From positions 405,494 through 469,493 of the forward strand of contig CAXXDB010000003.1 in assembly GCA_963666645.2 (NCBI GenBank): a stretch of DNA of 64,000 nucleotides, read 5' to 3'. The position numbers and the translations under genes were made by a program. This DNA is from an uncultured Tenacibaculum sp. GTDB taxonomy: Bacteria; Bacteroidota; Bacteroidia; Flavobacteriales; Flavobacteriaceae. Shown piece by piece: positions 1 to 64,000 of this stretch (the first letter of the stretch is position 1; the number at the start of each line of letters is the position of its first letter). The notes beneath the pieces were generated by a model, which was not told the DNA's origin, did not search any database, and saw nothing but the letters and a program-made list of their open reading frames with translations.

Positions 1-69
1 GGTAGTGGATTCAGCTGCAACTGGTTCTACAAGAACTCTATCTGCTAAAGGTTTAATGTTTAATACCAT
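1..69 (-). CDS. groES: Co-chaperonin GroES, 5' part (runs off window start)
   Basis: Reverse strand from ATG at 69 reads MVLNIKPLADRVLVEPVAAESTT, with the GroES N-terminal IKPLADRV motif. Confidence 0.93.
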   Translation of the reverse strand, partial: MVLNIKPLADRVLVEPVAAESTT

Positions 70-120
70 TTTTTTAAATTTTGATTAATACTTAAAGTTT
101 AATTTTTACACTTTTCTAAT

Positions 121-154
121 TGTCAGAAATTGTGCCATTGAAATAAAACTGACA
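121..154 (-). promoter_or_regulatory. Candidate chaperone promoter/operator TGTCA-N12-TGGCA-N7-TGACA (contains sigma54-like TGGCAC)
   Basis: Same three pentamers (one Y position differs) with identical spacing recur upstream of htpG at 33854-33887. Confidence 0.6.
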
Positions 155-192
155 ATTTTTCTGAACTAATCGGATTTAAAATTAAAAGGAAT

Positions 193-228
193 AAAAAAAT
201 GCCAACTTGTCATTGTTGGCATTTTTTT
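193..228 (-). terminator. Intrinsic terminator-like hairpin after secG
   Basis: aaaaaaatgccaac / gttggcattttttt perfect inverted repeat with A/T tails just past the secG stop. Confidence 0.7.
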
Positions 229-246
229 ATTATCTATATGTAAGTA

Positions 247-582
247 TTATTGTACTGAATCCTTGATTACTGTAGGGATTGTCTCTGCAGGTCTTGTAGT
301 TTCAATATTCTCCAGCGTTTCTTTTAAATCAGGAGTACTGTTGCTGTTTCCTCTGGGAATTGTAAAATTTGATAATAATATTAGTGTAAACATGGCGATG
401 GCAAGAGTCCAAGTAGTACGATCTAAGAAATTATTTGTATTTTGTACTCCGCCAATGTTCATACCTCCACCCCCGAAAGTAGATGATAATCCTCCTCCTT
501 TTGGATTTTGAACCATTACAATTAAAATTAAAGCAATTGCAATTATTAAAATTAAAATTAAAAGTATTGTGTAAGTTGTCAT
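247..582 (-). CDS. secG: Preprotein translocase subunit SecG
   Basis: Two TM segments, QNPKGGGLSSTFGGG loop, FLDRTTW motif. Confidence 0.95.
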   Translation of the reverse strand: MTTYTILLILILIIAIALILIVMVQNPKGGGLSSTFGGGGMNIGGVQNTNNFLDRTTWTLAIAMFTLILLSNFTIPRGNSNSTPDLKETLENIETTRPAETIPTVIKDSVQ

Positions 583-1292
583 TATTTTATGTTTTGCAAA
601 ATTCGTATTTTTTTAATTTGGCTTACAAAGAAACTACTTTTTTCTGGATATTTCAAACTTAATATTTCATAGGCCTTTATTGCATTGCTATATTTCTTTT
701 GTTCCAGATAAATTCTGGCAAGAGTTTCTGTCATTAATATAGGTTGTCGCTTTGTATCATGAGGTTTTTTTATAACAGAAGCATTTCTATTTACTTTAGA
801 TATTTTTGGATTATTGGCTATGAAGCGTTCAATAATATTTTCTTGTAAATTTTTCTCTTTCTTATGAATATTTTTTATTGAATTGCCAGGATTATCAAAC
901 GATAATTGTAACCATTGGTTAAATGAATACGATTCATTTTTTTTAAATGATAAAGATTTTTCTATTCGTAACTCTTTTTCTGTTTTTTTTTGAAGATTTG
1001 AAATAGAATCAGCTATTTTACCTGTTATATTTTTTTTACTTTCAATGGTTTCTTCGAGTAACTCCGAAGTAATAAAATTAAAAAGAACAGTACGATTTAT
1101 AGTATAAGTAGCAGTTATTTTTAATTCATTGTTATATTTAAAACTCTTATGATTTTTTAATCGTTTTAAATATAAAGCTCTTGCAGATTGAAAATAAGGA
1201 TATTCATTAATAATGGTTCTTAGTTCATTTATATTATACCCTTTATCCCTTTCAGGATAATTAAGAATTTGTATATAATTATCTTTTACCAT
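582..1292 (-). CDS. Conserved Bacteroidota hypothetical protein with TPR-like C-terminus
   Basis: YPYFQSARALYLK and MTETLARIYLEQKKY..AIKAYEILSLKYPEKSSFF motifs; usual position between lptE and secG. Confidence 0.75.
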   Translation of the reverse strand: MVKDNYIQILNYPERDKGYNINELRTIINEYPYFQSARALYLKRLKNHKSFKYNNELKITATYTINRTVLFNFITSELLEETIESKKNITGKIADSISNLQKKTEKELRIEKSLSFKKNESYSFNQWLQLSFDNPGNSIKNIHKKEKNLQENIIERFIANNPKISKVNRNASVIKKPHDTKRQPILMTETLARIYLEQKKYSNAIKAYEILSLKYPEKSSFFVSQIKKIRILQNIK

Positions 1293-1825
1293 TTAGCTAC
1301 TGAAGTGTTAAAAATATCCTGATGAATACGAGTTAATATTTCCTCAAGAACAGATTCTAAGAGTGTACCGGATAATTGCTGTGAAGCACCATAATCAGAG
1401 TAAAAGGAAAATTGTTTTTCAAAATCGTCTTTTTCATTTAACTTATTTGTGAAACGAACATTAACAGCAATTGTTAATCGATTTTGTGCTGCGGTTTGAT
1501 TCGCAATAGCACTCATGGGAGTCACTCTATAATCAACTATCTCACCTTCAAATTGTAAATCCCCATCCGATTTTACTAACGTTAAGTTTGTTTGACGAGT
1601 AAATAAATCTTGTAAATCCTGAGTAAAACGTTGACTTAATGTAGGTTCTGTTAAAGGAGCTTGATTAGGAAAAAAATCAATTTGAATCGTTTTTGCATCA
1701 CCCGTATTACCTCCTGTAAAAGAATACACGCCACAGCCGATAAGAGATGTAATGGAAAAAAATAATAATGAGTATATAGTTTTTTTCATTTTTAAATTCA
1801 TAACATCACTCGAATTACAAGTCAT
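1286..1825 (-). CDS. lptE: LptE-family LPS assembly lipoprotein (true start probably the downstream MKK)
   Basis: Lipobox-like LIGC, GC.YSFTG and AAQNRLTI.VNVRF motifs of Bacteroidota LptE-like proteins. Confidence 0.75.
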   Translation of the reverse strand: MTCNSSDVMNLKMKKTIYSLLFFSITSLIGCGVYSFTGGNTGDAKTIQIDFFPNQAPLTEPTLSQRFTQDLQDLFTRQTNLTLVKSDGDLQFEGEIVDYRVTPMSAIANQTAAQNRLTIAVNVRFTNKLNEKDDFEKQFSFYSDYGASQQLSGTLLESVLEEILTRIHQDIFNTSVAKW

Positions 1826-3035
1826 ATTGTTTAATTTTACGATATAAAGTTCGTTCAGAAATTCCCAACTCTTTAGCTGCTAGTTTTCGTTTTCCTCTAT
1901 TTCGTTCCAATGACTTTTTAATCATTTCTTTTTCTTTTTCCTGTAACGACAAGTTTTCATGCTCCTCTATAGTTTCAATAAAATCATAATTATTTTGTGT
2001 AGAAACTTCAGGTATTTGTACAACTCCTATATCATGGGAAGAAGGGGGGTCTTTATATATACGTTGAATCAAACCTCTATTATCTTCCTGTACTTCTTGT
2101 GCATTTTTATTTTGCATCAAGTCCAGAGTTAATTTCTTGAGGTCGTTGATATCGTTGCGCATATCAAATAAGATTTTATACATAATATCCCGTTCGTTAG
2201 AAAAATCATCATTTGATGATTTTTCATCAATTACTACGGGTAAATTCCCCGTGTTATCAGGTAAATATTGAACTAGTATTTTAGAAGAGATAATTCTACT
2301 TTCTTCCATAATTGAAATTTGTTCAGCAAGATTTTTTAATTGTCTGATATTCCCGGAGAAACGATAATTCAGAAGCATATTATTGGCCTTATCATCTAAT
2401 CGAATAACAGGAATTCTGTTTTTTTGAGCAAAGTCAGAAGCAAACTTTCTAAATAATAAATGAATATCATTACCTCTGTTTCGTAAAGGAGGGAGAGAAA
2501 TTTCAATAGTACTCAACCGGTAATATAAATCTTCTCTAAATTTTCCTTTTCTGACAGCTTCCTGCATGTTTACGTTAGTAGCTGCAGTAATACGAACATT
2601 TATTTTTTGGACTTGAGACGATCCAACTTTTATGAATTCTCCGTTTTCTAACACACGGAGTAATCTAACTTGGGTTGTAAGAGGTAATTCGCCTACTTCA
2701 TCTAAAAAAATTGTTCCTCCATCGGCAACTTCAAAGTATCCTCTTCTGGTTTGTGTTGCTCCGGTAAATGCTCCTTTTTCATGACCAAACAGCTCACTAT
2801 CAATAGTTCCTTCAGGAATTGCACCACAGTTTACAGCAATATATTTTGCGTGCTTTCTATGAGATAGTTGATGAATGATTTTCGGAATATTTTCTTTTCC
2901 AACCCCACTCTCTCCGGTAGCCAATACAGAAATATCTGTAGGTGCTACCCGGACAGCTTTTTCAATAGCTCTGTTCAGTTGAATATCATTACCGATAATT
3001 CCGAAGCGTTGTTTTACTGCTTGTAAATTTTCCAT
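1815..3035 (-). CDS. Sigma54-interacting AAA+ enhancer-binding protein with C-terminal Fis-type HTH and no sensor domain
   Basis: Walker A GESGVGKE, intact GAFTGA loop, FLDEVGE Walker B, GISERTLYRKIKQY HTH. Confidence 0.92.
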   Translation of the reverse strand: MENLQAVKQRFGIIGNDIQLNRAIEKAVRVAPTDISVLATGESGVGKENIPKIIHQLSHRKHAKYIAVNCGAIPEGTIDSELFGHEKGAFTGATQTRRGYFEVADGGTIFLDEVGELPLTTQVRLLRVLENGEFIKVGSSQVQKINVRITAATNVNMQEAVRKGKFREDLYYRLSTIEISLPPLRNRGNDIHLLFRKFASDFAQKNRIPVIRLDDKANNMLLNYRFSGNIRQLKNLAEQISIMEESRIISSKILVQYLPDNTGNLPVVIDEKSSNDDFSNERDIMYKILFDMRNDINDLKKLTLDLMQNKNAQEVQEDNRGLIQRIYKDPPSSHDIGVVQIPEVSTQNNYDFIETIEEHENLSLQEKEKEMIKKSLERNRGKRKLAAKELGISERTLYRKIKQYDL

Positions 3036-3117
3036 TTTATTATTCCTTCAGAAACAGGATTTTATTAATATATTCTTTCTTTAAATATTACATTTTTCCT
3101 TTTGAAAAACAGAACTA

Positions 3118-4572
3118 TTAATTATTATCAGAATAATCAACAGCAGTTCCTAAAAGTGTGGTGGAAGTACAATCTTCAATTTTTACATTTACAAAATCTC
3201 CCATTTTATAGTGTTCTTTAGGAAATATAACGACTGTGTTTTGTGTATTACGTCCTTTCCAGTGTGCATCTGATTTCTTTGAAGTTCCTTCAATCAAAAC
3301 TTCCTGAATCTTGTTTACATGTTCTTCAGACCGATATAAGCTATGTTTTTGCTGTAGATTAATAATTTCTTGTAATCTACGTTTTTTTATTGCCAGAGGG
3401 ATATCATCTTCCATTTTTTTAGCAGCAAGAGTTCCTGGTCTTTCAGAATAGATAAACATAAACCCGAAACTATATTTTACTCTCTCCATTAAATCGAGAG
3501 TATTCTGATGATCTTCTTCTGTTTCTCCACAAAAACCGGCAATCATATCCTGACTTAAGTTCACTTCGGGAATTATTTTATAAATATTTTCTACCAGATT
3601 TAAATATTCTTCACGTGTATGCAAACGATTCATGGCTTTTAACATTCTGTTACTGCCACTTTGAATGGGTAAATGAATGTATTTACAAATGTTTTTATGT
3701 TTAGCCATTACATGAATTACGTCTAACGTCATATCCTGTGGATTTGATGTAGAAAAACGAAAGCGTATTTTAGGAAATTCAGTAGCACACATATCCAGCA
3801 ATTGAGCAAAATTTAACGTAGTAGCTTGTGCCATTTCAGAGGCTTTGTGAAAATCTTTTTTCAATCCTCCTCCGTACCATAAATATGAATCTACATTTTG
3901 ACCTAACAGAGTAATCTCTTTATAATTCTTTTCATACATAGAACTAATCTCCCCGATAATGCTTTGAGGATCTCTACTCCGTTCTCTTCCACGTGTAAAT
4001 GGGACTACACAAAATGTACACATATTATCACATCCTCTGGTTATGGATATAAAAGCAGTTACACCATTAGAATTTAAACGTACAGGAGAAACGTCAGCAT
4101 AAGTTTCTTCTTTTGATAAAATTACATTTATAGCATCTCTTCCTGCTTCAACTTCTTCAATGAGGCTTGGTAAATCCCGATAAGCATCCGGTCCTGCAAC
4201 TAAGTCTATGATTTTCTCTTCTTCCAGAAATTTTGATTTTAATCGCTCGGCCATACAGCCCAATACACCAACTTTCATTTTAGGATTAATTCTTTTAGCA
4301 TGATTGTATTTTTGTAGCCTGTTACGTACTGTTTGCTCAGCTTTTTCACGTATAGAGCATGTATTTACTAAAACCAAGTCAGCTTCATCAATATTACCAG
4401 TAGTATTAAAGCCTTGTCTATCAAGAATAGCGGCAACAATTTCACTATCATTCATATTCATCTGACAGCCATAGCTTTCTATAAAAAGTTTTTTTGTATT
4501 GCCTTTTTTTTGTTTTGTTAATAGAGGTTTCCCTTGTTTTTTTTCATTAATGACTTTTTTAATCTGATACAT
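3118..4572 (-). CDS. miaB: tRNA-2-methylthio-N6-dimethylallyladenosine synthase
   Basis: ESYGCQMN UPF0004 domain, radical SAM CDNMCTFC, C-terminal TRAM; ATG at 4572 chosen over the ORF-track start. Confidence 0.96.
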   Translation of the reverse strand: MYQIKKVINEKKQGKPLLTKQKKGNTKKLFIESYGCQMNMNDSEIVAAILDRQGFNTTGNIDEADLVLVNTCSIREKAEQTVRNRLQKYNHAKRINPKMKVGVLGCMAERLKSKFLEEEKIIDLVAGPDAYRDLPSLIEEVEAGRDAINVILSKEETYADVSPVRLNSNGVTAFISITRGCDNMCTFCVVPFTRGRERSRDPQSIIGEISSMYEKNYKEITLLGQNVDSYLWYGGGLKKDFHKASEMAQATTLNFAQLLDMCATEFPKIRFRFSTSNPQDMTLDVIHVMAKHKNICKYIHLPIQSGSNRMLKAMNRLHTREEYLNLVENIYKIIPEVNLSQDMIAGFCGETEEDHQNTLDLMERVKYSFGFMFIYSERPGTLAAKKMEDDIPLAIKKRRLQEIINLQQKHSLYRSEEHVNKIQEVLIEGTSKKSDAHWKGRNTQNTVVIFPKEHYKMGDFVNVKIEDCTSTTLLGTAVDYSDNN

Positions 4573-4626
4573 AATTCTGTTTCTTCTACGGAGAGAACAA
4601 AGATACAATCAAATTTTGAGATTTAG

Positions 4627-4639
4627 TGACAACTTGTCA
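4627..4639. promoter_or_regulatory. TGACA-N3-TGTCA palindrome next to the miaB operon -7 box
   Basis: tgacaacttgtca perfect inverted repeat; TATCTTTG (-7 consensus TAnnTTTG) on the minus strand about 20 nt closer to miaB; 12/13 identical copy at 200-212. Confidence 0.5.
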
Positions 4640-4745
4640 TTAATTTTACTGATGTTACTCAATAAAAGTACTAAATTTATACCTATGATTGTTAATAATT
4701 TATTGGATTTATATACAAATCATTTGGTTTAGTTAGGCATTTAAT

Positions 4746-5205
4746 CTAATATTTTTAATTAAAAGGGGATTTGTAATGACCTTTCTGCTTAGAAGATTAC
4801 CAAAAGTGTTTTTCCATAAAACTTCTTTTAGATTGACAGCAGTACTCGTTCAGGTAATTTTTCAAATATCCCGTATGATGATGCAGTCCTGCGATTCGGA
4901 ATTTAAGGTTCATAATAACCCTATGTGATTCGGGAAAGTTTCCTCCTCTTATCATCCAAAGTATAATGGAGTCAAATTTTTAACGTCTTTATGGATTGAT
5001 ACTTTATCCGTTTATCTTTGTTAATCTCCTCATTATAGACTATGTAATTTTTGATAAATGCATCAGGACTCTCTTTACCGGAACAGATAATTTCCTGGAA
5101 TCTTTATAGTTCTCATTATTTTACATTTGAACAATCAACAGGTTTTTTGTCGTAAGTTAATCCTATGAATCAACTCGGCAAAAGTAATTCCTTTCTTATT
5201 GATGT
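4746..5205 (-). mobile_element. IS1595-family transposase remnant with internal deletion
   Basis: Broken frames read KKGITFAELIHRINLRQKTC*LFKCKIM and GGNFPESHRVIMNLKFRIAGLHHHTGYLKNYLNEYCCQSKRSFME, the N- and C-terminal IS1595 motifs. Confidence 0.75.
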
Positions 5206-5295
5206 TTATAAAATAAACAATATAAATCTAGATGGATTTATTAGCAAAAAAGTATATTTATTTACTGACTTAGATCCTTATTTTATTTATCCAGT

Positions 5296-7686
5296 TTAAG
5301 AACTACATATTAAACAACCTTCTGATCCTTCTGGATTTTTCGAAGCTTCTAACATAGCTTTAAATTCTTGTGGAATTATTGACTTATCTGTTTCCTTTTT
5401 ATTTTCTTTTGATAAAGTAAACTGAATTGCATTTACTGCTGATTTTGTACGTAAATAATACATTCCCGTTTTTAAACCACTTTTCCAGGCGTAAAAATGC
5501 ATGGATGTTAATTTAGCAAAATCAGGATCTTTCATAAATAAGTTTAGCGACTGAGATTGATCAATAAAATATCCTCTATGACGAGCCATATCAATAATAT
5601 CTTTCATACTCATTTCCCAAACAGTTTTATATAAATCTTTTAAGTTTTGTGGAATAACTTCAATATGTTGAATAGATCCATTGGCACGTATGATTTCTTC
5701 TTTTATGTCATTATTCCATAAATCCAGTTCAACTAAATCTTCTAATAGGTGTTTATTTACAACAATAAATTCACCTGATAATACTCTGCGGGTATAGATA
5801 TTAGAAGTATATGGCTCAAAGGCTTCATTATTTCCTAATATTTGAGATGTAGAGGCTGTAGGCATTGGTGCTATTAGTAACGAGTTTCGTACCCCATGTT
5901 TAATAACTTGTTCTCTTAGTGTTTTCCAATCCCATCTTCCACTTAAATCTTCATCTTTAATTCCCCACATATTATATTGAAATTCTCCTTCAGCTATTGG
6001 AGAATCTTTAAATGTGGAATAAGCACCTTTTACTTTTGCAATTTCCATAGATGAGGTAACTGCGGCAAAATATAAAGTTTCAAAAATTTCCTGATTTATT
6101 TTTTTTGCTTCATCATTGGTAAAAGGCAGACGTAACATTATTAAAGCATCTGCCAGACCCTGAATTCCTAAACCAACAGGGCGATGACGCATATTTGAAT
6201 TTTCAGCTTCTTTTATAGGATAATAATTACGATCTATAACGGTATCTAGATTTCTAATAACTTTTTTAGTTACTTCGAATAACTTGTTATAATCGAAGAA
6301 TTTATTTCCATTTTTATCTTCGGTAACAAACATTGGTATTGCTATAGATGCTAAATTACATACTGCAATTTCATCTTCTGCTGTATATTCCATAATTTCA
6401 GTACATAAATTCGAAGAGCGAATAGTGCCTAAGTTTTTTTGATTGGATTTACGGTTTACAGAGTCTTTATATAACATATAGGGAGTTCCGGTTTCTATTT
6501 GAGATTCCAAAATTTTTTCCCATAAATAACGAGCTTTAACGGTTTTTCTACCTTTGTCTGCCTCCTCATATCCTGTGTATAAACGTTCAAATTCTTCTCC
6601 GTATGTATCAAATAAATGCGGACATTCGTTAGGACACATTAATGTCCAATCTCTATCTTCCTGTACACGCTTCATGAACAAATCAGAGATCCACATAGCA
6701 TAAAACAAATCTCTGGCTCTCATTTCTTCTTTTCCATGATTTTTCTTCAAATCCAGGAATTCGAAAATATCAGCATGCCATGGTTCTAAATATATAGCGA
6801 ACGATCCTTTACGTTTTCCTCCTCCTTGATCTACATAGCGGGCTGTATCGTTAAACACACGAAGCATTGGTACAATGCCATTTGAATTACCGTTAGTTCC
6901 GCGAATGTAAGACCCGGTAGCCCTAATGTTGTGTATGGACAAGCCTATTCCTCCAGCAGATTGAGAAATTTTTGCAGCCTGTTTTAATGTATCATAAATA
7001 CCATTAATACTATCATCTTGCATTTGTAATAAGAAGCATGATGACATTTGTGGCTTTGGAGTACCGGAATTGAATAATGTAGGAGTAGCATGGGTAAAGT
7101 ATTTTTTACTCATTAACTCATATGTAGCAATAGCCTCATCGATATCTTCTTTATGAATACCAATAGAGACACGCATTAGCATTTGTTGAGGACGTTCAAC
7201 AATTTTACCATTTAATTTAAACAAATAAGAACGTTCTAATGTTTTAAATCCAAAGAAATCATAGTTAAAATCTCTACTGTAAATTATTGTAGAGTCTAAT
7301 TTCTCGGCATTTTTCATAATGATGTTATATACATCATCTGCTAATAATGGGGCTTCTTTTCCTGTATTCGGATTTACATAATTATACAAACCGGTCATCG
7401 TTTCGGAAAAAGATTTTTTTGTATTTTTATGTAAATTTGAAACAGCAACTCTGGCAGCTAGTTTAGCGTAGTCCGGGTGGGCAGTGGTCATAGTTGCTGC
7501 AACTTCTGCTGCTAAATTATCTAATTTAGAAGTGGTAACTCCATCATATAATCCTTCAATGACACGCATTGCCACTTTTACCGGATCAACAATTTTGTTT
7601 AATCCATAACACATCTTTTTTATTCTTTCTGTGATTTTATCGAACATCACAGGTTCTTTTCTATCATCTCTTTTAACTACATGCAT
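5296..7686 (-). CDS. nrdA: Ribonucleoside-diphosphate reductase class Ia alpha subunit
   Basis: N-terminal ATP cone (VVKRD), [28 protein letters not shown]-terminal CLIC. Confidence 0.97.
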
Positions 7687-7770
7687 GATAATTTTTTAGT
7701 TTTATACAAGTTGCTTAAGGAGTATTTTCCTTAATATTTTAACTATTTCAGAATATTTATAATTATAATC

Positions 7771-8742
7771 TTAAAAATCAGCGTCAAAACTGATTGAACC
7801 TGTTCCTCCGGATTTCACTCCTGCTTTTTGGTATTCAGATACTCTTTTTTCAAAGAAATTCGTTTTTCCTTCTAATGAAATCATTTCCATGAAATCAAAA
7901 GGATTTGTTGCATTATATTCTTTTTCACAACCAAATTCTAATAATAACCGATCTGTTACAAACTCTAAATATTGTGTCATTAGCTTCGCATTCATACCTA
8001 TTAGACTGACAGGTAACGATTCTGTAATAAATTCACGTTCTATATTTAGAGCAGAGATTATAATTTCTTTAATTCTTTCTTTAAGAACTTTATTTATAAG
8101 GTGATTATTGTGTAAATGGACTGCAAAATCACAATGCATTCCTTCATCTCTTGAGATTAATTCGTTTGAAAAGGCTAATCCTGGTAACAAACCTCTCTTT
8201 TTTAACCAAAAAATAGAACAAAAAGAACCTGAAAAGAAAATTCCTTCGACAGCGGCAAAGGCTATTAATCTTTCTGCAAATGAATCAGATTCTATCCATT
8301 TTAATGCCCATTCTGCCTTTTTCTTAATAGCAGGAAAAATTTCAATCGCTTTAAAGAGTTTGTTTTTTTCCTCATCTTTTTTAATATAAGTGTCAATTAA
8401 TAACGAATATGTTTCTGAATGAATGTTTTCCATCATAATCTGGAATCCATAGAAAAATTTAACTTCTGAATATTGAACTTCATTTACAAAGTTTTCAGCT
8501 AGATTTTCATTTACAATTCCATCCGAGGCTGCAAAAAAAGCTAAGATATGTTTAATGAAATAACGCTCATCATCAGTTAGTTTATTATTCCAATCATCCA
8601 AATCCTGATGCAAATCAATCTCTTCTGCAGTCCAAAAACAGGCCTGTTGTTTTTTATACCATTCCCATAAATCATTATGTTGAATAGGAAAGATAACAAA
8701 ACGATTTTTATTTTCTTGTAAAATAGGTTCTGTTACAGTCAT
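7771..8742 (-). CDS. nrdB: Ribonucleoside-diphosphate reductase beta subunit
   Basis: [45 protein letters not shown]. Confidence 0.97.
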
Positions 8743-8826
8743 TTTATAGTTTTCAATTTATTATTTAAAGTCTGCCAAAAGGCAGTAACAAAGGTTCAAA
8801 ATTTTATATCAAAAATAAAGAGTTAC

Positions 8827-8835
8827 TTATCCACA
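8827..8835 (+). promoter_or_regulatory. Perfect DnaA box TTATCCACA upstream of nrdB-nrdA
   Basis: Exact consensus 85 nt upstream of the nrdB start. Confidence 0.5.
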
Positions 8836-9084
8836 AACTCCTTGAAGTTTTTAACAAACAGGTAGCGATACTTAAAAATTAATAAAATAAGAAGTATATA
8901 TAAAATATTGATTTATAATATCTTAAAAAATAAATTCTCTGTATTAATTGTATCTTATAGAATCCGTATTTTGTTAAATTTTACAAAAAATAGCTATAAA
9001 AATAAAATAGCAATGTCTTAAAAGTTGCTTTTGATTTCATAATTCCCATATTATAATTTATGAAGTAAATAAAAGCCCTTTGTA

Positions 9085-9340
9085 AATGTTTTTTCATAAA
9101 ACTTCTGTTAGATCGGTAGCAATATTCATTCGGGTAATCTTGCAAATCTCCCTATGATGATGTAGTCCTCTGATCCGGAGAAGGTTCATAAATAACTCGA
9201 TGTAATTCAGGAAAGTTTCCTCCTTTATCATCCAAAGTATAATGGAGTCAAATTTTTAATGTTTTTATGGATTGATACCTTGTCGGTTTGTCTGTGTTAA
9301 TCCCCGAATTAAAGGCTATGTAATTTTTGATAAATGTATA
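9085..9340 (-). mobile_element. IS1595-family transposase C-terminal remnant (diverged direct repeat of about 4810-5063)
   Basis: Reads KGGNFPELHRVI...LQDYPNEYCYRSNRSFMK; shares long blocks such as tcatccaaagtataatggagtcaaattttta with the 4.8-5.1 kb copy. Confidence 0.75.
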
Positions 9341-9640
9341 TGCTGGGGCAAATATTCATCAATGCCATAATTTAAAAAATATAGAACATCCAATCGTAAA
9401 TTACTATGTATTATAAGGTTGCGATTACTAATAATATTTTCTAAATATCCTGCTAAACATAATTTAAAAAGTACAGCTGGATTAGCACTTTGCTGACCAC
9501 TTGTACCACAGTATTCTTTTGTTTCTGCATATAAAAATCTAAATGTAAAAGTTCTTTTAAACGACGGTAAAAATTAGGTTCAGGTTACTTAATTGAAAAC
9601 TGTTGAATAACTTCTCTTGATGTTTTTTCTTGTATTGCAT
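9341..9640 (-). mobile_element. IS1182-family transposase N-terminal remnant (frameshifted)
   Basis: MQYKKKHQEKLFNSFQLS / PNFYRRLKELLHLDF / GTSGQQSANPAVLFKLCLAGYLENIISNRNL. Confidence 0.75.
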
Positions 9641-9695
9641 ATACCAAATTACAAAATATCAATATCTTTACAAAACTTGTGTAGCAGACACTGAT

Positions 9696-9784
9696 GTTAC
9701 CTGCTGACTTTTTTCCCTTCGTTCATCAGCGTTGGCGTGAAAGTTCTCTGCAACCGCAGAAGCGAGGATTGCAATGTGCTTGAA
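9696..9784 (-). repeat. attC-like/structured repeat at the downstream boundary of the RM module
   Basis: Minus strand ttcaagcacatt-[gcaa(t)cc stem, ctcgcttct loop]-agaactttca-gccaacgct...cagcagGTAAC; related element at 12259-12343. Confidence 0.5.
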
Positions 9785-9795
9785 CATTGCTTTAG

Positions 9796-10896
9796 CTAAT
9801 TAAAATATTTTTCAATTAATTCATTCCATTTATCCTTATGAGCTTTTTTCAATTCTGTGTCAACTTCAATATCCTTACTGTAATTTTCCATAAACTCATC
9901 AAGAGATGTGATTAATCTTAAATAATATTTTAAAGTTGGAATTACACCATTAATTATCAATTGAGATCCGTGTTCCATTTTAATTTTAGTAATTAAATCA
10001 GCAATTTCTGTTTTATCACTTTCTTTAGTTCCAATGTATGATAAGACATAATATCTTTCAGGATTAAATATTTTAATTTTTTCTATTGCAATTCTTATTA
10101 TGTTACTATCAATTGCTTTATCCAGTTTAATTTCGATTGTCTCAAAAATATTTCCATATTTTGAAATCTCAATATCTCCTGATGATTTAGAAGTTCTGTC
10201 AGAAGCTGTATGACTTCCCATCTCTTCTAACTCACAATCTTTAAATCGAGACAATTCATTAATTAAACTTTTATAAATTGAATAGAATGCAATAACAGGA
10301 AGTTTTGAGCCACTGTGAGTTTCATAATTGAAGCTAAATTGCTCATCTAAAGCATTTATTATTTTCTCTATTGTTAAATTTTCTGGATTTTCTAAAGGTG
10401 TAATTTCAACTGTAGAACGTTTTTTTGCTTCTATTGCTTGAAACAGTATAAGTCTTAATAAATTGGTTGCTTTAGTTGGATTCTTTTCTAAATAGTCAAG
10501 TGTTTCTAAAAAAGCTTTTTTAACTGTTTTGTTGCTAATTTTTCCGTTATAATCTAAAGTATATTCATACGGTTGTTCTAATGAACGTGTTAACCATCCG
10601 CTTTCTGCCATTGAAGGTAATCCTAATTCTTTTAGGGTTGGTGTAATATAGTTGGTATCTATTGTTCTTCCAGAAAATCCACCTTCCATACTTGATTGAT
10701 GTTTTCTTACATCTTGTTTTGGAAATAGAATTTTATGCGTTACAAGAGTAGTTAAAACTGTAAAAACTCCTTTTTGTGTATTGATTTTAGCACCAATAGA
10801 TTCTATGTTTGTTAAGGTATTTTTGTCAATGTCTTTTATATCATTAACTGTAAAGGAGTTCTCGTAAGTCTCCAACAACTTTTTCTTGTGGCTCAT
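9796..10896 (-). CDS. Putative type II restriction endonuclease (PD-(D/E)xK; SacI-like assignment tentative)
   Basis: Directly downstream of and overlapping a C5 methyltransferase; GDIEI...ETIEIK nuclease-like motif. Confidence 0.65.
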   Translation of the reverse strand: MSHKKKLLETYENSFTVNDIKDIDKNTLTNIESIGAKINTQKGVFTVLTTLVTHKILFPKQDVRKHQSSMEGGFSGRTIDTNYITPTLKELGLPSMAESGWLTRSLEQPYEYTLDYNGKISNKTVKKAFLETLDYLEKNPTKATNLLRLILFQAIEAKKRSTVEITPLENPENLTIEKIINALDEQFSFNYETHSGSKLPVIAFYSIYKSLINELSRFKDCELEEMGSHTASDRTSKSSGDIEISKYGNIFETIEIKLDKAIDSNIIRIAIEKIKIFNPERYYVLSYIGTKESDKTEIADLITKIKMEHGSQLIINGVIPTLKYYLRLITSLDEFMENYSKDIEVDTELKKAHKDKWNELIEKYFN

Positions 10897-11875
10897 TTAT
10901 TAATAATTTTTGTTCTTTAATACTTCTTGCAACTTCAAAAATTACTGGAATTGCAACTGAATTACCAATTTGTTTATATTGTTCTCCTGTTTTTGGATGT
11001 CGCTTAAAATTGTTAGGAAAACCCATTATTCTATAACATTCATTTAAAGTTAGTTTTCTAACTTTATCTTCATTTGGTAAGTAAATGAAAAACCTGCCAG
11101 AAGTTTCTTGTGATGGAATTGTTGGGTGTGTTCCGTCTATAGAGTAAATTCTATTTGGTTGTCTGTGTACTCTAGATAAATGCTCTGTGTTAGGTCTAAT
11201 TCCATTTTTCCAAGTGTTTTTATTTCTATAGCCTGTAAAAATTAAACCAGTATCTTGTTTTTTAGGTTTTTCAATTAGTGTATATTCTTCTTTATCTAAA
11301 TATTCAAAATCTCCTTTAGTATCTAAAAATTCTTTTAGATAAACAGGTTTTTTAGTTTTCAATTTGTCAAATCTAAAAAAGCCGTTTTTAGTAGCTATTA
11401 TAAAAATTCGTTCACGATTTTGCGGCAAACCAAAATCTTTAGCATTTAAAATTTTATAGGTTACATTATAGCCTAAATCTTCTAAGGTTTGAATAATTGT
11501 TTTAAAGGTTCTTTTTTTGTCGTGATGAATTAAATGTTTTACATTTTCAAGAACAACTACTTTTGGTTGCTTTTTATCTATGATACGACAAATGTCAAAG
11601 AATAAAGTACCTCTAGTATCTTCAAATCCTTTCTTTTTACCAGAAATACTAAAAGGTTGGCAAGGAAATCCTGCTAAAAGGACTTCAAAATCAGGTATTT
11701 TACTAGGCTCTATTTTTGTAATGTCGCCAAAAACTTCATCTCCAAAATTATTTTCATACACTTCTTGGCAAGCCTCATTAATTTCTGAAGTAAAAACACA
11801 TTCATATCCAGCATTCTCAAAACCTTTTCTGAAACCTCCAATTCCTGCAAATAAATCTATAAATATAGGTTTCAT
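10844..11875 (-). CDS. DNA (cytosine-5)-methyltransferase
   Basis: Motifs I FAGIGG, IV GFPCQPFS, VI ENV, VIII QNRERIFI, X QIGNSV. Confidence 0.96.
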   Translation of the reverse strand: MKPIFIDLFAGIGGFRKGFENAGYECVFTSEINEACQEVYENNFGDEVFGDITKIEPSKIPDFEVLLAGFPCQPFSISGKKKGFEDTRGTLFFDICRIIDKKQPKVVVLENVKHLIHHDKKRTFKTIIQTLEDLGYNVTYKILNAKDFGLPQNRERIFIIATKNGFFRFDKLKTKKPVYLKEFLDTKGDFEYLDKEEYTLIEKPKKQDTGLIFTGYRNKNTWKNGIRPNTEHLSRVHRQPNRIYSIDGTHPTIPSQETSGRFFIYLPNEDKVRKLTLNECYRIMGFPNNFKRHPKTGEQYKQIGNSVAIPVIFEVARSIKEQKLLINEPQEKVVGDLRELLYS

Positions 11876-12180
11876 GATTTTTGTTTTTTTAATTTATTGT
11901 ATTTAATTCTTTGTTCAGCTACTTTTAAAACTTCTTCTGCTAGAGTTTCATTTTCCAAATTGTAAATAACTTTGTCACTCAACCAAGCTATAAGTAGTTC
12001 ATCTCTATTTAAGTTGTAGAAATTGGCAAATCGTTCAACTTGTTCTTTTGTAGGTCTTCTTTTTCCTCTTTCAAATTTGCTGATTATTGCTTGGTCAATA
12101 TCTAGCTCAGCTCCAATCTGTCTCAAGATTAGATTATTTTCTTCTCTTGCTTGTCTGATAATTTCTCCGAATGATTTCAT
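11872..12180 (-). CDS. XRE-family HTH regulator (controller-like) of the RM module
   Basis: Cro/C1 HTH LRQIGAELDIDQAIISKFERGKRRPT; 4-nt overlap with the methyltransferase start. Confidence 0.85.
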   Translation of the reverse strand: MKSFGEIIRQAREENNLILRQIGAELDIDQAIISKFERGKRRPTKEQVERFANFYNLNRDELLIAWLSDKVIYNLENETLAEEVLKVAEQRIKYNKLKKQKS

Positions 12181-12183
12181 AAG

Positions 12184-12212
12184 ACAATAATTGTTTTGAC
12201 AAAAATAGTCAA
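12184..12212. promoter_or_regulatory. Tandem palindromes upstream of the HTH gene (candidate operator)
   Basis: ACAAT-A-ATTGT at 12184-12194 and TTGAC-N7-GTCAA at 12196-12212 immediately before the ATG. Confidence 0.5.
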
Positions 12213-12258
12213 ATTACTCAAATCTATTTAGTATTATTTTCGGGTGGTGGTGAGGAAA

Positions 12259-12343
12259 TGAAAAGTTCTTTTTGTTTTGTGAGATACGAGCAAAACAAAA
12301 TGTACTTGAATATGCGATGGCTTTTTCTCATTTTGCAAGTAAC
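12259..12343 (-). repeat. attC-like/structured repeat at the upstream boundary of the RM module
   Basis: Minus strand ttGTTAC...ttcaagtacatt-[ttttgttttg/caaaacaaaa stem, ctcgtatct loop]-agaacttttca; related to 9696-9784. Confidence 0.5.
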
Positions 12344-12469
12344 AATTGTATAAATACATTAGTGTATTTATTTTTAATATATATGTAAAAAATATAAAAA
12401 ACTTACAAGTCTAATGAGTTTTTAATATAATCTTTATAAGCCCTGAATATTGTGCCAAGATTCCAAAAA

Positions 12470-12660
12470 CAGGCTTTGCTGTACTCTGACGCTTCGATTT
12501 CATCCTCTTTCCCTGTGATGTTTTAAACGAATTTTAGTCCGCTCTATTAAAGAATCATCTCAAAAAAGCCTTCATCTAACTCCGTTTTATTGTGTAATTT
12601 GTATTTATTATTCCTTTGCCCATGGCATAGCGAATTTTATGAAACATATACCAAACAGGT
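12470..12660 (-). mobile_element. IS1595-family transposase remnant (region before the catalytic core)
   Basis: WYMFHKIRYAMGK, then after a frameshift NNKYKLHNKTELDEGFFE. Confidence 0.7.
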
Positions 12661-12795
12661 TTATAATAAGGATTTTTTAACTGCTGTTGTATTTCTAATC
12701 AAAAAATAGCTCTATATGTTAAAAAACTCTTAATTTGTAGCGTTTCATTATTTTTTAATCTAATTTTGAGAATATTAACTAATGAATTTTACCTA

Positions 12796-14949
12796 ATGAG
12801 AAAATTAATATTATTGATGTTGGCAAGTACGTTTTTTATAGCTTGTAAAAACAAGACACCTAAAAACACTATTGAAGTAAAGTATCCTGAAACAGCAAAA
12901 AAACCTGTGGTTGATGAGTATTTTGGAACAAAGATAACAGATAACTATAGATGGTTAGAAGATGACAGAAGTGAAGAAACTGAGAATTGGGTTAAAATAG
13001 AAAATGAGATAACTTTCGATTACTTTAGCAAAATACCTTACAGAAAACAACTCAAAAACAGATTATCTGAATTATGGAACTATGAAAAAGTGGGAGTTCC
13101 TTTTAAAGAAGGAGGTTATACATATTTCTATAAAAATAATGGATTACAAAATCACTATGTATTATATAGAAAAAAAGGGGAAGAACAAGAGAAAGTTTTT
13201 TTAGACCCGAATACCTTTTCTGACGATGGAACTATTTCATTAAGTAACGTTAGTTTTTCTAAAGACGGAAAAACAATTGCCTATTCCATTTCAGAAGGCG
13301 GAAGCGATTGGAGAAAAATAGTTGTAATGGATATAGTCTGCGAAGAAATAAAAGAAGACACCTTAACAGATGTGAAGTTTTCGGGAATCTCCTGGAGAGG
13401 CAATGAAGGATTTTATTATTCAAGTTATGACAAGCCTAAAGGGAGTGAGTTGTCTGCTAAAACAGATCAACATAAATTGTATTATCATAAATTAGGAACT
13501 AGTCAAAAAAAAGATGAAGTTATTTTTGGTGCTATTCCGGAAGAAAAACATCGTTATGTAGGAGGATATTTAACAGAAGATGATAAGTATTTAATTATTT
13601 CAGCTTCTACTTCTACCTCCGGAAATAAATTGTTTATAAAAGATTTATCAAATCCTGATAGTGAGTTAACAGTTGTTTTAGATAATTTTGATAGTGATAC
13701 GTATGTTATAGATAATAAAGGAAGTAAACTATACTTAGTAACGAACTTAAATGCACCCAATCAGAAAATCGTTACTGTAGATGCATCGAATCCAGCTCCT
13801 GAAAACTGGAAAGACTTTATTCCTGAAACAGAAAATGTATTAACCCCTTCTACAGCAGCAGGTTATTTTTTTGCTAAATACATGATAGACGCAGTATCTG
13901 AAGTTTTACAATATGATTATAATGGTACATTAATTAGAGAGATTGAACTACCTGGAATTGGATCAGTTAGTGGTTTTGAAGGAAAGAGCAACGCTAAAGA
14001 GCTATATTTCTCTTTTACAAATTATAACACTCCTTCATCTTCATACAAATTCAATCCGGCTACAGGAATCTATAAATTATATTGGAAGCCAACAATTTCT
14101 TTTAATTCTGATGATTACGAAAGCCAACAGGTTTTCTATAATTCTAAAGACGGAACAAAAGTTCCGATGATTATTACATATAAAAAAGGAACAGAGTTAA
14201 ATGGTAAAAACCCAACAATTTTATATGGCTATGGGGGTTTCAACATTAGTCTAACTCCGAATTTTAGTATTCCAAATGCTGTATGGATGGAACAAGGAGG
14301 AGTTTATGCAGTTCCAAATCTAAGAGGGGGAGGTGAATATGGAAAAAAATGGCATGTAGCAGGAACAAAAACACAAAAACAAAATGTATTCAATGATTTT
14401 ATTGCAGCAGCAGAATACTTAATAGAAAACAAATACACATCTTCTGATTATTTAGCAATAAGAGGAGGATCTAACGGAGGACTTTTAGTAGGAGCAACCA
14501 TGACGCAACGTCCGAATCTAATGAAAGTAGCATTACCTGCTGTAGGTGTACTGGATATGCTTCGCTACCATACATTTACAGCAGGAGCAGGCTGGGCATA
14601 TGATTATGGAACTGCTCAGGATAGTAAAGAAATGTTTGACTATTTAAAAGGATATTCACCGGTTCATAATATTAAAGATGATGTGTCTTATCCCGCAACA
14701 TTAGTAACGACAGGAGATCATGATGATCGTGTAGTTCCTGCACATAGTTTTAAGTTCGCAGCAGAACTACAAGACAAACAAACTGGGGCAAATCCTGTGT
14801 TGATTAGAGTAGAAACAAATGCAGGTCACGGAGCAGGAACCCCTGTTGCTAAAACAATAGAACAATATGCCGATATATTCGGATTCACATTATTCAATAT
14901 GGGATTTAATCATTTACCTAACCCTTCAAAAGAAAAAATCAAACTATAA
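12796..14949 (+). CDS. Prolyl oligopeptidase (S9A), probable lipoprotein
   Basis: DNYRWLED, catalytic GGSNGG, DHDDRV, AGHGAG; lipobox FIAC after the Met at 12796. Confidence 0.95.
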
Positions 14950-14963
14950 TCAAATTAATCGAA

Positions 14964-17054
14964 ATGAAAAATCTAAAAAAAGTTTTATTTACAACTACTA
15001 TCGCCTCTTTAGGTATGATGAGCTGTAAAACAGAATCTAAAACAGAGGTTACTGAAAGAGTTCCGGGAATTATTTTAGAAAATATGGATGCATCAGTAAA
15101 ACCATCCGATGATTTTTATACATATGTAAATGGTACTTGGCAAGAAGAAACTGAAATTCCGGCGGATAGAACCAGGTGGGGAAGTTTTGACGAACTTCGC
15201 AAAAAAACAGATGCGGATGTACTTGCAATATTGAGTAAAGCTATCGAACAAGGAAGTTTTCCTAAAGTGAAAGATAATCAAGGAAATGAAATAGACAGCG
15301 ATCAGGAAAAGGCAGTAAATTATTATGAGAGTATTATGGACACCGTAGTTCGTAATCAACGAGGAACAGAACCTTTAAAGCCATATTTAGCAAAAATCGA
15401 TGAGATTAAAACTAAAAAAGATGTTGAAAACTATATTACCCAAATGACCCCTTATGGAGCAGGAGCATTTTACGGCTTAAGAGTTTTTAATGATTTAAAA
15501 AAAAGTAGCATGAATGCCGGGTATTTAGGTTCAGCAGAATTAGGATTATCTCGTGATTATTACGTGGATGAGGATGCTGATACTAAAGAAAAACTAAAAA
15601 AATACGAAAATTTTGTAGCTAATATGTTTACAAAATTTGGAGAGGACGAAGCTGTTGCCGTTAAAAATGCAGCTACGGTTGTTGGTTTTGAAAAGAGTTT
15701 AGCAGAACCAATGATGACGAAAGAGGACAGAAGAGATGCAAGAAAAATTTACAACCCAATGTCTGTTAAAGAATTACAAATTTTGGTCTCTGCTATTGAT
15801 TGGAATAGTTACTTAAAAGGGATTGGTGCTGAAGGTATTGATAAAGTGGTTGTTACCGATCCAAATTACTTTAAATCAATGAACAATATCTTTAGTCAAC
15901 GTTCCGTTAAGGACATAAAAACTTTATTACGCTGGAATGCGATTAATGGTGCAGCCGGACTATTAAATACAGATTTAGAAAAAGCGAATTGGGAGTTTTA
16001 TAGCAGAGATTTGAGAGGAGCTAAAGAGCAAAGACCTCGTGATGAAAGAGCGTTAGCATCTGTCAATGGTTCGATAGGAGAAGCAATAGGAAAATTATAT
16101 ATTGATAAAAAATTCCCGCCGGAGGCTAAAAAGAAAGCACAGGAAATGATTGATAATGTTCGTTCAGGTTTTGAAAAACGTATCAATGGCTTAACTTGGA
16201 TGAGTGAATCTACTAAGAAAAAAGCATTAGAAAAATTAAATAAATTAACAGTTAAAATTGCATATCCTGATAAATGGAAAGATTACTCTGCATTACAAGT
16301 AAAAGGAATAAGAGAAGGGGGAAGTTATTTTGAAAACGCTATCAATGTAGCAAAATGGAACTATGAAGAAAACATAGCAAAATTAGGAAAGCCGGTTGAC
16401 AGAACAGAATGGGGAATGTCGCCTCAGACAGTAAATGCTTATTTTAACCCTGTAAACAATGAGATTGTTTTTCCGGCAGCAATTTTACAACCACCTTTCT
16501 ATAATTATACAGCTGATGAAGCTGTAAACTACGGAGGAATAGGATCCGTAATCGGTCACGAAATTTCACATAGTTTTGATGATTCAGGGTCTCGTTTTGA
16601 TGGAGATGGAAACCTGAATAACTGGTGGACTGCAGAAGATTTAGAAAAATTTACAGCTGAAGGAAAGGCATTAATTGGTCAATATGATGCATTAATTGCT
16701 ATTGATAGTGTGCATGTAAACGGAACATTTACTTTAGGGGAAAACATTGGTGATTTAGGAGGTATTAATGCAGCTTATGAAGGATTACAAATTTTCCTGG
16801 AGAAAAATGGTCATCCGGGTAAAATTGACGGGTTTACTCCTGAGCAGCGTTTCTTCTTATCATGGGGAACGATATGGAGAACAAAAGCACGTCCGGATGC
16901 ATTAAAGAATTTAATCAAGACAGACTCTCATGCACCAGGAATATTCAGAGCTTATGTTCCTTTACAAAATGTAGATGCTTTTTATGAAGCATTTAATATT
17001 AAAGAAGGGGATAAATTATATTTAAGTCCGGAAAAAAGAGTGAAAATATGGTAA
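14964..17054 (+). CDS. M13 (neprilysin/PepO-like) zinc metallopeptidase, lipoprotein
   Basis: VNAYFNP, HEISH, GENIGD; lipobox MMSC. Confidence 0.95.
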   Translation: MKNLKKVLFTTTIASLGMMSCKTESKTEVTERVPGIILENMDASVKPSDDFYTYVNGTWQEETEIPADRTRWGSFDELRKKTDADVLAILSKAIEQGSFPKVKDNQGNEIDSDQEKAVNYYESIMDTVVRNQRGTEPLKPYLAKIDEIKTKKDVENYITQMTPYGAGAFYGLRVFNDLKKSSMNAGYLGSAELGLSRDYYVDEDADTKEKLKKYENFVANMFTKFGEDEAVAVKNAATVVGFEKSLAEPMMTKEDRRDARKIYNPMSVKELQILVSAIDWNSYLKGIGAEGIDKVVVTDPNYFKSMNNIFSQRSVKDIKTLLRWNAINGAAGLLNTDLEKANWEFYSRDLRGAKEQRPRDERALASVNGSIGEAIGKLYIDKKFPPEAKKKAQEMIDNVRSGFEKRINGLTWMSESTKKKALEKLNKLTVKIAYPDKWKDYSALQVKGIREGGSYFENAINVAKWNYEENIAKLGKPVDRTEWGMSPQTVNAYFNPVNNEIVFPAAILQPPFYNYTADEAVNYGGIGSVIGHEISHSFDDSGSRFDGDGNLNNWWTAEDLEKFTAEGKALIGQYDALIAIDSVHVNGTFTLGENIGDLGGINAAYEGLQIFLEKNGHPGKIDGFTPEQRFFLSWGTIWRTKARPDALKNLIKTDSHAPGIFRAYVPLQNVDAFYEAFNIKEGDKLYLSPEKRVKIW

Positions 17055-17100
17055 GCAAATTACAGCTTTGTGGTTTCCTGAATAATTCAATTAGCCTAAC

Positions 17101-17250
17101 ATGAGTCCGAATAAAAAAGCTATTGAAACTATTTTTGAATTGCTCATAATCAATTGTCAGGCAAAACATTCAGGAGATAAAAGTATCGCTAATTATTTTT
17201 CACTACAAGAAACTTACATTAATCTTCCCCGGTTATTTACAGGTAGATAG
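17101..17250 (+). pseudogene. Possible IS982-like transposase C-terminal fragment
   Basis: Short frame KKAIETIFELLIINCQAKHSGDKSIANYF weakly resembles IETVF...IEHSRHRS; low certainty. Confidence 0.25.
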
Positions 17251-17314
17251 AATAATGAATTTTTTTGTGCTTTTTGTCAATTTTATAAACAATGCTTGGA
17301 GAGAACCAAAAACT

Positions 17315-18163
17315 CTATTTATATTTTTTATGGTAATCGAGTAAATTATCTATAGGTCTTTGAATTACATCTGTAATGTTTAAATCATATTTATCAGCAA
17401 CTTTTTCTAAAATAGCTCTAAAATAATAAGCTATAGAGCCAATAAAATAAATTGGAATTTCTTTTCCTTTTCTGTATGGTAAAATTCGATACTTAAAAAA
17501 TTCTTCAACCCCTTTTTTAATAATTTTTTTTATATACTTTTCTTCTTTAAACTGAAACATAAATTTTGCAAAGGAAGCTAAGTACATATTAGGATTTGGT
17601 TGTCTGTATAAATTAAATTTAATATAATCGGTATCTAAGTTAAATTCATTTTCGAATCTTTTAGCAATTTGTTCAGGCATTTGATTATAATAGAAATCAC
17701 GAATCAATTTTTTACCAAAATAATTACCACTTGCTTCATCCATAATTGTATATCCTAAAGAGGCTGTAATGGGTTCCATCTCATTACCGTTATAGTAGCA
17801 ACTATTAGATCCGGTGCCTAGTATACATACTATTGAAGGTTTTTTACCTGATGTAGCATAAGCAGCAGCTAACATATCTTCTGCAATGTAGATTCGGGCA
17901 TTATTAAATATTTCTTTCATTACATTATTCAGTACCTGGACAGGTTTTGTAGTACCACAACCGGCCCCGTAAAAGTGAATTTCACAAACCTGATCTTTAA
18001 TATTGATAAGCTGAAACATATTAATAATTCTGTTTTTAAGCTCTTCTTCAGGAATTACAGCAGGGTTTAATCCTAGTGTTCGAACTCTAAAAACCTCATC
18101 TTTTTTATTATCTAAAGCAATCCAGTCTGCTTTTGTAGATCCCCCGTCAGCTATTAAAATCAT
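17315..18163 (-). CDS. BadF/BadG-type N-acetylglucosamine kinase-like ATPase
   Basis: IADGGSTKADW, FYGAGC, ILGTGSNS, LGYTIMDEASGNYFG. Confidence 0.85.
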   Translation of the reverse strand: MILIADGGSTKADWIALDNKKDEVFRVRTLGLNPAVIPEEELKNRIINMFQLINIKDQVCEIHFYGAGCGTTKPVQVLNNVMKEIFNNARIYIAEDMLAAAYATSGKKPSIVCILGTGSNSCYYNGNEMEPITASLGYTIMDEASGNYFGKKLIRDFYYNQMPEQIAKRFENEFNLDTDYIKFNLYRQPNPNMYLASFAKFMFQFKEEKYIKKIIKKGVEEFFKYRILPYRKGKEIPIYFIGSIAYYFRAILEKVADKYDLNITDVIQRPIDNLLDYHKKYK

Positions 18164-18304
18164 AGTTATGTAGATGTTTAATCAAATGTATGTTTTCAAA
18201 TTTGTATATACAACAGATTCGGAAAGCTTAAACATTTTGTTAATAATAATCTATTGAACTTTTATCAAAAAACTTTACTTTTATGTAATATTAGGATATT
18301 AATT

Positions 18305-19054
18305 ATGTTTTTTTTTAAAGATAGGGCTATCCCGCTTACTGAATTTTTTAATTCTGATTTTGTAGATATCCATTCTCATCTTCTGCCCGGTATTGATGAT
18401 GGAGCAAAAGACATAGATTATTCATTATCATTAATATCTAAAATGGCTTCTTATGGAATAAAGAATTTTATTACTACTCCGCATATTTTAGGAGATTTAT
18501 ATCCAAATTCATCTAAAACTATTAAAAGTAAACTGGATGAGCTTAAGTATGCTATAAGTAATAATAATTTGAAAGATATAAATATTGATATGGCTGCAGA
18601 GTATATGATGGATGAAAAATTTTTACAGAGGTTGGCAGTGGATGATATTTTAACATTGAAAGATAATTTTGTTTTAGTTGAGATGTCATATTTTAATGCT
18701 CCATATAGTTTGTATGATATTTTATTTGAAATACAGATAAAGGGATACAAGCCGGTTTTAGCACATCCGGAGAGGTATAATTTTTATCATAATGATTTTC
18801 AAAATTATTACAAACTGAAAAAGAAAGGGTGTTTATTTCAATTAAATTTATTATCTCTTACCAGGCAATATGGAAAAAGTGTGGAAAGAACAGCAAATCA
18901 ATTGATTAAAGAGAATCTATATGATTTTGTTGGCACAGATACGCACCATCATCATCATTTGAATTTATTATCTAAAATTGGAACAAAAAAGATATTGAAA
19001 AAAATTCAAGATATAATTTCAAATAATAAAAAATTCCTTTTTGTTCATTCATGA
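18305..19054 (+). CDS. CpsB/CapC PHP-family tyrosine-protein phosphatase
   Basis: DIHSHLLPGIDDG, TPH, AAEY, AHPERY, GTDTH. Confidence 0.92.
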   Translation: MFFFKDRAIPLTEFFNSDFVDIHSHLLPGIDDGAKDIDYSLSLISKMASYGIKNFITTPHILGDLYPNSSKTIKSKLDELKYAISNNNLKDINIDMAAEYMMDEKFLQRLAVDDILTLKDNFVLVEMSYFNAPYSLYDILFEIQIKGYKPVLAHPERYNFYHNDFQNYYKLKKKGCLFQLNLLSLTRQYGKSVERTANQLIKENLYDFVGTDTHHHHHLNLLSKIGTKKILKKIQDIISNNKKFLFVHS

Positions 19055-21397
19055 TCTAAATATTCTCCTATACCAAGGCTTTCTTTCTGCAGCAGGATGT
19101 CCGTATCCATACCCATACCCTTTTTTCACATCAATATCGTTTAAAATGATAGCCATGTTTGATAGTTTTTTTTCTTTGTATAGTGTATCAGGAACTATTA
19201 GTGATCTCTTATCTGAATAATTTGCTCTGATAGTATATAAGGAAAGATCCATATATTTAGAAATCAAAAGTGTATCTGTGACTAAATTAACCGGGGCAGT
19301 GTCAACTATAATATAATCGTAATTTTCTTTTAATTCTGTAAAAAGTTCTGCAATTCTGTTAGACATTAGCAATTCTGCCGGATTAGGAGGTATTACTCCG
19401 GAAGTAATAATATCAAGGTTCTTTAATTCCGGCACATTAAATTTTAAACTATCCCATGTAATATTTTTATTAGCAATATAATTTGTAACTCCTTCTCTAT
19501 CAATAATTTCTAAGTAATCACTAATCCTAGGAACACGTAAATCCATACCAACTAAAATTACTTTTTTGGTCGATAAGGCTAAAGTAGAAGCTAAATTTAT
19601 GGAAACAAATGATTTACCTTCTCCACTTGTAGTAGATGTAATGAGAATAGTTTTCCCTGTTTCTGATTTTATATCAGCTAACATGAAATTTAAGTTGGTT
19701 CGTATCAATCTAAATGCTTCTGATGTACTCGATCTGGCTTCGGGATTGATAATAATTTTTTCATTCGTTTCATTATGAGGAATATCTCCGATGAAAGGTA
19801 TAGAGGTTAATTCCTGAATATCTTTTTTAGTATGAACTTTAGTGTCCAACAAGTTTCTTGAGTAAGTAATGATAAATGGGATTAATAATCCTAATAATAG
19901 AGCAATCAGGAAAACTATTTTCTTTTTTGGAAATATAGGAATGTTTGACCCGTAAGCCTGATCTATTATTTTTGCATTAGATACAGTAACTGCTAAAGAA
20001 ATGGCTATTTCTTCCTTTTTTCTCAATAAATAGGTGTATAAACCTGTTATTATTTCTTGTTTTCTAGTGATATCTAAAAACTCTCTTTCTTTAACAGGGA
20101 TGGATAATATTTTTGAATTGACGATATCTGCTTCTTTGGTAAAATCATTTAGATTGAATTGTAAAGCTCTTTCTTGATTTTGTAAACTACTTTTTAGAGC
20201 CTCTCTTAGATTATCAATATTGTTTTGCAGCTCTACTATAACGAAATTCTTTTTTCCTGCAGTCTTTAATAATCTGTTTTTTTTAATTAATAATTCATTA
20301 TACTCAGCAATAGATCTACCTATATTGAAATCTTGTAGCCCCAAATTGAGAGGTAGAATTCCTTCGGGTTTTTTTAACTCATCATTCAGAGATTTAACAA
20401 TATTCAATTGAATATTAATATTAATTAATTTTTCTTTATTTGAAGAGCTGGATTGTAAGGCTATTTGTGTTTCAGATTGAATATCCGTAATATTATTATC
20501 TTTTTTGAACGTTTTTACTTTATCTTCAACCACTGCAAGTTCTTTTCCAACACTTGATAATCGTTCATTTATAAATGTTATAGTCTTCTGAAAAACTTCA
20601 CCTTTATCTTCTTTTGCCTCTAAATTATATTGTGTAATTATAGCATCAAGAACATCTTCACTTTTCCGTAAAATATTTGATTTTAACGATATCTTCAGTA
20701 CGCTGGAATTTATGTTAACTGGTTTTACTGAAACTCTTCTGATAAGCTGATCGATTACTTGATTTTTGGAACGAAGAATTACAATTAATTGATTATTAAT
20801 AAATTCTTTATCAAAATAGTTGGTTCGTGTAATAGAAACATTATCTATATTTCCTATAGTAAAAGATTCTCCAAAAATTAATGAATCACTTAATATATCA
20901 TTTTCTACATCTAAGATTTTAAACTCTGTTTCCGATTTAAATTTTATTATAAAAACCTTACTGCTCTCAAGATTGTCTATACTTAAAGGATTATTAATGT
21001 TAAATTTAATTGGAGAAGTATTGTAAAGTTCTGAATTTTTAACTCTTCCCTCCTTAATATATTGGATATTTAAATTTAACTCTGTTACAACATCACCTAA
21101 TATTTTTCTGGATTTTATGATTTCTATTTCATTATCAGGATTATTGCTAGACCTTCCCCCAATAATCCCTAAATCCTCAAAAGCTGCTAATTCCGCTGAT
21201 ATCCCCGACTTTTTATTATCTTTTATCATAATGGTAGCAGTGGCAATATATTTTGGTGTAACATATCTTAAATATAAAAATGCTAATATTATACTTATAA
21301 TAGCCCCCGATAAAAACCATTTCCAATGGGTAAGATATCTTTCTATTTGATCTCTTAAATCAATAGCATTGTTATTTTCTGTTTGCTGATTATTCAT
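19049..21397 (-). CDS. wzc: Polysaccharide co-polymerase/tyrosine kinase (Wzc/GumC)
   Basis: Two TM helices around a periplasmic coiled coil, Walker A SGEGKS, IIVDTAP, Tyr-rich tail GYGYGYG. Confidence 0.9.
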   Translation of the reverse strand: MNNQQTENNNAIDLRDQIERYLTHWKWFLSGAIISIILAFLYLRYVTPKYIATATIMIKDNKKSGISAELAAFEDLGIIGGRSSNNPDNEIEIIKSRKILGDVVTELNLNIQYIKEGRVKNSELYNTSPIKFNINNPLSIDNLESSKVFIIKFKSETEFKILDVENDILSDSLIFGESFTIGNIDNVSITRTNYFDKEFINNQLIVILRSKNQVIDQLIRRVSVKPVNINSSVLKISLKSNILRKSEDVLDAIITQYNLEAKEDKGEVFQKTITFINERLSSVGKELAVVEDKVKTFKKDNNITDIQSETQIALQSSSSNKEKLININIQLNIVKSLNDELKKPEGILPLNLGLQDFNIGRSIAEYNELLIKKNRLLKTAGKKNFVIVELQNNIDNLREALKSSLQNQERALQFNLNDFTKEADIVNSKILSIPVKEREFLDITRKQEIITGLYTYLLRKKEEIAISLAVTVSNAKIIDQAYGSNIPIFPKKKIVFLIALLLGLLIPFIITYSRNLLDTKVHTKKDIQELTSIPFIGDIPHNETNEKIIINPEARSSTSEAFRLIRTNLNFMLADIKSETGKTILITSTTSGEGKSFVSINLASTLALSTKKVILVGMDLRVPRISDYLEIIDREGVTNYIANKNITWDSLKFNVPELKNLDIITSGVIPPNPAELLMSNRIAELFTELKENYDYIIVDTAPVNLVTDTLLISKYMDLSLYTIRANYSDKRSLIVPDTLYKEKKLSNMAIILNDIDVKKGYGYGYGHPAAERKPWYRRIFRS

Positions 21398-21404
21398 TTA
21401 AATT

Positions 21405-22178
21405 TTATCTGGTTAGAATGTTAATAAGTGAAATAATTATAGACCCTATGGAAACAAATAAACCTGTATTTCTATTAAATGCCGCATCCTGTGAAGATGC
21501 TTTATTTTGATCTACATACACTAAATCGTTTTGCTGAAGATAATATGCAGGCGATGTAAATATTTCATTGGATCTTAAGTCCATATCATATCGAATCTTT
21601 TGACCATCAATCTCTCTAAACACCTTAATGGTATTTCTCTTTCCGGTAATATTTAAATCTCCTGCCAAACCAATTGCCTCTAGTACAGTTATTCTTTCAT
21701 CAGGTATTGTAAAAGTACCGGGTCTTTTTACATCTCCTAATACTGTAACAGAAAAATTAGTAATTCTGATATTTATAGTTGGATCCTTAATATAATCAGG
21801 GGCTAACTTATTTTCTAGAAGCTTTAAAACCTCATTCCTGGTCAATCCGCCTATTTTTAACTTGCCTATCACAGGGAAATCAATATATCCATCATTATCA
21901 ATCAAATAATTTTGCTGTTGCGGAGATCCGATAACTCCGCCAGAAACAGTGGAAAAATTTACCACAGGTAAGTTAAAAGGCCTTGTCGCTTCAAGATCTA
22001 AAGAAGAAATTGTTATTTGTAATAAATCGTCAGATTTGAATATTGTATTATAGATATTGGATACTTTGGATTGATTAATTTTGTCATTCTGAAAATAGGT
22101 GATGTTTTTTTTAGAAACACAAGATGTAGTCAGAGATACAAATACTATAAAAAGAATAATTTTATTTGCTTTTTGCAT
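21405..22178 (-). CDS. wza: Polysaccharide export outer-membrane lipoprotein (Wza)
   Basis: Lipobox TTSC, G.IDFPVIG, VLGDVKRPG, LEAIGLAGDL, LQQND.VYV. Confidence 0.9.
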   Translation of the reverse strand: MQKANKIILFIVFVSLTTSCVSKKNITYFQNDKINQSKVSNIYNTIFKSDDLLQITISSLDLEATRPFNLPVVNFSTVSGGVIGSPQQQNYLIDNDGYIDFPVIGKLKIGGLTRNEVLKLLENKLAPDYIKDPTINIRITNFSVTVLGDVKRPGTFTIPDERITVLEAIGLAGDLNITGKRNTIKVFREIDGQKIRYDMDLRSNEIFTSPAYYLQQNDLVYVDQNKASSQDAAFNRNTGLFVSIGSIIISLINILTR

Positions 22179-22235
22179 ATATCAAAATTTCTGCGAATGT
22201 AATAAATTTAATTTAAAGACTTTTCATTTAATTAT

Positions 22236-22277
22236 TCATAAAATAGAGTTATTCGATTTTAATTCTGGTATAATCTC
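22236..22277 (-). pseudogene. Possible 3' tip of a deleted CapD/WbpM-like sugar dehydratase gene
   Basis: Reads EIIPELKSNNSIL*, resembling the IVPEF.SNNS C-terminus of flavobacterial CapD-like proteins that typically precede wza. Confidence 0.35.
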
Positions 22278-22461
22278 CTAAAATTAAATTTACCGGATAA
22301 TGTTTTTTGATAACTGTGTTTACTCATCAAATTTGTTAAAATTTCGATTTAAATAAACCCTGAAATATAATTTAATTCAAAATAAAGATAAAAAAATTTG
22401 ACTTTTAAATTTTTATAACTGAATATTTGTGAATATAAAGTTCAAGCATTTATGATATAAT

Positions 22462-22566
22462 GTTATCAGGAAAGGTGGAGGGAATAGACCCTGTGAAACC
22501 TTAGCAACCCTTTAATCTTAAAAAGAAGGTGCTAAATTCTGCCCAAAAGGAATAGGGACAGATAAC
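22462..22566 (+). ncRNA. SAM-I riboswitch
   Basis: gttatc...gataac P1, aggtggaggga, ccctgtgaaacc, gcaacc, aaggtgctaaattc core; upstream of methionine genes. Confidence 0.92.
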
Positions 22567-22802
22567 TGGAAGAAGTTTTTAAACTATCTTTTATAAAATG
22601 AAGTTTCTAATAACATTTCTCTATAAGTAACATCAATCAAAAGTGATGGAGTTTGGCTTTCGAATTAATTTTTTATTAACTCAAAAAGCAGGAAGATGAA
22701 TAAAAGAATAGTTAAAAATTCAATTTGGTCGGTAAAAGATAAAAATCTCATATCCTTTAGTCATTTTATCCAGGCGAAAATATTAATAAAAACATAAAGT
22801 TT

Positions 22803-25800
22803 ATGGAACTAAATACAATTCCAATTCTTAGTTATGTTACAGAAAACGGCACTCATTTTTCTAACATTCAATTGAGTTATCAGCTATTTGGTAAAAAACC
22901 GGGTACTGCTCCTGTAATCTTAGTAAATCATGCATTAACAGGAAATAGTAACACAGCAGGAGAAAAAGGCTGGTGGAAAGAAATTATTGGAAACAATAAA
23001 GTAATTAATACAGAAGATTATACAATTGTAAGTTTTAATATACCAGGGAATGGATACGATAATTTTATTATTGATGATTATAAAAATTTTGTAGCAAAAG
23101 ATATTGCTAAGATATTCCTGTTAGGGTTGGAAAAATTAAAAATTAAACAATTATATGCTTTAATGGGAGGTTCATTAGGAGGAGGAATTGCCTGGGAAAT
23201 GGCAGTATTGCAACCAAAAATTACAACCCATTTAATTCCTATAGCTACTGACTGGAAATCGACAGATTGGTTGATTGCTAACTGCAAGATTCAAGAATTA
23301 TTTTTAACAAACTCTACAAATCCGGTACATGATGCTCGTATGCATGCAATGCTATGTTACAGAACACCTGAATCATTCAAACAACGATTTCAGCGGAGCA
23401 GAAACGAAACCTTGCAAGTATTTAATGTAGAAAGTTGGTTATTACACCACGGAAAAAAACTACAGGAAAGATACCAATTAGCATCCTATAAGCTGATGAA
23501 TCAATTATTAAAAACAATTGATGTAACTAAAAATCAAGAGAGTGAAGATTTGCTTAAAAATATTCAAGCCAATATTCATATTGTAGGAGTAGATTCAGAT
23601 TTATTTTTTACAGCGGCAGAAAATAGAGAGACTTATAAGCAATTGGCACAAAAACACCCAAATGTTACCTATAATGAAATTAACTCAGTACATGGACATG
23701 ATGCTTTTTTAATAGAACATGAACAGTTGGAAAAAATTTTTGACCCCATTTTTAAGAAGAAGACAAATACTAAAAAAATGAAAGTTTTGAAGTTTGGAGG
23801 AAAATCCTTATCCAATAAAGGAATTCAAAAGGCAATAGATATTATTGAGCGTAAAATTAATAAAGGTGAACGAATAACAGTAGTAGTTTCTGCCAGAGGA
23901 AACGCAACAGATATATTAGAAACCATTTTACAAAAAGCAACTAAAAATGAAGTCTATCAAGAACAGTTAGAAGCTTTTAAATATGAACAAGCTAGATTAA
24001 CCCCTCTAATAGATTTTAATCAGGAATTTCAAAAACTTGAAAAATTATTCGAAGGAATAAATTTGTTAGGAGATTGTAGTGATAAAATTAAAGATGAAGT
24101 TTTAGCACAGGGAGAATTAATCTCAATAAAAACAGTTACTGAATTATTAAAGCAAAGAGGGATTAATGCACATGCTATTGATGCCAGAGCATTATTAAAA
24201 ACCGATGAGAGCTTTGGAAATGCAAAACCCATAGATATTATTTCTAAAGAAAATATAATAAATCATTATAAAGAACATAATGGAGCTACAGTCACCATTG
24301 TATCTGGGTTTATTGCTTCCAATTTAAAAAATGAAACCACTACTTTAGGAAGAAACGGGAGTAATTATACAGCCTCTTTACTGGCAAATTATTTAGATGC
24401 AGGAGAGCTTCAAAATTACACGCACGTAGATGGAATTTTTACGGCAAACCCGGATTTAGTAGATGATGCTAAAAAGATTGAACAACTATCATTCTCTGAA
24501 GCAAATGAATTAGCAAATTTTGGAGCAAATATTTTACATGCTAAAACAATAATTCCATTAATAGAAAAAAATATTAATCTCAGAATCCTTAACACCTTTA
24601 AGCCGGAAAATCAAGGAACACTTATTACTTCCCAATCCAATTCAAAAGGCATTAAGTCCATTTCAGTTTTAGAGAATGTAGCATTGATAAATTTTGAAGG
24701 AAGAGGATTATTAGGAAAAGTCGGAATAGCTGCAAGAATTTTTAAATCATTAAGTGACAGAGAAATAAGTATAAGTATTATTTCTCAGGGTTCTTCAGAA
24801 AGAGGAATTGGTTTGGTTGTAAATAATCAGAAAGCTTCATTGGCAGTGCAGGCTTTACAAAAAGAATTTGAATACGATTTACAAACAAAAGATGTAAATC
24901 AGATAACAATCATAAATGAAGTATCGGTAATCTCAATTATAGGACAGGATCTGAGTGAGTTTCATTTACCCTATAATGCACTAATACAAAACCAAATTAT
25001 CCCATTATTGTTTAACAATACCATAACAGGTAAAAATGTGAGCTTAGTCGTTAGAAAAAAACAGTTACATAAGACAGTAAATGTAATTCACGGACAAATT
25101 TTTGGAATCGCTAAAAAAATCAATATTGCTGTTTTCGGAAAAGGAGCAGTAGGCGGAACATTAATTAATCAAATTATAGAAAGCTCGTCAAATATTCTGG
25201 AAAGAAGAAAAGTACTATTAGTTGTTTTTGCCGTTGCAAACTCAAAAAAAGTTTTATTAAATAAAGATGGAATCGATAAAAACTGGAATGAGAAATTAGA
25301 GAAAAGTGAAATTGAAAATACCGTGAACTCTGTTATAGATTATGCAAAAAAGTATCATTTAGAAAATTTAATAGCAGTAGACAATACGGCAAGTCTGGAT
25401 TTTATAGGAGAATATATTCCTTTAGCAAAAGTAGGTTTTGATTTAGTTTCTTCAAACAAAATAGCCAATACGGTAACGCATCATTTTTATAAAAAATTAA
25501 GACAGACTCTGGAAGAAAATAAGAAAAGCTACCTTTATGAAACAAATGTAGGAGCTGGATTACCATTAATAGACACTATAAAATTATTACACGATTCTGG
25601 GGAAAATATTACAAGAATCCGTGGAGTTTTCTCAGGGTCATTAAGTTTTATATTCAATAAATTTTCTTCAGAAAATATTCCTTTCTCAGAAGTGCTGGAA
25701 GAAGCTATTGATAAAGGATTTACCGAGCCGGATCCAAGAGAAGATTTATGTGGTAATGATGTAGCCAGAAAATTATTGATTTTGGCCAGAGAGCTTGATT

Positions 25801-26192
25801 TAAAAAATGAATTTGATGAAATCTCTATAGAAAATTTAATTCCGAAAGAATACAGAGAAGGAACTGTAGAAAACTTTATTTCCAATTTAAAAAAGTTAAA
25901 CGCACACTATCAGGAAATTAAAGAGGAACAACAAAAAGATTTTGTATTAAGATATACAGGAGATTTATATGGAGATCTTCAAAAATCCAGAGGAGAATTA
26001 GATGTGAAATTAATTTCTGTTCCTAAAAATACTCCCTTAGGAAGCTTAAAAGGCTCTGATGCAATTTTTGAAATTTATACAGAATCATATGGAAATCAAC
26101 CTTTGGTAATTCAGGGAGCCGGAGCCGGAGCTGAAGTAACCGCAAGAGGCGTATTAGGAGATATATTAAGGTTAACAAAAAACAATAAATAA
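22803..26192 (+). CDS. Fusion of homoserine O-acyltransferase (MetX-like) and aspartate kinase/homoserine dehydrogenase
   Basis: NHALTG, GGSLGG nucleophile, HGHDAFL; then KVLKFGG, GRNGSNYT, DGIFTANP, ACT domains, G.GAVG, YETNVGAGLP, TEPDPREDL, GAGAGAEVTA in one 1129-aa ORF. Confidence 0.9.
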   Translation: MELNTIPILSYVTENGTHFSNIQLSYQLFGKKPGTAPVILVNHALTGNSNTAGEKGWWKEIIGNNKVINTEDYTIVSFNIPGNGYDNFIIDDYKNFVAKDIAKIFLLGLEKLKIKQLYALMGGSLGGGIAWEMAVLQPKITTHLIPIATDWKSTDWLIANCKIQELFLTNSTNPVHDARMHAMLCYRTPESFKQRFQRSRNETLQVFNVESWLLHHGKKLQERYQLASYKLMNQLLKTIDVTKNQESEDLLKNIQANIHIVGVDSDLFFTAAENRETYKQLAQKHPNVTYNEINSVHGHDAFLIEHEQLEKIFDPIFKKKTNTKKMKVLKFGGKSLSNKGIQKAIDIIERKINKGERITVVVSARGNATDILETILQKATKNEVYQEQLEAFKYEQARLTPLIDFNQEFQKLEKLFEGINLLGDCSDKIKDEVLAQGELISIKTVTELLKQRGINAHAIDARALLKTDESFGNAKPIDIISKENIINHYKEHNGATVTIVSGFIASNLKNETTTLGRNGSNYTASLLANYLDAGELQNYTHVDGIFTANPDLVDDAKKIEQLSFSEANELANFGANILHAKTIIPLIEKNINLRILNTFKPENQGTLITSQSNSKGIKSISVLENVALINFEGRGLLGKVGIAARIFKSLSDREISISIISQGSSERGIGLVVNNQKASLAVQALQKEFEYDLQTKDVNQITIINEVSVISIIGQDLSEFHLPYNALIQNQIIPLLFNNTITGKNVSLVVRKKQLHKTVNVIHGQIFGIAKKINIAVFGKGAVGGTLINQIIESSSNILERRKVLLVVFAVANSKKVLLNKDGIDKNWNEKLEKSEIENTVNSVIDYAKKYHLENLIAVDNTASLDFIGEYIPLAKVGFDLVSSNKIANTVTHHFYKKLRQTLEENKKSYLYETNVGAGLPLIDTIKLLHDSGENITRIRGVFSGSLSFIFNKFSSENIPFSEVLEEAIDKGFTEPDPREDLCGNDVARKLLILARELDLKNEFDEISIENLIPKEYREGTVENFISNLKKLNAHYQEIKEEQQKDFVLRYTGDLYGDLQKSRGELDVKLISVPKNTPLGSLKGSDAIFEIYTESYGNQPLVIQGAGAGAEVTARGVLGDILRLTKNNK

Positions 26193-26558
26193 ATGAATAT
26201 TCAATTAACAAATTATAATGAACATTTAGTATTTGAAACTCAAACAGGTTGTTTATTACTTGTAAGGGAAACCAACAATCACACATCAGTAGATACTATT
26301 TATCCAATGGAATTAATGCCGGTAAGGCTGGTTAGTTACAAGAGTATAGAAATAGTAAAAATTTTAAACAGACAGAAAATTGTTGATTTCTATTATAATA
26401 TATCTGTAGATACAGTTTGTAAAGAAGAAATAATCCCGGTAATTTTTAAAGAAAGTACTATTAACTATAGTTTCAGCGGAGAATTCAATAAGACCAAAAT
26501 AACGGAACAAACTGCCACAATTAACTATAAAATTACCCTAAACAATGAAGAGATATGA
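26193..26558 (+). pseudogene. Degenerate OsmC/YhfA-like protein, apparently lacking both conserved cysteines
   Basis: PMEL..., SIEIVKILNRQKI and TATINYKITLNNEEI resemble OsmC family; the usual ..EKYCSV.. segment is absent. Confidence 0.55.
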
Positions 26559-27721
26559 ACAAGAACTTTGAAACCCAAGCCATAAGAATTCAAAACGAAA
26601 AATCTCAATTTTCAGAACATTCTACCCCTTTATACTTAACATCCGGTTTTGTTTTTGAAGATGCCGAAGATATGAGAGCTTCTTTTGCTGAAGAAAAAGA
26701 AAGAAATTTATATAGTCGATTTTCTAATCCCAACACAACTGAATTTGTAAATAAAATTACAACAATGGAAGGAGCAGAAGCAGGATACGCTTTTGCCACA
26801 GGAATGGCAGCAGTTTTTTCAACATTTGCTGCATTATTAAATGCAGGAGATCATATTGTTTCGTCTCGTTCTGTTTTTGGTTCTACACATAGTTTATTTA
26901 CAAAATATTTTCCTAAATGGAATATTGAAACAAGCTATTTTAAAGTAAAAGAAATCAATAAAATAGAAGAGTTAATTCAATCAAATACAAAGATATTATA
27001 TGCAGAATCTCCCACAAATCCCGCAGTCGATATTTTAGATCTTGAAATATTAGCTACAATAGCAAAAAAACATAATCTGCTATTAATCATTGATAATTGT
27101 TTTGCAACTCCTTATCTACAAAACCCAATAAAATTTGGAGTCGATTTGGTCATTCACTCAGCTACTAAATTGATTGATGGACAAGGAAGAGTATTGGGTG
27201 GAGTAACTGTCGGAAAATCAAATTTAATCAAAGAAATCTATTTATTTTCAAGAAACACAGGACCTGCAATGTCTCCTTTTAACGCCTGGGTATTGTCTAA
27301 AAGTTTAGAAACCTTAGCGATACGTGTAGAAAAACATTGTGAAAATGCTTTAAAAATTGCACGATTTCTTGAGTTACATCTTAAAGTAAATTTAGTAAAA
27401 TATCCTTTTTTACCATCGCATCCTCAATATCAGATAGCCCGAAAACAAATGAAATTAGGAGGAAATATTATAGCTTTCGAAATTAAAGGAGGAGTAGAAG
27501 CAGGATGTAAATTTTTGAATAAAATTAGATTATGTTCACTTTCAGCAAATTTAGGAGATACAAGAACCATTGTTACACATCCGGCATCTACTACCCACAG
27601 TAAATTAAGTATAGAAGATCGATTAGAAGCCGGAATAACAGATGGCTTAATACGATGCTCTATCGGACTTGAATTTGTTGATGATATAATTAATGATTTA
27701 AACTATGCATTAAGTGATTAA
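26555..27721 (+). CDS. metZ: O-succinyl/acetylhomoserine sulfhydrylase (PLP trans-sulfuration enzyme)
   Basis: YSRFSNP, TGMAAV, ESPTNP, HSATK PLP lysine, NLGDTRTIVTHPASTTH. Confidence 0.8.
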   Translation: MNKNFETQAIRIQNEKSQFSEHSTPLYLTSGFVFEDAEDMRASFAEEKERNLYSRFSNPNTTEFVNKITTMEGAEAGYAFATGMAAVFSTFAALLNAGDHIVSSRSVFGSTHSLFTKYFPKWNIETSYFKVKEINKIEELIQSNTKILYAESPTNPAVDILDLEILATIAKKHNLLLIIDNCFATPYLQNPIKFGVDLVIHSATKLIDGQGRVLGGVTVGKSNLIKEIYLFSRNTGPAMSPFNAWVLSKSLETLAIRVEKHCENALKIARFLELHLKVNLVKYPFLPSHPQYQIARKQMKLGGNIIAFEIKGGVEAGCKFLNKIRLCSLSANLGDTRTIVTHPASTTHSKLSIEDRLEAGITDGLIRCSIGLEFVDDIINDLNYALSD

Positions 27722-27750
27722 AAAATCATCAGAAAGTGTATTTTTGTTAT

Positions 27751-28158
27751 ATGCTTTCTAAAAAAACGAAATATGGGATTAAAGCACTCACTTTTATTGC
27801 CAGGCAGAAAAAAGGAATAAAAACGCAAATTGCAACGATTTCTGAAAACGAAAATATATCTCATAAGTTTTTAGAAAGTATATTGCTTAGCTTACGAAAA
27901 GCAGGAGTTTTAGGAGCTAAAAAAGGCAAAGGAGGAGGGTATTATTTAATTAAAAAAGCAGAAGATGTTAAAATGACTGAGATTATCAGAACTTTAGAAG
28001 GACCTATTGCTATGGTGTCTTGTGTTAGTTTAAACTTCTATGAAAAATGCGATGACTGCCCGGATGAACAAACTTGTGCAGTTCATAAACTCATGACTCA
28101 AGTAAGGGATAATACGCTATATGTATTACGTAACACAACCCTTGCTGACTTAGTATAA
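27751..28158 (+). CDS. Rrf2-family transcriptional regulator
   Basis: MLSKKTKYG, FLESILLSL, KKGKGGGYYL, Cys cluster CVS...CDDCPDEQTC. Confidence 0.92.
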   Translation: MLSKKTKYGIKALTFIARQKKGIKTQIATISENENISHKFLESILLSLRKAGVLGAKKGKGGGYYLIKKAEDVKMTEIIRTLEGPIAMVSCVSLNFYEKCDDCPDEQTCAVHKLMTQVRDNTLYVLRNTTLADLV

Positions 28159-28187
28159 GCAATAGTCTTTTTTAAATAGCGTGAGTT

Positions 28188-28215
28188 TGATATAAAAAAG
28201 GCATTTTTTATATCA
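28188..28215. terminator. Perfect 12-bp hairpin after Rrf2
   Basis: tgatataaaaaa-ggca-ttttttatatca. Confidence 0.55.
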
Positions 28216-28379
28216 GAATATCCAGAATACAGGTATTAAGAGTTGAACGATTAAAAATCTGAAAGAATTTCCATTTAATTAGGGTTGTTGATTTTTAAGT
28301 GATTTTGTTTAGAAAAAGATGGAATACCTGGTTTTGTTATGACGATTTTCAAAAGCATATAAGTTAATATATTTGAATT

Positions 28380-28745
28380 ATGTCAAATCGAAAACATAGT
28401 GATGAGTTTAAAGTTATAATCGTTGAATTATTACAATCAGGTCAAAGTGCTAGAGAAATAAGTAAAGAATATGATTTGAATGGTAGTATAATCAGGAATG
28501 TGGTCTAAATCCCGAAAGTTGAATTTTGGAGATTTTTCTAAAAAGAGAGTACTGAGATACCACAAGAATTAGAAATTAAGAATTTACAGGAAGAATTATG
28601 AGAGATAAAATTAGAACGATATACTTTAAAAAAAGTGGTAAGCATCTTTTCCGGGAGTGACAGTTAAGGTAGCAGTTTATAAAATCTCATAGTGACAACT
28701 TTCCTGTTGAAAGGATGTGTCTTTGCATGAAGAGAACAAGTGGAA
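28380..28745 (+). mobile_element. IS3-family transposase remnant (orfA and start of orfB)
   Basis: MSNRKHSDEFKVIIVELLQSGQSAREISKEY HTH, LKKVVSIFS with an A7G slippery motif, then FIKSHSDNFPVERMC; stops and frameshifts. Confidence 0.8.
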
Positions 28746-28784
28746 TTATCTAACAACTATTATAGATTTAGCAGATAGTTTTAA

Positions 28785-30056
28785 TTATAAATCGAAACCA
28801 ATATCTTTTCTGTAATTCATTTTTTCAAATGTAATTTTGTCAATATTTTTATAGGAAGTATCTAAAGCATTTTGAATTGAATTTCCTAAAGAAGTAACTG
28901 CCATAACTCTTCCACCGTTTGTAAGTATTTTATTATTTTTTAACTTTGTTCCTGCATGAAAAACAATAGAATCTTCCACATTATGCAGTCCATAAATCTC
29001 TTTTCCTTTTCCATAACTCTCCGGATAGCCTCCCGAGACCAACATTACCGTAGCTGCAGTTTGTGGGTTGACTTCAAAGGTTTTTTCATTTAAATTTTGA
29101 TTGGCAACTCCCTCAAATAAATCAACTAAATCTGATTGTATCCTTGGTAAAACAACTTCTGTTTCCGGATCTCCCATTCGTACATTGTATTCAATGACAA
29201 AAGGATTCCCCTCAACATTCATTAAGCCAATAAATATAAATCCTCTATAATCAATATTATCTTTTTGTAAGCCATCAACAGTGGGTTTTATGATTCGTTC
29301 TTCAACCTTATTAAGAAACTTTTGATTTGCAAAAGGAACAGGTGATATAGCTCCCATCCCTCCGGTGTTTAAGCCTGTATCTCCTTCACCAATACGCTTG
29401 TAGTCTTTGGCGGAAGGCAATATTTTATAGTTTTTCCCATCGGTAAGTACAAAAACGGAAAGCTCTGTTCCATCTAAAAATTCTTCAATAATTACGGTAG
29501 AAGAAGCTAGTCCAAATTTTTCATTAGTAAGCATTTCTGTAAGCTCTTTTTTTGCCTCCTCTAATGAATTTAAAATTAAAACACCTTTTCCGGCAGCCAA
29601 CCCATCTGCTTTTAAAACAAATGGAGAATCCAAAGTTTCCAAAAAAGCAAAACCTTCTTTTAAATGCTCTTTAGTAAATGATTGATATTTTGCAGTTGGA
29701 ATATGGTAACGCTCCATGAATTGCTTAGAAAAATCTTTGCTTCCTTCAAGTAGTGCACCATCTTTTTTAGGGCCTATCACTAATATTGATTTTAACTCTT
29801 TATCTGCTAAGAAAAAGTCATGAATACCTGCTACTAAAGGTACTTCCGATCCCACAACAACTATCTGAATTGTATTTTGTAATACAATTTCTTTTACTGC
29901 TTTAAAATCTGTAGGGTTAATATGTATGTTTTTAGCTATTTCAGAAGTCCCTGCGTTTCCGGGGGCTATAAAAATTTGATTGATTTTTTCACTTTGTGAA
30001 AGCTTACAGGTAAAAGCGTGTTCTCTTCCTCCTGAACCTAAGATTAAAATATTCAT
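28785..30056 (-). CDS. purD: Phosphoribosylamine-glycine ligase
   Basis: GSGGREHA, APGNAG, LEGSK, KADGLAAGKGV, NTGGMGA, RMGDPETE, GGRV. Confidence 0.97.
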   Translation of the reverse strand: MNILILGSGGREHAFTCKLSQSEKINQIFIAPGNAGTSEIAKNIHINPTDFKAVKEIVLQNTIQIVVVGSEVPLVAGIHDFFLADKELKSILVIGPKKDGALLEGSKDFSKQFMERYHIPTAKYQSFTKEHLKEGFAFLETLDSPFVLKADGLAAGKGVLILNSLEEAKKELTEMLTNEKFGLASSTVIIEEFLDGTELSVFVLTDGKNYKILPSAKDYKRIGEGDTGLNTGGMGAISPVPFANQKFLNKVEERIIKPTVDGLQKDNIDYRGFIFIGLMNVEGNPFVIEYNVRMGDPETEVVLPRIQSDLVDLFEGVANQNLNEKTFEVNPQTAATVMLVSGGYPESYGKGKEIYGLHNVEDSIVFHAGTKLKNNKILTNGGRVMAVTSLGNSIQNALDTSYKNIDKITFEKMNYRKDIGFDL

Positions 30057-30112
30057 ATGCTATGCTACTATACTTATATGAAGGGTTTTATTATTCTCAT
30101 ATTTTTTAATTG

Positions 30113-31447
30113 TTATCGTATAATTCCGGAAGGAAAAGTTACAATGCTTTCATGTCCATCTCTTCCTACGGCACTAACTCCAAAAAAGTAATTATCGACT
30201 ACAATTCCTTCTAACGTAAATTTGGTAACATTTTCTACATATTTAAAATAATCCCAGGTAGGTGATGTGGTATCTCTCCAGTAAATTTTATATCCTTTAG
30301 CTCCGTTAACTTTATCCCAGATGAATCTAGCTGAAGCCTCAACAATACCTCCAATTTTCACATTCTGAGGTGAAAGCGGGGCGGAAGCAATGCTTGCTAA
30401 ATTAACAGCATTTACAGCGGTTAACTTTTTTGCATACTCAAAATTAACAAACTTAAATCTATCTCCGTATTCTATACCATTTTCAGTTCGGACATCTTGA
30501 TGTTGCTGCGTGTAGTTTTCATGTGTTTCCATGATTCTGATACCCGCGAAACCAGCGTCATTAAAAGGACGATGATGCCCTCCGCGACCAAATCGGTCTA
30601 ATCGATAAATCATTTTTGGATTCATTTCCGGCATATACGTTTTGGTGGTTTTGTAAACATATCGAGCTAGTTGCCGGGAAATTCCATCGACTTCACCGCC
30701 ATAAAAACGACGAACTCTTCGTTCCTTTTCTGTTTCTGTAGGAGGTACTGGTTCAGAAAAAATCCGGAAAGTTCTGTTATCAATTATTCCATCAGCTCCT
30801 TTAATGTTTCCAATCATATCATTATTGATAATTCCAGCAATATTCCATTCTCTTTCTTTTGCATATTTTGCAAGACCTCTGCCACCAAATAACCCTTGTT
30901 CTTCGCCGGACAATCCTGCATAAATAATACTGTTATCAAATTTGTATTTACTTAAAACTCTTGCTGCTTCAATGGCACTTGCCATACCCGAAGCATTGTC
31001 ATTTGCCCCCGGTGCATCATCTGTATAATTATTCGCATCGGAGATTCTGGAATCAATATCTCCACTCATAATGATATAATTATCTGGATTTTTAATTCCT
31101 TTTTGAATTGCTATAACATTTACTACCCAAACATCTTTAATAATGCGTTGATTTGCTCCTTTTTTGACTAAGTCTTTCTGATAAAAAACCTGCAAACAAT
31201 TGTTACAGTCTTTAGAGATAGTTTCGAATTCTTTTCTAATCCATCTTCTTGCAGCTCCTATTCCTCTGGTATTCGATACAGTATCACTTAATGTATGTCT
31301 GGTTCCGAAATTTGCTAAAATGTCAATGTCTTTTTTTATTCTTTCGGCGGAAATGTTGTTAATAATATCGTAAATTTTTGTATCTGTTTGAGCGTAAGAA
31401 ATAGTTAATGCCGAAACTAAAATTATGGAGGTAATTATTTTTTTCAT
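30113..31447 (-). CDS. Secreted M28-family metallopeptidase
   Basis: Signal peptide; GDIDSR, GANDNASG, SGEEQGL, NNDMIG, GRGGHH. Confidence 0.88.
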   Translation of the reverse strand: MKKIITSIILVSALTISYAQTDTKIYDIINNISAERIKKDIDILANFGTRHTLSDTVSNTRGIGAARRWIRKEFETISKDCNNCLQVFYQKDLVKKGANQRIIKDVWVVNVIAIQKGIKNPDNYIIMSGDIDSRISDANNYTDDAPGANDNASGMASAIEAARVLSKYKFDNSIIYAGLSGEEQGLFGGRGLAKYAKEREWNIAGIINNDMIGNIKGADGIIDNRTFRIFSEPVPPTETEKERRVRRFYGGEVDGISRQLARYVYKTTKTYMPEMNPKMIYRLDRFGRGGHHRPFNDAGFAGIRIMETHENYTQQHQDVRTENGIEYGDRFKFVNFEYAKKLTAVNAVNLASIASAPLSPQNVKIGGIVEASARFIWDKVNGAKGYKIYWRDTTSPTWDYFKYVENVTKFTLEGIVVDNYFFGVSAVGRDGHESIVTFPSGIIR

Positions 31448-31670
31448 TCTATAAGTATTATGGTTGCAAATTTACAAAATAAAAAGGAAAATACATTTCA
31501 CTAACAATTTCTTGATAGTAACATTATTTCTATTTTAACATGATTTTTTAAAGATTTCAGATTAGTGATGGTTTTCCCTCAATTAATTTTATTAAGTGGT
31601 TATTCATTACACATCTTGCTTTATGCAACTATTAATTTTTAAAACGTTTTTTTGTATTGTTTATATTTGC

Positions 31671-31815
31671 TGACAAGGATTTAATTCCGGATTGTAAATT
31701 GTACGACCACTCATGTTGAGATTAAGAAGAAATACGAAACATAAACAGGACTATTCCAATTTAACTATAATCGGATTTCTGAGAACCCCTAGCAGGGAGT
31801 TTAATCATCTTGCCA
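31671..31815 (+). ncRNA. Candidate structured non-coding RNA or orphaned leader
   Basis: TATATTTG -7 box at 31662-31669; end-to-end and inner complementary segments; no ORF. Confidence 0.3.
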
Positions 31816-31918
31816 TACAAAATTATTCAAAAGATAATTGCTATTGTTACTTTCCTGTTATTTAATTATAGTTATTTTTACAGAGGTTGATAAATTATTT
31901 TCAGAGGGAATCGTTATT

Positions 31919-33814
31919 TTATTCAGATAATGTTATTAAATCATACGATTGCTTAATAAAGTTTGTTAGTTCTTTACCATGTAATAAGTTTTGAGATAAT
32001 CTGGCTAAATCAAAGGCCTGAGAAATTAATTGCTTTTGTTTTTCCTCATCGGCATTTAAGATACCTGAAACTAATTCATGATTTGTATTAACCGCCAAGT
32101 TATACATCTCCGGCATATTACCCATTCCCGTCATACCCCCACCTGTAGTACTCATTTCTTTCATACGGCGCATAAATTCGGGAACAGTAATTAAGAAAGG
32201 AGAAGCAGAAGAGTCCATTGCTTCTAGCTGTACTGTATAGCTTGAATTGTTAACAGCACTTTCAATAACGGGTTTTAATTTCTCTTTTTCTTCATCTGAA
32301 AGTTTTGAAATTACTGTGTCATCCTTTTTAATTAAATTATCAATATGGTCAGCATCTACACGTTTAAATTGAATTTTAGCATCTCCCGATGATGTTTCTA
32401 ATTTTTGAATTAAATGAGATACTATAGGGGAATCGAGTAGCACTACTTCGTACCCTTTTGCTTTTGCATTTTGTATATAGCTATGTTGTGCATCTTTACC
32501 GGAAGCATATAAAATTATATGATTTCCATCTTTGTCAGTTTGTGTGTTTTTTGTTTTTTCAACTAATTCATCGAAAGTAAAGAAAGTATCATTTACCGTT
32601 GGATATAAAGAGAATTTCTTTGCTTTATCAAAGAATTTATCTTCAGATAACATTCCATATTCGATAATTACCTTAATATCATTCCATTTTTGCTCAAAAT
32701 CTTCACGATCTTTTTTAAATAAAGAAGAAAGTTTATCAGCTACTTTTTTGGTAATATATCCTGATATTTTCTTTACAGCACCATCAGCTTGCAAGTATGA
32801 TCGTGATACATTTAACGGAATATCCGGTGAATCAATTATCCCCTTTAGCATTTGTAAGAAATCAGGAACGATTCCTTCAACGTTGTCGGTTACAAAAACT
32901 TGATTTTGATATAATTGAATCTTATCCTTTTGAATATCAATATTTTGAGACAGACGAGGAAAATATAAAATGCCTGTTAAGTTAAATGGATAATCAACAT
33001 TTAAGTGGATGTTAAATAAGGGTTCTTCAAATTGAGCGGGGTATAACTCTCTATAAAATGTTTTATAATCTTCTGCTTCTAAATCTGCAGGTTTTTTTGT
33101 CCAGGCAGGATTGGTATTATTAATAATATTGTTTACCTCTCTTGTTTCCGGTTTTGCATCTTCAGCGGCGTCTTTTGGTAAGGGTAATGTTTCAGTTTTT
33201 GTTCCGAATTTAATTGGAATTTGATTGAAACGATTATATTTTGTTAATAAACTGGAAATTTTGTGATCTTCTAAGAACTCTTTTTCATCGTCAGAAATAT
33301 GTAAAATAATTTCTGTGCCTCTTTCAGTTTTATCATGTGGTTTTAATGTGTATTCCGGAGAACCGTCACAAATCCAGTGAGCTGCAGATTCATCTTTATA
33401 GGATTTAGTAATAATCTCTACTTTGTCTGCAACCATAAAGGCAGAGTAGAAGCCTAACCCGAAATGACCAATAACTCCAGTCTCATTATTAGAATCTTTA
33501 TACTTTTCTAAAAATTCTTCTGCTCCTGAAAATGCAATTTGATTGATGTATTTTTCCACTTCCTTTGTAGTCATTCCTAAACCGTAATCGATGATATGAA
33601 GTGTTTTGCTGTCTTTATTAATCTTAATTTCTATTTGCGGATTGCCATGTTCAATCTTTGCTTCATCTATAGAAATTAAGTGCTTTAATTTGGTTGTGGC
33701 ATCTGTTGCATTAGAAATTAATTCACGTAAAAATATCTCATGATCTGAATACAAGAATTTTTTAATTAATGGGAAAATATTTTCTACTGATACATTAATA
33801 TTTCCTTTACTCAT
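31919..33814 (-). CDS. htpG: Chaperone HtpG (Hsp90)
   Basis: EIFLRELISNATDA, IGHFGLGFYSAFMVA, DSPDIPLNVSRS. Confidence 0.97.
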   Translation of the reverse strand: MSKGNINVSVENIFPLIKKFLYSDHEIFLRELISNATDATTKLKHLISIDEAKIEHGNPQIEIKINKDSKTLHIIDYGLGMTTKEVEKYINQIAFSGAEEFLEKYKDSNNETGVIGHFGLGFYSAFMVADKVEIITKSYKDESAAHWICDGSPEYTLKPHDKTERGTEIILHISDDEKEFLEDHKISSLLTKYNRFNQIPIKFGTKTETLPLPKDAAEDAKPETREVNNIINNTNPAWTKKPADLEAEDYKTFYRELYPAQFEEPLFNIHLNVDYPFNLTGILYFPRLSQNIDIQKDKIQLYQNQVFVTDNVEGIVPDFLQMLKGIIDSPDIPLNVSRSYLQADGAVKKISGYITKKVADKLSSLFKKDREDFEQKWNDIKVIIEYGMLSEDKFFDKAKKFSLYPTVNDTFFTFDELVEKTKNTQTDKDGNHIILYASGKDAQHSYIQNAKAKGYEVVLLDSPIVSHLIQKLETSSGDAKIQFKRVDADHIDNLIKKDDTVISKLSDEEKEKLKPVIESAVNNSSYTVQLEAMDSSASPFLITVPEFMRRMKEMSTTGGGMTGMGNMPEMYNLAVNTNHELVSGILNADEEKQKQLISQAFDLARLSQNLLHGKELTNFIKQSYDLITLSE

Positions 33815-33853
33815 TTCTTAATTGATTTTAGTTTATAAATTTAAGTTTTTTAA

Positions 33854-33887
33854 TGTCAAAAAAAATACCAAAGCATTTCTTATGACA
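33854..33887 (-). promoter_or_regulatory. Candidate chaperone promoter/operator TGTCA-N12-TGGTA-N7-TGACA
   Basis: Identical spacing to the groES element at 121-154; extra TGTCA copy immediately upstream. Confidence 0.6.
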
Positions 33888-33902
33888 ATATGACATATAA
33901 GA

Positions 33903-34973
33903 TTATGAGAGCTGAAGAAGTTTTTCAAAATACAGATTTATTTCTTGTTGTTGCTCTTGTATTTTGCTGACCAAAGTGAATTGATTTATAGCTCTTTCTA
34001 AGTTATGTTGTGGATGTTTAACTTTATAATAAGTGTCGTTGTTTAAATAATCCGTTAAAAAACGTAATCCTATAATGAATGTCATTACTGAAATACTTTT
34101 TGGTAAATAATTGATTTCTTCATTGGAAATGTGATTCAATATTTTTGTAAGAAAACCTTTTGTGTAGCTTTTAAAATAATCTAAACGAAAATTTACTTTT
34201 GATACATCTGTTTCATCCTCTTTCACTGTATTACAAATAGTTCGCAAAGCATCTCCATAATCAAAATGAACACAACCTGTCATAACAGTATCTAAATCAA
34301 TTAAACAAACAGCTTTTTTATCAGAATCAAATAATATATTTGAAATTTTCATATCATTATGAGTTATCCGCAACAAAATTTTCTTTTGTCGTATTGCATT
34401 CTCTATAATCATCATTTTCTTTTCCTTTGCAACTGCAAAATCAATCCACTGTTTAGCATTTTCTTTTCGTTGAAATGAGGTATTTTTTAAAGCACTTCTG
34501 AATTTCTGAAAACGGGAAGACATAGAATGAAAATCAGGTAAAATTTCTATTAATTCATTCTTAAAATACGATGTTTGAGCTAAAAATTCTCCTGTAACCA
34601 AACCTGCCTGATTGGCAATGTCTTCAGAAGTAGCTCTTAAAAAAGTCTGAGAGTCTTTTATGAATTCAGATAAACTCCAGACATTATTACCATCTTTTAC
34701 ATGGAACTTGTTTTGCATTGTAGGAATAAAGCGAATAGTTTTTATATTTTTTTCAGATAAAAAACGGGTTATCTTTACCTTATTATGAATAACATCAATT
34801 GGTTTCTTAAAAATGTTTCCATTGAGTTTTTTCAATACATATTCAGACCCGGTATTTGTTACAATCAGATAAGTATCGTTAATATGACCGGAGCTGAAAG
34901 TATCAAAACCTTTAAAAGTTCCGTTAGTTTTAAATCGATTAAAAACAATTTCCAGACTTCTGATTAATCCCAT
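33903..34973 (-). CDS. APH-fold anomeric sugar kinase (NahK/AmgK-like N-acetylhexosamine 1-kinase)
   Basis: GHINDTY, THNDMKISNILF, LIDLDTVM, DYGDALR. Confidence 0.8.
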   Translation of the reverse strand: MGLIRSLEIVFNRFKTNGTFKGFDTFSSGHINDTYLIVTNTGSEYVLKKLNGNIFKKPIDVIHNKVKITRFLSEKNIKTIRFIPTMQNKFHVKDGNNVWSLSEFIKDSQTFLRATSEDIANQAGLVTGEFLAQTSYFKNELIEILPDFHSMSSRFQKFRSALKNTSFQRKENAKQWIDFAVAKEKKMMIIENAIRQKKILLRITHNDMKISNILFDSDKKAVCLIDLDTVMTGCVHFDYGDALRTICNTVKEDETDVSKVNFRLDYFKSYTKGFLTKILNHISNEEINYLPKSISVMTFIIGLRFLTDYLNNDTYYKVKHPQHNLERAINQFTLVSKIQEQQQEINLYFEKLLQLS

Positions 34974-35860
34974 AGTTTTTCAGGATATATTTTTTTATTC
35001 TTTAATTCAGAAATTTTAGACATTACAAAGGCTTTATCCTCTTTATAAGTAACTCCCATCCAGTTCGAAGTCGTTTTTAGGACTTTCATTATTGCTTTTT
35101 TATTTTTTAACAGGTGATTGACTACAAAAGGTAAATAAAATTCTTCTTTTCCAGTTTGATAATTAGCTTTTAAAAATTGATAAAATAATATATCGATTTC
35201 ATTAAAGATATGAGGAGTAAAGCCCCAGAAGTTCATAGAAACTAAGGTGTGCTTTTTTATTTCTTTTTCCTGATTATTATCTGTGTAAATGATACGGTTA
35301 TTAGTTGAAGTAGTAATACTAGTACGCTCAATAACCTCCTTTAAGTAATAATCTGAATCTATTTTACATTCCCCTCTCGAAACAGTTCCGTTTTCAGATA
35401 ATGTATGTTGAACTTCAAATCCAACCATAGCAAATTGGTTAGATGTTGGTAAAACCTGTTTTAAGAATTTCGACATTATGAAGAAAGAGTTATTTCCATA
35501 AAAATCATCAGCATTAATTATACAAAAGTTTTCGTCGACAGCATTTTTTGCTGTTAATAAAGCATGTGCAGTTCCCCAGGGTTTAACTCTGCTGTTATTT
35601 CTGAACTCTTCAGGGATATTTGTTATTTCCTGACATACAAATTCAAGGTCAATTTTTTTGCTCAATTTAGGAAGATATAAAGATTTTATTGTTGGCAAAA
35701 AATCTTTCCGAACGACAAAAACTACTTTTGTAAACCCATTCTTTATAGCATCATAAATAGAAAAATCCATTATAGCTTCATTCTCTTCACTAACAGCATC
35801 AAGTTGTTTTAAACCACCATATCTGCTTCCCATACCAGCAGCAAGAATAACTAAAATCAT
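34964..35860 (-). CDS. Sugar-1-phosphate nucleotidyltransferase
   Basis: LAAGMGSRYGGLKQ, KPWGTAHA, INADDFYG, SMNFWGF. Confidence 0.88.
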   Translation of the reverse strand: MILVILAAGMGSRYGGLKQLDAVSEENEAIMDFSIYDAIKNGFTKVVFVVRKDFLPTIKSLYLPKLSKKIDLEFVCQEITNIPEEFRNNSRVKPWGTAHALLTAKNAVDENFCIINADDFYGNNSFFIMSKFLKQVLPTSNQFAMVGFEVQHTLSENGTVSRGECKIDSDYYLKEVIERTSITTSTNNRIIYTDNNQEKEIKKHTLVSMNFWGFTPHIFNEIDILFYQFLKANYQTGKEEFYLPFVVNHLLKNKKAIMKVLKTTSNWMGVTYKEDKAFVMSKISELKNKKIYPEKLWD

Positions 35861-35932
35861 GGATATTTATTTTTAAACGGTAAATATAATTTAATCTGAA
35901 TGATTATTTTAGTCAAAATTAAATTTAACACT

Positions 35933-37735
35933 ATGAATTTAACAACGATTGATTACTCTTTTGTATTTATCTTCTTCAGCATAACATTAAGTATAGGCGT
36001 TTGGGCTTCAAGAAAATCAAAACAAAGTACCTCTGAATATTTTTTATCAGGGCGTAATATGCCTTGGTGGCTTTTAGGAATTTCTATGGTAGCAACAACA
36101 TTTTCCACTGATACACCAAATCTGGTAACTGATATTGTTCGGACTAATGGCGTTTCCGGGAATTGGGTTTGGTGGGCGTTTCTGCTTACAGGAATGCTAA
36201 CAGTTTTTGTATACGCTAAATTGTGGAGAAAAAGTAATGTAACAACCGATTTAGAGTTTTATGAACTCAGATACGGAGGTAAGCCAGCTCAGATTTTAAG
36301 AGGATTTCGATCACTATACCTGGGAATATTTTTTAATGTACTCGCAATGGCGGGCGTTACATTAGCAGCTATTAAAATAGGAGGGATAATGTTAGGACTT
36401 ACACCTTTTCAAACTATTGGTATTGCTTCTGTAGTTACAGTTGCATTTAGTACACTAGGAGGCTTTAAAGGAGTAGTTTATACAGATTTTTTATTGTTTT
36501 TTACAGCAATGACAGGAGCTGTTGGGGCGGCAATAGTTTCGGTTAATCATCCTGAAGTTGATGGTCTGAGAAATTTATTAATACACCCTAATGTAGTTGA
36601 TAAATTGTCAATTCTTCCAGATTTTAATAATAAAGAATTATTAATTTCAATATTTATAATTCCGTTAGCGGTACAATGGTGGAGTGCCTGGTATCCTGGT
36701 GCAGAGCCTGGAGGAGGAGGATATATTGCACAACGAATATTGGCTTCGAAAGATGAGAATCATGCTATTGGAGCTACCTTTTTCTTTAATATTTTACATT
36801 ATGCTTTACGCCCTTGGCCTTGGATTATAGTAGCTTTGGCTTCATTAATCGTTTTTCCGGATTTAGCAAGCATTAAAGAGGCTTTTCCGAATGTATCGAA
36901 TGATAAATTAGGACATGATTTAGCATATCCTGCAATGCTGACATTTTTACCAAAAGGATTGACAGGTGTAGTGCTTACTTCATTAATAGCGGCATATATG
37001 AGTACAATTTCTACACATCTGAATTGGGGAGCTTCATATATTGTTAATGATTTTTATAAGCAAAATATCAATCCGGATGCTAATGAAAAAACATTAATTA
37101 ATGTAGGAAAAACGACAACTGTTGCTTTGATGGTTTTTAGTGCAATTTTAGCTCTGTCATTTACGAATGCTTTAGAGATTTTTCAATTCATATTAATGTT
37201 TGGTGCTGGTACCGGACTCATTTTCTTATTGCGTTGGTTTTGGTGGCGTATTAACGCATGGAGTGAAATTTCTGCAATGATAGCTTCAGGAGTTTTTTCT
37301 TTAATCTTTCATTTTAATACTGAATATTTATTTGGATCAGAAGGGGTGTTTGAAAGTTACTTGCAATTTCCGTTAGTTGTATTGTGTACTACAATTATTT
37401 GGGTATTAATAACGATGTTAACTAAACCTGAGAATGATGAAGTATTGATAAATTTCTATAATAAAATTCAGCCTAAAAAAGAAGGTTGGTTACCGGTATT
37501 ACAGAAAGCAAAAGAGAATAATATTTTAATGGAAAAGAAGAATATAAGTACAAATTTGACAGATGGTCTACTAGCTGTTTTTATTGGATGTATATTGGTT
37601 TTTAGCTGTTTGTTTGCAACCGGAAATTGGATTTATGAGAATTACACAGTTGCTTCAGGGTTATCTGCAGTAGTATTAATTTCTGCCTTTTGGTTACTAA
37701 AATTATGGAAAAAAATCAGAGTTGATTTTTTATAG
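35933..37735 (+). CDS. Sodium:solute symporter (probably amino-sugar)
   Basis: YFLSGRNMPWW, TTFSTDTP, AQRIL, AAYMST; many TM helices. Confidence 0.9.
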   Translation: MNLTTIDYSFVFIFFSITLSIGVWASRKSKQSTSEYFLSGRNMPWWLLGISMVATTFSTDTPNLVTDIVRTNGVSGNWVWWAFLLTGMLTVFVYAKLWRKSNVTTDLEFYELRYGGKPAQILRGFRSLYLGIFFNVLAMAGVTLAAIKIGGIMLGLTPFQTIGIASVVTVAFSTLGGFKGVVYTDFLLFFTAMTGAVGAAIVSVNHPEVDGLRNLLIHPNVVDKLSILPDFNNKELLISIFIIPLAVQWWSAWYPGAEPGGGGYIAQRILASKDENHAIGATFFFNILHYALRPWPWIIVALASLIVFPDLASIKEAFPNVSNDKLGHDLAYPAMLTFLPKGLTGVVLTSLIAAYMSTISTHLNWGASYIVNDFYKQNINPDANEKTLINVGKTTTVALMVFSAILALSFTNALEIFQFILMFGAGTGLIFLLRWFWWRINAWSEISAMIASGVFSLIFHFNTEYLFGSEGVFESYLQFPLVVLCTTIIWVLITMLTKPENDEVLINFYNKIQPKKEGWLPVLQKAKENNILMEKKNISTNLTDGLLAVFIGCILVFSCLFATGNWIYENYTVASGLSAVVLISAFWLLKLWKKIRVDFL

Positions 37736-37751
37736 AAATATTGATATTCAA

Positions 37752-39143
37752 TTAAATATCTCTTAACATTTCTGATGGGTTTTTATTTTTCCATGAACCT
37801 CCTGTAAAATCGGGAGCTTTTACAGAACTACTATTCTGAGCAGCTGATAATTCCGAAAGAGGTGTTATAGAACTCCATAGCACACTATCATAAACATTAA
37901 TGTCTAAAGATAACCCTTCATTTAAACAACGTATTAAACGATAAATCATGACAAAATCCATCCCTCCGTGTCCCGCTGAATTATCAGAAATCTGATTTTT
38001 TAATTTTGCCCAAAGCGGATGATTATATTTTTCTCTATATTCTTTATATTTTTCCTTATCCAACCATTTATGACCTCCCCAGGTTAATTCATCTTCATTA
38101 ATATATAATTTTGAAGGATAACCTTCGTGTACTGCTTTTGTGCCTACTACAGTATTTAACCGATCATAAGGTCTGCCAGAATGTACATCAAATTGTAACA
38201 TGATAGTTTTTCCTAATTTAGTTTTGATTATTGTAGTATTCATATCACCACATTTTATATCAGAGAACTTATCAATATTGGATTTTTTAGCGGCATTGCT
38301 TAAACTTCTTTCACGAGAACTCATTGATACTACATAATTGTAAGTATCCCCGCGGCCAATATTCATATACTGACTTATTGGTCCCAAACCATGAGTTGTA
38401 TAAAAATTTCCGTCTTTCGTCAAATGATGTTTAATACGCCATTGATTTTCATAGTACTTTTCATCTAATAAATGCTTACGTAAGTCATGTATATAAGCAC
38501 CTTCTGCATGTGTTAAATCTCCAAAGACACCTTGATTTATCATATTTAACACCCATAATTCTTCCCCGTTAAAACAACAATTCTCCATCATCATGCAATG
38601 CTTCTGTGTACGTTCTGCAGTTTCAATTAGTTTCCAGCAATCTTCTAAAGTATAAGCAATTGGTACTTCACACGCTGTGTGTTTCCCTTTTTCCATTCCG
38701 TAAATACACATAGGAGTGTGCATTTCCCATGGAGTTGCAATGATTAATAAATCAATATCATCTCTGTCAACTAATTTTTTCCATTCATCCGGGTTTCCGA
38801 AATAAATCGCAGCTTTTTTTCCATACATTTTTTGGAGATGCTCATTTAATTTATCTGTTTTCTCTCTTTTTAAATCTGAGATGGCTACAATTTCGGCTTT
38901 ATTATTTTTTACCAACCAATCAAACATTTGAGCCAATACCTGACCTCTGTTTCCACAGCCAATAATACCTACTTTAACGTTAGCTATTTTAGAGTTGGTT
39001 AAAGCAAAAGCATTTCCTTTAGAAGTCTTGTTTAAAAGAGAAATTGTTTTTTCCTGAACTTCTTTTCTACATGATATAGTAGTTGATAAACCTAAGAACA
39101 TCGCTGCTTTTGCCGATAGAGATAAAAAGTTTTTTCTATTCAT
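37752..39143 (-). CDS. GH109-like NAD+-dependent alpha-N-acetylgalactosaminidase (Gfo/Idh/MocA fold), exported lipoprotein
   Basis: Tat-like MNRKNFL signal with Cys, GCGNRG Rossmann, CEVP, ENCC, YTTHGLGP, GHGGMDF. Confidence 0.8.
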   Translation of the reverse strand: MNRKNFLSLSAKAAMFLGLSTTISCRKEVQEKTISLLNKTSKGNAFALTNSKIANVKVGIIGCGNRGQVLAQMFDWLVKNNKAEIVAISDLKREKTDKLNEHLQKMYGKKAAIYFGNPDEWKKLVDRDDIDLLIIATPWEMHTPMCIYGMEKGKHTACEVPIAYTLEDCWKLIETAERTQKHCMMMENCCFNGEELWVLNMINQGVFGDLTHAEGAYIHDLRKHLLDEKYYENQWRIKHHLTKDGNFYTTHGLGPISQYMNIGRGDTYNYVVSMSSRERSLSNAAKKSNIDKFSDIKCGDMNTTIIKTKLGKTIMLQFDVHSGRPYDRLNTVVGTKAVHEGYPSKLYINEDELTWGGHKWLDKEKYKEYREKYNHPLWAKLKNQISDNSAGHGGMDFVMIYRLIRCLNEGLSLDINVYDSVLWSSITPLSELSAAQNSSSVKAPDFTGGSWKNKNPSEMLRDI

Positions 39144-39254
39144 AAATTGTTTGGCTTAGTTGAATGATTAATAATTATTCTCTACAAAGTTATTAATTAA
39201 TTTCTATTTTTGTACATAAAATTTGCAAGTAATTAAAATTATAGCTCAGAAAAT

Positions 39255-40262
39255 ATGTATAGTTCAAAAATTACAGGTTTAGGTTATTATGTTCCTGATA
39301 ACGTGATAACTAATAATGATTTGACTCAATGGATGGAGACCAGTGATGAATGGATTCAGGAAAGAACAGGGATTAAAGAGCGTTGCTGGATTGACCCAAA
39401 AACTGAAGATACAACAGCTGTAATGGGAGCAAAAGCGGCTAAAATAGCTATTGAAAGATCCGGGTTAACAAAAGATGACATTGATTTTATCATTTTTGCA
39501 ACATTAAGCCCTGATATGTATTTTCCGGGAGGTGGAGTGCAAATTCAGGATTTATTAGATATGCCAACTATTGGAGCATTAGATATACGTAATCAATGTT
39601 CAGGTTTCATATATTCACTCTCTGTTGCTGATCAATTTATTAAAACAGGAATGTATAAGAATATTTTAGTCATAGGTTCTGAAAATCATTCCGGAGGTTT
39701 AGAAAAATCAACCAGAGGGAGAGACGTTACTGTAATTTTTGGAGATGGAGCAGGTGCTGCCGTTTTATCAAAATCTGAAAAGGCAGGTAAAGGAATTTTA
39801 TCCTCACATTTACACTCAGAAGGAAAACATGCTAAAGAATTGGCACTAACAGGACCTTCAACAAATCGCTGGGTCCCGGAAATAATAGAAGCTAACAACC
39901 CTGAGGATACTTCATATTATCCTTATATGAATGGGCAATTTGTATTTAAACATGCAGTTGTTCGTTTTTCGGAAGCAATTGTAGAAGGGTTACAGGCTAA
40001 TGGCTTGCAAAAAGAGAATATTGATATGTTAATTCCTCATCAGGCAAATTTGAGAATCATACAGTTTATTCAAAAGAAATTCCAATTATCAGATGATAAG
40101 ATATACAATAATATTATGCGTTATGGTAATACGACTGCTGCTTCTATTATTATTGCCTTAACAGAGGCCTGGGAAGAAGAAAAAATTAAAGATGACGATT
40201 TAGTTATTTTAGCTGCATTTGGAAGCGGATTCACATGGGGGTCAGTAGTAATTCGCTGGTAA
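39255..40262 (+). CDS. fabH: 3-oxoacyl-ACP synthase III family
   Basis: NQCSGF catalytic Cys, FGDGAGA, PHQAN, YGNTTAAS, AAFGSGFTWG. Confidence 0.88.
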   Translation: MYSSKITGLGYYVPDNVITNNDLTQWMETSDEWIQERTGIKERCWIDPKTEDTTAVMGAKAAKIAIERSGLTKDDIDFIIFATLSPDMYFPGGGVQIQDLLDMPTIGALDIRNQCSGFIYSLSVADQFIKTGMYKNILVIGSENHSGGLEKSTRGRDVTVIFGDGAGAAVLSKSEKAGKGILSSHLHSEGKHAKELALTGPSTNRWVPEIIEANNPEDTSYYPYMNGQFVFKHAVVRFSEAIVEGLQANGLQKENIDMLIPHQANLRIIQFIQKKFQLSDDKIYNNIMRYGNTTAASIIIALTEAWEEEKIKDDDLVILAAFGSGFTWGSVVIRW

Positions 40263-40304
40263 ATAGATGTAAAATACAAATTAGAGAAAAAGTTGAAATT
40301 TTTG

Positions 40305-40868
40305 TTAATTATTAAATTCTATTTTAACATTAAAATTTTCTAAATCTTTCAAATAATTTTCAGGCATAAAATCATCACAATCAAATTCCTCCTGTCTTTT
40401 CCTCTTCATTTCAATTCTTTTTACTTCTTTCAGAAAACGCCTGATTTCTAAGTTATTATTCATAATAAGTCCGGGAACAGAAGTGTTTTTACCGGTGTCA
40501 TCTTTGGCAACCATTGTAAAATAAGAAGAATTACAATGCTTTACAGCACCATTTTGAATGTTCTGAGATTCTACACGAATACCAACAACCATAGAGGTTT
40601 TTCCTACATAATTAACAGAAGCTCTCATGGTAATTAACTCGCCTACTTCTATTGGCTTTAAAAAATCTACAGTATCTACAGAAGCAGTAACGCAATAGAC
40701 TCCTGAATGTTTGGAAGCACAGGAAAAAGCAATTTGATCCATTAAATTTAAAATATAACCTCCATGAATTTTACCACTAAAATTGGCATGAGAAGGCAAC
40801 ATGAGTTCAGAAATAGTGATTCTTGTATCTTCTATATGTTTAAAATTGTTTTTCATTATTTTGTACAC
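40305..40868 (-). CDS. Acyl-CoA thioesterase (hotdog fold)
   Basis: ANFSGKIHGG, VTASVDTVDF, VNYVGKTSM. Confidence 0.9.
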   Translation of the reverse strand: MYKIMKNNFKHIEDTRITISELMLPSHANFSGKIHGGYILNLMDQIAFSCASKHSGVYCVTASVDTVDFLKPIEVGELITMRASVNYVGKTSMVVGIRVESQNIQNGAVKHCNSSYFTMVAKDDTGKNTSVPGLIMNNNLEIRRFLKEVKRIEMKRKRQEEFDCDDFMPENYLKDLENFNVKIEFNN

Positions 40869-41113
40869 CTCTTTAGGATACTTTCACAGAGTGATTTTTT
40901 TCTGCTAAATTTTATTAATTCATCTAATTTTGTACTTTCGTTATAAACCACATAATTAAGTGTTGCATATCAATAAAATAGATAATAGAATCAATAATAA
41001 TTTTTTTGAAAAAAACAAAGCTATGGTTAAAATATTTTAAATTACAGAAAAAAATACAAAAAAGTGTAAACTAATTTATACTTTTGCTGTAAAGTTAAGA
41101 AAGAATTTTATTT

Positions 41114-41650
41114 ATGAGGAAAAAAAACTTTTTATTTGGAATGCTAATTTTATTGCTTAATATGTATGTTGTATTTAGCCAAAAAAGTAATTCAGATATA
41201 TTTCAAATAGCAAAGACAGGAAGTTTAAGTGAATTAAAATCCTTGTTAGAAAGCAACCCTAAATTAGTTGATCAGACAAACGAAGCAGGCTATACTCCTT
41301 TGATTTTATCCTGCTATAATGGGAATAAAGAAGTAGCAATGTATATGATTGATAAAAGCAAAAATATAAATTTAAATAATGGATATGGAACTGCTCTTAT
41401 GGCAGCTACTGTAAAAGGAAATTATGAATTAGTTGAATATTTATTAGAAAAAAAGGCAGACACAAATATTGCTGATTCTAATGGAACTACAGCATTACAT
41501 TATGCAATAATATTTAATTTAGAAAATATTGCTGAATTATTAGTTAAATCAGGTGCTAAATATGATTTAAAAGATAACAGAGGAAATTCAGCAAAAGATT
41601 ATGCAATTTTAAAAAAAAACAAGAAATTACTAACTTTATTTAAACTATGA
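41114..41650 (+). CDS. Secreted ankyrin-repeat protein
   Basis: Signal peptide; GYTPLILSC, GTALMAAT, GTTALHYAI repeats. Confidence 0.9.
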   Translation: MRKKNFLFGMLILLLNMYVVFSQKSNSDIFQIAKTGSLSELKSLLESNPKLVDQTNEAGYTPLILSCYNGNKEVAMYMIDKSKNINLNNGYGTALMAATVKGNYELVEYLLEKKADTNIADSNGTTALHYAIIFNLENIAELLVKSGAKYDLKDNRGNSAKDYAILKKNKKLLTLFKL

Positions 41651-42390
41651 ATAAAAAATTACTTTTACTATTTCTGGTATTTTCAGGATTCACCTTTGCA
41701 CAAATGTTTTCTACAGGAACTCAGGTTTTGCAGGATAATGTAAGTGTGAATATAGAAACCGATGCAACAACCACAACCTTAACTCTTACAGGACCATCAG
41801 GTGCCTGGTTTGCCGTTGGATTTGGAGGGAAAACAATGGCTTCAGGTGCGGACGTATTACGTACTGACGGAACATCAATTGTAGATGCACATACGAGCAA
41901 CTATGTACTACCCCCTGCAGATACAAATCAGAACTGGACGTTAGTGTCCAATACTGTTTCAGGAGATGTAAGAACTATTATAGCAACCAGAAGTAATAAC
42001 ACAGGCGACTCTGATGATTACACTTTCAGTAATTCTGCAGGAAGTATTGATGTTATTTGGGCTTTTGGAACTTCAACAACATATTCTAATCATAGTGTAT
42101 ACAGAAGAGGAGCAACAACTCTTGGGGTTACCCTTAATACGAAAGAATTTGAAACTCTGAACTTTGGATTATATCCAAACCCCATTTCTGAGGTTATGAA
42201 TATCCAATTACCGCAAGATATAGATGAAGCTGACATTGGTTTATACGATTTTTCTGGACGATTAGTGAAAGAAGCAAGAATTTCACCTATTGAAAAAACT
42301 TTAAATTTAAAAGATGTCGGAAGCGGAATGTATGTATTAAAAATAAAATCGGATAATAAGCTAGGAGTTAAAAGAATTATTAAAAAATAA
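41647..42390 (+). CDS. DOMON-like domain protein with T9SS C-terminal sorting domain
   Basis: WFAVGFGG..M..GAD DOMON motif, IWAFG, distal His; LYPNP...YDFSGRLV...GMYVLKI CTD. Confidence 0.8.
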   Translation: MNKKLLLLFLVFSGFTFAQMFSTGTQVLQDNVSVNIETDATTTTLTLTGPSGAWFAVGFGGKTMASGADVLRTDGTSIVDAHTSNYVLPPADTNQNWTLVSNTVSGDVRTIIATRSNNTGDSDDYTFSNSAGSIDVIWAFGTSTTYSNHSVYRRGATTLGVTLNTKEFETLNFGLYPNPISEVMNIQLPQDIDEADIGLYDFSGRLVKEARISPIEKTLNLKDVGSGMYVLKIKSDNKLGVKRIIKK

Positions 42391-42413
42391 TTTAGAATTC
42401 CATTAATATTATG

Positions 42414-42445
42414 ACCGGTTGCCCTTTTTGAGCAATCGGTTTTTT
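42414..42445 (+). terminator. Intrinsic terminator
   Basis: accggttgc / gcaatcggt stem followed by a T run. Confidence 0.75.
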
Positions 42446-42479
42446 ATTGTAAATTTGTGTGGGTTCAACAGGAATAAAA

Positions 42480-43646
42480 ATGAATTATATTTTATTTGAC
42501 GGAGATACAAGAACATCTCTTTTACCGTTTACATACACTCGCCCTGTGGCAGATATTAGAGTTGGAATTTTAACCATTCGGGAGAAATGGGAAAAATATT
42601 TAGGATTACCAATTACCACAATTACTGAAGAGTATTTAGAGGAAAAATATCCTATGATAGAGATGGAGGAAAATATTATGCTAAATGCTTCTTTTTTACC
42701 AACTCCTGAATTAATAAATAGGATTCAGAATTTAAAAGTCTATCAAGCTATTTTTAAAGGGAAAGATGTGATTGCATTTCATTTTTCTGTAAATCAAGAG
42801 AAAGTGAATTTTGAAAATTATAATCAAATTGAATTTGAAGAAGATATCATACAAATTAATAATACCTGGGATATCTTTTCTAACAATGGTAAAGCAATTC
42901 GACAAGATTTTGAATTACTAACAGGAGGAAGAGAATCGCAGCCTATTCCAGACACAGTTCAATATACAGGAAAAGAGGATATTTTTATTGAAGAAGACTC
43001 GAAACTGACTTTTGCAACATTAAATGCTACTACCGGTCCAATTTATATAGGAAAAGCTGCTGAAATTATGGAAGGAGTGGTAGTTAGAGGACCGTTAGCT
43101 ATGTGTGAAAAAGCAGTTTTAAAATTAGGAGCAAAAATATATGGGCCTACTACATTAGGTCCTCACTGTAAAGTTGGGGGAGAAGTAAATAATTCAGTAT
43201 TTTTTGGATACTCAAATAAAGGACACGATGGCTTTCTTGGGAACTCAGTATTAGGAGAGTGGTGTAATTTAGGAGCAGGTACGAATAATTCTAATCTGAA
43301 AAATAATTATTCAGAAGTAGAATTATGGAATTATAAAGTAGACAGGCTTACTAAAACAGGACTACAGTTTTGTGGTTTAATGATGGGAGACCATTCTAAA
43401 TGTAGCATCAATACCATGTTTAACACAGGAACCGTTATAGGAGTTTCATCCAATATTTTTGGAAGCGGTTTTCCAGGAAATTTTGTTCCATCGTTTAGTT
43501 GGGGAGGATTTTCAGAATACAAACTTAACAAGGCGAATGAAGTTGCCAGAATTGTAATGAAACGACGTAATGAGGTTTATGATGAATTAGAATCAAAAAT
43601 TATGGCAGCTGTTTTTGAACAAACTAAACAATATAGGAATTACTAA
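42480..43646 (+). CDS. GlmU-related putative sugar nucleotidyl/acyltransferase
   Basis: LLPFTYTRPVADIRVGILTIREKW, left-handed beta-helix region, NKGHDGFLG. Confidence 0.85.
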   Translation: MNYILFDGDTRTSLLPFTYTRPVADIRVGILTIREKWEKYLGLPITTITEEYLEEKYPMIEMEENIMLNASFLPTPELINRIQNLKVYQAIFKGKDVIAFHFSVNQEKVNFENYNQIEFEEDIIQINNTWDIFSNNGKAIRQDFELLTGGRESQPIPDTVQYTGKEDIFIEEDSKLTFATLNATTGPIYIGKAAEIMEGVVVRGPLAMCEKAVLKLGAKIYGPTTLGPHCKVGGEVNNSVFFGYSNKGHDGFLGNSVLGEWCNLGAGTNNSNLKNNYSEVELWNYKVDRLTKTGLQFCGLMMGDHSKCSINTMFNTGTVIGVSSNIFGSGFPGNFVPSFSWGGFSEYKLNKANEVARIVMKRRNEVYDELESKIMAAVFEQTKQYRNY

Positions 43647-43870
43647 CTTTTTCTAAAAAATAAATAATAAAGATTAAAAGAAATAATGAATCCGTTAGTA
43701 ATAATAATAGGTAAATCATTCCCAAGTAAAATACCATAACAGATAAATAAAGCACAACCAAAAGAATTAATAACTCTAAGTGTTCTTACGTTTTTCATCA
43801 TAAAAGAAATAATGAGTAATAAAGAGGCTAAATAACCTATCCCGCTTATAATGACAGTCAGAGAAATCAT
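43643..43870 (-). CDS. Small membrane protein (YgjV-like)
   Basis: GYLAS...SF.MKN...LR.INS.GC..F..YG pattern, hydrophobic. Confidence 0.65.
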   Translation of the reverse strand: MISLTVIISGIGYLASLLLIISFMMKNVRTLRVINSFGCALFICYGILLGNDLPIIITNGFIISFNLYYLFFRKS

Positions 43871-44352
43871 AATGCAAAGGTATTATTTTGGATTTAAATT
43901 TTTTGAGATATTAGTTTATTTATGAATTATGGTTTTTCTATATTCGATAATTAAATGATGCCTGATATTTTATTTTCATTGGATTTACTGATATGGTAAA
44001 TAATATTCATCAAAATACTTTTGTTACTTCAATTTCATCAATACCTTTTCGATTTTCTGTTGCTTTATTTTTTCTTTTGGATTTTAAAAATGCAACTACA
44101 AAAGATAACATTTATAAATTAATAATGCCTATAATATTAATGATATTCTAATTGCTTATTAATCCTTAAAAAGTAATTCATAAATATTTAATTCATACTA
44201 AATAGGTTTGTAGCAAACATATTTTGAGATACAAATGAAGTATTATAAAAAAAGCATGAAAAAATATCCTAAACTTATCGGGTAGTTCAAATACAAAAAA
44301 CTGAGAATAGCATTCTCAGATTTATTGCACTAAATATACCAAGATGTCAGGT

Positions 44353-44784
44353 TTAGCGTAACCTGTCACTTGATTTTACAAGACTTTCATCCTTCTTAAC
44401 AGCTTTGTTTGCTAATACAAGCAAAACGATTGAAATAAAAGGAATGAATATGCCAATGCCTTTCTTAGAAACCGAAGTTCCTCCAGATAACGTTAGTGAT
44501 ACATATACCAACACTCCTAATAAAATAAGATTTGTTAAAATATTCAACCGGGCTAAAACGGATTGCAACAATCTGTTTTTAAATAAAAAAATAGTCACAA
44601 TAGATAGTATGGCTGATATAAAAAAGAATATAGGAATCATTTTTTGCAACATTGAAAAAGAAGAAAATAAATCGATTGAAAAAACAGGTTCTTTTGCTAT
44701 ACTCCATAAATTAAATACAAAAGTAAGTCCACCGGAAATAATTCCGGCAATTAAAAGGTATAGAGATTGAATTCTTTGTATCAT
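44353..44784 (-). CDS. DUF4293-family membrane protein
   Basis: MIQRIQSLYL start, IFLFKNR..Q, KKDESLVKSSDRLR end. Confidence 0.85.
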   Translation of the reverse strand: MIQRIQSLYLLIAGIISGGLTFVFNLWSIAKEPVFSIDLFSSFSMLQKMIPIFFFISAILSIVTIFLFKNRLLQSVLARLNILTNLILLGVLVYVSLTLSGGTSVSKKGIGIFIPFISIVLLVLANKAVKKDESLVKSSDRLR

Positions 44785-45216
44785 GTCAAAACTTGAGAGT
44801 TGCAAATTTACTATTTTTAAAAAAAGAAACATATAATTCAATTACAGATTGTTTTCAATACTCCATCCAATGTATCTTTTTTGTAATAATTCTGATCGAT
44901 TTTTAGACTTGATATAACCTGCTTTTAAATCTCTTACAGCTTAAGATGTATTGAATTTCTTATTTTAATAATAGCTTTATAATTTGATTGGATTACTGAT
45001 TATCAGTACAATAATTATAATATGAAAATAACTATTATTAATGTGAATATTATATATTTGTATGACTTTTTAATAAAAATTAAGATTCATAAAAAATATG
45101 AGTTTCCCCTGATAAAAACAAATATTTAAAAGAAGAGTTAAGAAATTAGTATTATTTTAGTAGTTTAGCAAATAATCAGTGATTTTTTATTTATTCATTA
45201 TAACGACAGAAGATTT

Positions 45217-47340
45217 ATGAAGATGAAAGTATTAATTTCATTATTAGTAGCATTTTTAATTGTAAGTTCTCTAAATGTAAGCAGTTTACCATTAGAAAAA
45301 AAAGATCCTGAAAAGGATAAGTTGATTTTATATGTCTTAAAAAACATTTTAGCTCAGGGGCATTATGTTCAAAAAGACTTAAATGATACTTTTTCCGAAC
45401 ATGTGTACAATGAATTTATCAACAATTTAGATTCCAATAAACATTATTTTACTCAAGAAGATTTAAAAGAATTCTCTCAGTATAAGTTTGAAATCGATGA
45501 TCAGTTAAGAAATTCTAATATTAACTTCTATAAATTAGTATATGGACGGTTTCTGGAAAAGATTAAGGTTGCAAAATTAACATATAAAGCTTTATTACAA
45601 GATCCTTTTAACTACGATAAAAATGAGGAGATAAATATTAATTATGAAAAAAATCCTTTTGCTAAAAATAAAAATGAGCTATCAGATTATTGGCGTAAAC
45701 AGCTAAAATTAGAAGTGATGATTAAAATTCAAAATGCTGAAAAACAACAGATTGAAAAAATAAAAAAAGATAAAAACACCATAAAAAAACCTTTCGGTAC
45801 ATTAGAGCTTGAAGCTAGAAAAGAAGTACTAAAAGATATGGAAAATCTATACACCAGAATTGAAGAACTGGAAAATTTTGATTGGTATTCTACTTTTCTA
45901 AATAGTATTGTAAGTGCTTTTGATCCTCACACTATCTATATGTCTCCCAGAATTAAATCCAGGTTTGACCAAGATATATCCGGAAAACTGGAAGGAATTG
46001 GAGCTCGACTTCAAAAAGAAGGAATCTATACTAAAATTGTGGAATTAATTTCCGGAGGACCTGCATGGAAACAAGGCGAATTAGAGTCCGGAGATATTAT
46101 TCTAAAAGTTGCTCAGGGAGATGGTAAACCTTTAGATATTGTTGGAATGCGTTTAGATGATGCTATTACATTTATTAAAGGAAAAAAAGGAACGGAAGTA
46201 CGATTAACTGTTAAAAAGAAATTAGACGGCTCCACAACCATAATTCCAATTATTAGAGATATTGTAGAATTAGAAGAAACTTTTGTTAAATCCAGTATTG
46301 TTAAGAAGAGTGGAAAGAAATACGGGATTATCAATTTACCAAAATTTTACATTGATTTTAATGACGTAAACAAACGAAATGCCGCTAATGATATGAAACA
46401 GGAAATCAAACGATTAAAAAAAGAAAATATAGAAGGATTAATTATTGATTTACGAAATAACGGCGGAGGTGCATTAAAAACAGCTATTGATATAGGAGGA
46501 CTATTCATCGATAAAGGCCCTGTTGTACAGGTAAAATACAGAGGTAAAAAAGCTGAAATTAAAAAAGATACTGATAGCAAAATTCAATGGGCAGGTCCGT
46601 TAGTAGTCATGGTAAATGAAATGTCTGCTTCTGCCTCAGAAATTTTTGCGGCAGCAATGCAGGATTACGGAAGAGGAATTATTGTGGGAAGTAAACAAAC
46701 ATATGGTAAAGGAACTGTACAAAATATTTTACCATTAAATTACTACATTAAAAAAGATTTCGATGATTTAGGAGTATTAAAGATGACTATTCAAAAATTC
46801 TATAGAATTAATGGTGGTTCTACCCAGATAGAAGGTGTTTATTCTGATATTGTAATGCCAAATCGTTATAGCTATATGGAATTTGGCGAACGTGATTTAG
46901 ATGGGGCTTTACCCTGGGATAGAGTTAGACCGGCTAACTATACAAAAACAAGTTCCTATGATAATTCTGATAAAGTAATCAGTAATAGTAAAGAACGTAT
47001 TAATACTAATTCAAAATTTATATCTATAAATGAATATGCAAAATGGTTAAAGAAAAATCAAGATGGTAAAACATATTCATTAAACTATAATACATATAAG
47101 AAAGAAATTGAGAATCGTCAGGAAGAAGCAAAAAAATTTAAAGATATTTTTAAGTTTACATCTAACTTAACATTTGCTTCTCCTGAATATGAAGTTTCCT
47201 TATTTAGAAATGATACTGTACTAAAAGATAAACGTATAGCCTGGCACAAGAATATGGAAAAAGATATTTATTTAGATGAAGCCCTTAATGTGCTTAGTGA
47301 GTTAAAAATGAATAAAAATTACAAATTAGTTAAGAAATAA
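45217..47340 (+). CDS. prc: Carboxy-terminal processing protease (S41, Prc/Tsp)
   Basis: DPHT.Y, LEGIGARL, PDZ, DLRNNGGG, SASASEIFA, GKGTVQ, GGSTQ. Confidence 0.9.
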   Translation: MKMKVLISLLVAFLIVSSLNVSSLPLEKKDPEKDKLILYVLKNILAQGHYVQKDLNDTFSEHVYNEFINNLDSNKHYFTQEDLKEFSQYKFEIDDQLRNSNINFYKLVYGRFLEKIKVAKLTYKALLQDPFNYDKNEEININYEKNPFAKNKNELSDYWRKQLKLEVMIKIQNAEKQQIEKIKKDKNTIKKPFGTLELEARKEVLKDMENLYTRIEELENFDWYSTFLNSIVSAFDPHTIYMSPRIKSRFDQDISGKLEGIGARLQKEGIYTKIVELISGGPAWKQGELESGDIILKVAQGDGKPLDIVGMRLDDAITFIKGKKGTEVRLTVKKKLDGSTTIIPIIRDIVELEETFVKSSIVKKSGKKYGIINLPKFYIDFNDVNKRNAANDMKQEIKRLKKENIEGLIIDLRNNGGGALKTAIDIGGLFIDKGPVVQVKYRGKKAEIKKDTDSKIQWAGPLVVMVNEMSASASEIFAAAMQDYGRGIIVGSKQTYGKGTVQNILPLNYYIKKDFDDLGVLKMTIQKFYRINGGSTQIEGVYSDIVMPNRYSYMEFGERDLDGALPWDRVRPANYTKTSSYDNSDKVISNSKERINTNSKFISINEYAKWLKKNQDGKTYSLNYNTYKKEIENRQEEAKKFKDIFKFTSNLTFASPEYEVSLFRNDTVLKDKRIAWHKNMEKDIYLDEALNVLSELKMNKNYKLVKK

Positions 47341-47577
47341 AAAAATCATCATCATGTAATGAGGAATTAGTGAGAGAAATGGAGAATGATTTAAAAAATC
47401 ACAAGAAAAGATGAAAAAATTAATAGGGAATTTTTTTAAAAAGGTAAAAGATAATGATAAAGTAATAGGAATAGTATTATCATTTATGCAAGTAATCATA
47501 TTACTATGGATGTTAATCTATATTTTTATTTAAGTAAAATAATTATAAAAAAGATGAAACGTTAAATTGAAACCCTA

Positions 47578-47650
47578 TCCTATCCAAAACTTTGTGTAAA
47601 TGAAATATAAAAACTAATTTTATTTTTTAAAGGTTAACCCATCTTTCAAA
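47578..47650 (-). mobile_element. Probable IS256-family 3' end fragment
   Basis: Minus strand ...VNL* then ttacacaaagttttggata, resembling recalled IS256-type right ends. Confidence 0.4.
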
Positions 47651-47883
47651 CTTTAGGATATAAAATCATCGCAAGAGTAATATATTGAATATCAACAGAT
47701 AGAATAAAATTTCTTCATCAAATAAATATCTAATTGAATCTAACTTAATGATAAACAGATACCTGTACCTTTTAGGCAACTCCTTAAATAACATATGAAA
47801 ATCAGTACTTCCAATCCTGCAACAATCTTAAATCATGTTTCCATTAGCTTAATTCTATAGATTGCTACTATAAAAAAGAACTA

Positions 47884-48860
47884 ACCCGTTGTGTATTAAT
47901 AATTGAATAATAAAAGATGTTCATTGATTCATTAAACCCGTATATTTATTTGAATATCAATCAATTAAATATATGAACAACTTTACAGCAAATTACAATA
48001 AAATTTTAGAAACATTAAAGTCTATTACTGAAAAAGAACAATTTTCAAATCAAAAAAGGAAACCAAAACTAAAAGACATAGAATTAATTGCTATAAATGT
48101 AACAGCAGAATATATGAGTATTGATAGTGAATGTAAGTTGTTTCGAGAGCTTTCAATTGATTTAAAAAATAAGATTGAGATTCTGTTTATAATAGAAGGA
48201 AGCGAGAATTATTTTTTGCAATGGAGTTTATTAGAAATGAATTATCAAATAAGTTTAATGAATTTGAAAACTATTTTGTTGAAGATAGTATGTCTTTAGA
48301 AGTGGTCAAATTATCAAGAAGTAATAGTAGTAAAATTTGTAAAGAAGAATTTTATAGCTCACCAAATAGAAGTTTTTGTGCAAGTCAAAATACGCATTAT
48401 CATGGTTACAAAATTCATGCAGTTTGTTCTATTGAAGGGGTATTCAAAAGTTTTGATATAAGCAAAGCCTCCGTTCACGATATTCATTATTTAAAAGATA
48501 TAAAACAACCGTTTAATAATTGTGTGATTTTGGAAGACAAAGGTTAATTAAGCACTGAATATCAATTATATATGTTTGAAAGCAAGCAAATAAAACTGGA
48601 GGTTCCAAAACGTAAAAATCAATATAATTACAAAAAAACCTACATTTTTAGAAAGAAAAGAAAGCGAATAGAAACTTTGTTTTCAGAACTTTGTGGCCAA
48701 TTTATGATACGATGTAATTATGCTAAATCTTTTAAAGGGTTTAAAACAAGAATACTATCAAAATTAACATCATTAACAGTAATTCAGTTTATTAATAGGT
48801 TTGTTTTTGATAGAAATATAAATAATTTAAAAATTAGCATTATTTAAATGCACAACGGGT
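47884..48860 (+). mobile_element. IS982-family element copy 1 (pseudogenised transposase)
   Basis: Terminal inverted repeats ACCCGTTGTG / CACAACGGGT; transposase in 3 pieces with DS...VVKLSR, HGYKIH, DKG, RKRIETLFS motifs. Confidence 0.92.
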
Positions 48861-48879
48861 TTATAAATATTAATAAATG

Positions 48880-49320
48880 AAACACCTGTTTTAAAATTCA
48901 TCTTTCTCTTTATATTCTCAAAAAAAGCATATACAATTAAAGCATCTGACTGGTAAAATTTTGATAAGTAACTCATATTAAAATCTGTTATTTCTGTTGT
49001 CCGTTAAATCCATTTTCAGGATTGTTAAAAGATGATTCGGGCTTAATTTCTGGATAAATTGAGAAATCTCAATTATTTATTTTTTCTGCTGTGCCAAATA
49101 AACGACATTGGATATAAAATTACCTCTAAAGGATTTATCTTCATTAAACCCTGTAAAATTTAATGTGCTATCGTCAAAAGTATAACAGATCCTAAAATAA
49201 TTACGTTGCCATTAAAAATAGTTTTTCCTGAATTACCATTAAGTACTTTAGTTAATGAAGTAAGGTCGTTTATCTTCTTATAATAAACTTCTGCATCTAG
49301 TACCCATTTTTTTATTGAGA
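48880..49320 (-). pseudogene. Decayed TonB-dependent receptor-like fragment
   Basis: Broken frames WVLDAEVYYKKINDLTS and CYTFDDSTLNFTGFNEDKSFRGNF look like beta-barrel strands. Confidence 0.4.
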
Positions 49321-49413
49321 ATTAAGACAGTAATGTATTGTTCGCTTTTCAAAACAGAAATTTTCTTGTCATCAGATAAAGCTCAAAATTCATTTTCTAA
49401 TCCAAAATCAGAC

Positions 49414-49530
49414 ATGAAAAATTCAACAAATTTATTGATATATCGTTTTTATAGAGAAGCACTCGGTTTTGAACAAAAATTTATAGCCCTGAGAGTGATT
49501 ACGGAAAATTGTTCTCAGGTGAAACTTTAA
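49414..49530 (+). pseudogene. VOC/glyoxalase-family fragment
   Basis: FYREALGFEQKFI / PESDYGKLFSGETL across a frameshift. Confidence 0.55.
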
Positions 49531-49574
49531 GAATGGTTTTGAAAGAATTAGTTTTAACAACACGAATCATTAAC

Positions 49575-49665
49575 TGGAGGAGAGACAAATGGAGTTGCGA
49601 GTGTAAAACCTGTAAGCTCCGTACCTCTTTGCGAAGCGACATCATCATGCAGAGTTCAAAACTCT
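49575..49665 (+). mobile_element. IS1595-family zinc-ribbon fragment
   Basis: WRRDKWSCECKTCKLRTSLRSDIIMQSSKL matches the CxxC..RTxLRS...M..SKL N-terminus. Confidence 0.7.
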
Positions 49666-49769
49666 TAAAATTAAATAATAGAACGAGAAAATTATCAGGA
49701 TATAAAATCCCTAATTTTAAACCAGATGTTGCTCTTATTGGTTGAATCTAGAAAATGTAAAATCAAAAT

Positions 49770-52589
49770 CTATAATTCTTTCTTTAAAAACTTTGCTGTA
49801 TAACTGGTTTTGTGTTTTGCTACTTGCTCTGGAATTCCGGTAACTAAGATTTGACCGCCACCTTTACCGCCTTCCATACCCATATCAATAATATAATCAG
49901 CAAGTTTTATCACATCTAAGTTGTGTTCAATAATTAAAACAGTATTTCCTTTTTCTACCAACTTGCTTAACACTTTCATTAATACACGGATATCTTCAAA
50001 ATGTAATCCGGTAGTAGGCTCATCCAGTATATAGAAAGTATTTCCGGTATCTCTCTTAGAGAGTTCTGAAGCTAACTTTACGCGTTGACTCTCTCCACCG
50101 GATAAAGTGGTTGATGGTTGCCCTAAAGTAATGTATCCCAATCCAACATCTTGAATGGTTTTTAATTTTCTGTATATTTTAGGGATGTGTTCAAAAAATC
50201 CGACCGCCTGATTAATTGTCATCTCTAAAACATCAGAAACAGATTTCCCTTTATAACGAATTTCCAGTGTTTCTCTGTTGAAACGTTTTCCCTGACAGAT
50301 TTCGCATTCAACATGAACATCGGGTAAGAAATTCATTTCAATAACTCGTAAACCACCACCCTGACAGGTTTCACATCGTCCACCTTTTACATTAAAACTA
50401 AATCGTCCGGATTTATAACCACGAATAGAAGCTTCCGGTATTTTAGCAAATAAATTTCTGATTTCATTAAAGACTCCGGTATAAGTCGCCGGATTAGAAC
50501 GCGGTGTTCTTCCAATAGGAGATTGATCAATATTGATAACCTTATCAACATGTTCCAGTCCTTTGATGTTTTTATAAGGCATTGGCTCTTTTACACCTCT
50601 GTAAATGTGAGCATTTAAAACTGGATATAATGTTTCATTGATTAAAGTTGATTTACCACTTCCGGAAACTCCGGTAACACAAATCATTCTCCCTAAAGGA
50701 AATTCAACAGAAACATTTTTTAAATTGTTCCCGGCAGCACCAATAAGTTTAATTGAGTTTCCATTTCCTTTTCTTCTTTTTTCAGGGATTTCAATTGTTC
50801 TTCTTTTCCATAAATAATCGGAGGTAAGTGTAGGGTGATTCTTTAAGTCCTCAAAAGATCCTTTACTAATAATTTCTCCGCCATGCCTTCCTGCACCAGG
50901 ACCAATATCCAATACATAATCAGCATTTCTAATCATATCCTCATCGTGTTCTATAACTAAAACAGAGTTGCCAATATCACGAAGCTTTAATAAAGAATCA
51001 ATTAATTTTTGATTATCTCGTTGATGCAGTCCGATACTAGGTTCATCTAAAATGTAAAGGACACCTACTAATTGTGAACCTATTTGAGTTGCCAGACGAA
51101 TACGTTGTGCTTCTCCGCCGGATAGTGATTTTGACACTCTGTCAAGCGTTAAATAATTGAGTCCGACATCTAATAAAAATTGAATTCTTGATCGGATTTC
51201 CTTTAAAATTTCAGAAGAAATTATAAGCTGTTTATCAGATATTTTTTTTTCAATTTCATGAAACCATCTGGATAATTCGCTTATATCCATTTGTGATAAA
51301 TTACTAATGTTTTTATCCAAAATTCTAAAATGTAATGCTTCTTTTTTCAATCTTTTTCCTTCACATACCGAGCATTTAACTTCATCCATAAAACCTTTAG
51401 CCCAACGTTTTATAGAAGAACTATCGGTATTTTTATATTGATTTTTTATAAAAGAGGTAATTCCTTCAAAATCGATTTGATAACTTCGGGTCACTCCGGC
51501 AGTTTTGGATTGAATTTCAAATGATTCTTTTCCTCCGTTGAGAATAATATCCAGAGCTTCATCAGGAATCCTATTAATAGGATCTGTTAATTTAAATGTA
51601 TAGCGTTCTGCTATATTTTCTAACTGTTTAAAAATCCAGCTATTTTTTTGTTCTCCCAAGGGAGATATTCCTCCATTTTTTATGGAAATCTGATTATCAG
51701 GAATTATTTTTTTTATATTTACTTCATTCGTAACCCCCAATCCATTACAAAGTTCACAAGCTCCTTTAGGTGAATTAAAAGAAAACGTATTGGGCTCCGG
51801 GTTCGGATATGCAATTCCTGTGGTCGGACACATGAGTTCTCTGCTGAAATACCTTGGTTTTATATTATTTGCATCAGTGACCATTAAAATATTATCTCCG
51901 GTGTGTAAAGCAGTTTTAATGGTTTCTTCTAAACGTTTTTCAGTATCAGAATTTACAACCAGCCGATCGATAACTACCTCAATATCGTGAGTTTCATATC
52001 GATTGAGTTTCATGCCCTTTTCAAGCTCTCGTATTTTTCCATCTACACGGACACGAATAAAACCTTGTTTAGAAATTTGTCCGAATAATTCTCTGTAGTG
52101 TCCTTTTCTTGACTTAATTAGAGGAGCAAGAATAGCAATGCGTTTTCCTGAAAAATCTTTTAAAATGAGTTCTTTGATTTGATTATCGGAATAACTAATC
52201 ATTTTTTCTTCTGTATTATACGAATAGGCATCAGCAGTACGCGAAAAAAGCAATCTCAGAAAATCATAAATTTCAGTAATAGTCCCAACAGTAGATCGTG
52301 GGCTTTTATTCGTAGTTTTCTGCTCGATTGAAATTACAGGTGATAAGCCATCAATCTTATCAACGTCAGGTCTTTCCGGGCTACCTAAAAATTGACGTGC
52401 ATAAGCAGAAAATGTTTCAACATATCGTCTTTGTCCTTCTGCATAAATGGTGTCAAAGGCTAATGAAGATTTACCGCTACCGCTTAAACCGGTAATTACC
52501 ACCAGCTTTTCACGGGGTATTTTTACATCAATATTTTTTAAGTTATGAACACGTACTCCGTAAACTTCGATAAATTTCTGATCTTTCAA
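49770..52589 (-). CDS. uvrA: Excinuclease ABC subunit A
   Basis: HNLKNI, GLSGSGKSSL, two LSGGE signatures, zinc fingers, DEPTTGLH. Confidence 0.97.
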   Translation of the reverse strand: MKDQKFIEVYGVRVHNLKNIDVKIPREKLVVITGLSGSGKSSLAFDTIYAEGQRRYVETFSAYARQFLGSPERPDVDKIDGLSPVISIEQKTTNKSPRSTVGTITEIYDFLRLLFSRTADAYSYNTEEKMISYSDNQIKELILKDFSGKRIAILAPLIKSRKGHYRELFGQISKQGFIRVRVDGKIRELEKGMKLNRYETHDIEVVIDRLVVNSDTEKRLEETIKTALHTGDNILMVTDANNIKPRYFSRELMCPTTGIAYPNPEPNTFSFNSPKGACELCNGLGVTNEVNIKKIIPDNQISIKNGGISPLGEQKNSWIFKQLENIAERYTFKLTDPINRIPDEALDIILNGGKESFEIQSKTAGVTRSYQIDFEGITSFIKNQYKNTDSSSIKRWAKGFMDEVKCSVCEGKRLKKEALHFRILDKNISNLSQMDISELSRWFHEIEKKISDKQLIISSEILKEIRSRIQFLLDVGLNYLTLDRVSKSLSGGEAQRIRLATQIGSQLVGVLYILDEPSIGLHQRDNQKLIDSLLKLRDIGNSVLVIEHDEDMIRNADYVLDIGPGAGRHGGEIISKGSFEDLKNHPTLTSDYLWKRRTIEIPEKRRKGNGNSIKLIGAAGNNLKNVSVEFPLGRMICVTGVSGSGKSTLINETLYPVLNAHIYRGVKEPMPYKNIKGLEHVDKVINIDQSPIGRTPRSNPATYTGVFNEIRNLFAKIPEASIRGYKSGRFSFNVKGGRCETCQGGGLRVIEMNFLPDVHVECEICQGKRFNRETLEIRYKGKSVSDVLEMTINQAVGFFEHIPKIYRKLKTIQDVGLGYITLGQPSTTLSGGESQRVKLASELSKRDTGNTFYILDEPTTGLHFEDIRVLMKVLSKLVEKGNTVLIIEHNLDVIKLADYIIDMGMEGGKGGGQILVTGIPEQVAKHKTSYTAKFLKKEL

Positions 52590-53119
52590 ACTGCTAATTT
52601 TGAGAAAAAGACAAATTTACTGAATACAAGGTAGATTTTGAATCTATGTTGATAACAATTAAATTTATAAAACCGTTTGAATAATAATATATTGAATATC
52701 AAAGAGTAAGATATTTTTTAGTGATGATTATTTAATTAAACTCAGCTTAATGATGTGGAATTATTTATGTTTTTTAAGAAATACTTTAGAAATATATAAA
52801 AACCAGTGCTTTCAATTTTTAATCTTGACTTAATAGTTTGAACTTCTGTCGGAGATGGAGAATAAAAATGAATAAAGAATTTGACTTAGGCATTTTGGGA
52901 CTATGACTAAAATTGGTGTTATACCATTAAAATACCAATATTTAAAGATTTGTCTAACAAATCAGATAGTTATATAAATTAATGACTGACGTTATGCAGT
53001 AAAAACATTAATTTTGAAGGATAAATTTTAATGACTTATTCGATTTATATATAGACTCTTTTACCGGTAACTTTAATATCCTAAACAATAAATCCGAACT
53101 ATTCAGCTCATCGTCCGAG

Positions 53120-53800
53120 TTATTTTTCTGAAAATTCTTCTTTTAGTAACAAAATATCATTAATTATTTTTTGCATGTTTTCGAATTTAGTACCATCGTA
53201 TATACCGCGAATTTGCCGGTTTTTATCAATTAAAATAAAATTCTCAGTATGAATAAAGTCCTGAATACCACCATCTCCTTCATCTAATACAGCAAAATAA
53301 CTTTTTCTTGCAAGTTGATAAATATGTTTTTTATCCCCTGTGGTTACATTCCATTTTTTATCTATAATTCCTTTTCGGTTTGCATATGTTTTTAATACAG
53401 ATACACTATCCAGTTTTGGAGTTACAGAGTGCGATAAAAACATAATACTATCGTCATCTTTAAAATATTCCTGTAATTCTATCATGTTATTAGTCATAGG
53501 AATACAAATCCCTCTGCAGGAAGCAAAAAAGAAGTCAGCTACATAAATCTTATCTTTATAATCCTCTTGTGTTATGAGTTTTCCATTTTGATTAATTAGT
53601 TGAAAATCGGAAACAGTATGGTTTTTTGTAAATATTCGTATTGAAGCATCTACCAGTTTAGGATTTATATCAGAAGGGTTGTAAACAGGCAGTTTTTTAT
53701 CTGCCTTCACTAAGAAATAGTAACAAGGCAAAGATGTTATTGTAAATATGATCAAAAAAAGAAGTGTATAACGTGATTTTTTTAAAAAATATACATTCAT
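53120..53800 (-). CDS. SCO1/SenC family protein
   Basis: FFASCRGIC CxxxC, SHSVTP..D, FIHTENFILID. Confidence 0.92.
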   Translation of the reverse strand: MNVYFLKKSRYTLLFLIIFTITSLPCYYFLVKADKKLPVYNPSDINPKLVDASIRIFTKNHTVSDFQLINQNGKLITQEDYKDKIYVADFFFASCRGICIPMTNNMIELQEYFKDDDSIMFLSHSVTPKLDSVSVLKTYANRKGIIDKKWNVTTGDKKHIYQLARKSYFAVLDEGDGGIQDFIHTENFILIDKNRQIRGIYDGTKFENMQKIINDILLLKEEFSEK

Positions 53801-54311
53801 TTTTAATGGATTTCTAATACAAAAATACTATAAAAATAAGAGTTTTTTAAAACATTTGTTAAAATATTTTATTTGGCTGACGGAGCAAAAATATCTAAAA
53901 AATATTATACTAAGAAGCTAATGGAATCCCATGGTTAATTTTTATCAACTATATTTGAATACGTCGCAGACCGGAATTTAAGTATCCATTTCCATAAGAA
54001 AAAATTAACAATTACCATACAAAAGACACACCTATTAGAAGAAACGTAAAGTTTTGACAGTTTTACAGAAAATATAGGACTACCTCTTGCCTGATGCAAA
54101 AGCCAGCCTAAACGCCTTGAAGGATATTACCTTCAAAATGAGGAAACATTAATCTAATGATTATTCATTTGAATGGTGTAAGCATTGGAATATATTTCAG
54201 TAAGAAAGATAATTATTTTTTAATGTTTTGTAAATAAATAAATTATATTTTTTATTGCATGAAAAGAAAAAAAATAATAAATTTACAATCAATAACCCAA
54301 ATTAGGAGTTT

Positions 54312-55226
54312 ATGAATAAAAGATTGATATATTTTATAGGCATTTTATTTACCATTCTACTCGGGGTTTACTCTAGCCTGAAGCTTTGCTGTTCATATAA
54401 AGCAAACAATGAAAGACATGTTTTCATTGAAGTTGAAGGTGAAGAAGAGAACTATATAAATCCTGCTTTGTATCCTTTTAACGTTAAAGATGTAAATGGA
54501 GATTTTTCTCTAAGTGTAAACGATAACTTTAATTTTGAAAGATCGGATTCTAATTTTTTACATCCAGTATCCTCAAGTTTAGATGTAGGAATTGGAAAAT
54601 TAAAAGATTATTTAGTAAAAGAGAATAAGTATCTATCTGTAATTGGTTATTATACTGATAATGAAAATAATAACTCTACATCTTCAAATTTAGGATTAGC
54701 AAGGGCAATTTCAATAAAAAACTATTTGATTTCAAAAGGAATTCCTTCAAAAATTATAAGTATTTACGGTGAAGCGAAAAATGAAATGATTTCAGATTTA
54801 CAAAATGTTTATCATGGACCATTAAATTTTAATATTCTTGAATTAAAAGATAGCTCAAAAGAAATTGCTGAATCAGATAAATATATAAAAGCACATCCTC
54901 TTATATTGTATTTTAAAAAAGACGAAGCAAGTATTAATTTAACTCAGGAAGAAAAAAAAGAAATTGCAAATATTGCTAAATATTTAACTAATAATGAAGG
55001 ATCTAGTTGCCTTATTATCGCACATACAGATAATACGGGAAATGTTTATTATAATTTAGATTTAGGAAAAAAAAGGGCAGATTTTGTAAAACAATACTTA
55101 GTTAACAAAGGAATTCTTTCAAGTAGAATTAAAGCGATTTCTAAAGGAGAAGCAGAGCCGGTTGCAGATAATAATACTGAAGAAAGTAAAGCAAAAAACA
55201 GAAGAACAGTGATAACAATTAAATAA
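54312..55226 (+). CDS. OmpA-family protein with two peptidoglycan-binding-like domains
   Basis: GYYTD.E...NLGLARA and AHTDNTG...LGKKRA...NRRTVI. Confidence 0.85.
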   Translation: MNKRLIYFIGILFTILLGVYSSLKLCCSYKANNERHVFIEVEGEEENYINPALYPFNVKDVNGDFSLSVNDNFNFERSDSNFLHPVSSSLDVGIGKLKDYLVKENKYLSVIGYYTDNENNNSTSSNLGLARAISIKNYLISKGIPSKIISIYGEAKNEMISDLQNVYHGPLNFNILELKDSSKEIAESDKYIKAHPLILYFKKDEASINLTQEEKKEIANIAKYLTNNEGSSCLIIAHTDNTGNVYYNLDLGKKRADFVKQYLVNKGILSSRIKAISKGEAEPVADNNTEESKAKNRRTVITIK

Positions 55227-55243
55227 CTCTAAAAATAAAAATT

Positions 55244-55798
55244 ATGTGGTGTATCATCATACCTGTTTTAGTAGGTTTCTTATCAGCCTTATTAGGCTAT
55301 CTGGCAGGAAGACACAATCTTAAAGATTTACAAGAGAATAATGATAGAGAAATACTAAAATTAAAAAATGAAATAACAGCTTTAAAAACTGATTTGGAAG
55401 CTTGTAAGGAAAGCAAATTAGAATTAGCTTCTGATTTAAAATTAGCGAGAAAATCAAATAGTGGAAATACAGAAATTGATTCTTCTTTTACGAGTACAGA
55501 TACTGCAGCCTTAATGCCTTTTGATGCTGAAACTGCTAAAGCTGTATTTGGTAAAAAAATTAAACAAGATGATTTAAAAATTATTGGAGGTATTGGGCCT
55601 AAAATTGAAGAACTGTTTCATAGCTCCGGAATTAAAACTTGGAAGGCATTGGGCGAAACCTCAATAGAAAAATGTCAGAAGGTATTAGATAGCGGTGGGA
55701 AACGTTACAGAATTCATAAACCTGCCACCTGGCCTCAACAAGCAACATTAGCATACCGGGGGAAATGGAAAGATTTGCTAAAATGGCAGGGAAAATAA
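55244..55798 (+). CDS. Membrane-anchored coiled-coil protein with helix-hairpin-helix (DUF4332-like) C-terminus
   Basis: N-terminal TM; DDLKIIGGIGPKIEELFHSSGIKTWKAL, TWPQQA. Confidence 0.7.
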   Translation: MWCIIIPVLVGFLSALLGYLAGRHNLKDLQENNDREILKLKNEITALKTDLEACKESKLELASDLKLARKSNSGNTEIDSSFTSTDTAALMPFDAETAKAVFGKKIKQDDLKIIGGIGPKIEELFHSSGIKTWKALGETSIEKCQKVLDSGGKRYRIHKPATWPQQATLAYRGKWKDLLKWQGK

Positions 55799-56251
55799 TT
55801 ATGCTTCGGGAGTATATTGGCGGAATGAAAATAATATCAAATAATTCAGACAATAAAATTTGCCTGCCAAATAATTTCCAGGAAATATTTTTACTTAAAA
55901 AAAGAAAACTTGGATTTCTAAAAAGGATTAGAAAAAAATATAATTTCGATTGATTAATGAAAGCTTGAAAATTAACTACAAATCAGCAATTTAATTTTAC
56001 GCTAATCAGAACTAAAATTCATTACGGTTACGGAATCCGGAGAGGATTTTAGATTGGAATAAGCACAAATAAAAAACAGTTTAGCTGTGAACAAGTATTG
56101 TCTTACAGGTTGGGGTAATATTAGCAGTATATTGATATATTTATTTTGGTTTTTTCAGGGGCATTACGAATATTCTAAAGACTATCATAAGGAAAAATTA
56201 TAGCTACTTGTACTTTATGAAATCGTCAGGGGGGCAATAAAGCAGTACAGA

Positions 56252-57348
56252 ATGATTAATAAAAGGTTACTTATTAGAAACTTACTTTCTCATAATGATG
56301 AAAATAGTTTTTATGATAAAAAACAAAAACTGTCGTTAGGAAATAAAGAAGGAAAAGCAAAATTTATAAAACATATTTGTGCATTATCAAACTCTAATCC
56401 AAATAATAACTCTTATATCTTAATTGGTATTAGAGACGAAGATGATGAGGTAATTGGTGTTGATTTTTTTGATGACAGTAAGATTCAGAATTTAGTAAAT
56501 GCCTGTTTAGTCAATCCTCCAAAAATTCAATATGAAAATATCTCATTCCCCGGATTGCCCAGATATAAAGTGATTGGTTTAGTAACAATACATCCAAAAA
56601 ATAATACTTCATACTTATCAAAATTTATATGGAAATATCCAAAAGAAACCATTTTTTATAGAAGAGGTAGTAATTCCTTACCTATTGAAGGTGCATTTGA
56701 ACTCCCTAACAGCAATCAGGATATAGTTGAAGCTATTGAAAAAAATGCAAGAAATAATATTCAATTAACACTCGATGGAGTCTTTGACTTTATAAATAAA
56801 CACAAAGAAGAATACAATCCAAAGTATAAGGTTTTTAAAGAGCAGTTTGTGTTATGTTGGGCAGGAAAAAAAATAGTCATTAATAACGAAGAATTTTATT
56901 CGAGAGTAGATATTGAACTTATCAATGAGCAAGTTCAACTATTTTATTCAGTTTTAGATGAAGTCCAAATAAAAATTAATGAACATTCGTTTATTATTGT
57001 GGAGTATATTTTATTGGGACTGAAAAAAAATGAAGTACGCTATCCACTTGAAAAAACAGTGATTCATTTTAAAGATAATGGAAAACTGGCTATTGTTAAA
57101 GATTTTTTATTTGAACCCCCCTGTTTATGATGAAGCGATTATTAATCACATCTACGAGAATAGCAATCATATTATAAATAAGATTGAAAAAAATAAACCT
57201 CTCTCTGTTACAGAATACGAGGATGTATCGCACTTACCTGATAATTATTTAATCTGTTATCTCAATGGTTTTTTAGATGTAAAAAAACAACTGGAGAAAG
57301 CTGAAAATTATATAAAAAATCTGAAAGATAAAACAGCTTATATAAAAT
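56252..57348 (+). pseudogene. AlbA_2 (Schlafen-like) domain protein, frameshifted in a C6 run and truncated by IS982
   Basis: ENSFYDKKQKL, ICALSNSNP..SYILIG; FEPP frame shifts at 57116-57121 and the downstream frame runs into the IS end at 57349. Confidence 0.8.
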
Positions 57349-58277
57349 ACCCGTTGTGCATTAATAATTGAATAATAAAAGATGTTCATTGATTCATTAA
57401 ACCCGTATATTTATTTGAATATCAATCAATTAAATATATGAACAACTTTACAGCAAATTACAATAAAATTTTAGAAACATTAAAGTCTATTACTGAAAAA
57501 GAACAATTTTTAAATCAAAAAAGGAAACCAAAACTAAAAGACATAGAATTAATTGTTTCGAGAGCTTTCAATTGATTTAAAAAATAAGACTGAGGTTCTG
57601 TTTATAATAGAAGGAAGCGAGAATTATTTTTTGCAATGGAGTTTATTAGAAATGAATTATCAAATAAGTTTAATGAATTTGAAAACTATTTTGTTGAAGA
57701 TAGTATGCCTTTAGAAGTGGTCAAATTATCAAGAAGTAATAGTAGTAAAACTTGTAAAGAAGAATTTTATAGCTCACCAAATAGAAGTTTTTGTGCAAGT
57801 CAAAATACGCATTATCATGGTCACAAAATTCATGCAGTTTGTTCTATTGAAGGGGTATTCAAAAGTTTTGACATAAGCAAAGCCTCCGTTCACGATATTC
57901 ATTATTTAAAAGATATAAAACAACCGTTTAATAATTGTGTGATTTTGGGAGACAAAGGTTAATTAAGCACTGAATATCAATTATATATGTTTGAAAGCAA
58001 GCAAATAAAACTGGAGGTTCCAAAACGTAAAAGTCAATATAATTACAAAAAAAACCTACATTTTTAGAAAGAAAAGAAAGCGAATAGAAACTTTGTTTTC
58101 AGAACTTTGTGGCCAATTTATGATACGATGTAATTATGCTAAATCTTTTAAAGGGTTTAAAACAAGAATACTATCAAAATTAACATCATTAACAGTAATT
58201 CAGTTTATTAATAGGTTTGTTTTTGATAGAAATATAAATAATTTAAAAAATTAACATTATTTAAATGCACAACGGGT
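57349..58277 (+). mobile_element. IS982-family element copy 2 (pseudogenised, 50-bp internal deletion)
   Basis: Same terminal inverted repeats; near-identical to 47884-48860. Confidence 0.92.
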
Positions 58278-58385
58278 AGAACTATAATAATCATGTTATC
58301 CCTGCAAAAAACCTTAATATATTAACCAAAAGCTAAACCTTGGACTTAATAATTATATCTGCTTCCTTCAAATAATTGACTTTAT

Positions 58386-58416
58386 TTTGATTAAATGTTA
58401 TTTTTTTATACTTTTG
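58386..58416 (+). promoter_or_regulatory. Bacteroidota housekeeping promoter upstream of rplC
   Basis: TTTG (58386-58389), 19-nt spacer, TACTTTTG (58409-58416). Confidence 0.7.
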
Positions 58417-58653
58417 CAGTCCAAAACTTAGAATAGTAAGTAATTATAAAAACTAAATTTTGGAAAACATGTCCGGAGGGTTTCGCAAAGGAAAAACGGT
58501 AAAACATTAATAGTTAAAGCCTAAACAATGTTTTATGCTCTTTTTTTGCGACTTTATTAACGGGTAAATTGAAACTTTTGTTTCAAATGATTAAATCAGT
58601 AATAGACGCACTAGAGAAAAATAAAAAATCTATCGTCTTAAAATTAACAGATT

Positions 58654-59271
58654 ATGTCTGGGTTAATAGGAAGGAAAATTGGAATGACCAGTTTATTTGA
58701 CGAAAACGGAAAGAATATTCCATGTACAGTCATCGAGGCAGGTCCTTGCATAGTTACTCAAATCAGAACCCAAGAAGTTGATGGCTACGATGCTTTACAA
58801 CTTGGTTTCGATGACAAAAAAGCAAAAAGTTCTAACAAAGCGTTAGATGGTCATTTTAAAAAAGCTGATACCGTTGCTAAGAAAAAAGTCATTGAATTCC
58901 AGGGTTTTGAAAATAAATACGACTTGGGAAACTCAATTACTGTTGATCATTTTGTTGAAGGAGAGTTTGTTGATGTTTCAGGAATCTCTAAAGGTAAAGG
59001 GTTTCAAGGTGTTGTAAGACGCTATGGATTTGGAGGTGTTGGACAAGCAACACATGGTCAGCACAACCGTTTAAGAGCACCAGGTTCTATAGGTGCGGCT
59101 TCTTATCCTGCAAGAGTGTTCAAAGGAATGCGAATGGCAGGACGTATGGGAGGAGATAAAGTTAAAGTTCAAAACTTAAAAGTGTTAAAAATAGTTCCGG
59201 AAAACAATGTTTTAGTTGTAAAAGGAGCAGTTCCGGGACACAAAAACTCTTATGTAATTATTGAGAAGTAA
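58654..59271 (+). CDS. rplC: 50S ribosomal protein L3
   Basis: [30 protein letters not shown]. Confidence 0.98.
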
Positions 59272-59900
59272 TGAAAACAGTAATATTAGATATCACAGGA
59301 AAAGATACTGGTAGAAAAATTGAACTTTCTAATGAAGTATTCGGAATAGAGCCAAATAATCATGCAATCTACTTAGATGTAAGGCAATATTTGGCAAATC
59401 AAAGACAAGGAACTCATAAAGCAAAAGAAAGAGGTGAGATTACCGGAAGTACCAGGAAGATTAAAAAACAAAAAGGAACAGGTACAGCTCGTGCGGGAAG
59501 TATCAAATCTCCGGTTTTCAGAGGTGGCGGACGTGTTTTCGGACCAAGACCAAGAAACTATTCTTTCAAATTAAATAAAAACTTAAAGCGTTTAGCATGT
59601 AAATCAGCTTTAAGTATTCAGGCAAAAGATAGCAATTTAGTAGTTATTGAAGATTTCAACTTTGAAACCCCGAAAACTAAAGAATTTGTTAATGTATTAA
59701 AAGCTTTAGAATTAGATACAAATAAAACATTATTTGTGTTGGAAGAGAAAAATAAAAATATATACTTATCTTCCAGAAATATACAAAACTCTAAAGTTGT
59801 GGAAGCTTCAGGTATAAATACTTACAATGTGTTAAATGCAAATAAAGTAGTTATTACTGAAAGCACTTTAGAAAGAATAGAATCTAATTTAAGTAAATAG
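59271..59900 (+). CDS. rplD: 50S ribosomal protein L4
   Basis: [26 protein letters not shown]. Confidence 0.98.
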
Positions 59901-59910
59901 GATTTTCATA

Positions 59911-60198
59911 ATGAATATTTTAATAAAACCTGTTATTACAGAGAAAGCAACAATAGATAGTCAAAAGTTTAATCGTTACACTTTTGTTATAAAAAAAAAT
60001 GCTAACAAAATTCAAGTAAAGAATGCTGTAGAAAGTACTTACGGAGTGACAGTAAATAAAGTAAGGACTTTAAACCATCCGGCATTAAGAAAAACTAAAC
60101 ATACTAAAAAAGGATTAGTTACCGGCTTGACAAGTGGCTATAAAAAAGCCGTTGTTCAGTTAGCAGAAGGCGAAATTGATTTTTATAACAATCTATAA
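59911..60198 (+). CDS. rplW: 50S ribosomal protein L23
   Basis: KPVITEK, ANKIQVK, YKKAVV. Confidence 0.97.
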   Translation: MNILIKPVITEKATIDSQKFNRYTFVIKKNANKIQVKNAVESTYGVTVNKVRTLNHPALRKTKHTKKGLVTGLTSGYKKAVVQLAEGEIDFYNNL

Positions 60199-60213
60199 GA
60201 ATAAGGAAAACAA

Positions 60214-61038
60214 ATGTCAGTTAGAAAATTAAAACCAATAACACCAGGTCAGCGTTTTAGAGTTGTGAATGGATTCGATACCATTACTGCTGATAAGCCG
60301 GAAAAGTCATTATTGAATCCGAAGAAAAGAACTGGAGGTCGAAACAGTCAGGGTCGTATGACTACCCGAAACAGAGGGGGAGGTCATAAAAAAAGATATC
60401 GTATTATCGATTTTAAACGTAATAGATATAACGATCCTGCAACAGTGTTAACTATCGAATATGATCCAAACCGTACAGCATTTATTGCGTTAGTTCAATA
60501 TGCTGATGGAGAAAAAAGGTATGTGATTGCACAGAACGGATTAAAAGTGGGGCAAACCATCGTCTCAGGTAAAGAAGCTACACCGGATGTTGGAAATACT
60601 ATGTTCTTGAGTGATATTCCTTTAGGTACAACTATTTCTTGTATTGAATTACGTCCGGGACAAGGAGCTGTTATGACTCGTTCTGCTGGTTCTTTTGCTC
60701 AATTAATGGCAAGAGATGGTAAATATGCAATTGTAAAATTACCATCAGGGGAAACAAGATTAATCTTACAAACTTGTACGGCAACTATCGGAGTTGTTTC
60801 TAACTCAGATCATCAGTTAATCGTTTCTGGTAAAGCTGGCAGATCCAGATGGTTAGGAAGGAGACCAAGAACAAATGCGGTAAGAATGAACCCCGTAGAT
60901 CACCCAATGGGTGGTGGTGAAGGACGTTCTTCCGGAGGACATCCGAGATCTAGAAATGGTATCCCGGCTAAAGGATATAAAACCAGATCGAAGACTAAAG
61001 ACAGTAACAAGTATATTTTAGAACGTGGAAATAAATAA
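60214..61038 (+). CDS. rplB: 50S ribosomal protein L2
   Basis: [28 protein letters not shown]. Confidence 0.98.
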
Positions 61039-61044
61039 TAAATC

Positions 61045-61323
61045 ATGGCAAGATCATTAAAAAAAGGACCGTACGTTCACTATAAGTTACAAAGAAAAGT
61101 ATTAGCTAACGTTGAATCAGGCAAAAAATCTGTAATCAAAACCTGGTCCAGAGCTAGTATGATTACTCCTGATTTCGTTGGACAAACTATTGCTGTTCAT
61201 AACGGACGTCAGTTTGTACCTGTTTACGTTACAGAAAACATGGTAGGTCATAAGTTAGGCGAATTTTCACCAACACGCTCATTCCGTGGACACGCTGGTG
61301 CTAAAAATAAAGGAAAAAAATAG
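61045..61323 (+). CDS. rpsS: 30S ribosomal protein S19
   Basis: [22 protein letters not shown]. Confidence 0.98.
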
Positions 61324-61332
61324 CAGAATATT

Positions 61333-61737
61333 ATGGGAAGTCGTAAATATAACATGGCACAACAGCTGAAAGAAACTAAAAAGAAAAGAGTTTTTGCTAA
61401 ACTCACTAATTGTCCTACATCACCAAGGAAAATGCGTTTATTAGCAGATCAGATAAGAGGGTTAGAAGTTGAAAAAGCTTTACAAATCTTAAAATTCAGT
61501 CCGAAAGAAGCATCTCTCAATTTAGAAAAATTACTATTATCAGTTATTGCTAACTGGCAGACTAAGAATGAAGATGTTAGTATTGAAGGTGCCGGATTAT
61601 TTGTGAAATCTATTTGCGTAGATAGTGCAGGAATGTTAAAAAGGTTAAGACCAGCTCCACAAGGACGTGCTCATAGAATACGCAAGCGTTCTAATCACGT
61701 AACTTTAGAGATAGGAACTAAAAATAAAAGTAATTAA
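61333..61737 (+). CDS. rplV: 50S ribosomal protein L22
   Basis: [21 protein letters not shown]. Confidence 0.98.
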
Positions 61738-61748
61738 TCAAAGTAGAA

Positions 61749-62465
61749 ATGGGACAAAAGACAAATCCAACAGGAAATCGTTTAGGAATTATCAAAGGAT
61801 GGGAATCTAATTGGTATGGTGGAAATGACTATGGTGATAAAATTGCTGAAGATGATAAGATAAGAAAGTATTTGAAAGCCAGATTATCCAAAGCAAGTGT
61901 TTCTCGTATTATAATTGAACGTACTTTAAAACTTATAACCGTTACTATCACTACTGCACGCCCGGGAATTATTATCGGTAAAGGAGGTCAGGAGGTGGAC
62001 AAGCTAAAGGAAGAACTCAAAAAGATTACAGATAAAGAAGTTCAGATTAACATTTTTGAAATTAAAAGACCGGAATTAGATGCAAAACTAGTTGCAGCCA
62101 GTATTGCTCATCAAATAGAAAACAGAATTTCTTACAAACGTGCCACAAAGATGGCTATTGCAGCTGCAATGCGTATGAATGCTGAAGGAATTAAAGTACA
62201 GCTCTCAGGTCGTTTAAATGGAGCTGAAATGGCACGTTCTGAACATTATAAGGAGGGAAGAATTCCTTTATCTACTTTTAGAGCAGATATCGATTATTCA
62301 CTTGTTGAAGCACATACTACATACGGAAGAATTGGTGTAAAAGTATGGGTTATGAAAGGTGAGGTATATGGTAAACGTGAATTATCTCCATTAGTAGGAT
62401 TATCAAAGCAAAAAGGTAATCTAAATAAAGGTGTGGGTAGACGTCAACCTCGGAGAAGAAAATAA
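61749..62465 (+). CDS. rpsC: 30S ribosomal protein S3
   Basis: [28 protein letters not shown]. Confidence 0.98.
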
Positions 62466-62485
62466 TTTTTAAAAGAAATTTAGAA

Positions 62486-62917
62486 ATGTTACAGCCAAAA
62501 AAAGTAAAATATCGTAAAGTTCAGAAAGGTAAAGGAAATATGAAAGGCAATTCGGGAAGAGGAACTCAATTATCAAACGGAATGTTTGGTATTAAGTCTT
62601 TAGACCAGAACTTGCTTACCTCTCGTCAAATTGAAGCTGCTCGTATTGCGGCAACTCGCCATATGAAAAGAGAAGGACAACTTTGGATTAAAATTTTTCC
62701 AGACAAGCCAATAACTAAAAAACCGTTAGAGGTACGTATGGGGAAGGGAAAAGGAGTACCAGATCATTTTGTAGCTGTTATTAAACCAGGAAGAGTCTTA
62801 TTTGAAGTTGGTGGAGTATCAATGGAAGCAGCAAAAGAGGCATTACGTTTAGCCGCTCAAAAACTTCCTGTAAAAACAAAGTTTATTGTAGCAAGAGATT
62901 TTGATTATAACGCTTAA
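62486..62917 (+). CDS. rplP: 50S ribosomal protein L16
   Basis: [27 protein letters not shown]. Confidence 0.98.
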
Positions 62918-62929
62918 TTCTAGTCGATT

Positions 62930-63121
62930 ATGAAACAATCAGAAATAAAAGAATTATCAACAGTTGGCTTACAGGACAAGTTGAGAATGTTGAAAAAAAA
63001 TTATACTGATCTTAAAATGACTCACGCTATAACTCCATTGGAGAATCCACTGCAGTTAAGAAATTTAAGAAGAATTGTTGCAAGAATTGCAACAGAGTTA
63101 ACTAAAAGAGAACTACAATAG
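62930..63121 (+). CDS. rpmC: 50S ribosomal protein L29
   Basis: LENPLQL, RR.VARIATEL. Confidence 0.96.
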   Translation: MKQSEIKELSTVGLQDKLRMLKKNYTDLKMTHAITPLENPLQLRNLRRIVARIATELTKRELQ

Positions 63122-63139
63122 TTCTAGTCAGTTTTAAAG

Positions 63140-63397
63140 ATGGAAAAAAGAAATCTTAGAAAAGAGAGGATAGGTATAGTATCTAGTAACAAGATGCAAA
63201 AATCTATCGTAGTAAGCGAGGTAAAAAGAGTAAAACATCCAATGTACGGAAAATTCGTTAAGAAAACGAAAAAGTATGTTGCACATGATGAGAAGAACGA
63301 CTGCAATGAGGGAGATACAGTAAGAATAATGGAAACTCGTCCATTAAGTAAATCTAAACGTTGGAGATTAGTAGAAATCCTGCAAAGAGCTAAATAA
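63140..63397 (+). CDS. rpsQ: 30S ribosomal protein S17
   Basis: [21 protein letters not shown]. Confidence 0.98.
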
Positions 63398-63398
63398 T

Positions 63399-63767
63399 AT
63401 GTTACAGACAGAATCAAGATTAAAAGTAGCAGACAACACCGGAGCAAAAGAAGTTTTAGTGATTAGAGTTTTAGGAGGAACAAAAAGGCGTTACGCTAGC
63501 GTTGGAGATAAAATTGTGATAACAGTTAAATCTGCAACTCCAAATGGAACTGTAAAAAAAGGTCAGGTATCTCGTGCAGTTGTTGTCCGTACTAAGAAAG
63601 AAGTTAGACGTAAAGACGGATCATATATCAGATTTGACGACAATGCATGCGTACTTTTAACCCCTACTGAGGAAATGAGAGGAACTCGTGTTTTCGGACC
63701 TGTGGCTCGTGAATTACGTGAGAAACAATTTATGAAAATAGTATCATTAGCACCTGAAGTGTTATAA
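63399..63767 (+). CDS. rplN: 50S ribosomal protein L14
   Basis: [23 protein letters not shown]. Confidence 0.98.
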
Positions 63768-63781
63768 AAATAGATTTTAAA

Positions 63782-64000
63782 ATGAAGAAATTTAAAATTA
63801 AATCGGGAGATGCTGTTAAAGTTATCTCAGGAGATCATAAAGGATTTGAAGGAAAAGTTTTACGTATTCTTAGAGATGATGATAGAGTTGTAGTAGAAGG
63901 TGTTAATATGGTATCTAAGCATACGAAACCTGATGTCGCAAACCCACAGGGAGGCATTGTAAAACAAGAAGCACCACTACATATTTCTAACGTTGCTTTA
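63782..64000 (+). CDS. rplX: 50S ribosomal protein L24, 5' part (runs off window end)
   Basis: [28 protein letters not shown]. Confidence 0.96.

What the first reader, a model, noticed from the sequence alone, without database searches (positions are those of the whole stretch)
121..154. Identically spaced 34-bp element upstream of both groES and htpG: candidate non-CIRCE chaperone promoter
Seen: on the coding strand, groES (121-154) has TGTCA-gttttatttcaa-TGGCA-caatttc-TGACA and htpG (33854-33887) has TGTCA-taagaaatgctt-TGGTA-ttttttt-TGACA. Spacers are 12 and 7 nt in both, and the element ends 51 and 39 nt before the start codons. Known: it is not CIRCE (TTAGCACTC-N9-GAGTGCTAA), and TGGCAC resembles the sigma54 -24 box. 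Inference: a shared chaperone promoter/operator, possibly a sigma54 -24/-12 promoter with a TGA in place of TGC at -12, framed by a TGTCA/TGACA inverted repeat.
Basis: partly seen in the sequence, partly recalled or inferred. Interest (0 to 1): 0.75.

Follow-up and report, generated by a model that had tools for sequence, protein, structure and literature searches.

The report
Sigma-54 chaperone promoter with enhancer box
The 34-bp element shared by groES and htpG is a sigma-54-type heat-shock promoter with a conserved TGTCA protein-binding box at a fixed distance upstream; this promoter type has been mapped in Flavobacterium, but the box and its likely sensor-less activator, encoded 2 kb from groES, appear in none of the papers I could search or read.

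Summary
TGTCA-N12-TGGYA-N7-TGACA occurs twice in the window and twice in the whole 2.63-Mb Tenacibaculum genome, 51 and 39 nt before groES and htpG.

- **Core.** TGGYAY-N5-YTGA is a sigma-54 -24/-12 promoter. In Flavobacterium psychrophilum the groS promoter has the same layout and a mapped start site (Guerin 2021). TTGA/TTGT at -12 is common among the sigma-54 promoters mapped there.
- **Left arm.** This TGTCA is real and deeply conserved. It is the proximal half of a dyad box, TGNCA-N3-TGNCA, set 12-13 nt before the -24 TGG. Box plus promoter occurs in 57 of 61 Flavobacteriaceae genera, with 0 hits for the reversed pattern. All 20 sampled sites precede dnaK, htpG, groES or hsp20.
- **Right arm.** TGACA is just the -12 region and is not conserved (19/103 htpG, 5/32 groES). 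The "inverted-repeat frame" is therefore coincidental.
- **Likely binder (inferred).** The genome's only enhancer-binding protein with a DNA-binding domain is at window 1815-3035. It has no sensor domain. It lies 1.8-3.5 kb upstream of groES in 54 of 59 genera, and the same box precedes miaB, the gene directly upstream of it, in 20 of 20 genera.

The genome has no hrcA, rpoH or CIRCE. Verdict: a new member of a known promoter kind, with an apparently unreported enhancer and activator.

The parts
132..137 (-). groES promoter, -24 element TGGCAC
   Evidence: Sequence. It aligns with TGGCA(C/T) of groES promoters in 32 of 34 relatives and with the sigma-54 (SM4) groS promoter of F. psychrophilum.
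121..129 (-). groES promoter, -12 region TTTCTGACA (G at 124; GG-N10-GA).
   Evidence: Sequence. Orthologous promoters have CTGC or TAGC at the same register, which is the canonical GG-N10-GC. TGACA is present in only 5/32 groES promoters.
150..154 (-). groES proximal TGTCA half-box, 12 nt before the TGG of the -24 element. The left half (AGAAA, 158-162) is degenerate.
   Evidence: TGTCA in 31/32 groES promoters, spacing 12 in 30/32. The same is seen in F. psychrophilum groS.
200..212 (-). Distal full dyad box TGACAagtTGGCA, embedded in the secG terminator hairpin, 62 nt before the groES TGG
   Evidence: Found in the genome-wide scan for TGNCA-N3-TGNCA. An equivalent TGCCAgccTGTCA sits in the secG terminator of two same-family genomes of another genus. 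Function not tested.
190..231 (-). Intrinsic terminator of secG, which isolates groES from upstream transcription
   Evidence: Terminator scan. RNA fold -19.8 kcal/mol, z = -7.1.
108..112 (-). Predicted groES transcription start (about 25 nt after the GG). Inferred, not measured.
   Evidence: By analogy with the mapped TSS of F. psychrophilum groS.
1..69 (-). 5' end of groES (runs off the window)
   Evidence: Translation MVLNIKPLADRVLVEP.... groEL follows in the genome.
33883..33895 (-). htpG dyad box TGTCAtatTGTCA.
   Evidence: Proximal TGTCA in 96/103 and distal TGTCA in 85/103 htpG promoters of Flavobacteriaceae; spacing to TGG is 12 (71) or 13 (32).
33865..33870 (-). htpG promoter, -24 element TGGTAT
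   Evidence: Consensus TGGTAtTTTTTTTGaC over 100 distinct htpG promoters.
33854..33860 (-). htpG promoter, -12 region TTTGACA (G at 33857).
   Evidence: In relatives this pentamer is TGACT 42, TGACA 19, TGAAA 9, TGTCT 9 and others.
33841..33845 (-). Predicted htpG transcription start (inferred)
   Evidence: Same register as the mapped F. psychrophilum sigma-54 promoters. Not measured here.
31919..33814 (-). htpG
   Evidence: NF003555, E = 5e-192.
1815..3035 (-). Sensor-less enhancer-binding protein (P0001, 406 aa): AAA+ sigma-54 interaction domain from residue 13, GAFTGA loop, Fis-type HTH at 365-404. Candidate binder of the box.
   Evidence: Pfam PF00158, PF25601, PF02954; sequence. It is the only bEBP with an HTH in the genome. 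An orthologue lies on the same strand 1.8-3.5 kb upstream of groES in 54/59 genera.
4627..4639 (-). Dyad box TGACAagtTGTCA, 21 nt before a sigma-A -7 box (TATCTTTG, 4598-4605) of miaB, the first gene of the miaB-bEBP-lptE cluster
   Evidence: Sequence. The same box lies about 17-18 nt (21 nt in this genome) before TATCTTTG/TATATTTG in front of miaB in 19 of 20 sampled genera; in the 20th the box lies just before the called start and no -7 box was marked.

Best explanation
The element is a sigma-54-dependent (RpoN) heat-shock promoter.

**Promoter.** TGGCAC/TGGTAT is the -24 element. The G of YTGA, 10 nt after the GG, is the -12 element. Transcription should start about 25 nt after the GG, near 110 for groES and 33843 for htpG. 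That would leave 5' leaders of about 40 and 30 nt.

**Box.** The TGTCA 12 nt upstream of the TGG is the promoter-proximal half of a dyad-symmetric 13-bp site, TGNCA-N3-TGNCA. The site is complete at htpG, grpE-dnaJ and dnaK, and half-degenerate at groES. It marks the cytoplasmic-chaperone subset of the sigma-54 regulon.

**Binder (inferred).** The site is bound by the dimeric Fis-type HTH of the sensor-less enhancer-binding protein at window 1815-3035. That protein would use ATP to open the closed sigma-54 complex from a position about two helical turns upstream of -24. It would also bind the same site at the -33 position of the sigma-A promoter of miaB, the gene directly upstream of its own; if transcription reads through, it would repress its own synthesis.

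**What is shown and what is not.**
- Shown: the sequence, the conservation, the gene association, the gene inventory, and a mapped TSS in an orthologous promoter.
- Inferred: sigma-54 dependence in this species, which protein binds the box, and the direction of regulation.
- Unknown: how temperature or misfolded protein is sensed. Control in trans, as PspA controls PspF, possibly by chaperone titration, is speculation.
For: **Promoter type**
- GG-N10-G cores lie before groES, htpG, dnaK, grpE, clpB, lon and rsfS-ftsH in this genome.
- rpoN is present (382 bits).
- There is no hrcA, no rpoH above cut-off and no CIRCE.
- No TAnnTTTG box lies on the coding strand between the secG terminator and groES.
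- In F. psychrophilum, 5'-end RNA-seq TSSs with motif SM4 (sigma-54) precede groS, lon, dnaK, grpE-dnaJ, htpG, clpB and skp (PMC9723704). Its groS row reads aaaTGTCAgttttaaatccTTGGCATAATTTCTGAAAAG.

**Box**
- TGNCANNNTGNCA-N11-13-TGGYAY-N5-NTR occurs in 57/61 Flavobacteriaceae genera, about 107 sites, with 0 in the reversed control.
- All 20 sampled sites precede dnaK (13), htpG (3), groES (1) or hsp20 (3).
- In class Bacteroidia it occurs in 49/151 genomes, 57 sites against 3 control hits. Of 20 sampled sites, 17 precede htpG, groES, dnaK, clpB, hsp20, a dnaJ-like gene or secA; the other three precede a thioredoxin gene, a possibly rhomboid-like ORF and an unidentified ORF.
- Among the mapped F. 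psychrophilum SM4 promoters, TGTCA or TGTCC at N12 is present at groS and clpB. It is absent at remF, skp, muramidase and a lipoprotein.

**Binder**
- The genome has two bEBPs. P0001 has AAA+, GAFTGA and HTH_8 but no N-terminal domain. The other is REC plus AAA+ with no HTH.
- The P0001 orthologue is on the same strand 1.8-3.5 kb upstream of groES in 54/59 genera.
- It is single-copy in 148/151 Bacteroidia genomes, including two 0.5-Mb genomes.
- The box precedes miaB, the gene directly upstream of the P0001 gene, in 20/20 genera, in 19 of them about 17-18 nt before a sigma-A -7 box.
- The HTH sequence ISERTLYRKIKQYDL is nearly invariant in the family.
Against:
- The -12 dinucleotide is GA, not the canonical GC.
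- The box centre lies near -46. That is far closer than classical enhancer sites, which by general knowledge lie about -70 to -150 (my recollection, not tested here). So it could instead be an operator for a repressor or a co-factor.
- lon, clpB and rsfS-ftsH in this genome have the core but no box. So the box is not needed at every proteostasis promoter, or the second HTH-less bEBP also acts.
- In F. psychrophilum the bEBP gene has its own SM5 promoter. The box before miaB therefore need not be autoregulation.
- TGNCA-N3-TGNCA is not enriched genome-wide: 21 sites found, about 21 expected by my estimate.
- In dnaK of this genome the box is displaced; the nearest TGTCA is 20 nt from the TGG.
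Confidence: 0.72

Rival explanations
1. The core is a sigma-54 promoter, but the TGNCA-N3-TGNCA box is the operator of a separate, not yet identified regulator. This could be a heat-labile repressor or an anti-activator that sits next to the closed complex. The bEBP would act from elsewhere or from solution.
For: - The box is unusually close to the promoter (centre about -46) and in fixed register, 12-13 nt from the TGG in 103/103 htpG promoters. That is typical of operators and class-I-type sites.
- The same box overlaps the -33 region of a sigma-A promoter at miaB, where a bEBP could only repress.
- Box-less sigma-54 promoters exist at lon and clpB.
Against: - P0001 has a conserved HTH that needs a target, and it is the only bEBP in the genome with one.
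- The box sits at the gene cluster that encodes P0001 in 20/20 genera, and P0001 is syntenic with groES in 54/59.
- No candidate repressor gene shows such linkage.
- No hrcA is present.
Confidence: 0.17
2. The 34-bp element acts as one unit: a TGTCA-N24-TGACA inverted repeat bound by a dimer or tetramer that brackets the promoter.
For: Both arms are present with identical spacing at groES and htpG in this genome, and in 10 of 25 Tenacibaculum genomes.
Against: - The right arm is TGACA in only 19/103 htpG and 5/32 groES promoters of relatives, while the left arm is kept in 96/103 and 31/32.
- F. psychrophilum groS has TGAAA there.
- TGTCA-N24-TGACA occurs at about the chance rate genome-wide: 2 found, about 2.5 expected by my estimate.
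- The right arm coincides with the -12 element, whose G is what is conserved.
Confidence: 0.04
3. It is an ordinary sigma-A or ECF-type promoter, or a chance similarity between two AT-rich leaders.
For: The genome is 31% G+C, so T-rich runs such as TGGTATTTTTTTTGA are easy to obtain. Bacteroidota sigma-A promoters are also T-rich.
Against: - 0.01 matches expected against 2 observed.
- Family-wide conservation with an empty reversed control.
- No TAnnTTTG box in the groES leader.
- The 7-nt gap between TGGYA and TGA fits -24/-12, not -33/-7 or -35/-10.
- The mapped TSS in F. psychrophilum is assigned to SM4 with probability 1.
Confidence: 0.03

Closest known systems
SM4 (sigma-54) promoters of the protein-quality-control genes of Flavobacterium psychrophilum (Guerin et al. 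2021, ISME Commun, PMC9723704)
   Same: - Same family (Flavobacteriaceae) and same genes: groS-groL, htpG, dnaK, grpE-dnaJ, lon, clpB.
- Same -24/-12 motif, with TTGA/TTGT common at -12.
[quoted passage not shown]
- Their groS promoter string contains the same TGTCA-N12-TGGCA-N7-TGA layout.
   Different: - The paper does not mention the TGTCA box or any enhancer; 'TGTCA' occurs only inside sequence strings in its supplements.
- It leaves open which of three bEBPs acts.
- It validated only the remF promoter by mutagenesis.
- The present copies are in Tenacibaculum, with GA at -12 of groES where many relatives have GC.
PSSM survey of sigma-54 regulons (PLoS One 2025, PMC12316311), and Sabree et al. 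2009 (Blattabacterium), which that paper cites
   Same: It predicts sigma-54 promoters enriched before GroES, GroEL, DnaK, DnaJ, GrpE, IbpA, HtpG, Clp and Lon genes in Bacteroidota, most strongly in Flavobacteriia.
   Different: It is purely computational and works at the level of COG enrichment. The passages I found on chaperone genes name no enhancer site and no activator. Sabree 2009 could not be read.
PspF and the phage-shock regulon of Escherichia coli
   Same: - The activator has no N-terminal sensor domain (AAA+ then HTH).
- The PspF model TIGR02974 aligns end to end with P0001 (13-404 against 1-336 of 336).
- It controls a stress regulon. My recollection, not tested here: PspF binds its own promoter region and is controlled in trans by PspA.
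   Different: - P0001 scores 260 bits against a cut-off of 443.55, so it is not a PspF equivalog.
- It carries an extra conserved segment of about 60 aa (about 262-325) plus an acidic linker before the HTH.
- Its candidate site lies near -46 rather than the -80 to -126 with IHF that I recall for PspF.
- Its targets are cytoplasmic chaperones.
- No PspA-like partner was looked for.
Sigma-32 (RpoH) and HrcA/CIRCE heat-shock control
   Same: The same target genes (groESL, dnaK, grpE-dnaJ, htpG, clpB, lon) are grouped in one regulon by a shared cis element.
   Different: The mechanism differs: an ATP-dependent activator plus sigma-54, rather than an unstable sigma-70-family factor or a repressor. 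hrcA, rpoH and CIRCE are absent from this genome.

Membership tests
Sigma-54-dependent (-24/-12) promoter | GG and G(C) separated by 10 nt (TGGCAC-N5-TTGC-like) | tested here: met
   groES TGGCACAATTTCTGA and htpG TGGTATTTTTTTTGA both have GG-N10-G. The same register is seen in 100 htpG and 29 groES promoters of relatives.
Sigma-54-dependent (-24/-12) promoter | Conserved C of the -12 GC dinucleotide | tested here: not met
   Both copies have GA. Orthologous groES promoters in many genera have GC (TAGC or CTGC). Mapped F. psychrophilum SM4 promoters commonly have TTGA/TTGT. This is a family-typical deviation, not a disqualifier.
Sigma-54-dependent (-24/-12) promoter | rpoN and at least one GAFTGA enhancer-binding protein encoded in the genome | tested here: met
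   rpoN TIGR02395, 382 bits, above cut-off. Two PF00158 proteins are present, one with GAFTGA.
Sigma-54-dependent (-24/-12) promoter | Transcription start about 12 nt after the -12 element; dependence on rpoN | not testable with these tools
The TSS is mapped only for the orthologous F. psychrophilum promoters. No rpoN mutant data were found for any Bacteroidota.
bEBP upstream activating sequence (enhancer) | Dyad-symmetric site matching a dimeric HTH | tested here: met
   TGNCA-N3-TGNCA is its own reverse complement in all specified positions. It is conserved at htpG, dnaK, hsp20 and groES.
bEBP upstream activating sequence (enhancer) | Location about 70-150 bp upstream, acting by DNA looping | tested here: not met
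   The proximal half-site ends 12-13 nt before the TGG, so the box centre is near -46, in fixed register. A second, distal box exists at groES, 62 nt before the TGG.
bEBP upstream activating sequence (enhancer) | Demonstrated binding by the cognate bEBP | not testable with these tools
   Only linkage evidence is available: synteny in 54/59 genera, the box before miaB, directly upstream of the bEBP gene, in 20/20 genera, and P0001 being the only HTH-bearing bEBP.
CIRCE/HrcA operator | TTAGCACTC-N9-GAGTGCTAA inverted repeat and an hrcA gene | tested here: not met
   No site with fewer than 4 mismatches exists, and none lies at a chaperone gene. hrcA TIGR00331 gives no match.
Bacteroidota sigma-A promoter | TAnnTTTG -7 box upstream of the gene | tested here: not met
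   No TAnnTTTG lies on the coding strand between the secG terminator and the groES ATG. Reading the htpG leader by eye, I found none either.
PspF-type (sensor-less) enhancer-binding protein, for P0001 | AAA+ domain at the N-terminus with no regulatory domain, plus a C-terminal HTH | tested here: met
   PF00158 covers residues 13-179, the lid 185-260 and HTH_8 365-404.
PspF-type (sensor-less) enhancer-binding protein, for P0001 | Score above the curated PspF equivalog cut-off | tested here: not met
   TIGR02974 scores 260.3 bits against a cut-off of 443.55. No NCBIfam equivalog is reached.

The most novel reading that the evidence does not exclude
The class Bacteroidia, perhaps all Bacteroidota, runs its core heat-shock regulon (groESL, dnaK, grpE-dnaJ, htpG, hsp20, clpB) through one universal, single-copy, sensor-less sigma-54 activator. 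This is the P0001 family, kept even in 0.5-Mb endosymbiont genomes.

The activator would bind a promoter-proximal TGNCA-N3-TGNCA site in fixed helical phase with the -24 element. It would repress its own operon through the same site. It would be switched in trans, for example by titration of a chaperone from its conserved middle segment.

That would be a third major design of bacterial heat-shock control, beside sigma-32 and the HrcA/HspR/CtsR repressors. It would also be an enhancer that works without looping.
Probability: 0.4. Interest if true: 0.75.

Novelty: new member of a known kind. Interest (0 to 1): 0.45.

Why it matters
How Bacteroidota sense and respond to heat is not settled. This genome lacks sigma-32 and HrcA. 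The only published data I found are TSS maps and motif surveys that point to sigma-54.

This locus adds two things.
- **A precise cis-element.** The element is TGNCA-N3-TGNCA, 12-13 nt before -24. It separates the chaperone promoters from the other sigma-54 promoters.
- **A single candidate regulator.** The regulator's gene sits next to groES.

Both can be tested directly in a tractable, harmless relative such as Flavobacterium johnsoniae. If confirmed, they would name the heat-shock regulator of a whole class that includes gut Bacteroides and marine flavobacteria. They would also give an example of a sigma-54 activator working from immediately beside the promoter.

As a single locus, the finding is an ordinary copy of a promoter type already mapped in Flavobacterium.

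Tried and rejected
- **Sabree et al. 2009 (PMC2780778).** This paper is cited for sigma-54-dependent grpE and groES in Bacteroidota. It is not held.
- **Literature on rpoN or bEBP mutants or an enhancer at chaperone genes in Bacteroidota.** Searches gave only the two papers used. Francke 2011 does not mention Bacteroidetes chaperones.
- **Rfam scan.** The window shows no RNA element in either leader; the only hit is a SAM riboswitch elsewhere. An RNA thermometer of a known family is therefore not indicated.
- **Canonical TGGCAY-N5-TTGCW.** It occurs 3 times in the genome, never before an ORF. The strict textbook consensus is not how sigma-54 promoters look here.
- **Genome-wide enrichment of the box.** TGTCA-N3-TGTCA (5 sites) and TGNCA-N3-TGNCA (21 sites) occur at roughly chance frequency. 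Only position and pairing with the -24/-12 core carry information.
- **The inverted-repeat 'frame'.** Rejected on conservation.
- **CIRCE, HrcA and RpoH.** Rejected.
- **Structure prediction of P0001.** Not run. It would not reveal DNA specificity, and orthologues fetched by the genome search may not be accepted as alignment rows.

Full report
**1. Observation**

On the minus strand the window reads, at 154->121, TGTCA-gttttatttcaa-TGGCA-caatttc-TGACA. This ends 51 nt before the groES ATG at 69. At 33887->33854 it reads TGTCA-taagaaatgctt-TGGTA-ttttttt-TGACA, ending 39 nt before the htpG ATG at 33814. htpG is confirmed by NF003555, and groES by its translation with groEL downstream.

The pattern TGTCA-N12-TGGYA-N7-TGACA has 2 matches in the window against 0.01 expected. 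It has exactly 2 matches in the whole 2.63-Mb genome. The outer inverted repeat TGTCA-N24-TGACA also occurs only at these two places. By base composition I expect about 2.5 such sites, so the repeat by itself is not significant. The central TGGYA and the location before two chaperone genes are what carry the signal.

The organism is a Tenacibaculum: its htpG is 91% identical to that of Tenacibaculum sp. ZS6-P6.

**2. The core is a sigma-54 -24/-12 promoter**

Both copies have GG-N10-G. The same core lies before other proteostasis genes in this genome:

| Gene | Core |
|---|---|
| dnaK | TGGCATGACCTTTGA |
| grpE-dnaJ | TGGCAATATTCTTG |
| clpB | TGGTATTGATTTTGT |
| lon | TGGCACAACTATTGA |
| rsfS-ftsH | TGGCATCAAGTTTGA |

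- rpoN is present.
- The genome has no hrcA, no rpoH above cut-off and no CIRCE.
- A strong intrinsic terminator after secG (190-231) isolates groES.
- No Bacteroidota sigma-A box (TAnnTTTG) lies in the groES leader.

The published parallel is direct. In Flavobacterium psychrophilum, 5'-end RNA-seq and motif discovery gave a motif SM4 with "the typical -24/-12 elements of sigma-54". Its mapped TSSs precede groES-groEL, lon, dnaK, grpE-dnaJ and htpG (co-expression cluster B254), plus skp and clpB (PMC9723704, SI).

Their Table S2 row for groS reads AAAaaatgtcagttttaaatccTTGGCATAATTTCTGAAAAGacaataac... (TSS 867211, SM4 probability 1, 5'UTR 30 nt). Other mapped SM4 promoters there end in TTGA, TTGT or TTGAC. 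So TGA at -12 is common in this family rather than an exception. The textbook TGGCAY-N5-TTGCW occurs only 3 times in this genome and never before an ORF.

A 2025 PSSM survey also predicts sigma-54 promoters enriched at chaperone genes in Bacteroidota, most strongly in Flavobacteriia (PMC12316311).

**3. The left arm is real; the right arm is not an arm**

I collected htpG upstream regions from 106 Flavobacteriaceae genomes and groES regions from 34.

| Feature | htpG | groES |
|---|---|---|
| TGNCA pentamer 11-13 nt before TGG | 103 of 106 | 32 of 34 |
| That pentamer is TGTCA | 96/103 | 31/32 |
| Spacing | 12 in 71, 13 in 32 | 12 in 30/32 |
| Second pentamer 3 nt further upstream | TGTCA 85, TGCCA 10, TGACA 3 | degenerate (TGAAA, AGAAA, TGCAA) |

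At htpG the conserved unit is therefore TGNCA-N3-TGNCA, which reads the same on both strands. At groES the distal half is degenerate.

At the right-arm position, htpG promoters otherwise carry TGACT (42), TGAAA (9) or TGTCT (9). groES promoters otherwise carry AGCAT, TGCCT and similar, which keep the canonical -12 GC. The right arm is thus the -12 region, and the 34-bp "frame" is a coincidence of this genus.

**4. The box marks the chaperone subset of the regulon**

The pattern TGNCANNNTGNCA-N11-13-TGGYAY-N5-NTR was found in 57 of 61 genera of the family, about 107 sites and usually two per genome. The reversed-pattern control gave 0 hits in all 61 genomes. Twenty sampled sites precede dnaK (13), htpG (3), groES (1) and hsp20 (3).

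Across the class Bacteroidia, 49 of 151 genomes have it, 57 sites against 3 control hits. Twenty sampled sites precede:
- htpG (8)
- groES (2)
- dnaK (2)
- hsp20 (2)
- clpB, secA, a dnaJ-like gene, a thioredoxin, a possibly rhomboid-like ORF and one unidentified ORF (1 each)

Among the experimentally mapped F. psychrophilum SM4 promoters, a TGTCA or TGTCC at N12 is present at groS and clpB. It is absent at remF, skp, a muramidase and a lipoprotein.

In this genome:

| Promoter | Box |
|---|---|
| htpG | full box at N12 |
| grpE-dnaJ | full box at N12 (TGCCAttaTGACA) |
| groES | half box at N12 |
| dnaK | tandem box pushed away by an A15 run; a single TGTCA 20 nt from the TGG |
| lon, clpB, rsfS-ftsH | none |

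**5. Who binds the box (inference)**

The genome encodes two sigma-54 activators.

- **P0001 (window 1815-3035, 406 aa).** It starts directly with the AAA+ domain at residue 13. It has GAFTGA, a lid, a conserved segment of about 60 aa, an acidic linker and a Fis-type HTH at 365-404.
- **The second activator (contig C3, near 520 kb).** It is receiver plus AAA+ with GSFTGA and has no HTH.

P0001 is therefore the only activator here that can read DNA. Three observations link it to the box:
- Its orthologue is present in 61 of 61 genera. In 54 of 59 it lies on the same strand 1.8-3.5 kb upstream of groES, in the order miaB - bEBP - lptE - x - secG - groES.
- In 20 of 20 sampled genera, and in the window (4627-4639), the same dyad box precedes miaB, the first gene of that cluster. 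In 19 of the 20 it lies about 17-18 nt before a sigma-A -7 box (21 nt in the window). At that position a bound protein would repress.
- The orthologue is single-copy and full-length in 148 of 151 Bacteroidia genomes. These include two 0.5-Mb genomes whose groES still has TGGCATAAAAAATGA upstream.

P0001 reaches no NCBIfam equivalog. PspF aligns end to end with it but scores below the cut-off.

This is classical regulon inference, not proof. The box centre lies near -46, about two helical turns from -24. That is much closer than the usual enhancers, so a separate operator-binding protein remains a live rival.

**6. Comparison, novelty and verdict**

The promoter itself belongs to a kind already mapped in the same family.

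I found neither the dyad box, nor its fixed phase, nor its assignment to the sensor-less activator in the papers I could read. Several earlier notes of this scan reached the same reading in other Bacteroidota genomes. I treated them as leads and re-derived each claim here.

How the system senses heat is unknown.

**Limits**
- TSS positions in the window are extrapolated.
- Gene identities of sampled downstream ORFs rest on N-terminal sequence recognition, not on profile searches.

Noticed in passing
window 190-231 (- strand), box at 200-212: The secG intrinsic terminator hairpin carries a full dyad box (TGACAagtTGGCA) in its loop and 3' arm. Two same-family genomes of another genus have TGCCAgccTGTCA in the same hairpin (L231, L232). 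One sequence may serve both as an RNA terminator and as a distal DNA site for the groES promoter.
   Followed up: partly
genome contig C3, about 519.9-521.1 kb (locus L153:1246-2421, - strand): The second sigma-54 activator has a receiver plus an AAA+ domain (GSFTGA) but no DNA-binding domain. It is a likely enhancer-independent activator for the box-less sigma-54 promoters.
   Followed up: partly
L001 and L005 (two other Tenacibaculum genomes): The complete 34-bp pattern also precedes an ABC-transporter-like gene (MQHLKESTKNKKKPKV...). This may be an extra regulon member in some species. It has no counterpart among the two sites of this genome.
   Followed up: no
genome contig C4:53307-53375 (dnaK upstream): The dnaK promoter of this genome has three CTGTCA copies and a 15-A run between the last one and the TGGCAT. 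In other genera dnaK has TGACAnnnTGTCA exactly 12 nt before the TGG. This looks like a slippage insertion that displaced the box.
   Followed up: partly
genome contig C8:375364-375376: A perfect TGTCAttttGTCA tandem lies 28 nt before a 252-aa membrane protein with an HExxH-like motif, possibly a zinc metallopeptidase. No -24/-12 core follows it.
   Followed up: no
window 22460-22568 (+): SAM riboswitch (RF00162, 80.6 bits), ending about 230 nt upstream of the 1129-aa ORF at 22803-26192.
   Followed up: no
P0001, residues about 262-325 (window about 2061-2252, - strand): A conserved segment (NLP.VI...SDFSNEREILYKVLFDM..D.NDLKKLT.EL) lies between the AAA+ lid and the acidic linker and HTH. It matched no Pfam domain in the scan of P0001. 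It is a candidate regulatory or oligomerisation module.
   Followed up: partly
G113 and G159 (0.5-Mb genomes of the same class; L233, L234): These tiny, very AT-rich genomes keep a full-length P0001 orthologue (48-51% identity) and TGGCATAAAAAATGA before groES. Their TGTCA copies lie about 70-130 nt upstream instead of at N12.
   Followed up: partly
genome contigs C1:1539 / C7:21624, and C3:228070 / C7:8127 / C9:484485: Identical motif-plus-flank sequences recur on different contigs. This suggests repeated elements or duplicated contig ends in the assembly.
   Followed up: no

What the first reader, a model, noticed from the sequence alone, without database searches (positions are those of the whole stretch)
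200..4639. Sensor-less GAFTGA activator near groES with matching TG(A/C)CA-ACT-TGTCA sites at its own operon and upstream of groES
Seen: tgacaacttgtca (4627-4639) sits about 20 nt upstream of the -7 box of the miaB-activator-lptE-secG operon. A 12/13-identical tgccaacttgtca (200-212) lies about 60 nt upstream of the groES TGGCAC, inside the secG terminator hairpin. htpG has a related tgacaatatgaca (33883-33895). The protein at 1815-3035 has an intact GAFTGA loop and HTH but no N-terminal sensor domain. Known: enhancer-binding proteins act from upstream dyad sites and often autoregulate. Inference: this activator may drive a sigma54 chaperone regulon and control its own operon.
Basis: partly seen in the sequence, partly recalled or inferred. 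Interest (0 to 1): 0.68.

Follow-up and report, generated by a model that had tools for sequence, protein, structure and literature searches.

The report
Heat-shock activator and its enhancer sites
A sensor-less sigma-54 activator gene next to groES shares a conserved 13-bp palindrome with its own operon promoter and with the sigma-54 promoters of the chaperone genes, which makes it the likely, still untested, master regulator of the heat-shock genes in flavobacteria and their relatives.

Summary
They are instances of one motif, TGNCA-N3-TGNCA.

- **Own genome:** 21 copies in all. 10 lie outside real genes, and 6 of those sit at groES, dnaK, grpE, htpG, lon and the miaB-activator operon.
- **31 relatives:** the motif lies upstream of miaB in 28/28, grpE 24/30, dnaK 22/29, groES 21/26 and htpG 21/27. 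Only 1 copy occurs in 623 kb of other DNA.
- **Phasing:** at the chaperone genes it lies upstream of a sigma-54-type promoter at spacings of about 12 + n×10.4 bp, on one face of the helix.
- **Link to the activator:** where the activator gene is separated from miaB, miaB lacks the motif (0/5 genomes). In two of the five it sits in front of the activator instead.
- **Sole activator:** in three small genomes this protein is the only sigma-54 activator, yet the chaperone promoters persist.

The sigma-54 chaperone promoters are published (Flavobacterium psychrophilum, 2021). I found no paper that names the enhancer or the activator. DNA binding, the stress signal and the sign of autoregulation are all inferred. 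Verdict: real, supported, a new variant of a known kind.

The parts
1..69 (-). 5' end of groES (ATG at 69; the gene runs off the window)
   Evidence: Translation MVLNIKPLADRVLVEP.... GroES orthologues lie downstream of secG in 26 of 28 related loci.
121..137 (-). sigma-54-type promoter of groES: TGGCAC-AATTT-CTGA(CA), with -24 intact and -12 reading GA instead of GC
   Evidence: The same TGGCAY-N5-yTGA element occurs at dnaK and lon in this genome. It is conserved in 23 of 26 relatives, with TTGC/TAGC at -12 in other families. Transcription starts behind sigma-54 promoters were mapped for the same genes in F. psychrophilum (PMC9723704).
150..154 (-). promoter-proximal half-site TGTCA, 12 nt upstream of the -24 TGG
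   Evidence: Conserved as aaaaaTGTCAgtttt at the same spacing through the genus. It occupies the position of the proximal half of the full dyad at grpE and htpG.
200..212 (.). distal enhancer dyad of groES (coding strand TGACA-AGT-TGGCA), built from the loop and 3' arm of the secG terminator
   Evidence: An exact TGNCA-N3-TGNCA lies upstream of groES in 21 of 26 relatives. The loop TGACA/TGTCA is kept although the stems differ between families. Gaps to the -24 TGG are 43-44, 54, 62-64 and 73-76.
190..231 (-). intrinsic terminator of the miaB...secG operon (17-pair stem, 8-nt loop AAUGACAA, T run)
   Evidence: It is the only terminator-like site in 1-5400. Its folding energy is -19.8 kcal/mol, z = -7.4.
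247..582 (-). secG
   Evidence: PF03840 E = 2e-19; TIGR00810.
582..1292 (-). conserved 236-aa protein of unknown function with a weak TPR-like C-terminus; its reading frame overlaps lptE and secG
   Evidence: No family reaches threshold. There are weak TPR hits at residues 190-217. Its C-terminal ~45 residues are found at this position in most Bacteroidia loci examined and in 8 of the 20 loci examined from other classes of the phylum.
1286..1789 (-). lptE
   Evidence: PF04390 E = 2.3e-19.
1815..3035 (-). sensor-less sigma-54 activator (enhancer-binding protein, EBP), 406 aa: AAA+ 13-258, flexible linker 263-362 containing a conserved helix 279-308, Fis-type HTH 364-404
   Evidence: Pfam. The invariant columns cover the Walker A motif, the core of the GAFTGA loop (G88-A93), D112/E113 of Walker B and the core of the HTH recognition helix. 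AlphaFold2 gives mean pLDDT 79.6. An orthologue is present in 148 of 151 genomes of the phylum.
3118..4572 (-). miaB, first gene of the operon
   Evidence: TIGR01574 437 bits, above the 355 cut-off.
4598..4605 (-). -7 box TATCTTTG of the sigma-A promoter of the operon
   Evidence: It matches the Bacteroidota consensus TAnnTTTG (PMC9723704). It is conserved as TATCTTTG/TATATTTG in relatives.
4627..4639 (.). dyad at the operon's own promoter (coding strand TGACA-AGT-TGTCA), spanning about -46 to -34; the probable autoregulatory operator
   Evidence: An exact dyad lies upstream of miaB in 28 of 28 relatives and in 13 of 16 further Bacteroidia loci with miaB-EBP linkage. The gap to the -7 box is 16-21 nt in 33 of 43 sites and 8-11 nt in 6; one site lies downstream of the box.
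33883..33895 (.). enhancer dyad of htpG (coding strand TGTCA-TAT-TGTCA)
   Evidence: Present in 21 of 27 relatives, at a gap of 12-13 nt to the TGG in 20 of them.
33856..33870 (-). sigma-54-type promoter of htpG: TGGTAT-TTTTT-TTGA
   Evidence: TGGTATTTTTTTTGA is near-invariant in the genus. htpG has a mapped sigma-54 promoter in F. psychrophilum.
31919..33814 (-). htpG
   Evidence: 632-aa ORF starting MSKGNINVSVENIFPLIKKFLYSDHEIF..., with 60-90% identical orthologues in relatives. The name rests on recognising the sequence; no family search was run on it.

Best explanation
The 406-aa protein at 1815-3035 is a PspF-like enhancer-binding protein (EBP): an AAA+ motor, a long flexible tether and a Fis-type HTH, with no sensor domain. 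I propose that its HTH dimer binds the palindrome TGNCA-N3-TGNCA.

**At the protein-quality-control genes** (groES-groEL, dnaK, grpE, htpG and clpB, and in a different layout lon) the palindrome acts as an enhancer for sigma-54 promoters.
- It sits either directly upstream of the -24 element, with a 12-nt gap and its centre near -45 (grpE, htpG; clpB one turn further).
- Or it sits 4-7 helical turns further up, with a half-site kept at the -45 position (groES, dnaK).
- It is always on the same face of the helix.
- From there the AAA+ ring, on its roughly 100-residue tether, would remodel sigma-54 holoenzyme using ATP.
- At lon the dyad instead lies about 118 nt downstream of the promoter, just before the ATG.

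**At its own operon** (miaB-EBP-lptE-x-secG) the same palindrome lies on or next to the -33 region of an ordinary sigma-A promoter. There it most likely represses, which would hold the activator level constant.

**At groES** the distal site is built into the loop and 3' arm of the secG terminator, so one 42-bp element ends one operon and enhances the next.

**Shown here:** the sequences, their conservation, the phasing, the gene linkage, the domain content and the presence of rpoN.
**Inferred:** that this protein is what binds the palindrome, that it activates, and that autoregulation is negative.
**Unknown:** the stress signal. My best guess is an inhibitor acting in trans, such as free DnaK or GroEL, or the receiver-type second activator.
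For: 1. **Motif in this genome.** There are 21 exact dyads, about what base composition predicts (my estimate). Nine fall outside my crude ORF calls and a tenth (lon) lies in a falsely extended ORF. Six of these 10 are at groES, dnaK, grpE, htpG, lon and miaB.
2. **Conservation in 31 relatives.** miaB 28/28, grpE 24/30, dnaK 22/29, groES 21/26, htpG 21/27, against 1 dyad in 623 kb of the remaining fetched DNA. clpB has a degenerate dyad exactly 22 nt from its promoter in 15 of the 16 relatives that have a sigma-54-like promoter there.
3. **Phasing.** Gaps to the -24 TGG are 12-13, 22-23, 42-44, 52-54, 62-65 and 73-76. Rayleigh R = 0.86 at a period of 10.3 bp for 22 distinct gene-gap values.
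4. **Linkage to the EBP.** In the 5 genomes where the EBP is not next to miaB, miaB has no dyad. In two of them the dyad lies in front of the EBP: G027, 20 nt before TAACTTTG, and G147.
5. **Sole activator.** In G020, G026 and G019 this EBP is the only PF00158 protein. Sigma-54-type promoters with dyads or near-dyads remain there at grpE, dnaK and htpG. Sigma-54 promoters cannot fire without an EBP (established knowledge).
6. **Only EBP with a DNA-binding domain.** The other EBP in this genome is receiver + AAA+ with no HTH.
7. **Breadth.** The composite pattern dyad-N10-15-TGGYA gives 67 hits against 24 control hits in 30 genomes of the class, and 47 of the 67 are at gap 12-13. In 91 genomes of other classes it gives 69 against 67. 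In other orders the genes downstream of the pattern include clpB, groES, dnaK and grpE, plus a thioredoxin-like and a rhomboid-like ORF named from their first residues only.
8. **Published support.** Transcription-start mapping in F. psychrophilum places sigma-54 promoters at groESL, lon, dnaK, grpE-dnaJ, htpG and clpB, and leaves the activator unassigned (PMC9723704).
9. **Structure.** The AlphaFold2 model has a confident AAA+ domain and HTH joined by a largely disordered linker of about 100 residues.
Against: - No binding or expression data exist for this protein in any organism I could find.
- A dyad in front of the regulator's operon is also what one would see if another factor controlled both the chaperones and the EBP.
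- The core of the HTH recognition helix (RTLYRK, within ISERTLYRK) is invariant through the phylum, and the motif is also carried by the Gemmatimonadota homologues. Yet the dyad is absent near the EBP in other classes and in 9 of the 13 Bacteroidales-type loci examined where the EBP is unlinked from miaB; 2 carry an exact dyad and 2 only degenerate or overlapping versions. The HTH sequence therefore does not predict the motif.
- An enhancer centred near -45 is unusually close for an EBP.
- In this genus the -12 element reads GA, not GC.
- A lon dyad 11-14 nt before the ATG would equally suit a repressor or roadblock.
- Relatives share ancestry, so the counts are not independent events.
Confidence: 0.7

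Rival explanations
1. The palindrome is the operator of a different, unidentified transcription factor, for example a heat-shock repressor. That factor would control the chaperone genes and also the operon that holds the EBP. The EBP would then activate the sigma-54 promoters from solution or from another site.
For: The dyad lies on or next to promoters: the -33 region at miaB and about -45 at grpE and htpG. At lon it lies 11-14 nt before the ATG, which is a roadblock-like position. The HTH recognition helix does not co-vary with presence of the dyad. EBPs without a DNA-binding domain exist in this same genome.
Against: At the sigma-54 promoters the dyad never overlaps the -24/-12 core. It keeps a strict helical phase over 12-76 nt, which fits a co-operating activator better than a blocker. 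No other conserved element was apparent upstream of these promoters in the aligned regions, although I ran no de novo motif search. The EBP keeps a confidently folded HTH whose core is invariant, so it must bind something. Where the EBP has left miaB, miaB lacks the dyad in 5 of 5 genomes and the dyad lies in front of the EBP in 2 of them. Genomes of 1.0-1.6 Mb keep both.
Confidence: 0.15
2. The chaperone promoters are driven mainly by the second EBP (receiver + AAA+, no HTH). The sensor-less EBP would only anchor or modulate it, for example in mixed hexamers, or would act as a repressor at the dyads.
For: The second EBP lies directly behind grpE-dnaJ on the same strand in G025, and in the same co-directional cluster in G028 and G029. 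The two proteins have complementary domain sets, HTH without sensor and sensor without HTH.
Against: G020, G026 and G019 have no second EBP, yet they keep the sigma-54 chaperone promoters and the dyads. The second EBP is unlinked to chaperone genes in this genome and in G013, G103, G147 and G127. The sensor-less EBP has an intact GAFTGA loop and Walker motifs, so it is not a crippled anchor.
Confidence: 0.1
3. The two 13-mers in 200-4639 resemble each other by chance. On this view the groES copy is merely terminator sequence.
For: Within the window the excess is modest. Eight of the 13 bases at 200-212 belong to the 3' arm of a hairpin stem.
Against: The loop TGACA/TGTCA and its N3 spacing to the stem's TGGCA or TGCCA are kept across families whose stems differ. 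The motif is found upstream of miaB in 28 of 28 relatives, against a background of 1 in 623 kb.
Confidence: 0.01

Closest known systems
PspF and the phage-shock (psp) system of Escherichia coli
   Same: Both are EBPs with no N-terminal sensor, just an AAA+ domain plus a C-terminal HTH. Both control a stress regulon through sigma-54. PspF also binds at its own sigma-70 promoter and represses it, and its activity is set in trans by an inhibitor, PspA (established knowledge). The PspF AAA+ domain aligns at E = 4e-57, and the pspF model TIGR02974 matches end to end.
   Different: This protein is not a PspF equivalog: 260 bits against a cut-off of 443.55. It is closer in sequence to the Aquifex NtrC-family proteins (PDB 4l4u, 1ny5), NifA and FleQ. 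No pspA-like gene is adjacent; the neighbours are miaB, lptE and secG. The regulon is the cytoplasmic chaperone and protease set, not membrane-stress genes. The enhancer is centred near -45 or strictly phased, whereas PspF sites lie about 80-126 bp upstream and need IHF. The linker is about 100 residues long.
SM4 (sigma-54) promoters of the protein-quality-control genes of Flavobacterium psychrophilum (Guerin et al. 2021, PMC9723704), and the sigma-54 promoter enrichment at chaperone genes in Bacteroidota (PLoS One 2025, PMC12316311)
   Same: The gene set is the same (groESL, dnaK, grpE-dnaJ, htpG, lon, clpB) and so is the promoter type. The orthologous EBP-lptE pair is listed there as THC0290_0733/0732.
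   Different: In the text I could read or search, those papers stop at the promoters. The first states that three EBPs exist and leaves the activators unassigned. Neither mentions a palindrome, inverted repeat, TGTCA box or UAS. The enhancer, its phasing, the autoregulatory site and the assignment to the miaB-linked sensor-less EBP come from the present analysis and from parallel notes of this scan.
Sigma-32 (RpoH) and HrcA-CIRCE heat-shock control
   Same: Both co-ordinate groESL, dnaK-grpE-dnaJ, htpG, lon and clpB. A homeostatic loop through the chaperones is the expected logic.
   Different: The machinery is different: sigma-54 plus an ATP-driven activator, instead of an alternative sigma-70-family factor or a repressor. 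No CIRCE element with 3 or fewer mismatches exists in this genome. Whether rpoH or hrcA is present was not tested.
FleQ of Pseudomonas aeruginosa, which has enhancer sites downstream of the promoter (Jyot et al. 2002, cited from memory)
   Same: It is a precedent for an EBP acting from a site in the leader, downstream of the -24/-12 element, as the lon dyad would require.
   Different: FleQ has an N-terminal domain and controls flagellar genes. Here the downstream position is seen only at lon, in about a third of relatives.
NtrC at glnAp1/glnLp (established knowledge)
   Same: It is an EBP that activates sigma-54 promoters from dyads and represses sigma-70 promoters that overlap the same dyads, including the promoter that expresses it.
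   Different: NtrC has a receiver domain and 17-bp sites about 100-140 bp upstream, and its dependence on helical phase is weak.

Membership tests
Bacterial enhancer-binding protein (sigma-54 activator, AAA+) | Sigma-54 interaction AAA+ domain (PF00158) with Walker A and B motifs | tested here: met
   PF00158 E = 1.4e-66 over residues 13-179. G41, S43, G44, G46, K47 and D112, E113 are invariant in 34 homologues.
Bacterial enhancer-binding protein (sigma-54 activator, AAA+) | GAFTGA loop that contacts sigma-54 | tested here: met
   ELFGHEKGAFTGA occupies residues 81-93. Residues S80 to A93 are all invariant.
Bacterial enhancer-binding protein (sigma-54 activator, AAA+) | rpoN (sigma-54) in the same genome | tested here: met
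   PF04552 at C8:369994-370467, E = 2.7e-51, in a 493-aa open frame.
Bacterial enhancer-binding protein (sigma-54 activator, AAA+) | C-terminal DNA-binding HTH that recognises an upstream dyad | tested here: inconclusive
   HTH_8 is present (E = 3.8e-13) and confidently folded. A conserved dyad exists at the right places. That the protein binds this dyad was not tested.
Bacterial enhancer-binding protein (sigma-54 activator, AAA+) | ATP-dependent opening of sigma-54 promoters | not testable with these tools
   Needs in vitro transcription or genetics.
PspF-type (sensor-less) EBP | No N-terminal regulatory domain | tested here: met
   The AAA+ domain starts at residue 13. The open frame is 410 codons for a 406-aa protein. 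Orthologues align from residue 1-6.
PspF-type (sensor-less) EBP | Equivalog score to PspF (TIGR02974 or NF008622) | tested here: not met
   260.3 bits against a cut-off of 443.55, and 218.7 against 529.
PspF-type (sensor-less) EBP | Adjacent pspA-type inhibitor or psp operon | tested here: not met
   The neighbours are miaB, lptE, a TPR-like protein of unknown function, secG and groES.
Sigma-54 (-24/-12) promoter | TGGCA with GG at -24 | tested here: met
   groES has TGGCAC, dnaK TGGCAT and lon TGGCAC; htpG and clpB have TGGTAT; grpE has TGGCAA.
Sigma-54 (-24/-12) promoter | GC at -12 (TTGC), 5 nt after TGGCAC | tested here: inconclusive
   In this genome the element reads CTGA, TTGA or TTGT, so G is kept and C is lost. 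Several other relatives, including some in the same genus, have TTGC, TAGC or GTGC at the same spacing for the same genes.
Sigma-54 (-24/-12) promoter | Transcription start about 12 nt downstream and dependence on rpoN | not testable with these tools
Starts were mapped for the orthologous genes in F. psychrophilum.
Flavobacterial sigma-54 protein-quality-control regulon (SM4 clusters B254/B415) | Sigma-54-type promoters at groESL, dnaK, grpE-dnaJ, htpG, lon and clpB | tested here: met
   All six are found in this genome and in 16-28 relatives each.
HrcA-CIRCE heat-shock control | CIRCE inverted repeat TTAGCACTC-N9-GAGTGCTAA at chaperone genes | tested here: not met
   No hit with 3 or fewer mismatches in the 2.63-Mb genome. 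The 7 hits with 4 mismatches are not at chaperone genes.

The most novel reading that the evidence does not exclude
This sensor-less, DNA-bound activator is the master heat-shock regulator of the class Bacteroidia, filling the role that sigma-32 or HrcA fills elsewhere. It would receive its signal in trans by one of two routes.

- **Chaperone titration:** free DnaK or GroEL holds the activator off through the conserved linker helix (residues 279-308).
- **Mixed AAA+ rings:** it forms rings with the second activator, which has a receiver domain but no DNA-binding domain. The two genes together would then make a 'split NtrC'.

The second activator lies in the grpE-dnaJ gene cluster in three flavobacterial families, which would close a feedback loop.
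Probability: 0.2. Interest if true: 0.8.

Novelty: new variant of a known kind. Interest (0 to 1): 0.62.

Why it matters
How Bacteroidota switch on their heat-shock and protein-quality-control genes has no experimentally defined regulator in the papers I could search. Sigma-54 promoters have been mapped or predicted at these genes, but no activator or enhancer has been assigned. The phylum includes gut Bacteroides, fish pathogens such as Flavobacterium and Tenacibaculum, and abundant marine flavobacteria.

This analysis names one specific, nearly universal gene and one specific 13-bp site, with clear predictions that can be tested in a week of EMSA and reporter work. It also shows three unusual design features:

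- an enhancer at about -45 that is strictly helically phased;
- a terminator hairpin that doubles as the next operon's enhancer;
- an activator with no sensor of its own.

If confirmed, it gives a handle for studying stress responses in these organisms and for annotating the regulon across thousands of genomes.

Tried and rejected
1. **HTH against motif.** The recognition helix ISERTLYRK is the same in genomes with and without the dyad, so this gave no evidence either way.
2. **Other classes of the phylum.** I found no dyad near the EBP in 20 loci and no excess of the composite pattern (69 against 67 control hits). The motif is specific to the class, or it has changed elsewhere.
3. **Bacteroidales-type loci** (Bacteroides, Phocaeicola, Prevotellaceae, Mediterranea, Paraprevotella). 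These have EBP-lptE-x-secG without miaB and without an exact dyad at the EBP. G059, G155 and G103 have only degenerate versions or none.
4. **Canonical sigma-54 promoters.** TGGCAC-N5-TTGC gives no intergenic hit in this genome; the -12 element had to be relaxed.
5. **Rfam on 1-5400.** Only sub-threshold hits: BTnc005 at 26.5 bits against a gathering score of 174.8, and Thr_leader. I treat both as noise from the terminator.
7. **CIRCE.** Absent.
8. **Literature.** Eight searches found the two promoter papers but nothing on the activator or enhancer. Sabree et al. 2009 (PMC2780778), cited for sigma-54 control of grpE and groES, is not held. Francke et al. 2011 does not mention miaB, lptE, secG or groES in its main text.
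9. **Sigma-70 consensus scan.** Uninformative for Bacteroidota promoters.

Full report
**1. Observation**

- TGACAACTTGTCA is at 4627-4639 and TGCCAACTTGTCA at 200-212. TGACAATATGACA is at 33883-33895.
- All genes in 1-4600 lie on the minus strand: miaB (4572-3118), a 406-aa sigma-54 activator (3035-1815), lptE, a 236-aa unknown protein, secG and then groES (ATG at 69).
- The activator (an enhancer-binding protein, EBP) has the sigma-54 AAA+ domain from residue 13, an AAA+ lid and a C-terminal HTH_8. Only four open codons precede its ATG, so it has no sensor domain.
- rpoN is present.
- The only terminator-like hairpin in 1-5400 is at 190-231 on the minus strand. miaB to secG therefore looks like one operon, and the 200-212 site lies in that hairpin's loop and 3' arm.
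- Within the window alone the similarity of the 13-mers is only suggestive.

**2. The motif and the promoters in this genome**

- Read on the coding strand, the sites generalise to TGNCA-N3-TGNCA, a 13-bp palindrome whatever N is.
- The 2.63-Mb genome (31% G+C) has 21 exact copies, about what base composition predicts (my estimate). Nine lie outside my crude ORF calls, and a tenth (lon) lies in a falsely extended ORF.
- Six of these ten are at groES, dnaK, grpE, htpG, lon and miaB.
- groES, dnaK and lon carry TGGCAY-N5-yTGA. grpE has TGGCAA-N5-TTGT, and htpG and clpB have TGGTAT-N5-TTGw. These are sigma-54-type promoters whose -12 GC has become GA or GT in this lineage.
- At grpE and htpG the dyad ends 12 nt before the TGG.
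- At groES a half-site TGTCA (150-154) holds that position, and the full dyad lies 63 nt upstream of the TGG.
- dnaK has a half-site 19 nt upstream of the TGG and the full dyad 54 nt upstream of it.
- The miaB dyad has no sigma-54 promoter. It ends 21 nt before TATCTTTG, the Bacteroidota -7 box.

**3. Conservation**

- *Gene order.* miaB-EBP-lptE-x-secG-groES is kept throughout the order, and miaB-EBP-lptE in much of the phylum. The EBP is found in 148 of 151 genomes of the phylum.
- *Dyad counts in 31 relatives.* An exact dyad lies within 220 nt upstream of miaB in 28/28, grpE 24/30, dnaK 22/29, groES 21/26 and htpG 21/27. The other 623 kb fetched hold one dyad.
- *groES.* The loop of the secG terminator keeps TGACA or TGTCA at N3 from the stem's TGGCA or TGCCA, even where the stem sequences differ between families. 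The terminator is therefore a dual-use element.
- *clpB.* A degenerate dyad (for example AGACAAAATGACT) lies exactly 22 nt from TGGTAT in 15 of the 16 relatives with a sigma-54-like promoter there.
- *lon.* There is no upstream dyad. In 10 of 30 relatives, and in this genome, an exact dyad lies about 118 nt downstream of the promoter and 11-14 nt before the ATG.
- *Phasing.* Gaps from dyad to TGG cluster at 12-13, 22-23, 42-44, 52-54, 62-65 and 73-76. This is one helical face, with Rayleigh R = 0.86 at a 10.3-bp period for 22 distinct gene-gap values.
- *Pattern scan.* Dyad-N10-15-TGGYA over 121 genomes gave 67 hits against 24 control hits in the 30 genomes of the same class, 47 of them at gap 12-13. 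In 91 genomes of other classes it gave 69 against 67.
- *Other orders.* The genes downstream of the pattern include clpB, groES, dnaK and grpE, plus a rhomboid-like and a thioredoxin-like ORF that I named from their first residues only.
- *Named relatives.* The best match is an uncultured Tenacibaculum at 81% identity. The dyad is seen before miaB in Tenacibaculum, Kordia, Psychroserpens, Lacinutrix, Salinimicrobium, Flavobacterium, Aquimarina, Chryseobacterium, Algicola, Sediminibacterium and Phaeodactylibacter.

**4. Which protein reads the dyad**

Four lines of evidence point to the EBP.
- *The dyad goes with the EBP rather than miaB.* In five genomes where the two genes are unlinked, miaB has no dyad. 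In G027 and G147 the dyad lies in front of the EBP.
- *It is the only EBP here with a DNA-binding domain.* The other EBP in this genome is receiver + AAA+ with no HTH.
- *It can be the sole EBP.* In G020 and G026 (1.6 Mb, 99-100% complete) and in G019 (1.0 Mb) it is the only PF00158 protein. Sigma-54-type promoters with dyads or near-dyads remain at grpE, dnaK and htpG there. Since sigma-54 promoters need an EBP, it must drive them in those genomes.
- *The phasing fits a partner of the holoenzyme better than a blocker.*

The AlphaFold2 model (34 sequences, mean pLDDT 79.6) shows a confident AAA+ domain (1-258) and HTH (364-404). They are joined by about 100 largely disordered residues that contain one conserved helix, 279-308. 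That tether is long enough to let the ring reach sigma-54 from a site centred near -45.

**5. Autoregulation**

At the operon promoter the dyad sits 16-21 nt upstream of the -7 box in 33 of 43 sites and 8-11 nt upstream in 6. In one genome it lies just downstream of the box. These positions vary but always overlap the promoter. That fits steric repression of a sigma-A promoter, as with NtrC and PspF at their own promoters. This is inference only.

**6. What is known**

- Guerin et al. 2021 mapped sigma-54 (SM4) promoters at groESL, lon, dnaK, grpE-dnaJ, htpG and clpB in F. psychrophilum. They noted three EBPs and assigned none.
- A 2025 survey found sigma-54 promoter enrichment at chaperone genes in Bacteroidota and Planctomycetota, again without activators or enhancers.
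- Eight literature searches found nothing on the enhancer or the activator.
- Earlier notes of this scan on this genome and four others reached the same reading. They share my methods and are not independent evidence.

**7. Rivals and caveats**

- *A separate repressor.* It could bind the dyad and control both the chaperones and the EBP operon (my estimate 0.15).
- *The receiver-type EBP.* It could be the main driver or a partner (0.1). It lies behind grpE-dnaJ in three families but is absent from the three smallest genomes.
- *Chance.* Excluded.
- *Weak points.* There are no binding or expression data. The enhancer is unusually close to the promoter. The -12 element is degenerate in this genus. 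The HTH does not co-vary with the motif. Related genomes are not independent. rpoN was not verified in the single-EBP genomes.

**8. Verdict**

What is there is a PspF-like, sensor-less sigma-54 activator with a conserved, helically phased 13-bp enhancer at the protein-quality-control genes and an operator at its own operon. This extends a published promoter map by naming the probable regulator and its site. It is a new variant of a known kind. Interest is 0.62, and my confidence in the explanation is 0.7.

Noticed in passing
own genome C3:519780-520955 (outside the window); L363, L364, L365: The second sigma-54 activator (receiver + AAA+, GSFTGA loop, no HTH, 391 aa) lies directly behind grpE-dnaJ on the same strand in G025. 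In G028 and G029 it lies behind grpE-dnaJ and two ABC-transporter-like ORFs (named from their first residues only). It is unlinked in this genome. Its domain set is the complement of the sensor-less activator's, so the two might work together.
   Followed up: partly
own genome C8:80165-80177 (outside the window): lon carries an exact dyad (TGTCATATTGACA) 13 nt before its real ATG, about 118 nt downstream of its sigma-54-type promoter. The same layout occurs in 10 of 30 relatives. It could be a downstream enhancer or a roadblock.
   Followed up: partly
window 4640-5295: About 650 nt between nrdA (ribonucleotide reductase large subunit; my reading of the ORF at 5296-7686, no family search run) and the miaB promoter hold no ORF over 52 aa and no Rfam match. 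That is unusually long for this compact genome.
   Followed up: no
window 122-225 (+ strand): There is a weak Rfam match to Bacteroides sRNA BTnc005 (26.5 bits against a gathering score of 174.8, E = 0.005), antisense to the groES promoter region and secG terminator. It is probably noise from the hairpin.
   Followed up: no
window 582-1292 (-): A 236-aa protein of unknown function lies in the operon. Its C-terminal ~45 residues (weakly TPR-like) are found at this position in most Bacteroidia loci examined and in 8 of the 20 loci examined from other classes of the phylum. It is a candidate partner of the activator, with no evidence either way.
   Followed up: partly
own genome C8:375364-375376 and C3:29128-29140 (outside the window): Two further intergenic exact dyads. 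One lies between an asparaginase-like gene and a membrane zinc-peptidase-like gene, 28 nt before the latter. The other lies 113 nt downstream of a DjlA-like J-domain protein. The gene names are my reading of the first residues; no family search was run. Neither has a sigma-54-type promoter nearby.
   Followed up: partly
L312-L317: Gemmatimonadota and Longimicrobiales genomes encode full-length, sensor-less homologues (34-39% identity over residues 5-406). The architecture is therefore older than the Bacteroidota.
   Followed up: no
window 51132-51144: An exact dyad TGACACTCTGTCA lies 1058 nt inside an 811-aa gene. It is probably a chance copy.
   Followed up: no

What the first reader, a model, noticed from the sequence alone, without database searches (positions are those of the whole stretch)
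9696..12343. Restriction-modification module packaged like a gene cassette between attC-like hairpins
Seen: read on the minus strand, the HTH-methyltransferase-endonuclease module starts just after ttGTTAC (12339-12343) and ends at cagcagGTAAC (9696-9700), an inverted core pair. Inside each end is the same element, TTCAAGYACATT-[stem]-CTCGnnTCT-[stem]-AGAACTTT(T)CA (9738-9784 and 12259-12310). The stems differ in sequence but stay paired (gcaa(t)cc/ggttgc versus ttttgttttg/caaaacaaaa). Known: integron cassettes are bounded by GTT/AAC cores of folded attC sites. Inference: the module came as a single cassette from a Bacteroidota cassette-array or integron-like system; no integrase is present in this window.
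Basis: partly seen in the sequence, partly recalled or inferred. Interest (0 to 1): 0.66.

Follow-up and report, generated by a model that had tools for sequence, protein, structure and literature searches.

The report
Stranded restriction cassette, integron-like system
A restriction-modification operon in this Flavobacteriaceae genome is a stranded gene cassette of a Bacteroidota gene-capture system that resembles an integron but uses a different recombinase, and the two hairpins flanking it are not the recombination sites but a new conserved module found at the ends of large defence cassettes.

Summary
Two copies of a ~55-nt hairpin element (9735-9786, 12257-12312) flank an HTH/C5-methyltransferase/endonuclease operon, and the unit ends in inverted cores GTTACCTGC (9696) and GCAAGTAAC (12343).

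The hairpins are not the recombination sites. The cores are the R boxes of a ~135-nt attC-like site family:
- about 77 copies in this genome, and matches in 134 of 151 genera of the family;
- 12 of 17 stem pairs covary;
- cassette ends are complementary beyond the GTT/AAC triplets (12 of 31 perfect), while the two ends of one site are not.

In relatives, arrays begin at a conserved attI-like core (ATATAAACAA|GTT). This core lies just downstream of a XerA/IntI-like tyrosine recombinase that lacks the IntI insertion and carries an extra N-terminal domain.

This genome has no such recombinase, and the window has no intact attC-like site. The cassette is therefore solitary and stranded between nrdB and a prolyl oligopeptidase gene, among IS debris.

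The hairpins belong to a separate covarying module family (39 of 151 genera). It sits at fixed distance inside the ends of large, mostly defence, cassettes and is flanked by direct GCGTTGGC boxes. Its function is unproven. I favour accessory protein-binding sites for recombination; insulation is the main rival.

The parts
9486..9695 (-). Fragment of an IS5/IS1182-like element. Its end abuts the cassette core and occupies the place where the cassette's own attC-like site should be.
   Evidence: BLAST to other genome copies, 77-81% identity up to window position ~9698. The transposase N-terminus reads from 9640 on the minus strand.
9696..9706 (-). R box at the 3' end of the cassette. On the coding strand it reads CAGCAGGTAAC, equivalent to R'' of the cassette's own, now missing, attC-like site.
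   Evidence: Inverted repeat of 12335-12343. The same GTTACCTGC box starts cassettes in other genera.
9702..9736 (+). Outer extension of the B module: box0 TGCTGACTTTTT (9702-9714) and box1 CAGCGTTGGC (9727-9736).
   Evidence: Conserved in class B copies of other genera. The GCGTTGGC box is about 10-fold enriched beside attC-like sites.
9735..9786 (+). B module hairpin. P1 is AAGT/GCTT, the internal loop is TCT/ATGT, and P2 is TGCAACC/GGATTGCA.
   Evidence: CM R2 hit, 44.7 bits, E 1.6e-10. Covariation is shown.
9796..10896 (-). Restriction endonuclease, 366 aa. Homologues are named SacI family.
   Evidence: ORF. Homologues of 63-96% identity carry precomputed PF09566, and 70-78% identical ones bear the NCBI name 'SacI family'. 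My own Pfam and NCBIfam scans gave no hit.
10844..11875 (-). C-5 cytosine DNA methyltransferase, 343 aa.
   Evidence: PF00145, E 3e-100. TIGR00675 dcm, 334 bits.
11872..12180 (-). HTH_3 controller (C) protein, 102 aa.
   Evidence: PF01381, E 4e-12.
12196..12216 (-). C-box-like palindrome TTGAC-N7-GTCAA, overlapping a Bacteroidota-type -7 motif (TAATTTG on the minus strand). This is the operon's own promoter/operator.
   Evidence: Read from the sequence. It is conserved in the 84% identical homologue L059. Function is inferred.
12257..12312 (+). A module hairpin. P2 is TTTTGTTTTG/CAAAACAAAA and the loop is TGAGATACGAG.
   Evidence: CM R2 hit, 69.4 bits, E 3.5e-18. Fold z-score -3.9 to -4.3.
12313..12334 (+). 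Outer extension of the A module: box2 TGCGATGGCTTTTT, then the spacer up to the R box.
   Evidence: Conserved in class A copies.
12335..12343 (-). R box at the 5' end of the cassette. On the coding strand it reads G|TTACTTGC, with the crossover after G at 12343.
   Evidence: This is analogous to cassette starts at the attI-like core and at attC-like sites.
12344..12415 (.). Remnant next to the R box (AATT-GTATAAATACA...). It is not an intact attC-like site.
   Evidence: 87% identical to G000:C9:193069-193145, which also follows an ...ACAAC box. No R1 match.
12428..12699 (-). IS1595 (ISXO2-like) transposase gene fragment.
   Evidence: 85.5% identical to G000:C3:532470-532741. Intact copies carry PF12762.

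Best explanation
The 2.65-kb unit 9696-12343, read on the minus strand, is a gene cassette of an integron-like gene-capture system that is widespread in Flavobacteriaceae and other Bacteroidota. In that system a XerA/IntI-like tyrosine recombinase sits at the head of an array. This recombinase has no IntI I2 insertion and has an extra ~95-aa N-terminal domain. Cassettes are inserted at an attI-like core (ATATAAACAA|GTT) just downstream of its gene. Each cassette ends in a ~135-nt folded attC-like site, and strand exchange occurs at the conserved GTT/AAC triplet. The window's cassette carries a self-regulated Type II R-M system (C protein, C5 methyltransferase, SacI-family endonuclease) in the usual cassette orientation. 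It is stranded: its own attC-like site has been replaced by IS debris, it lies outside the genome's arrays, and the genome has about 77 attC-like sites but no cognate recombinase. The two hairpins are not recombination cores. They are copies of a conserved 'cassette-end module'. Each module has a GCGTTGGC box, helix P1 (CAAGC/GCTTG), a conserved internal loop (TCTTT/AATGT), a variable helix P2, and a second GCGKTGGC box. The modules lie at fixed distance just inside the 5' (class A) and 3' (class B) ends of large cassettes, most of them carrying defence genes, several with their own HTH regulator. In an excised circle the two modules would flank the attC-like site. Inferred, about 0.3: they are accessory, arm-type-like protein-binding or folding sites that help recombine large cassettes. 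Shown: the anatomy, family membership, covariation, cassette-boundary rule, and the linkage and polarity of recombinase and arrays. Inferred: the recombinase's activity, single-strand folding, and the module's function.
For: The attC-like family is real: across 15 sites from 3 genera, 92.6% of cells are paired, 12 of 17 stem pairs are compensatory, two G.U pairs are near-invariant, and 0 of 500 shuffles reach this. The cassette-boundary rule holds: cassette ends are complementary beyond GTT/AAC with mean 3.74 of 6, and 12 of 31 are perfect. Within a site the value is 2.15, the same as random. Worked examples are GTTAGGC...GCCTAAC and GTTGTACGC...GCGTACAAC. This genome has about 77 sites. The CM R1 hits 134 of 151 genera of the family and 84 of 251 genomes of the phylum sample. 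The recombinase is found in 104 of 151 genera, and its presence tracks that of the sites (101/33/3/14). In 68 recombinase-centred loci, 79 of 86 sites lie downstream of the gene in one orientation. A conserved attI-like core follows the gene. The recombinase's best families are NF040815 XerA/integron integrase and TIGR02249. The TIGR02249 match comes in two stretches that skip model positions 183-238. Its best folds are VchIntIA (2a3v) and XerA. For the modules: 41 distinct copies, 11 of 15 pairs compensatory; fixed 21-28 nt from the site edge; present in 39 of 151 genera. Their cargo is R-M and other defence genes. P1 covaries, with CATAC/GTATG and TAGG/CCTA variants. The boxes are 10-fold enriched beside sites and always co-oriented. 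From the literature: in Riemerella, a gene plus a 140-bp attC-like stem-loop integrates without homology (PMC13148043).
Against: No recombination was observed here. The window has no intact attC-like site and the genome has no recombinase, so this copy's cassette status rests on its end cores (8 of 9 match) and on homology of its end modules to those of cassettes elsewhere. The empty site could not be reconstructed, because synteny with the same-genus genome G179 ends at nrdB. Homologues of this R-M pair at 78-84% identity lie in unrelated contexts without modules, so the genes also move by other routes. The module's function is untested. The test of which strand folds better is ambiguous: the plus strand is better in 25 of 32 variants, but the GCAACC (B) type folds better on the other strand. 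Many cassettes lack modules, so modules are not required for recombination in general.
Confidence: 0.75

Rival explanations
1. The modules are transcriptional insulators or RNA 3'-end/stability hairpins. On this view they shield self-regulated, potentially toxic cargo (R-M systems with C proteins) from read-through coming from neighbouring cassettes, and they end the cargo transcript. They would have no role in recombination.
For: The modules bracket cargo that has its own promoter/operator: A lies upstream of the C-box promoter and B lies 10-45 nt after the last stop codon. They occur only in large, mostly defence, cassettes, several of which open with their own HTH regulator. The B-type GCAACC hairpin is more stable on the mRNA strand.
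Against: No U-tract follows the hairpin on either strand, and the terminator scan found 0 sites in 9300-12800. The A-type hairpins fold better on the non-coding strand. The strongest conservation is in the unpaired loop and in the flanking direct boxes rather than in stem stability. The distance to the crossover is fixed rather than the distance to the genes.
Confidence: 0.2
2. One reading: the hairpins themselves are the attC-like recombination sites at which the R-M module is excised and inserted.
For: They have an attC-like logic: a conserved base helix, an unpaired spacer, and a variable covarying stem. They flank the cargo as direct repeats.
Against: Cassette boundaries defined by end complementarity fall at the GTT/AAC of the 135-nt sites, 40-60 nt outside the hairpins. 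Most cassettes have no such hairpin (about 9 modules against about 77 sites in this genome). No cassette was found with a lone hybrid module, which B x A recombination would leave.
Confidence: 0.07
3. The modules are the ends of a separate hairpin-dependent mobile or transfer unit nested in the cassette. Candidates are an IS200/IS605-type non-autonomous element moved by a Y1 HUH transposase, or oriT/single-strand-origin-like sites used by a relaxase or Rep protein.
For: Same-orientation subterminal hairpins with conserved flanks at both ends of the cargo resemble the IS200/IS605 left and right ends. A Y1 transposase gene lies about 500 nt from one module in G005. One R-M homologue sits beside a Rep_1 gene.
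Against: Y1 transposase genes are absent from 5 of 10 module-bearing genomes, including this one. The modules are always at a fixed distance from attC-like crossover points and were never seen elsewhere in genomes. Copy numbers are low, 1-6 per genome.
Confidence: 0.08

Closest known systems
Sedentary chromosomal integrons and CALINs (IntI, attI, attC; for example the Vibrio cholerae superintegron)
   Same: Both have arrays of co-oriented cassettes, each ending in a folded imperfect palindrome with AAC/GTT R boxes and L boxes. The crossover is at the conserved triplet, so each cassette's first bases complement its own R''. A primary site lies next to the recombinase gene. The cargo is rich in defence and R-M genes. 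Orphan arrays without a recombinase exist. The recombinase's nearest solved relatives are VchIntIA and XerA.
   Different: The recombinase lacks the IntI-specific insertion and has an extra N-terminal beta-beta-alpha-beta-beta-alpha domain. The array lies downstream of the gene's 3' end and is co-oriented with it. The sites are ~135 nt with a 17-bp conserved stem and two fixed G.T pairs. Published IntegronFinder surveys report almost nothing in Bacteroidetes and nothing in a Flavobacterium genome (10.1101/2022.02.28.482270; PMC13700133).
Homology-independent integration of aph(3')-IVb, lnu(H) and blaRATA in Riemerella anatipestifer (PMC13148043)
   Same: The host is in the order Flavobacteriales. 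A gene plus a ~140-bp 3' stem-loop 'analogous to attC' integrates without flanking homology after natural transformation.
   Different: That paper names no recombinase, array or attI-like site, and its cassettes are single resistance genes. I did not test whether its stem-loop matches model R1.
C-protein-controlled Type II restriction-modification operons (SacI-family endonuclease with a C5 methyltransferase)
   Same: The gene order is HTH controller, methyltransferase, endonuclease, with overlapping reading frames and a palindromic operator upstream of the C gene.
   Different: Here the operon is framed by cassette-end modules and integron-type R boxes. Close homologues elsewhere lack them.
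IS200/IS605 ends and their non-autonomous derivatives (PATEs)
   Same: Both have subterminal hairpins in the same orientation at both ends, with conserved sequence at the hairpin foot.
   Different: No Y1 transposase is present in this genome or in half of the module-bearing genomes. The modules sit at fixed distance from attC-like crossovers and are flanked by direct GCGTTGGC boxes.

Membership tests
Classical integron (IntI / attI / attC) | An integron integrase carrying the IntI-specific additional domain (I2 helix) | tested here: not met
   The array-linked recombinases score 180-202 bits on TIGR02249, against a cut-off of 265. The match comes in two stretches that skip model positions 183-238. 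The R...HxxR spacing is 89 aa, as in Xer proteins. The window's own genome has no homologue at all.
Classical integron (IntI / attI / attC) | attC: an imperfect palindrome with R''/R' boxes (AAC...GTT), L''/L' boxes and a variable centre | tested here: met
   AAC and GTT are invariant in 15 of 15 sites, and the 17-bp stem has 12 covarying pairs. The sites are 120-138 nt long. None is intact inside the window.
Classical integron (IntI / attI / attC) | Crossover at the conserved triplet, so that a cassette's first bases complement its own R'' | tested here: met
   12 of 31 consecutive site pairs are perfect at 6 of 6. Within-site complementarity equals random. The window's cassette matches at 5 of 6 variable positions.
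Classical integron (IntI / attI / attC) | A primary site (attI) beside the integrase gene, heading a co-oriented array | tested here: met
   This holds in relatives only. The conserved core ATATAAACAA|GTT lies 100-170 nt after the recombinase stop codon, and 79 of 86 sites lie downstream in one orientation. The layout differs from the classical divergent one.
Classical integron (IntI / attI / attC) | Recombination of the folded single bottom strand of attC | not testable with these tools
   There is only indirect evidence: two near-invariant G.T pairs make one strand fold better.
CALIN (cluster of attC sites lacking an integrase) | At least two attC sites close together with no integrase nearby | tested here: not met
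   The genome's arrays on C9, C8, C3 and C7 fit this definition. The window's cassette does not, because there is no intact site within 64 kb.
Type II R-M system with controller protein | A methyltransferase, an endonuclease, and an HTH C protein with an upstream palindromic operator | tested here: met
   PF00145 and TIGR00675 identify the methyltransferase and PF01381 the HTH protein. The TTGAC-N7-GTCAA palindrome lies upstream. The endonuclease family is known only through homologues' annotations, PF09566 and SacI family. My own scans gave no hit.
IS200/IS605-type non-autonomous element | A Y1 HUH transposase available in the genome to act on the hairpin ends | tested here: not met
   PF01797 is absent from G000 and from 4 other of the 10 module-bearing genomes tested.
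Any Rfam RNA family | A match to a curated covariance model | tested here: not met
   There is no match near either hairpin at E up to 10.

The most novel reading that the evidence does not exclude
Bacteroidota carry a phylum-wide sister system of integrons. It is run by a XerA/IntI-like recombinase that replaced the IntI I2 insertion with an N-terminal DNA-binding domain. Within this system the A/B hairpin modules with their GCGTTGGC boxes would be a second layer. They would act as arm-type accessory or folding sites that flank the attC-like site in the excised circle. That would define a 'large-cargo' class of cassettes able to carry whole multi-gene defence systems. No comparable accessory element is known to me from classical integron cassettes.
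Probability: 0.3. Interest if true: 0.8.

Novelty: new variant of a known kind. Interest (0 to 1): 0.68.

Why it matters
Integrons are the textbook gene-capture device, and surveys report them as almost absent from Bacteroidetes. Here a functionally analogous system appears in about 90% of sampled Flavobacteriaceae genera and in other classes of the phylum. It uses a recombinase that lacks the domain thought to be needed to read folded attC sites. That makes two questions directly testable. The first is how hairpin-site recombination can work without the I2 helix. The second is how multi-gene defence systems, and resistance genes in Riemerella, move among Bacteroidota. The cassette-end modules are a new, well-defined sequence handle for finding large defence cassettes. 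The window's copy also shows how such a cassette becomes fixed outside an array once its site and its recombinase are lost.

Tried and rejected
- **Rfam:** the scan of 8700-12800 found nothing relevant.
- **Intrinsic terminators:** the scan found none.
- **Fuzzy pattern scan of the genome:** it was too noisy to use and was replaced by nhmmer and covariance models.
- **HUH (IS200/IS605) idea:** the transposase is absent from half of the module-bearing genomes.
- **Empty-site reconstruction with same-genus genome G179:** it failed. Synteny stops at nrdB, and the prolyl oligopeptidase gene is not found at the DNA level.
- **Search for the same R-M cassette with modules elsewhere:** only 1 distant homologue (44%) turned up in 401 family genomes. 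Closer metagenomic homologues lack modules.
- **Strand-of-folding test for the modules:** ambiguous.
- **Fold search of the recombinase model:** it was dominated by the catalytic body, so the N-terminal domain was not identified.
- **Literature:** 8 searches found no description of these arrays or modules. They found only the Riemerella hint and the negative IntegronFinder surveys.
Full report
**Observation.** Read on the minus strand, the window holds an operon of three genes:
- an HTH_3 protein (11872-12180);
- a C5 cytosine methyltransferase (10844-11875; PF00145, E 3e-100);
- a 366-aa protein (9796-10896) whose 63-96% identical homologues carry precomputed PF09566; 70-78% identical ones are named 'restriction endonuclease, SacI family' by NCBI.

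My own Pfam and NCBIfam scans of the 366-aa protein gave no hit.

It never occurred in 100 shuffles. The stems differ but stay paired. The unit ends in GTTACCTGC (9696-9704) and GCAAGTAAC (12335-12343), which match at 8 of 9 positions as inverted repeats.

**The hairpin is a family.** The genome (2.63 Mb, 9 contigs) has three further copies found with the first profile, at C9:460608-460670, C9:460855-460914 and C9:480375-480447. It also has at least four more divergent ones.

A one-genome-per-genus scan of the family found true copies in dozens of genera, with about ten unrelated stem sequences. A covariance model (R2) hits 39 of 151 genera, with 1-6 copies each. On 41 distinct copies:
- 92.2% of cells pair;
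- 11 of 15 pairs show compensatory changes;
- 0 of 500 shuffles reach this (this alignment was fitted to the model).

The anatomy, in window plus-strand orientation, runs as follows:
- box AGCGTTGGC;
- a spacer;
- helix P1, CAAGC, pairing with GCTTG;
- a conserved internal loop, TCTTT opposite AATGT;
- a variable helix P2;
- an apical loop that is either GAGGCACGAG or a longer loop holding another GCGTTGGC;
- box GCGKTGGC.

P1 itself covaries, with CATAC/GTATG and TAGG/CCTA variants.

There are two classes. Class B copies (the 9735-9786 copy) carry a left extension, GTTACC-TGCTGGCTTTT. Class A copies (the 12257-12312 copy) carry a right extension, GGCTTTTTTCAGC-TTGC-AGGTAAC. Units always read B, cargo, A.

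**The real recombination sites.** In better-preserved arrays, between an A end and the next B start lies a ~135-nt imperfect palindrome: nnnnAAC-N5-6-GTATAT...ATATAC-N3-GTTnnnn.

For fifteen such sites from three genera:
- AAC and GTT are invariant;
- the stem is 17 bp, with 12 pairs changed on both sides;
- 92.6% of cells pair, and 0 of 500 shuffles reach this;
- two near-invariant G.U pairs give one strand the better fold.

The integron hallmark holds. A cassette that starts G|TTAGGC ends in GCCTAAC. The next starts G|TTGTACGC and ends in GCGTACAAC.

I tested this systematically on 41 full-length sites of this genome. The six bases beyond GTT of one site complement the six bases before AAC of the next, with mean 3.74 of 6, and 12 of 31 pairs are perfect. 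The two ends of the same site match no better than random pairs (2.15 against 2.15). So exchange happens at the conserved triplet and the segments between sites are the mobile units.

**Platform and recombinase.** This genome has about 77 such sites in several clusters. The largest spans about 100 kb on contig 9. Model R1 hits 134 of 151 genera of the family. It hits 84 of 251 genomes (41 of 125 genera) of a phylum-wide sample at E up to 1e-6.

In relatives a 345-385-aa tyrosine recombinase heads the arrays. It has these properties:
- homologues at E up to 1e-45 in 104 of 151 genera, usually one per genome;
- co-occurrence counts, sites/recombinase: +/+ 101, +/- 33, -/+ 3, -/- 14;
- named hosts include Mariniflexile, Polaribacter, Tenacibaculum, Maribacter, Algibacter, Aequorivita, Formosa and Flavobacterium;
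- homologues of about 40% identity occur in Chitinophagales and Saprospiraceae.

In 68 loci centred on the gene, 79 of 86 sites lie downstream of it in a single orientation, and the first site lies 300-900 nt after the stop codon. A conserved attI-like core, (C)ATATAAAC(A/T)A|GTT, lies 100-170 nt after the stop codon.

The protein's best families are NF040815 (XerA/integron integrase, 188-215 bits against a cut-off of 220) and TIGR02249. The TIGR02249 match (180-202 bits against 265) comes in two stretches that skip model positions 183-238, which is where the IntI-specific insertion lies. The R...HxxR spacing is 89 aa, counted on the sequence.

A model built from 23 sequences (pLDDT 83.6) shows an extra N-terminal beta-beta-alpha-beta-beta-alpha domain, residues 1-75. 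Its best solved relatives are VchIntIA (2a3v) and XerA.

This genome has no homologue. The best tblastn hits are 28-36% identical Xer-like genes. Its arrays are therefore orphans.

**What the window's unit is.**
- The conserved G.T pairs place the better-folding strand of the sites on the window's plus strand. The R-M genes therefore lie on the 'top' strand, the same direction as the recombinase and the cassette ORFs in relatives.
- The cassette starts at G|TTACTTGC (12343 downwards). It then runs through the A module, the C-box promoter, the three genes and the B module, and ends at CAGCAGGTAAC (9706-9696).
- Its own attC-like site should follow at positions below 9696. That space is occupied by the end of an IS5/IS1182-like fragment.
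- Beyond 12343 there is only a 72-nt remnant and then an IS1595 fragment.
- R1 with filters off finds no site in the whole window.
- The unit lies between nrdAB and a prolyl oligopeptidase gene, far from the arrays.

It is therefore a solitary, immobilised cassette. I could not reconstruct the empty site.

**What the modules are.** They lie 21-28 nt from the edge of the attC-like site. B follows the R' box and A precedes the R'' box. In an excised circle they would flank the site.

They occur only in large cassettes of 2.6-10 kb, several of which open with their own HTH regulator. The cargoes found are:
- the window's R-M system, whose endonuclease homologues are annotated SacI family;
- an NgoFVII-type R-M system;
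- a Type III R-M system;
- T5orf172-ResIII plus an Eco57I-type methylase;
- a TPR, MazG, GIY-YIG/Schlafen-helicase set;
- a Dam methylase with a partner gene;
- a DnaJ-domain module;
- a 735-aa protein of unknown function.

Small cassettes lack modules. The GCGTTGGC box is about 10-fold enriched in the 200 nt beside sites (0.39 against 0.038 per kb) and is always co-oriented with the site. In one case three boxes sit at 38-39-nt spacing.

Conservation is strongest in the unpaired loop and the boxes, while the stems vary. That is the signature of a protein-recognised folded or bent DNA site.

I therefore favour accessory, arm-type-like sites, perhaps read by the recombinase's extra N-terminal domain. 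My confidence in this is only about 0.3. Insulation or termination is the main rival, at about 0.2. It fits the position around self-promoted toxic cargo, but there is no U-tract, the terminator scan is empty, and the folding-strand test is mixed.

A nested HUH element is unlikely.

Homologues of the R-M pair at 78-84% identity sit in unrelated loci without modules. One has an attC-like remnant after the endonuclease gene, and another has a decayed B-like stretch. The modules therefore belong to the cassette frame, not to the genes.

**Comparison with what is known.** The system works like a sedentary chromosomal integron but fails the defining IntI test.
- The IntegronFinder 2.0 survey found only In0 elements and a single complete integron (Salinibacter ruber) in Bacteroidetes (10.1101/2022.02.28.482270).
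- A Flavobacterium genome screened with IntegronFinder had none (PMC13700133).
- One paper reports that in Riemerella a gene with a 140-bp attC-like 3' stem-loop integrates without homology after natural transformation, by an unknown mechanism (PMC13148043).
- Eight literature searches found no description of the arrays, the recombinase or the modules.

Earlier notes of this scan describe the same integron-like system in other genomes. These are leads, not independent evidence. I re-derived the site structure, the boundary rule and the recombinase features here. None of those notes mentions the A/B modules.

**Verdict.**
- It is a new variant of a known kind, with a new sub-feature in the cassette-end modules.
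- Interest is 0.68.

Noticed in passing
window 9486-9695; also G000:C3:676620-676860, C4:25495-25700, C9:190200-190450: Copies of an IS5/IS1182-like element (DUF772/DDE_Tnp_1 type) end 3-4 nt from an R box or L box of attC-like sites in four separate loci. This suggests an insertion sequence that targets these sites, as the IS1111-attC elements do in integrons. Alternatively it could be a transposase cassette with a variant site.
   Followed up: partly
window 9084-9339 and window 4804-5063: A ~260-nt repeat, 84% identical between the two places, has further copies at G000:C3:398049-398219, C1:32805-33009 and C7:52905-53109. Its nature is unknown.
   Followed up: no
G000:C9:448000-546000, C9:640000-651000, C8:544000-562000, C9:143000-147500, C3:182000-228600, C7:300-8700: The genome holds about 77 attC-like sites in several arrays. 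The arrays show orientation flips and many IS1595 copies. The genome has no cognate recombinase gene, so this is a large orphan cassette reservoir.
   Followed up: partly
G000:C9:472015-472536, 474078-474599, 480540-481050, 489045-489579: Very short (~520 nt centre-to-centre) units recur between larger cassettes; three share the same private ends (GTT|ATTTTT ... AAAAAT|AAC), the fourth ends GAAAAC|AAC. They may be gene-less spacer cassettes.
   Followed up: no
L055 (ENA ERZ21742408 ctg6194l, 2342938-2354038): A methyltransferase-endonuclease pair whose endonuclease is 82% identical to the window's lies between sufB and sufC of another genome, together with an attC-like remnant and small ORFs. 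Cassettes seem to have landed inside a housekeeping operon.
   Followed up: partly
G008:C7:93016-94047, G112:C25:282584-283615, G103:C18:14287-15324, L110 (Empedobacter brevis): A second, shorter (~358 aa) subgroup of the recombinase lies divergently from its array. This is the classical integron layout, unlike the co-oriented main group.
   Followed up: no
L140:3258-5465, L068 from ~7190, L021/L022: Several A-module cassettes begin with a 735-aa protein starting MATINFYLDKPDKKGF. That N-terminus looked to me like a Bacteroidota-type integrase arm-binding domain (my reading; not scanned against Pfam). A second recombinase may therefore be riding as cargo.
   Followed up: no
L036:1-300 (G055:C29 contig start): A tandem array of a ~21-nt unit (GTGTACCACTCAATCACTGRR) lies at the contig end, upstream of a cassette array.
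   Followed up: no
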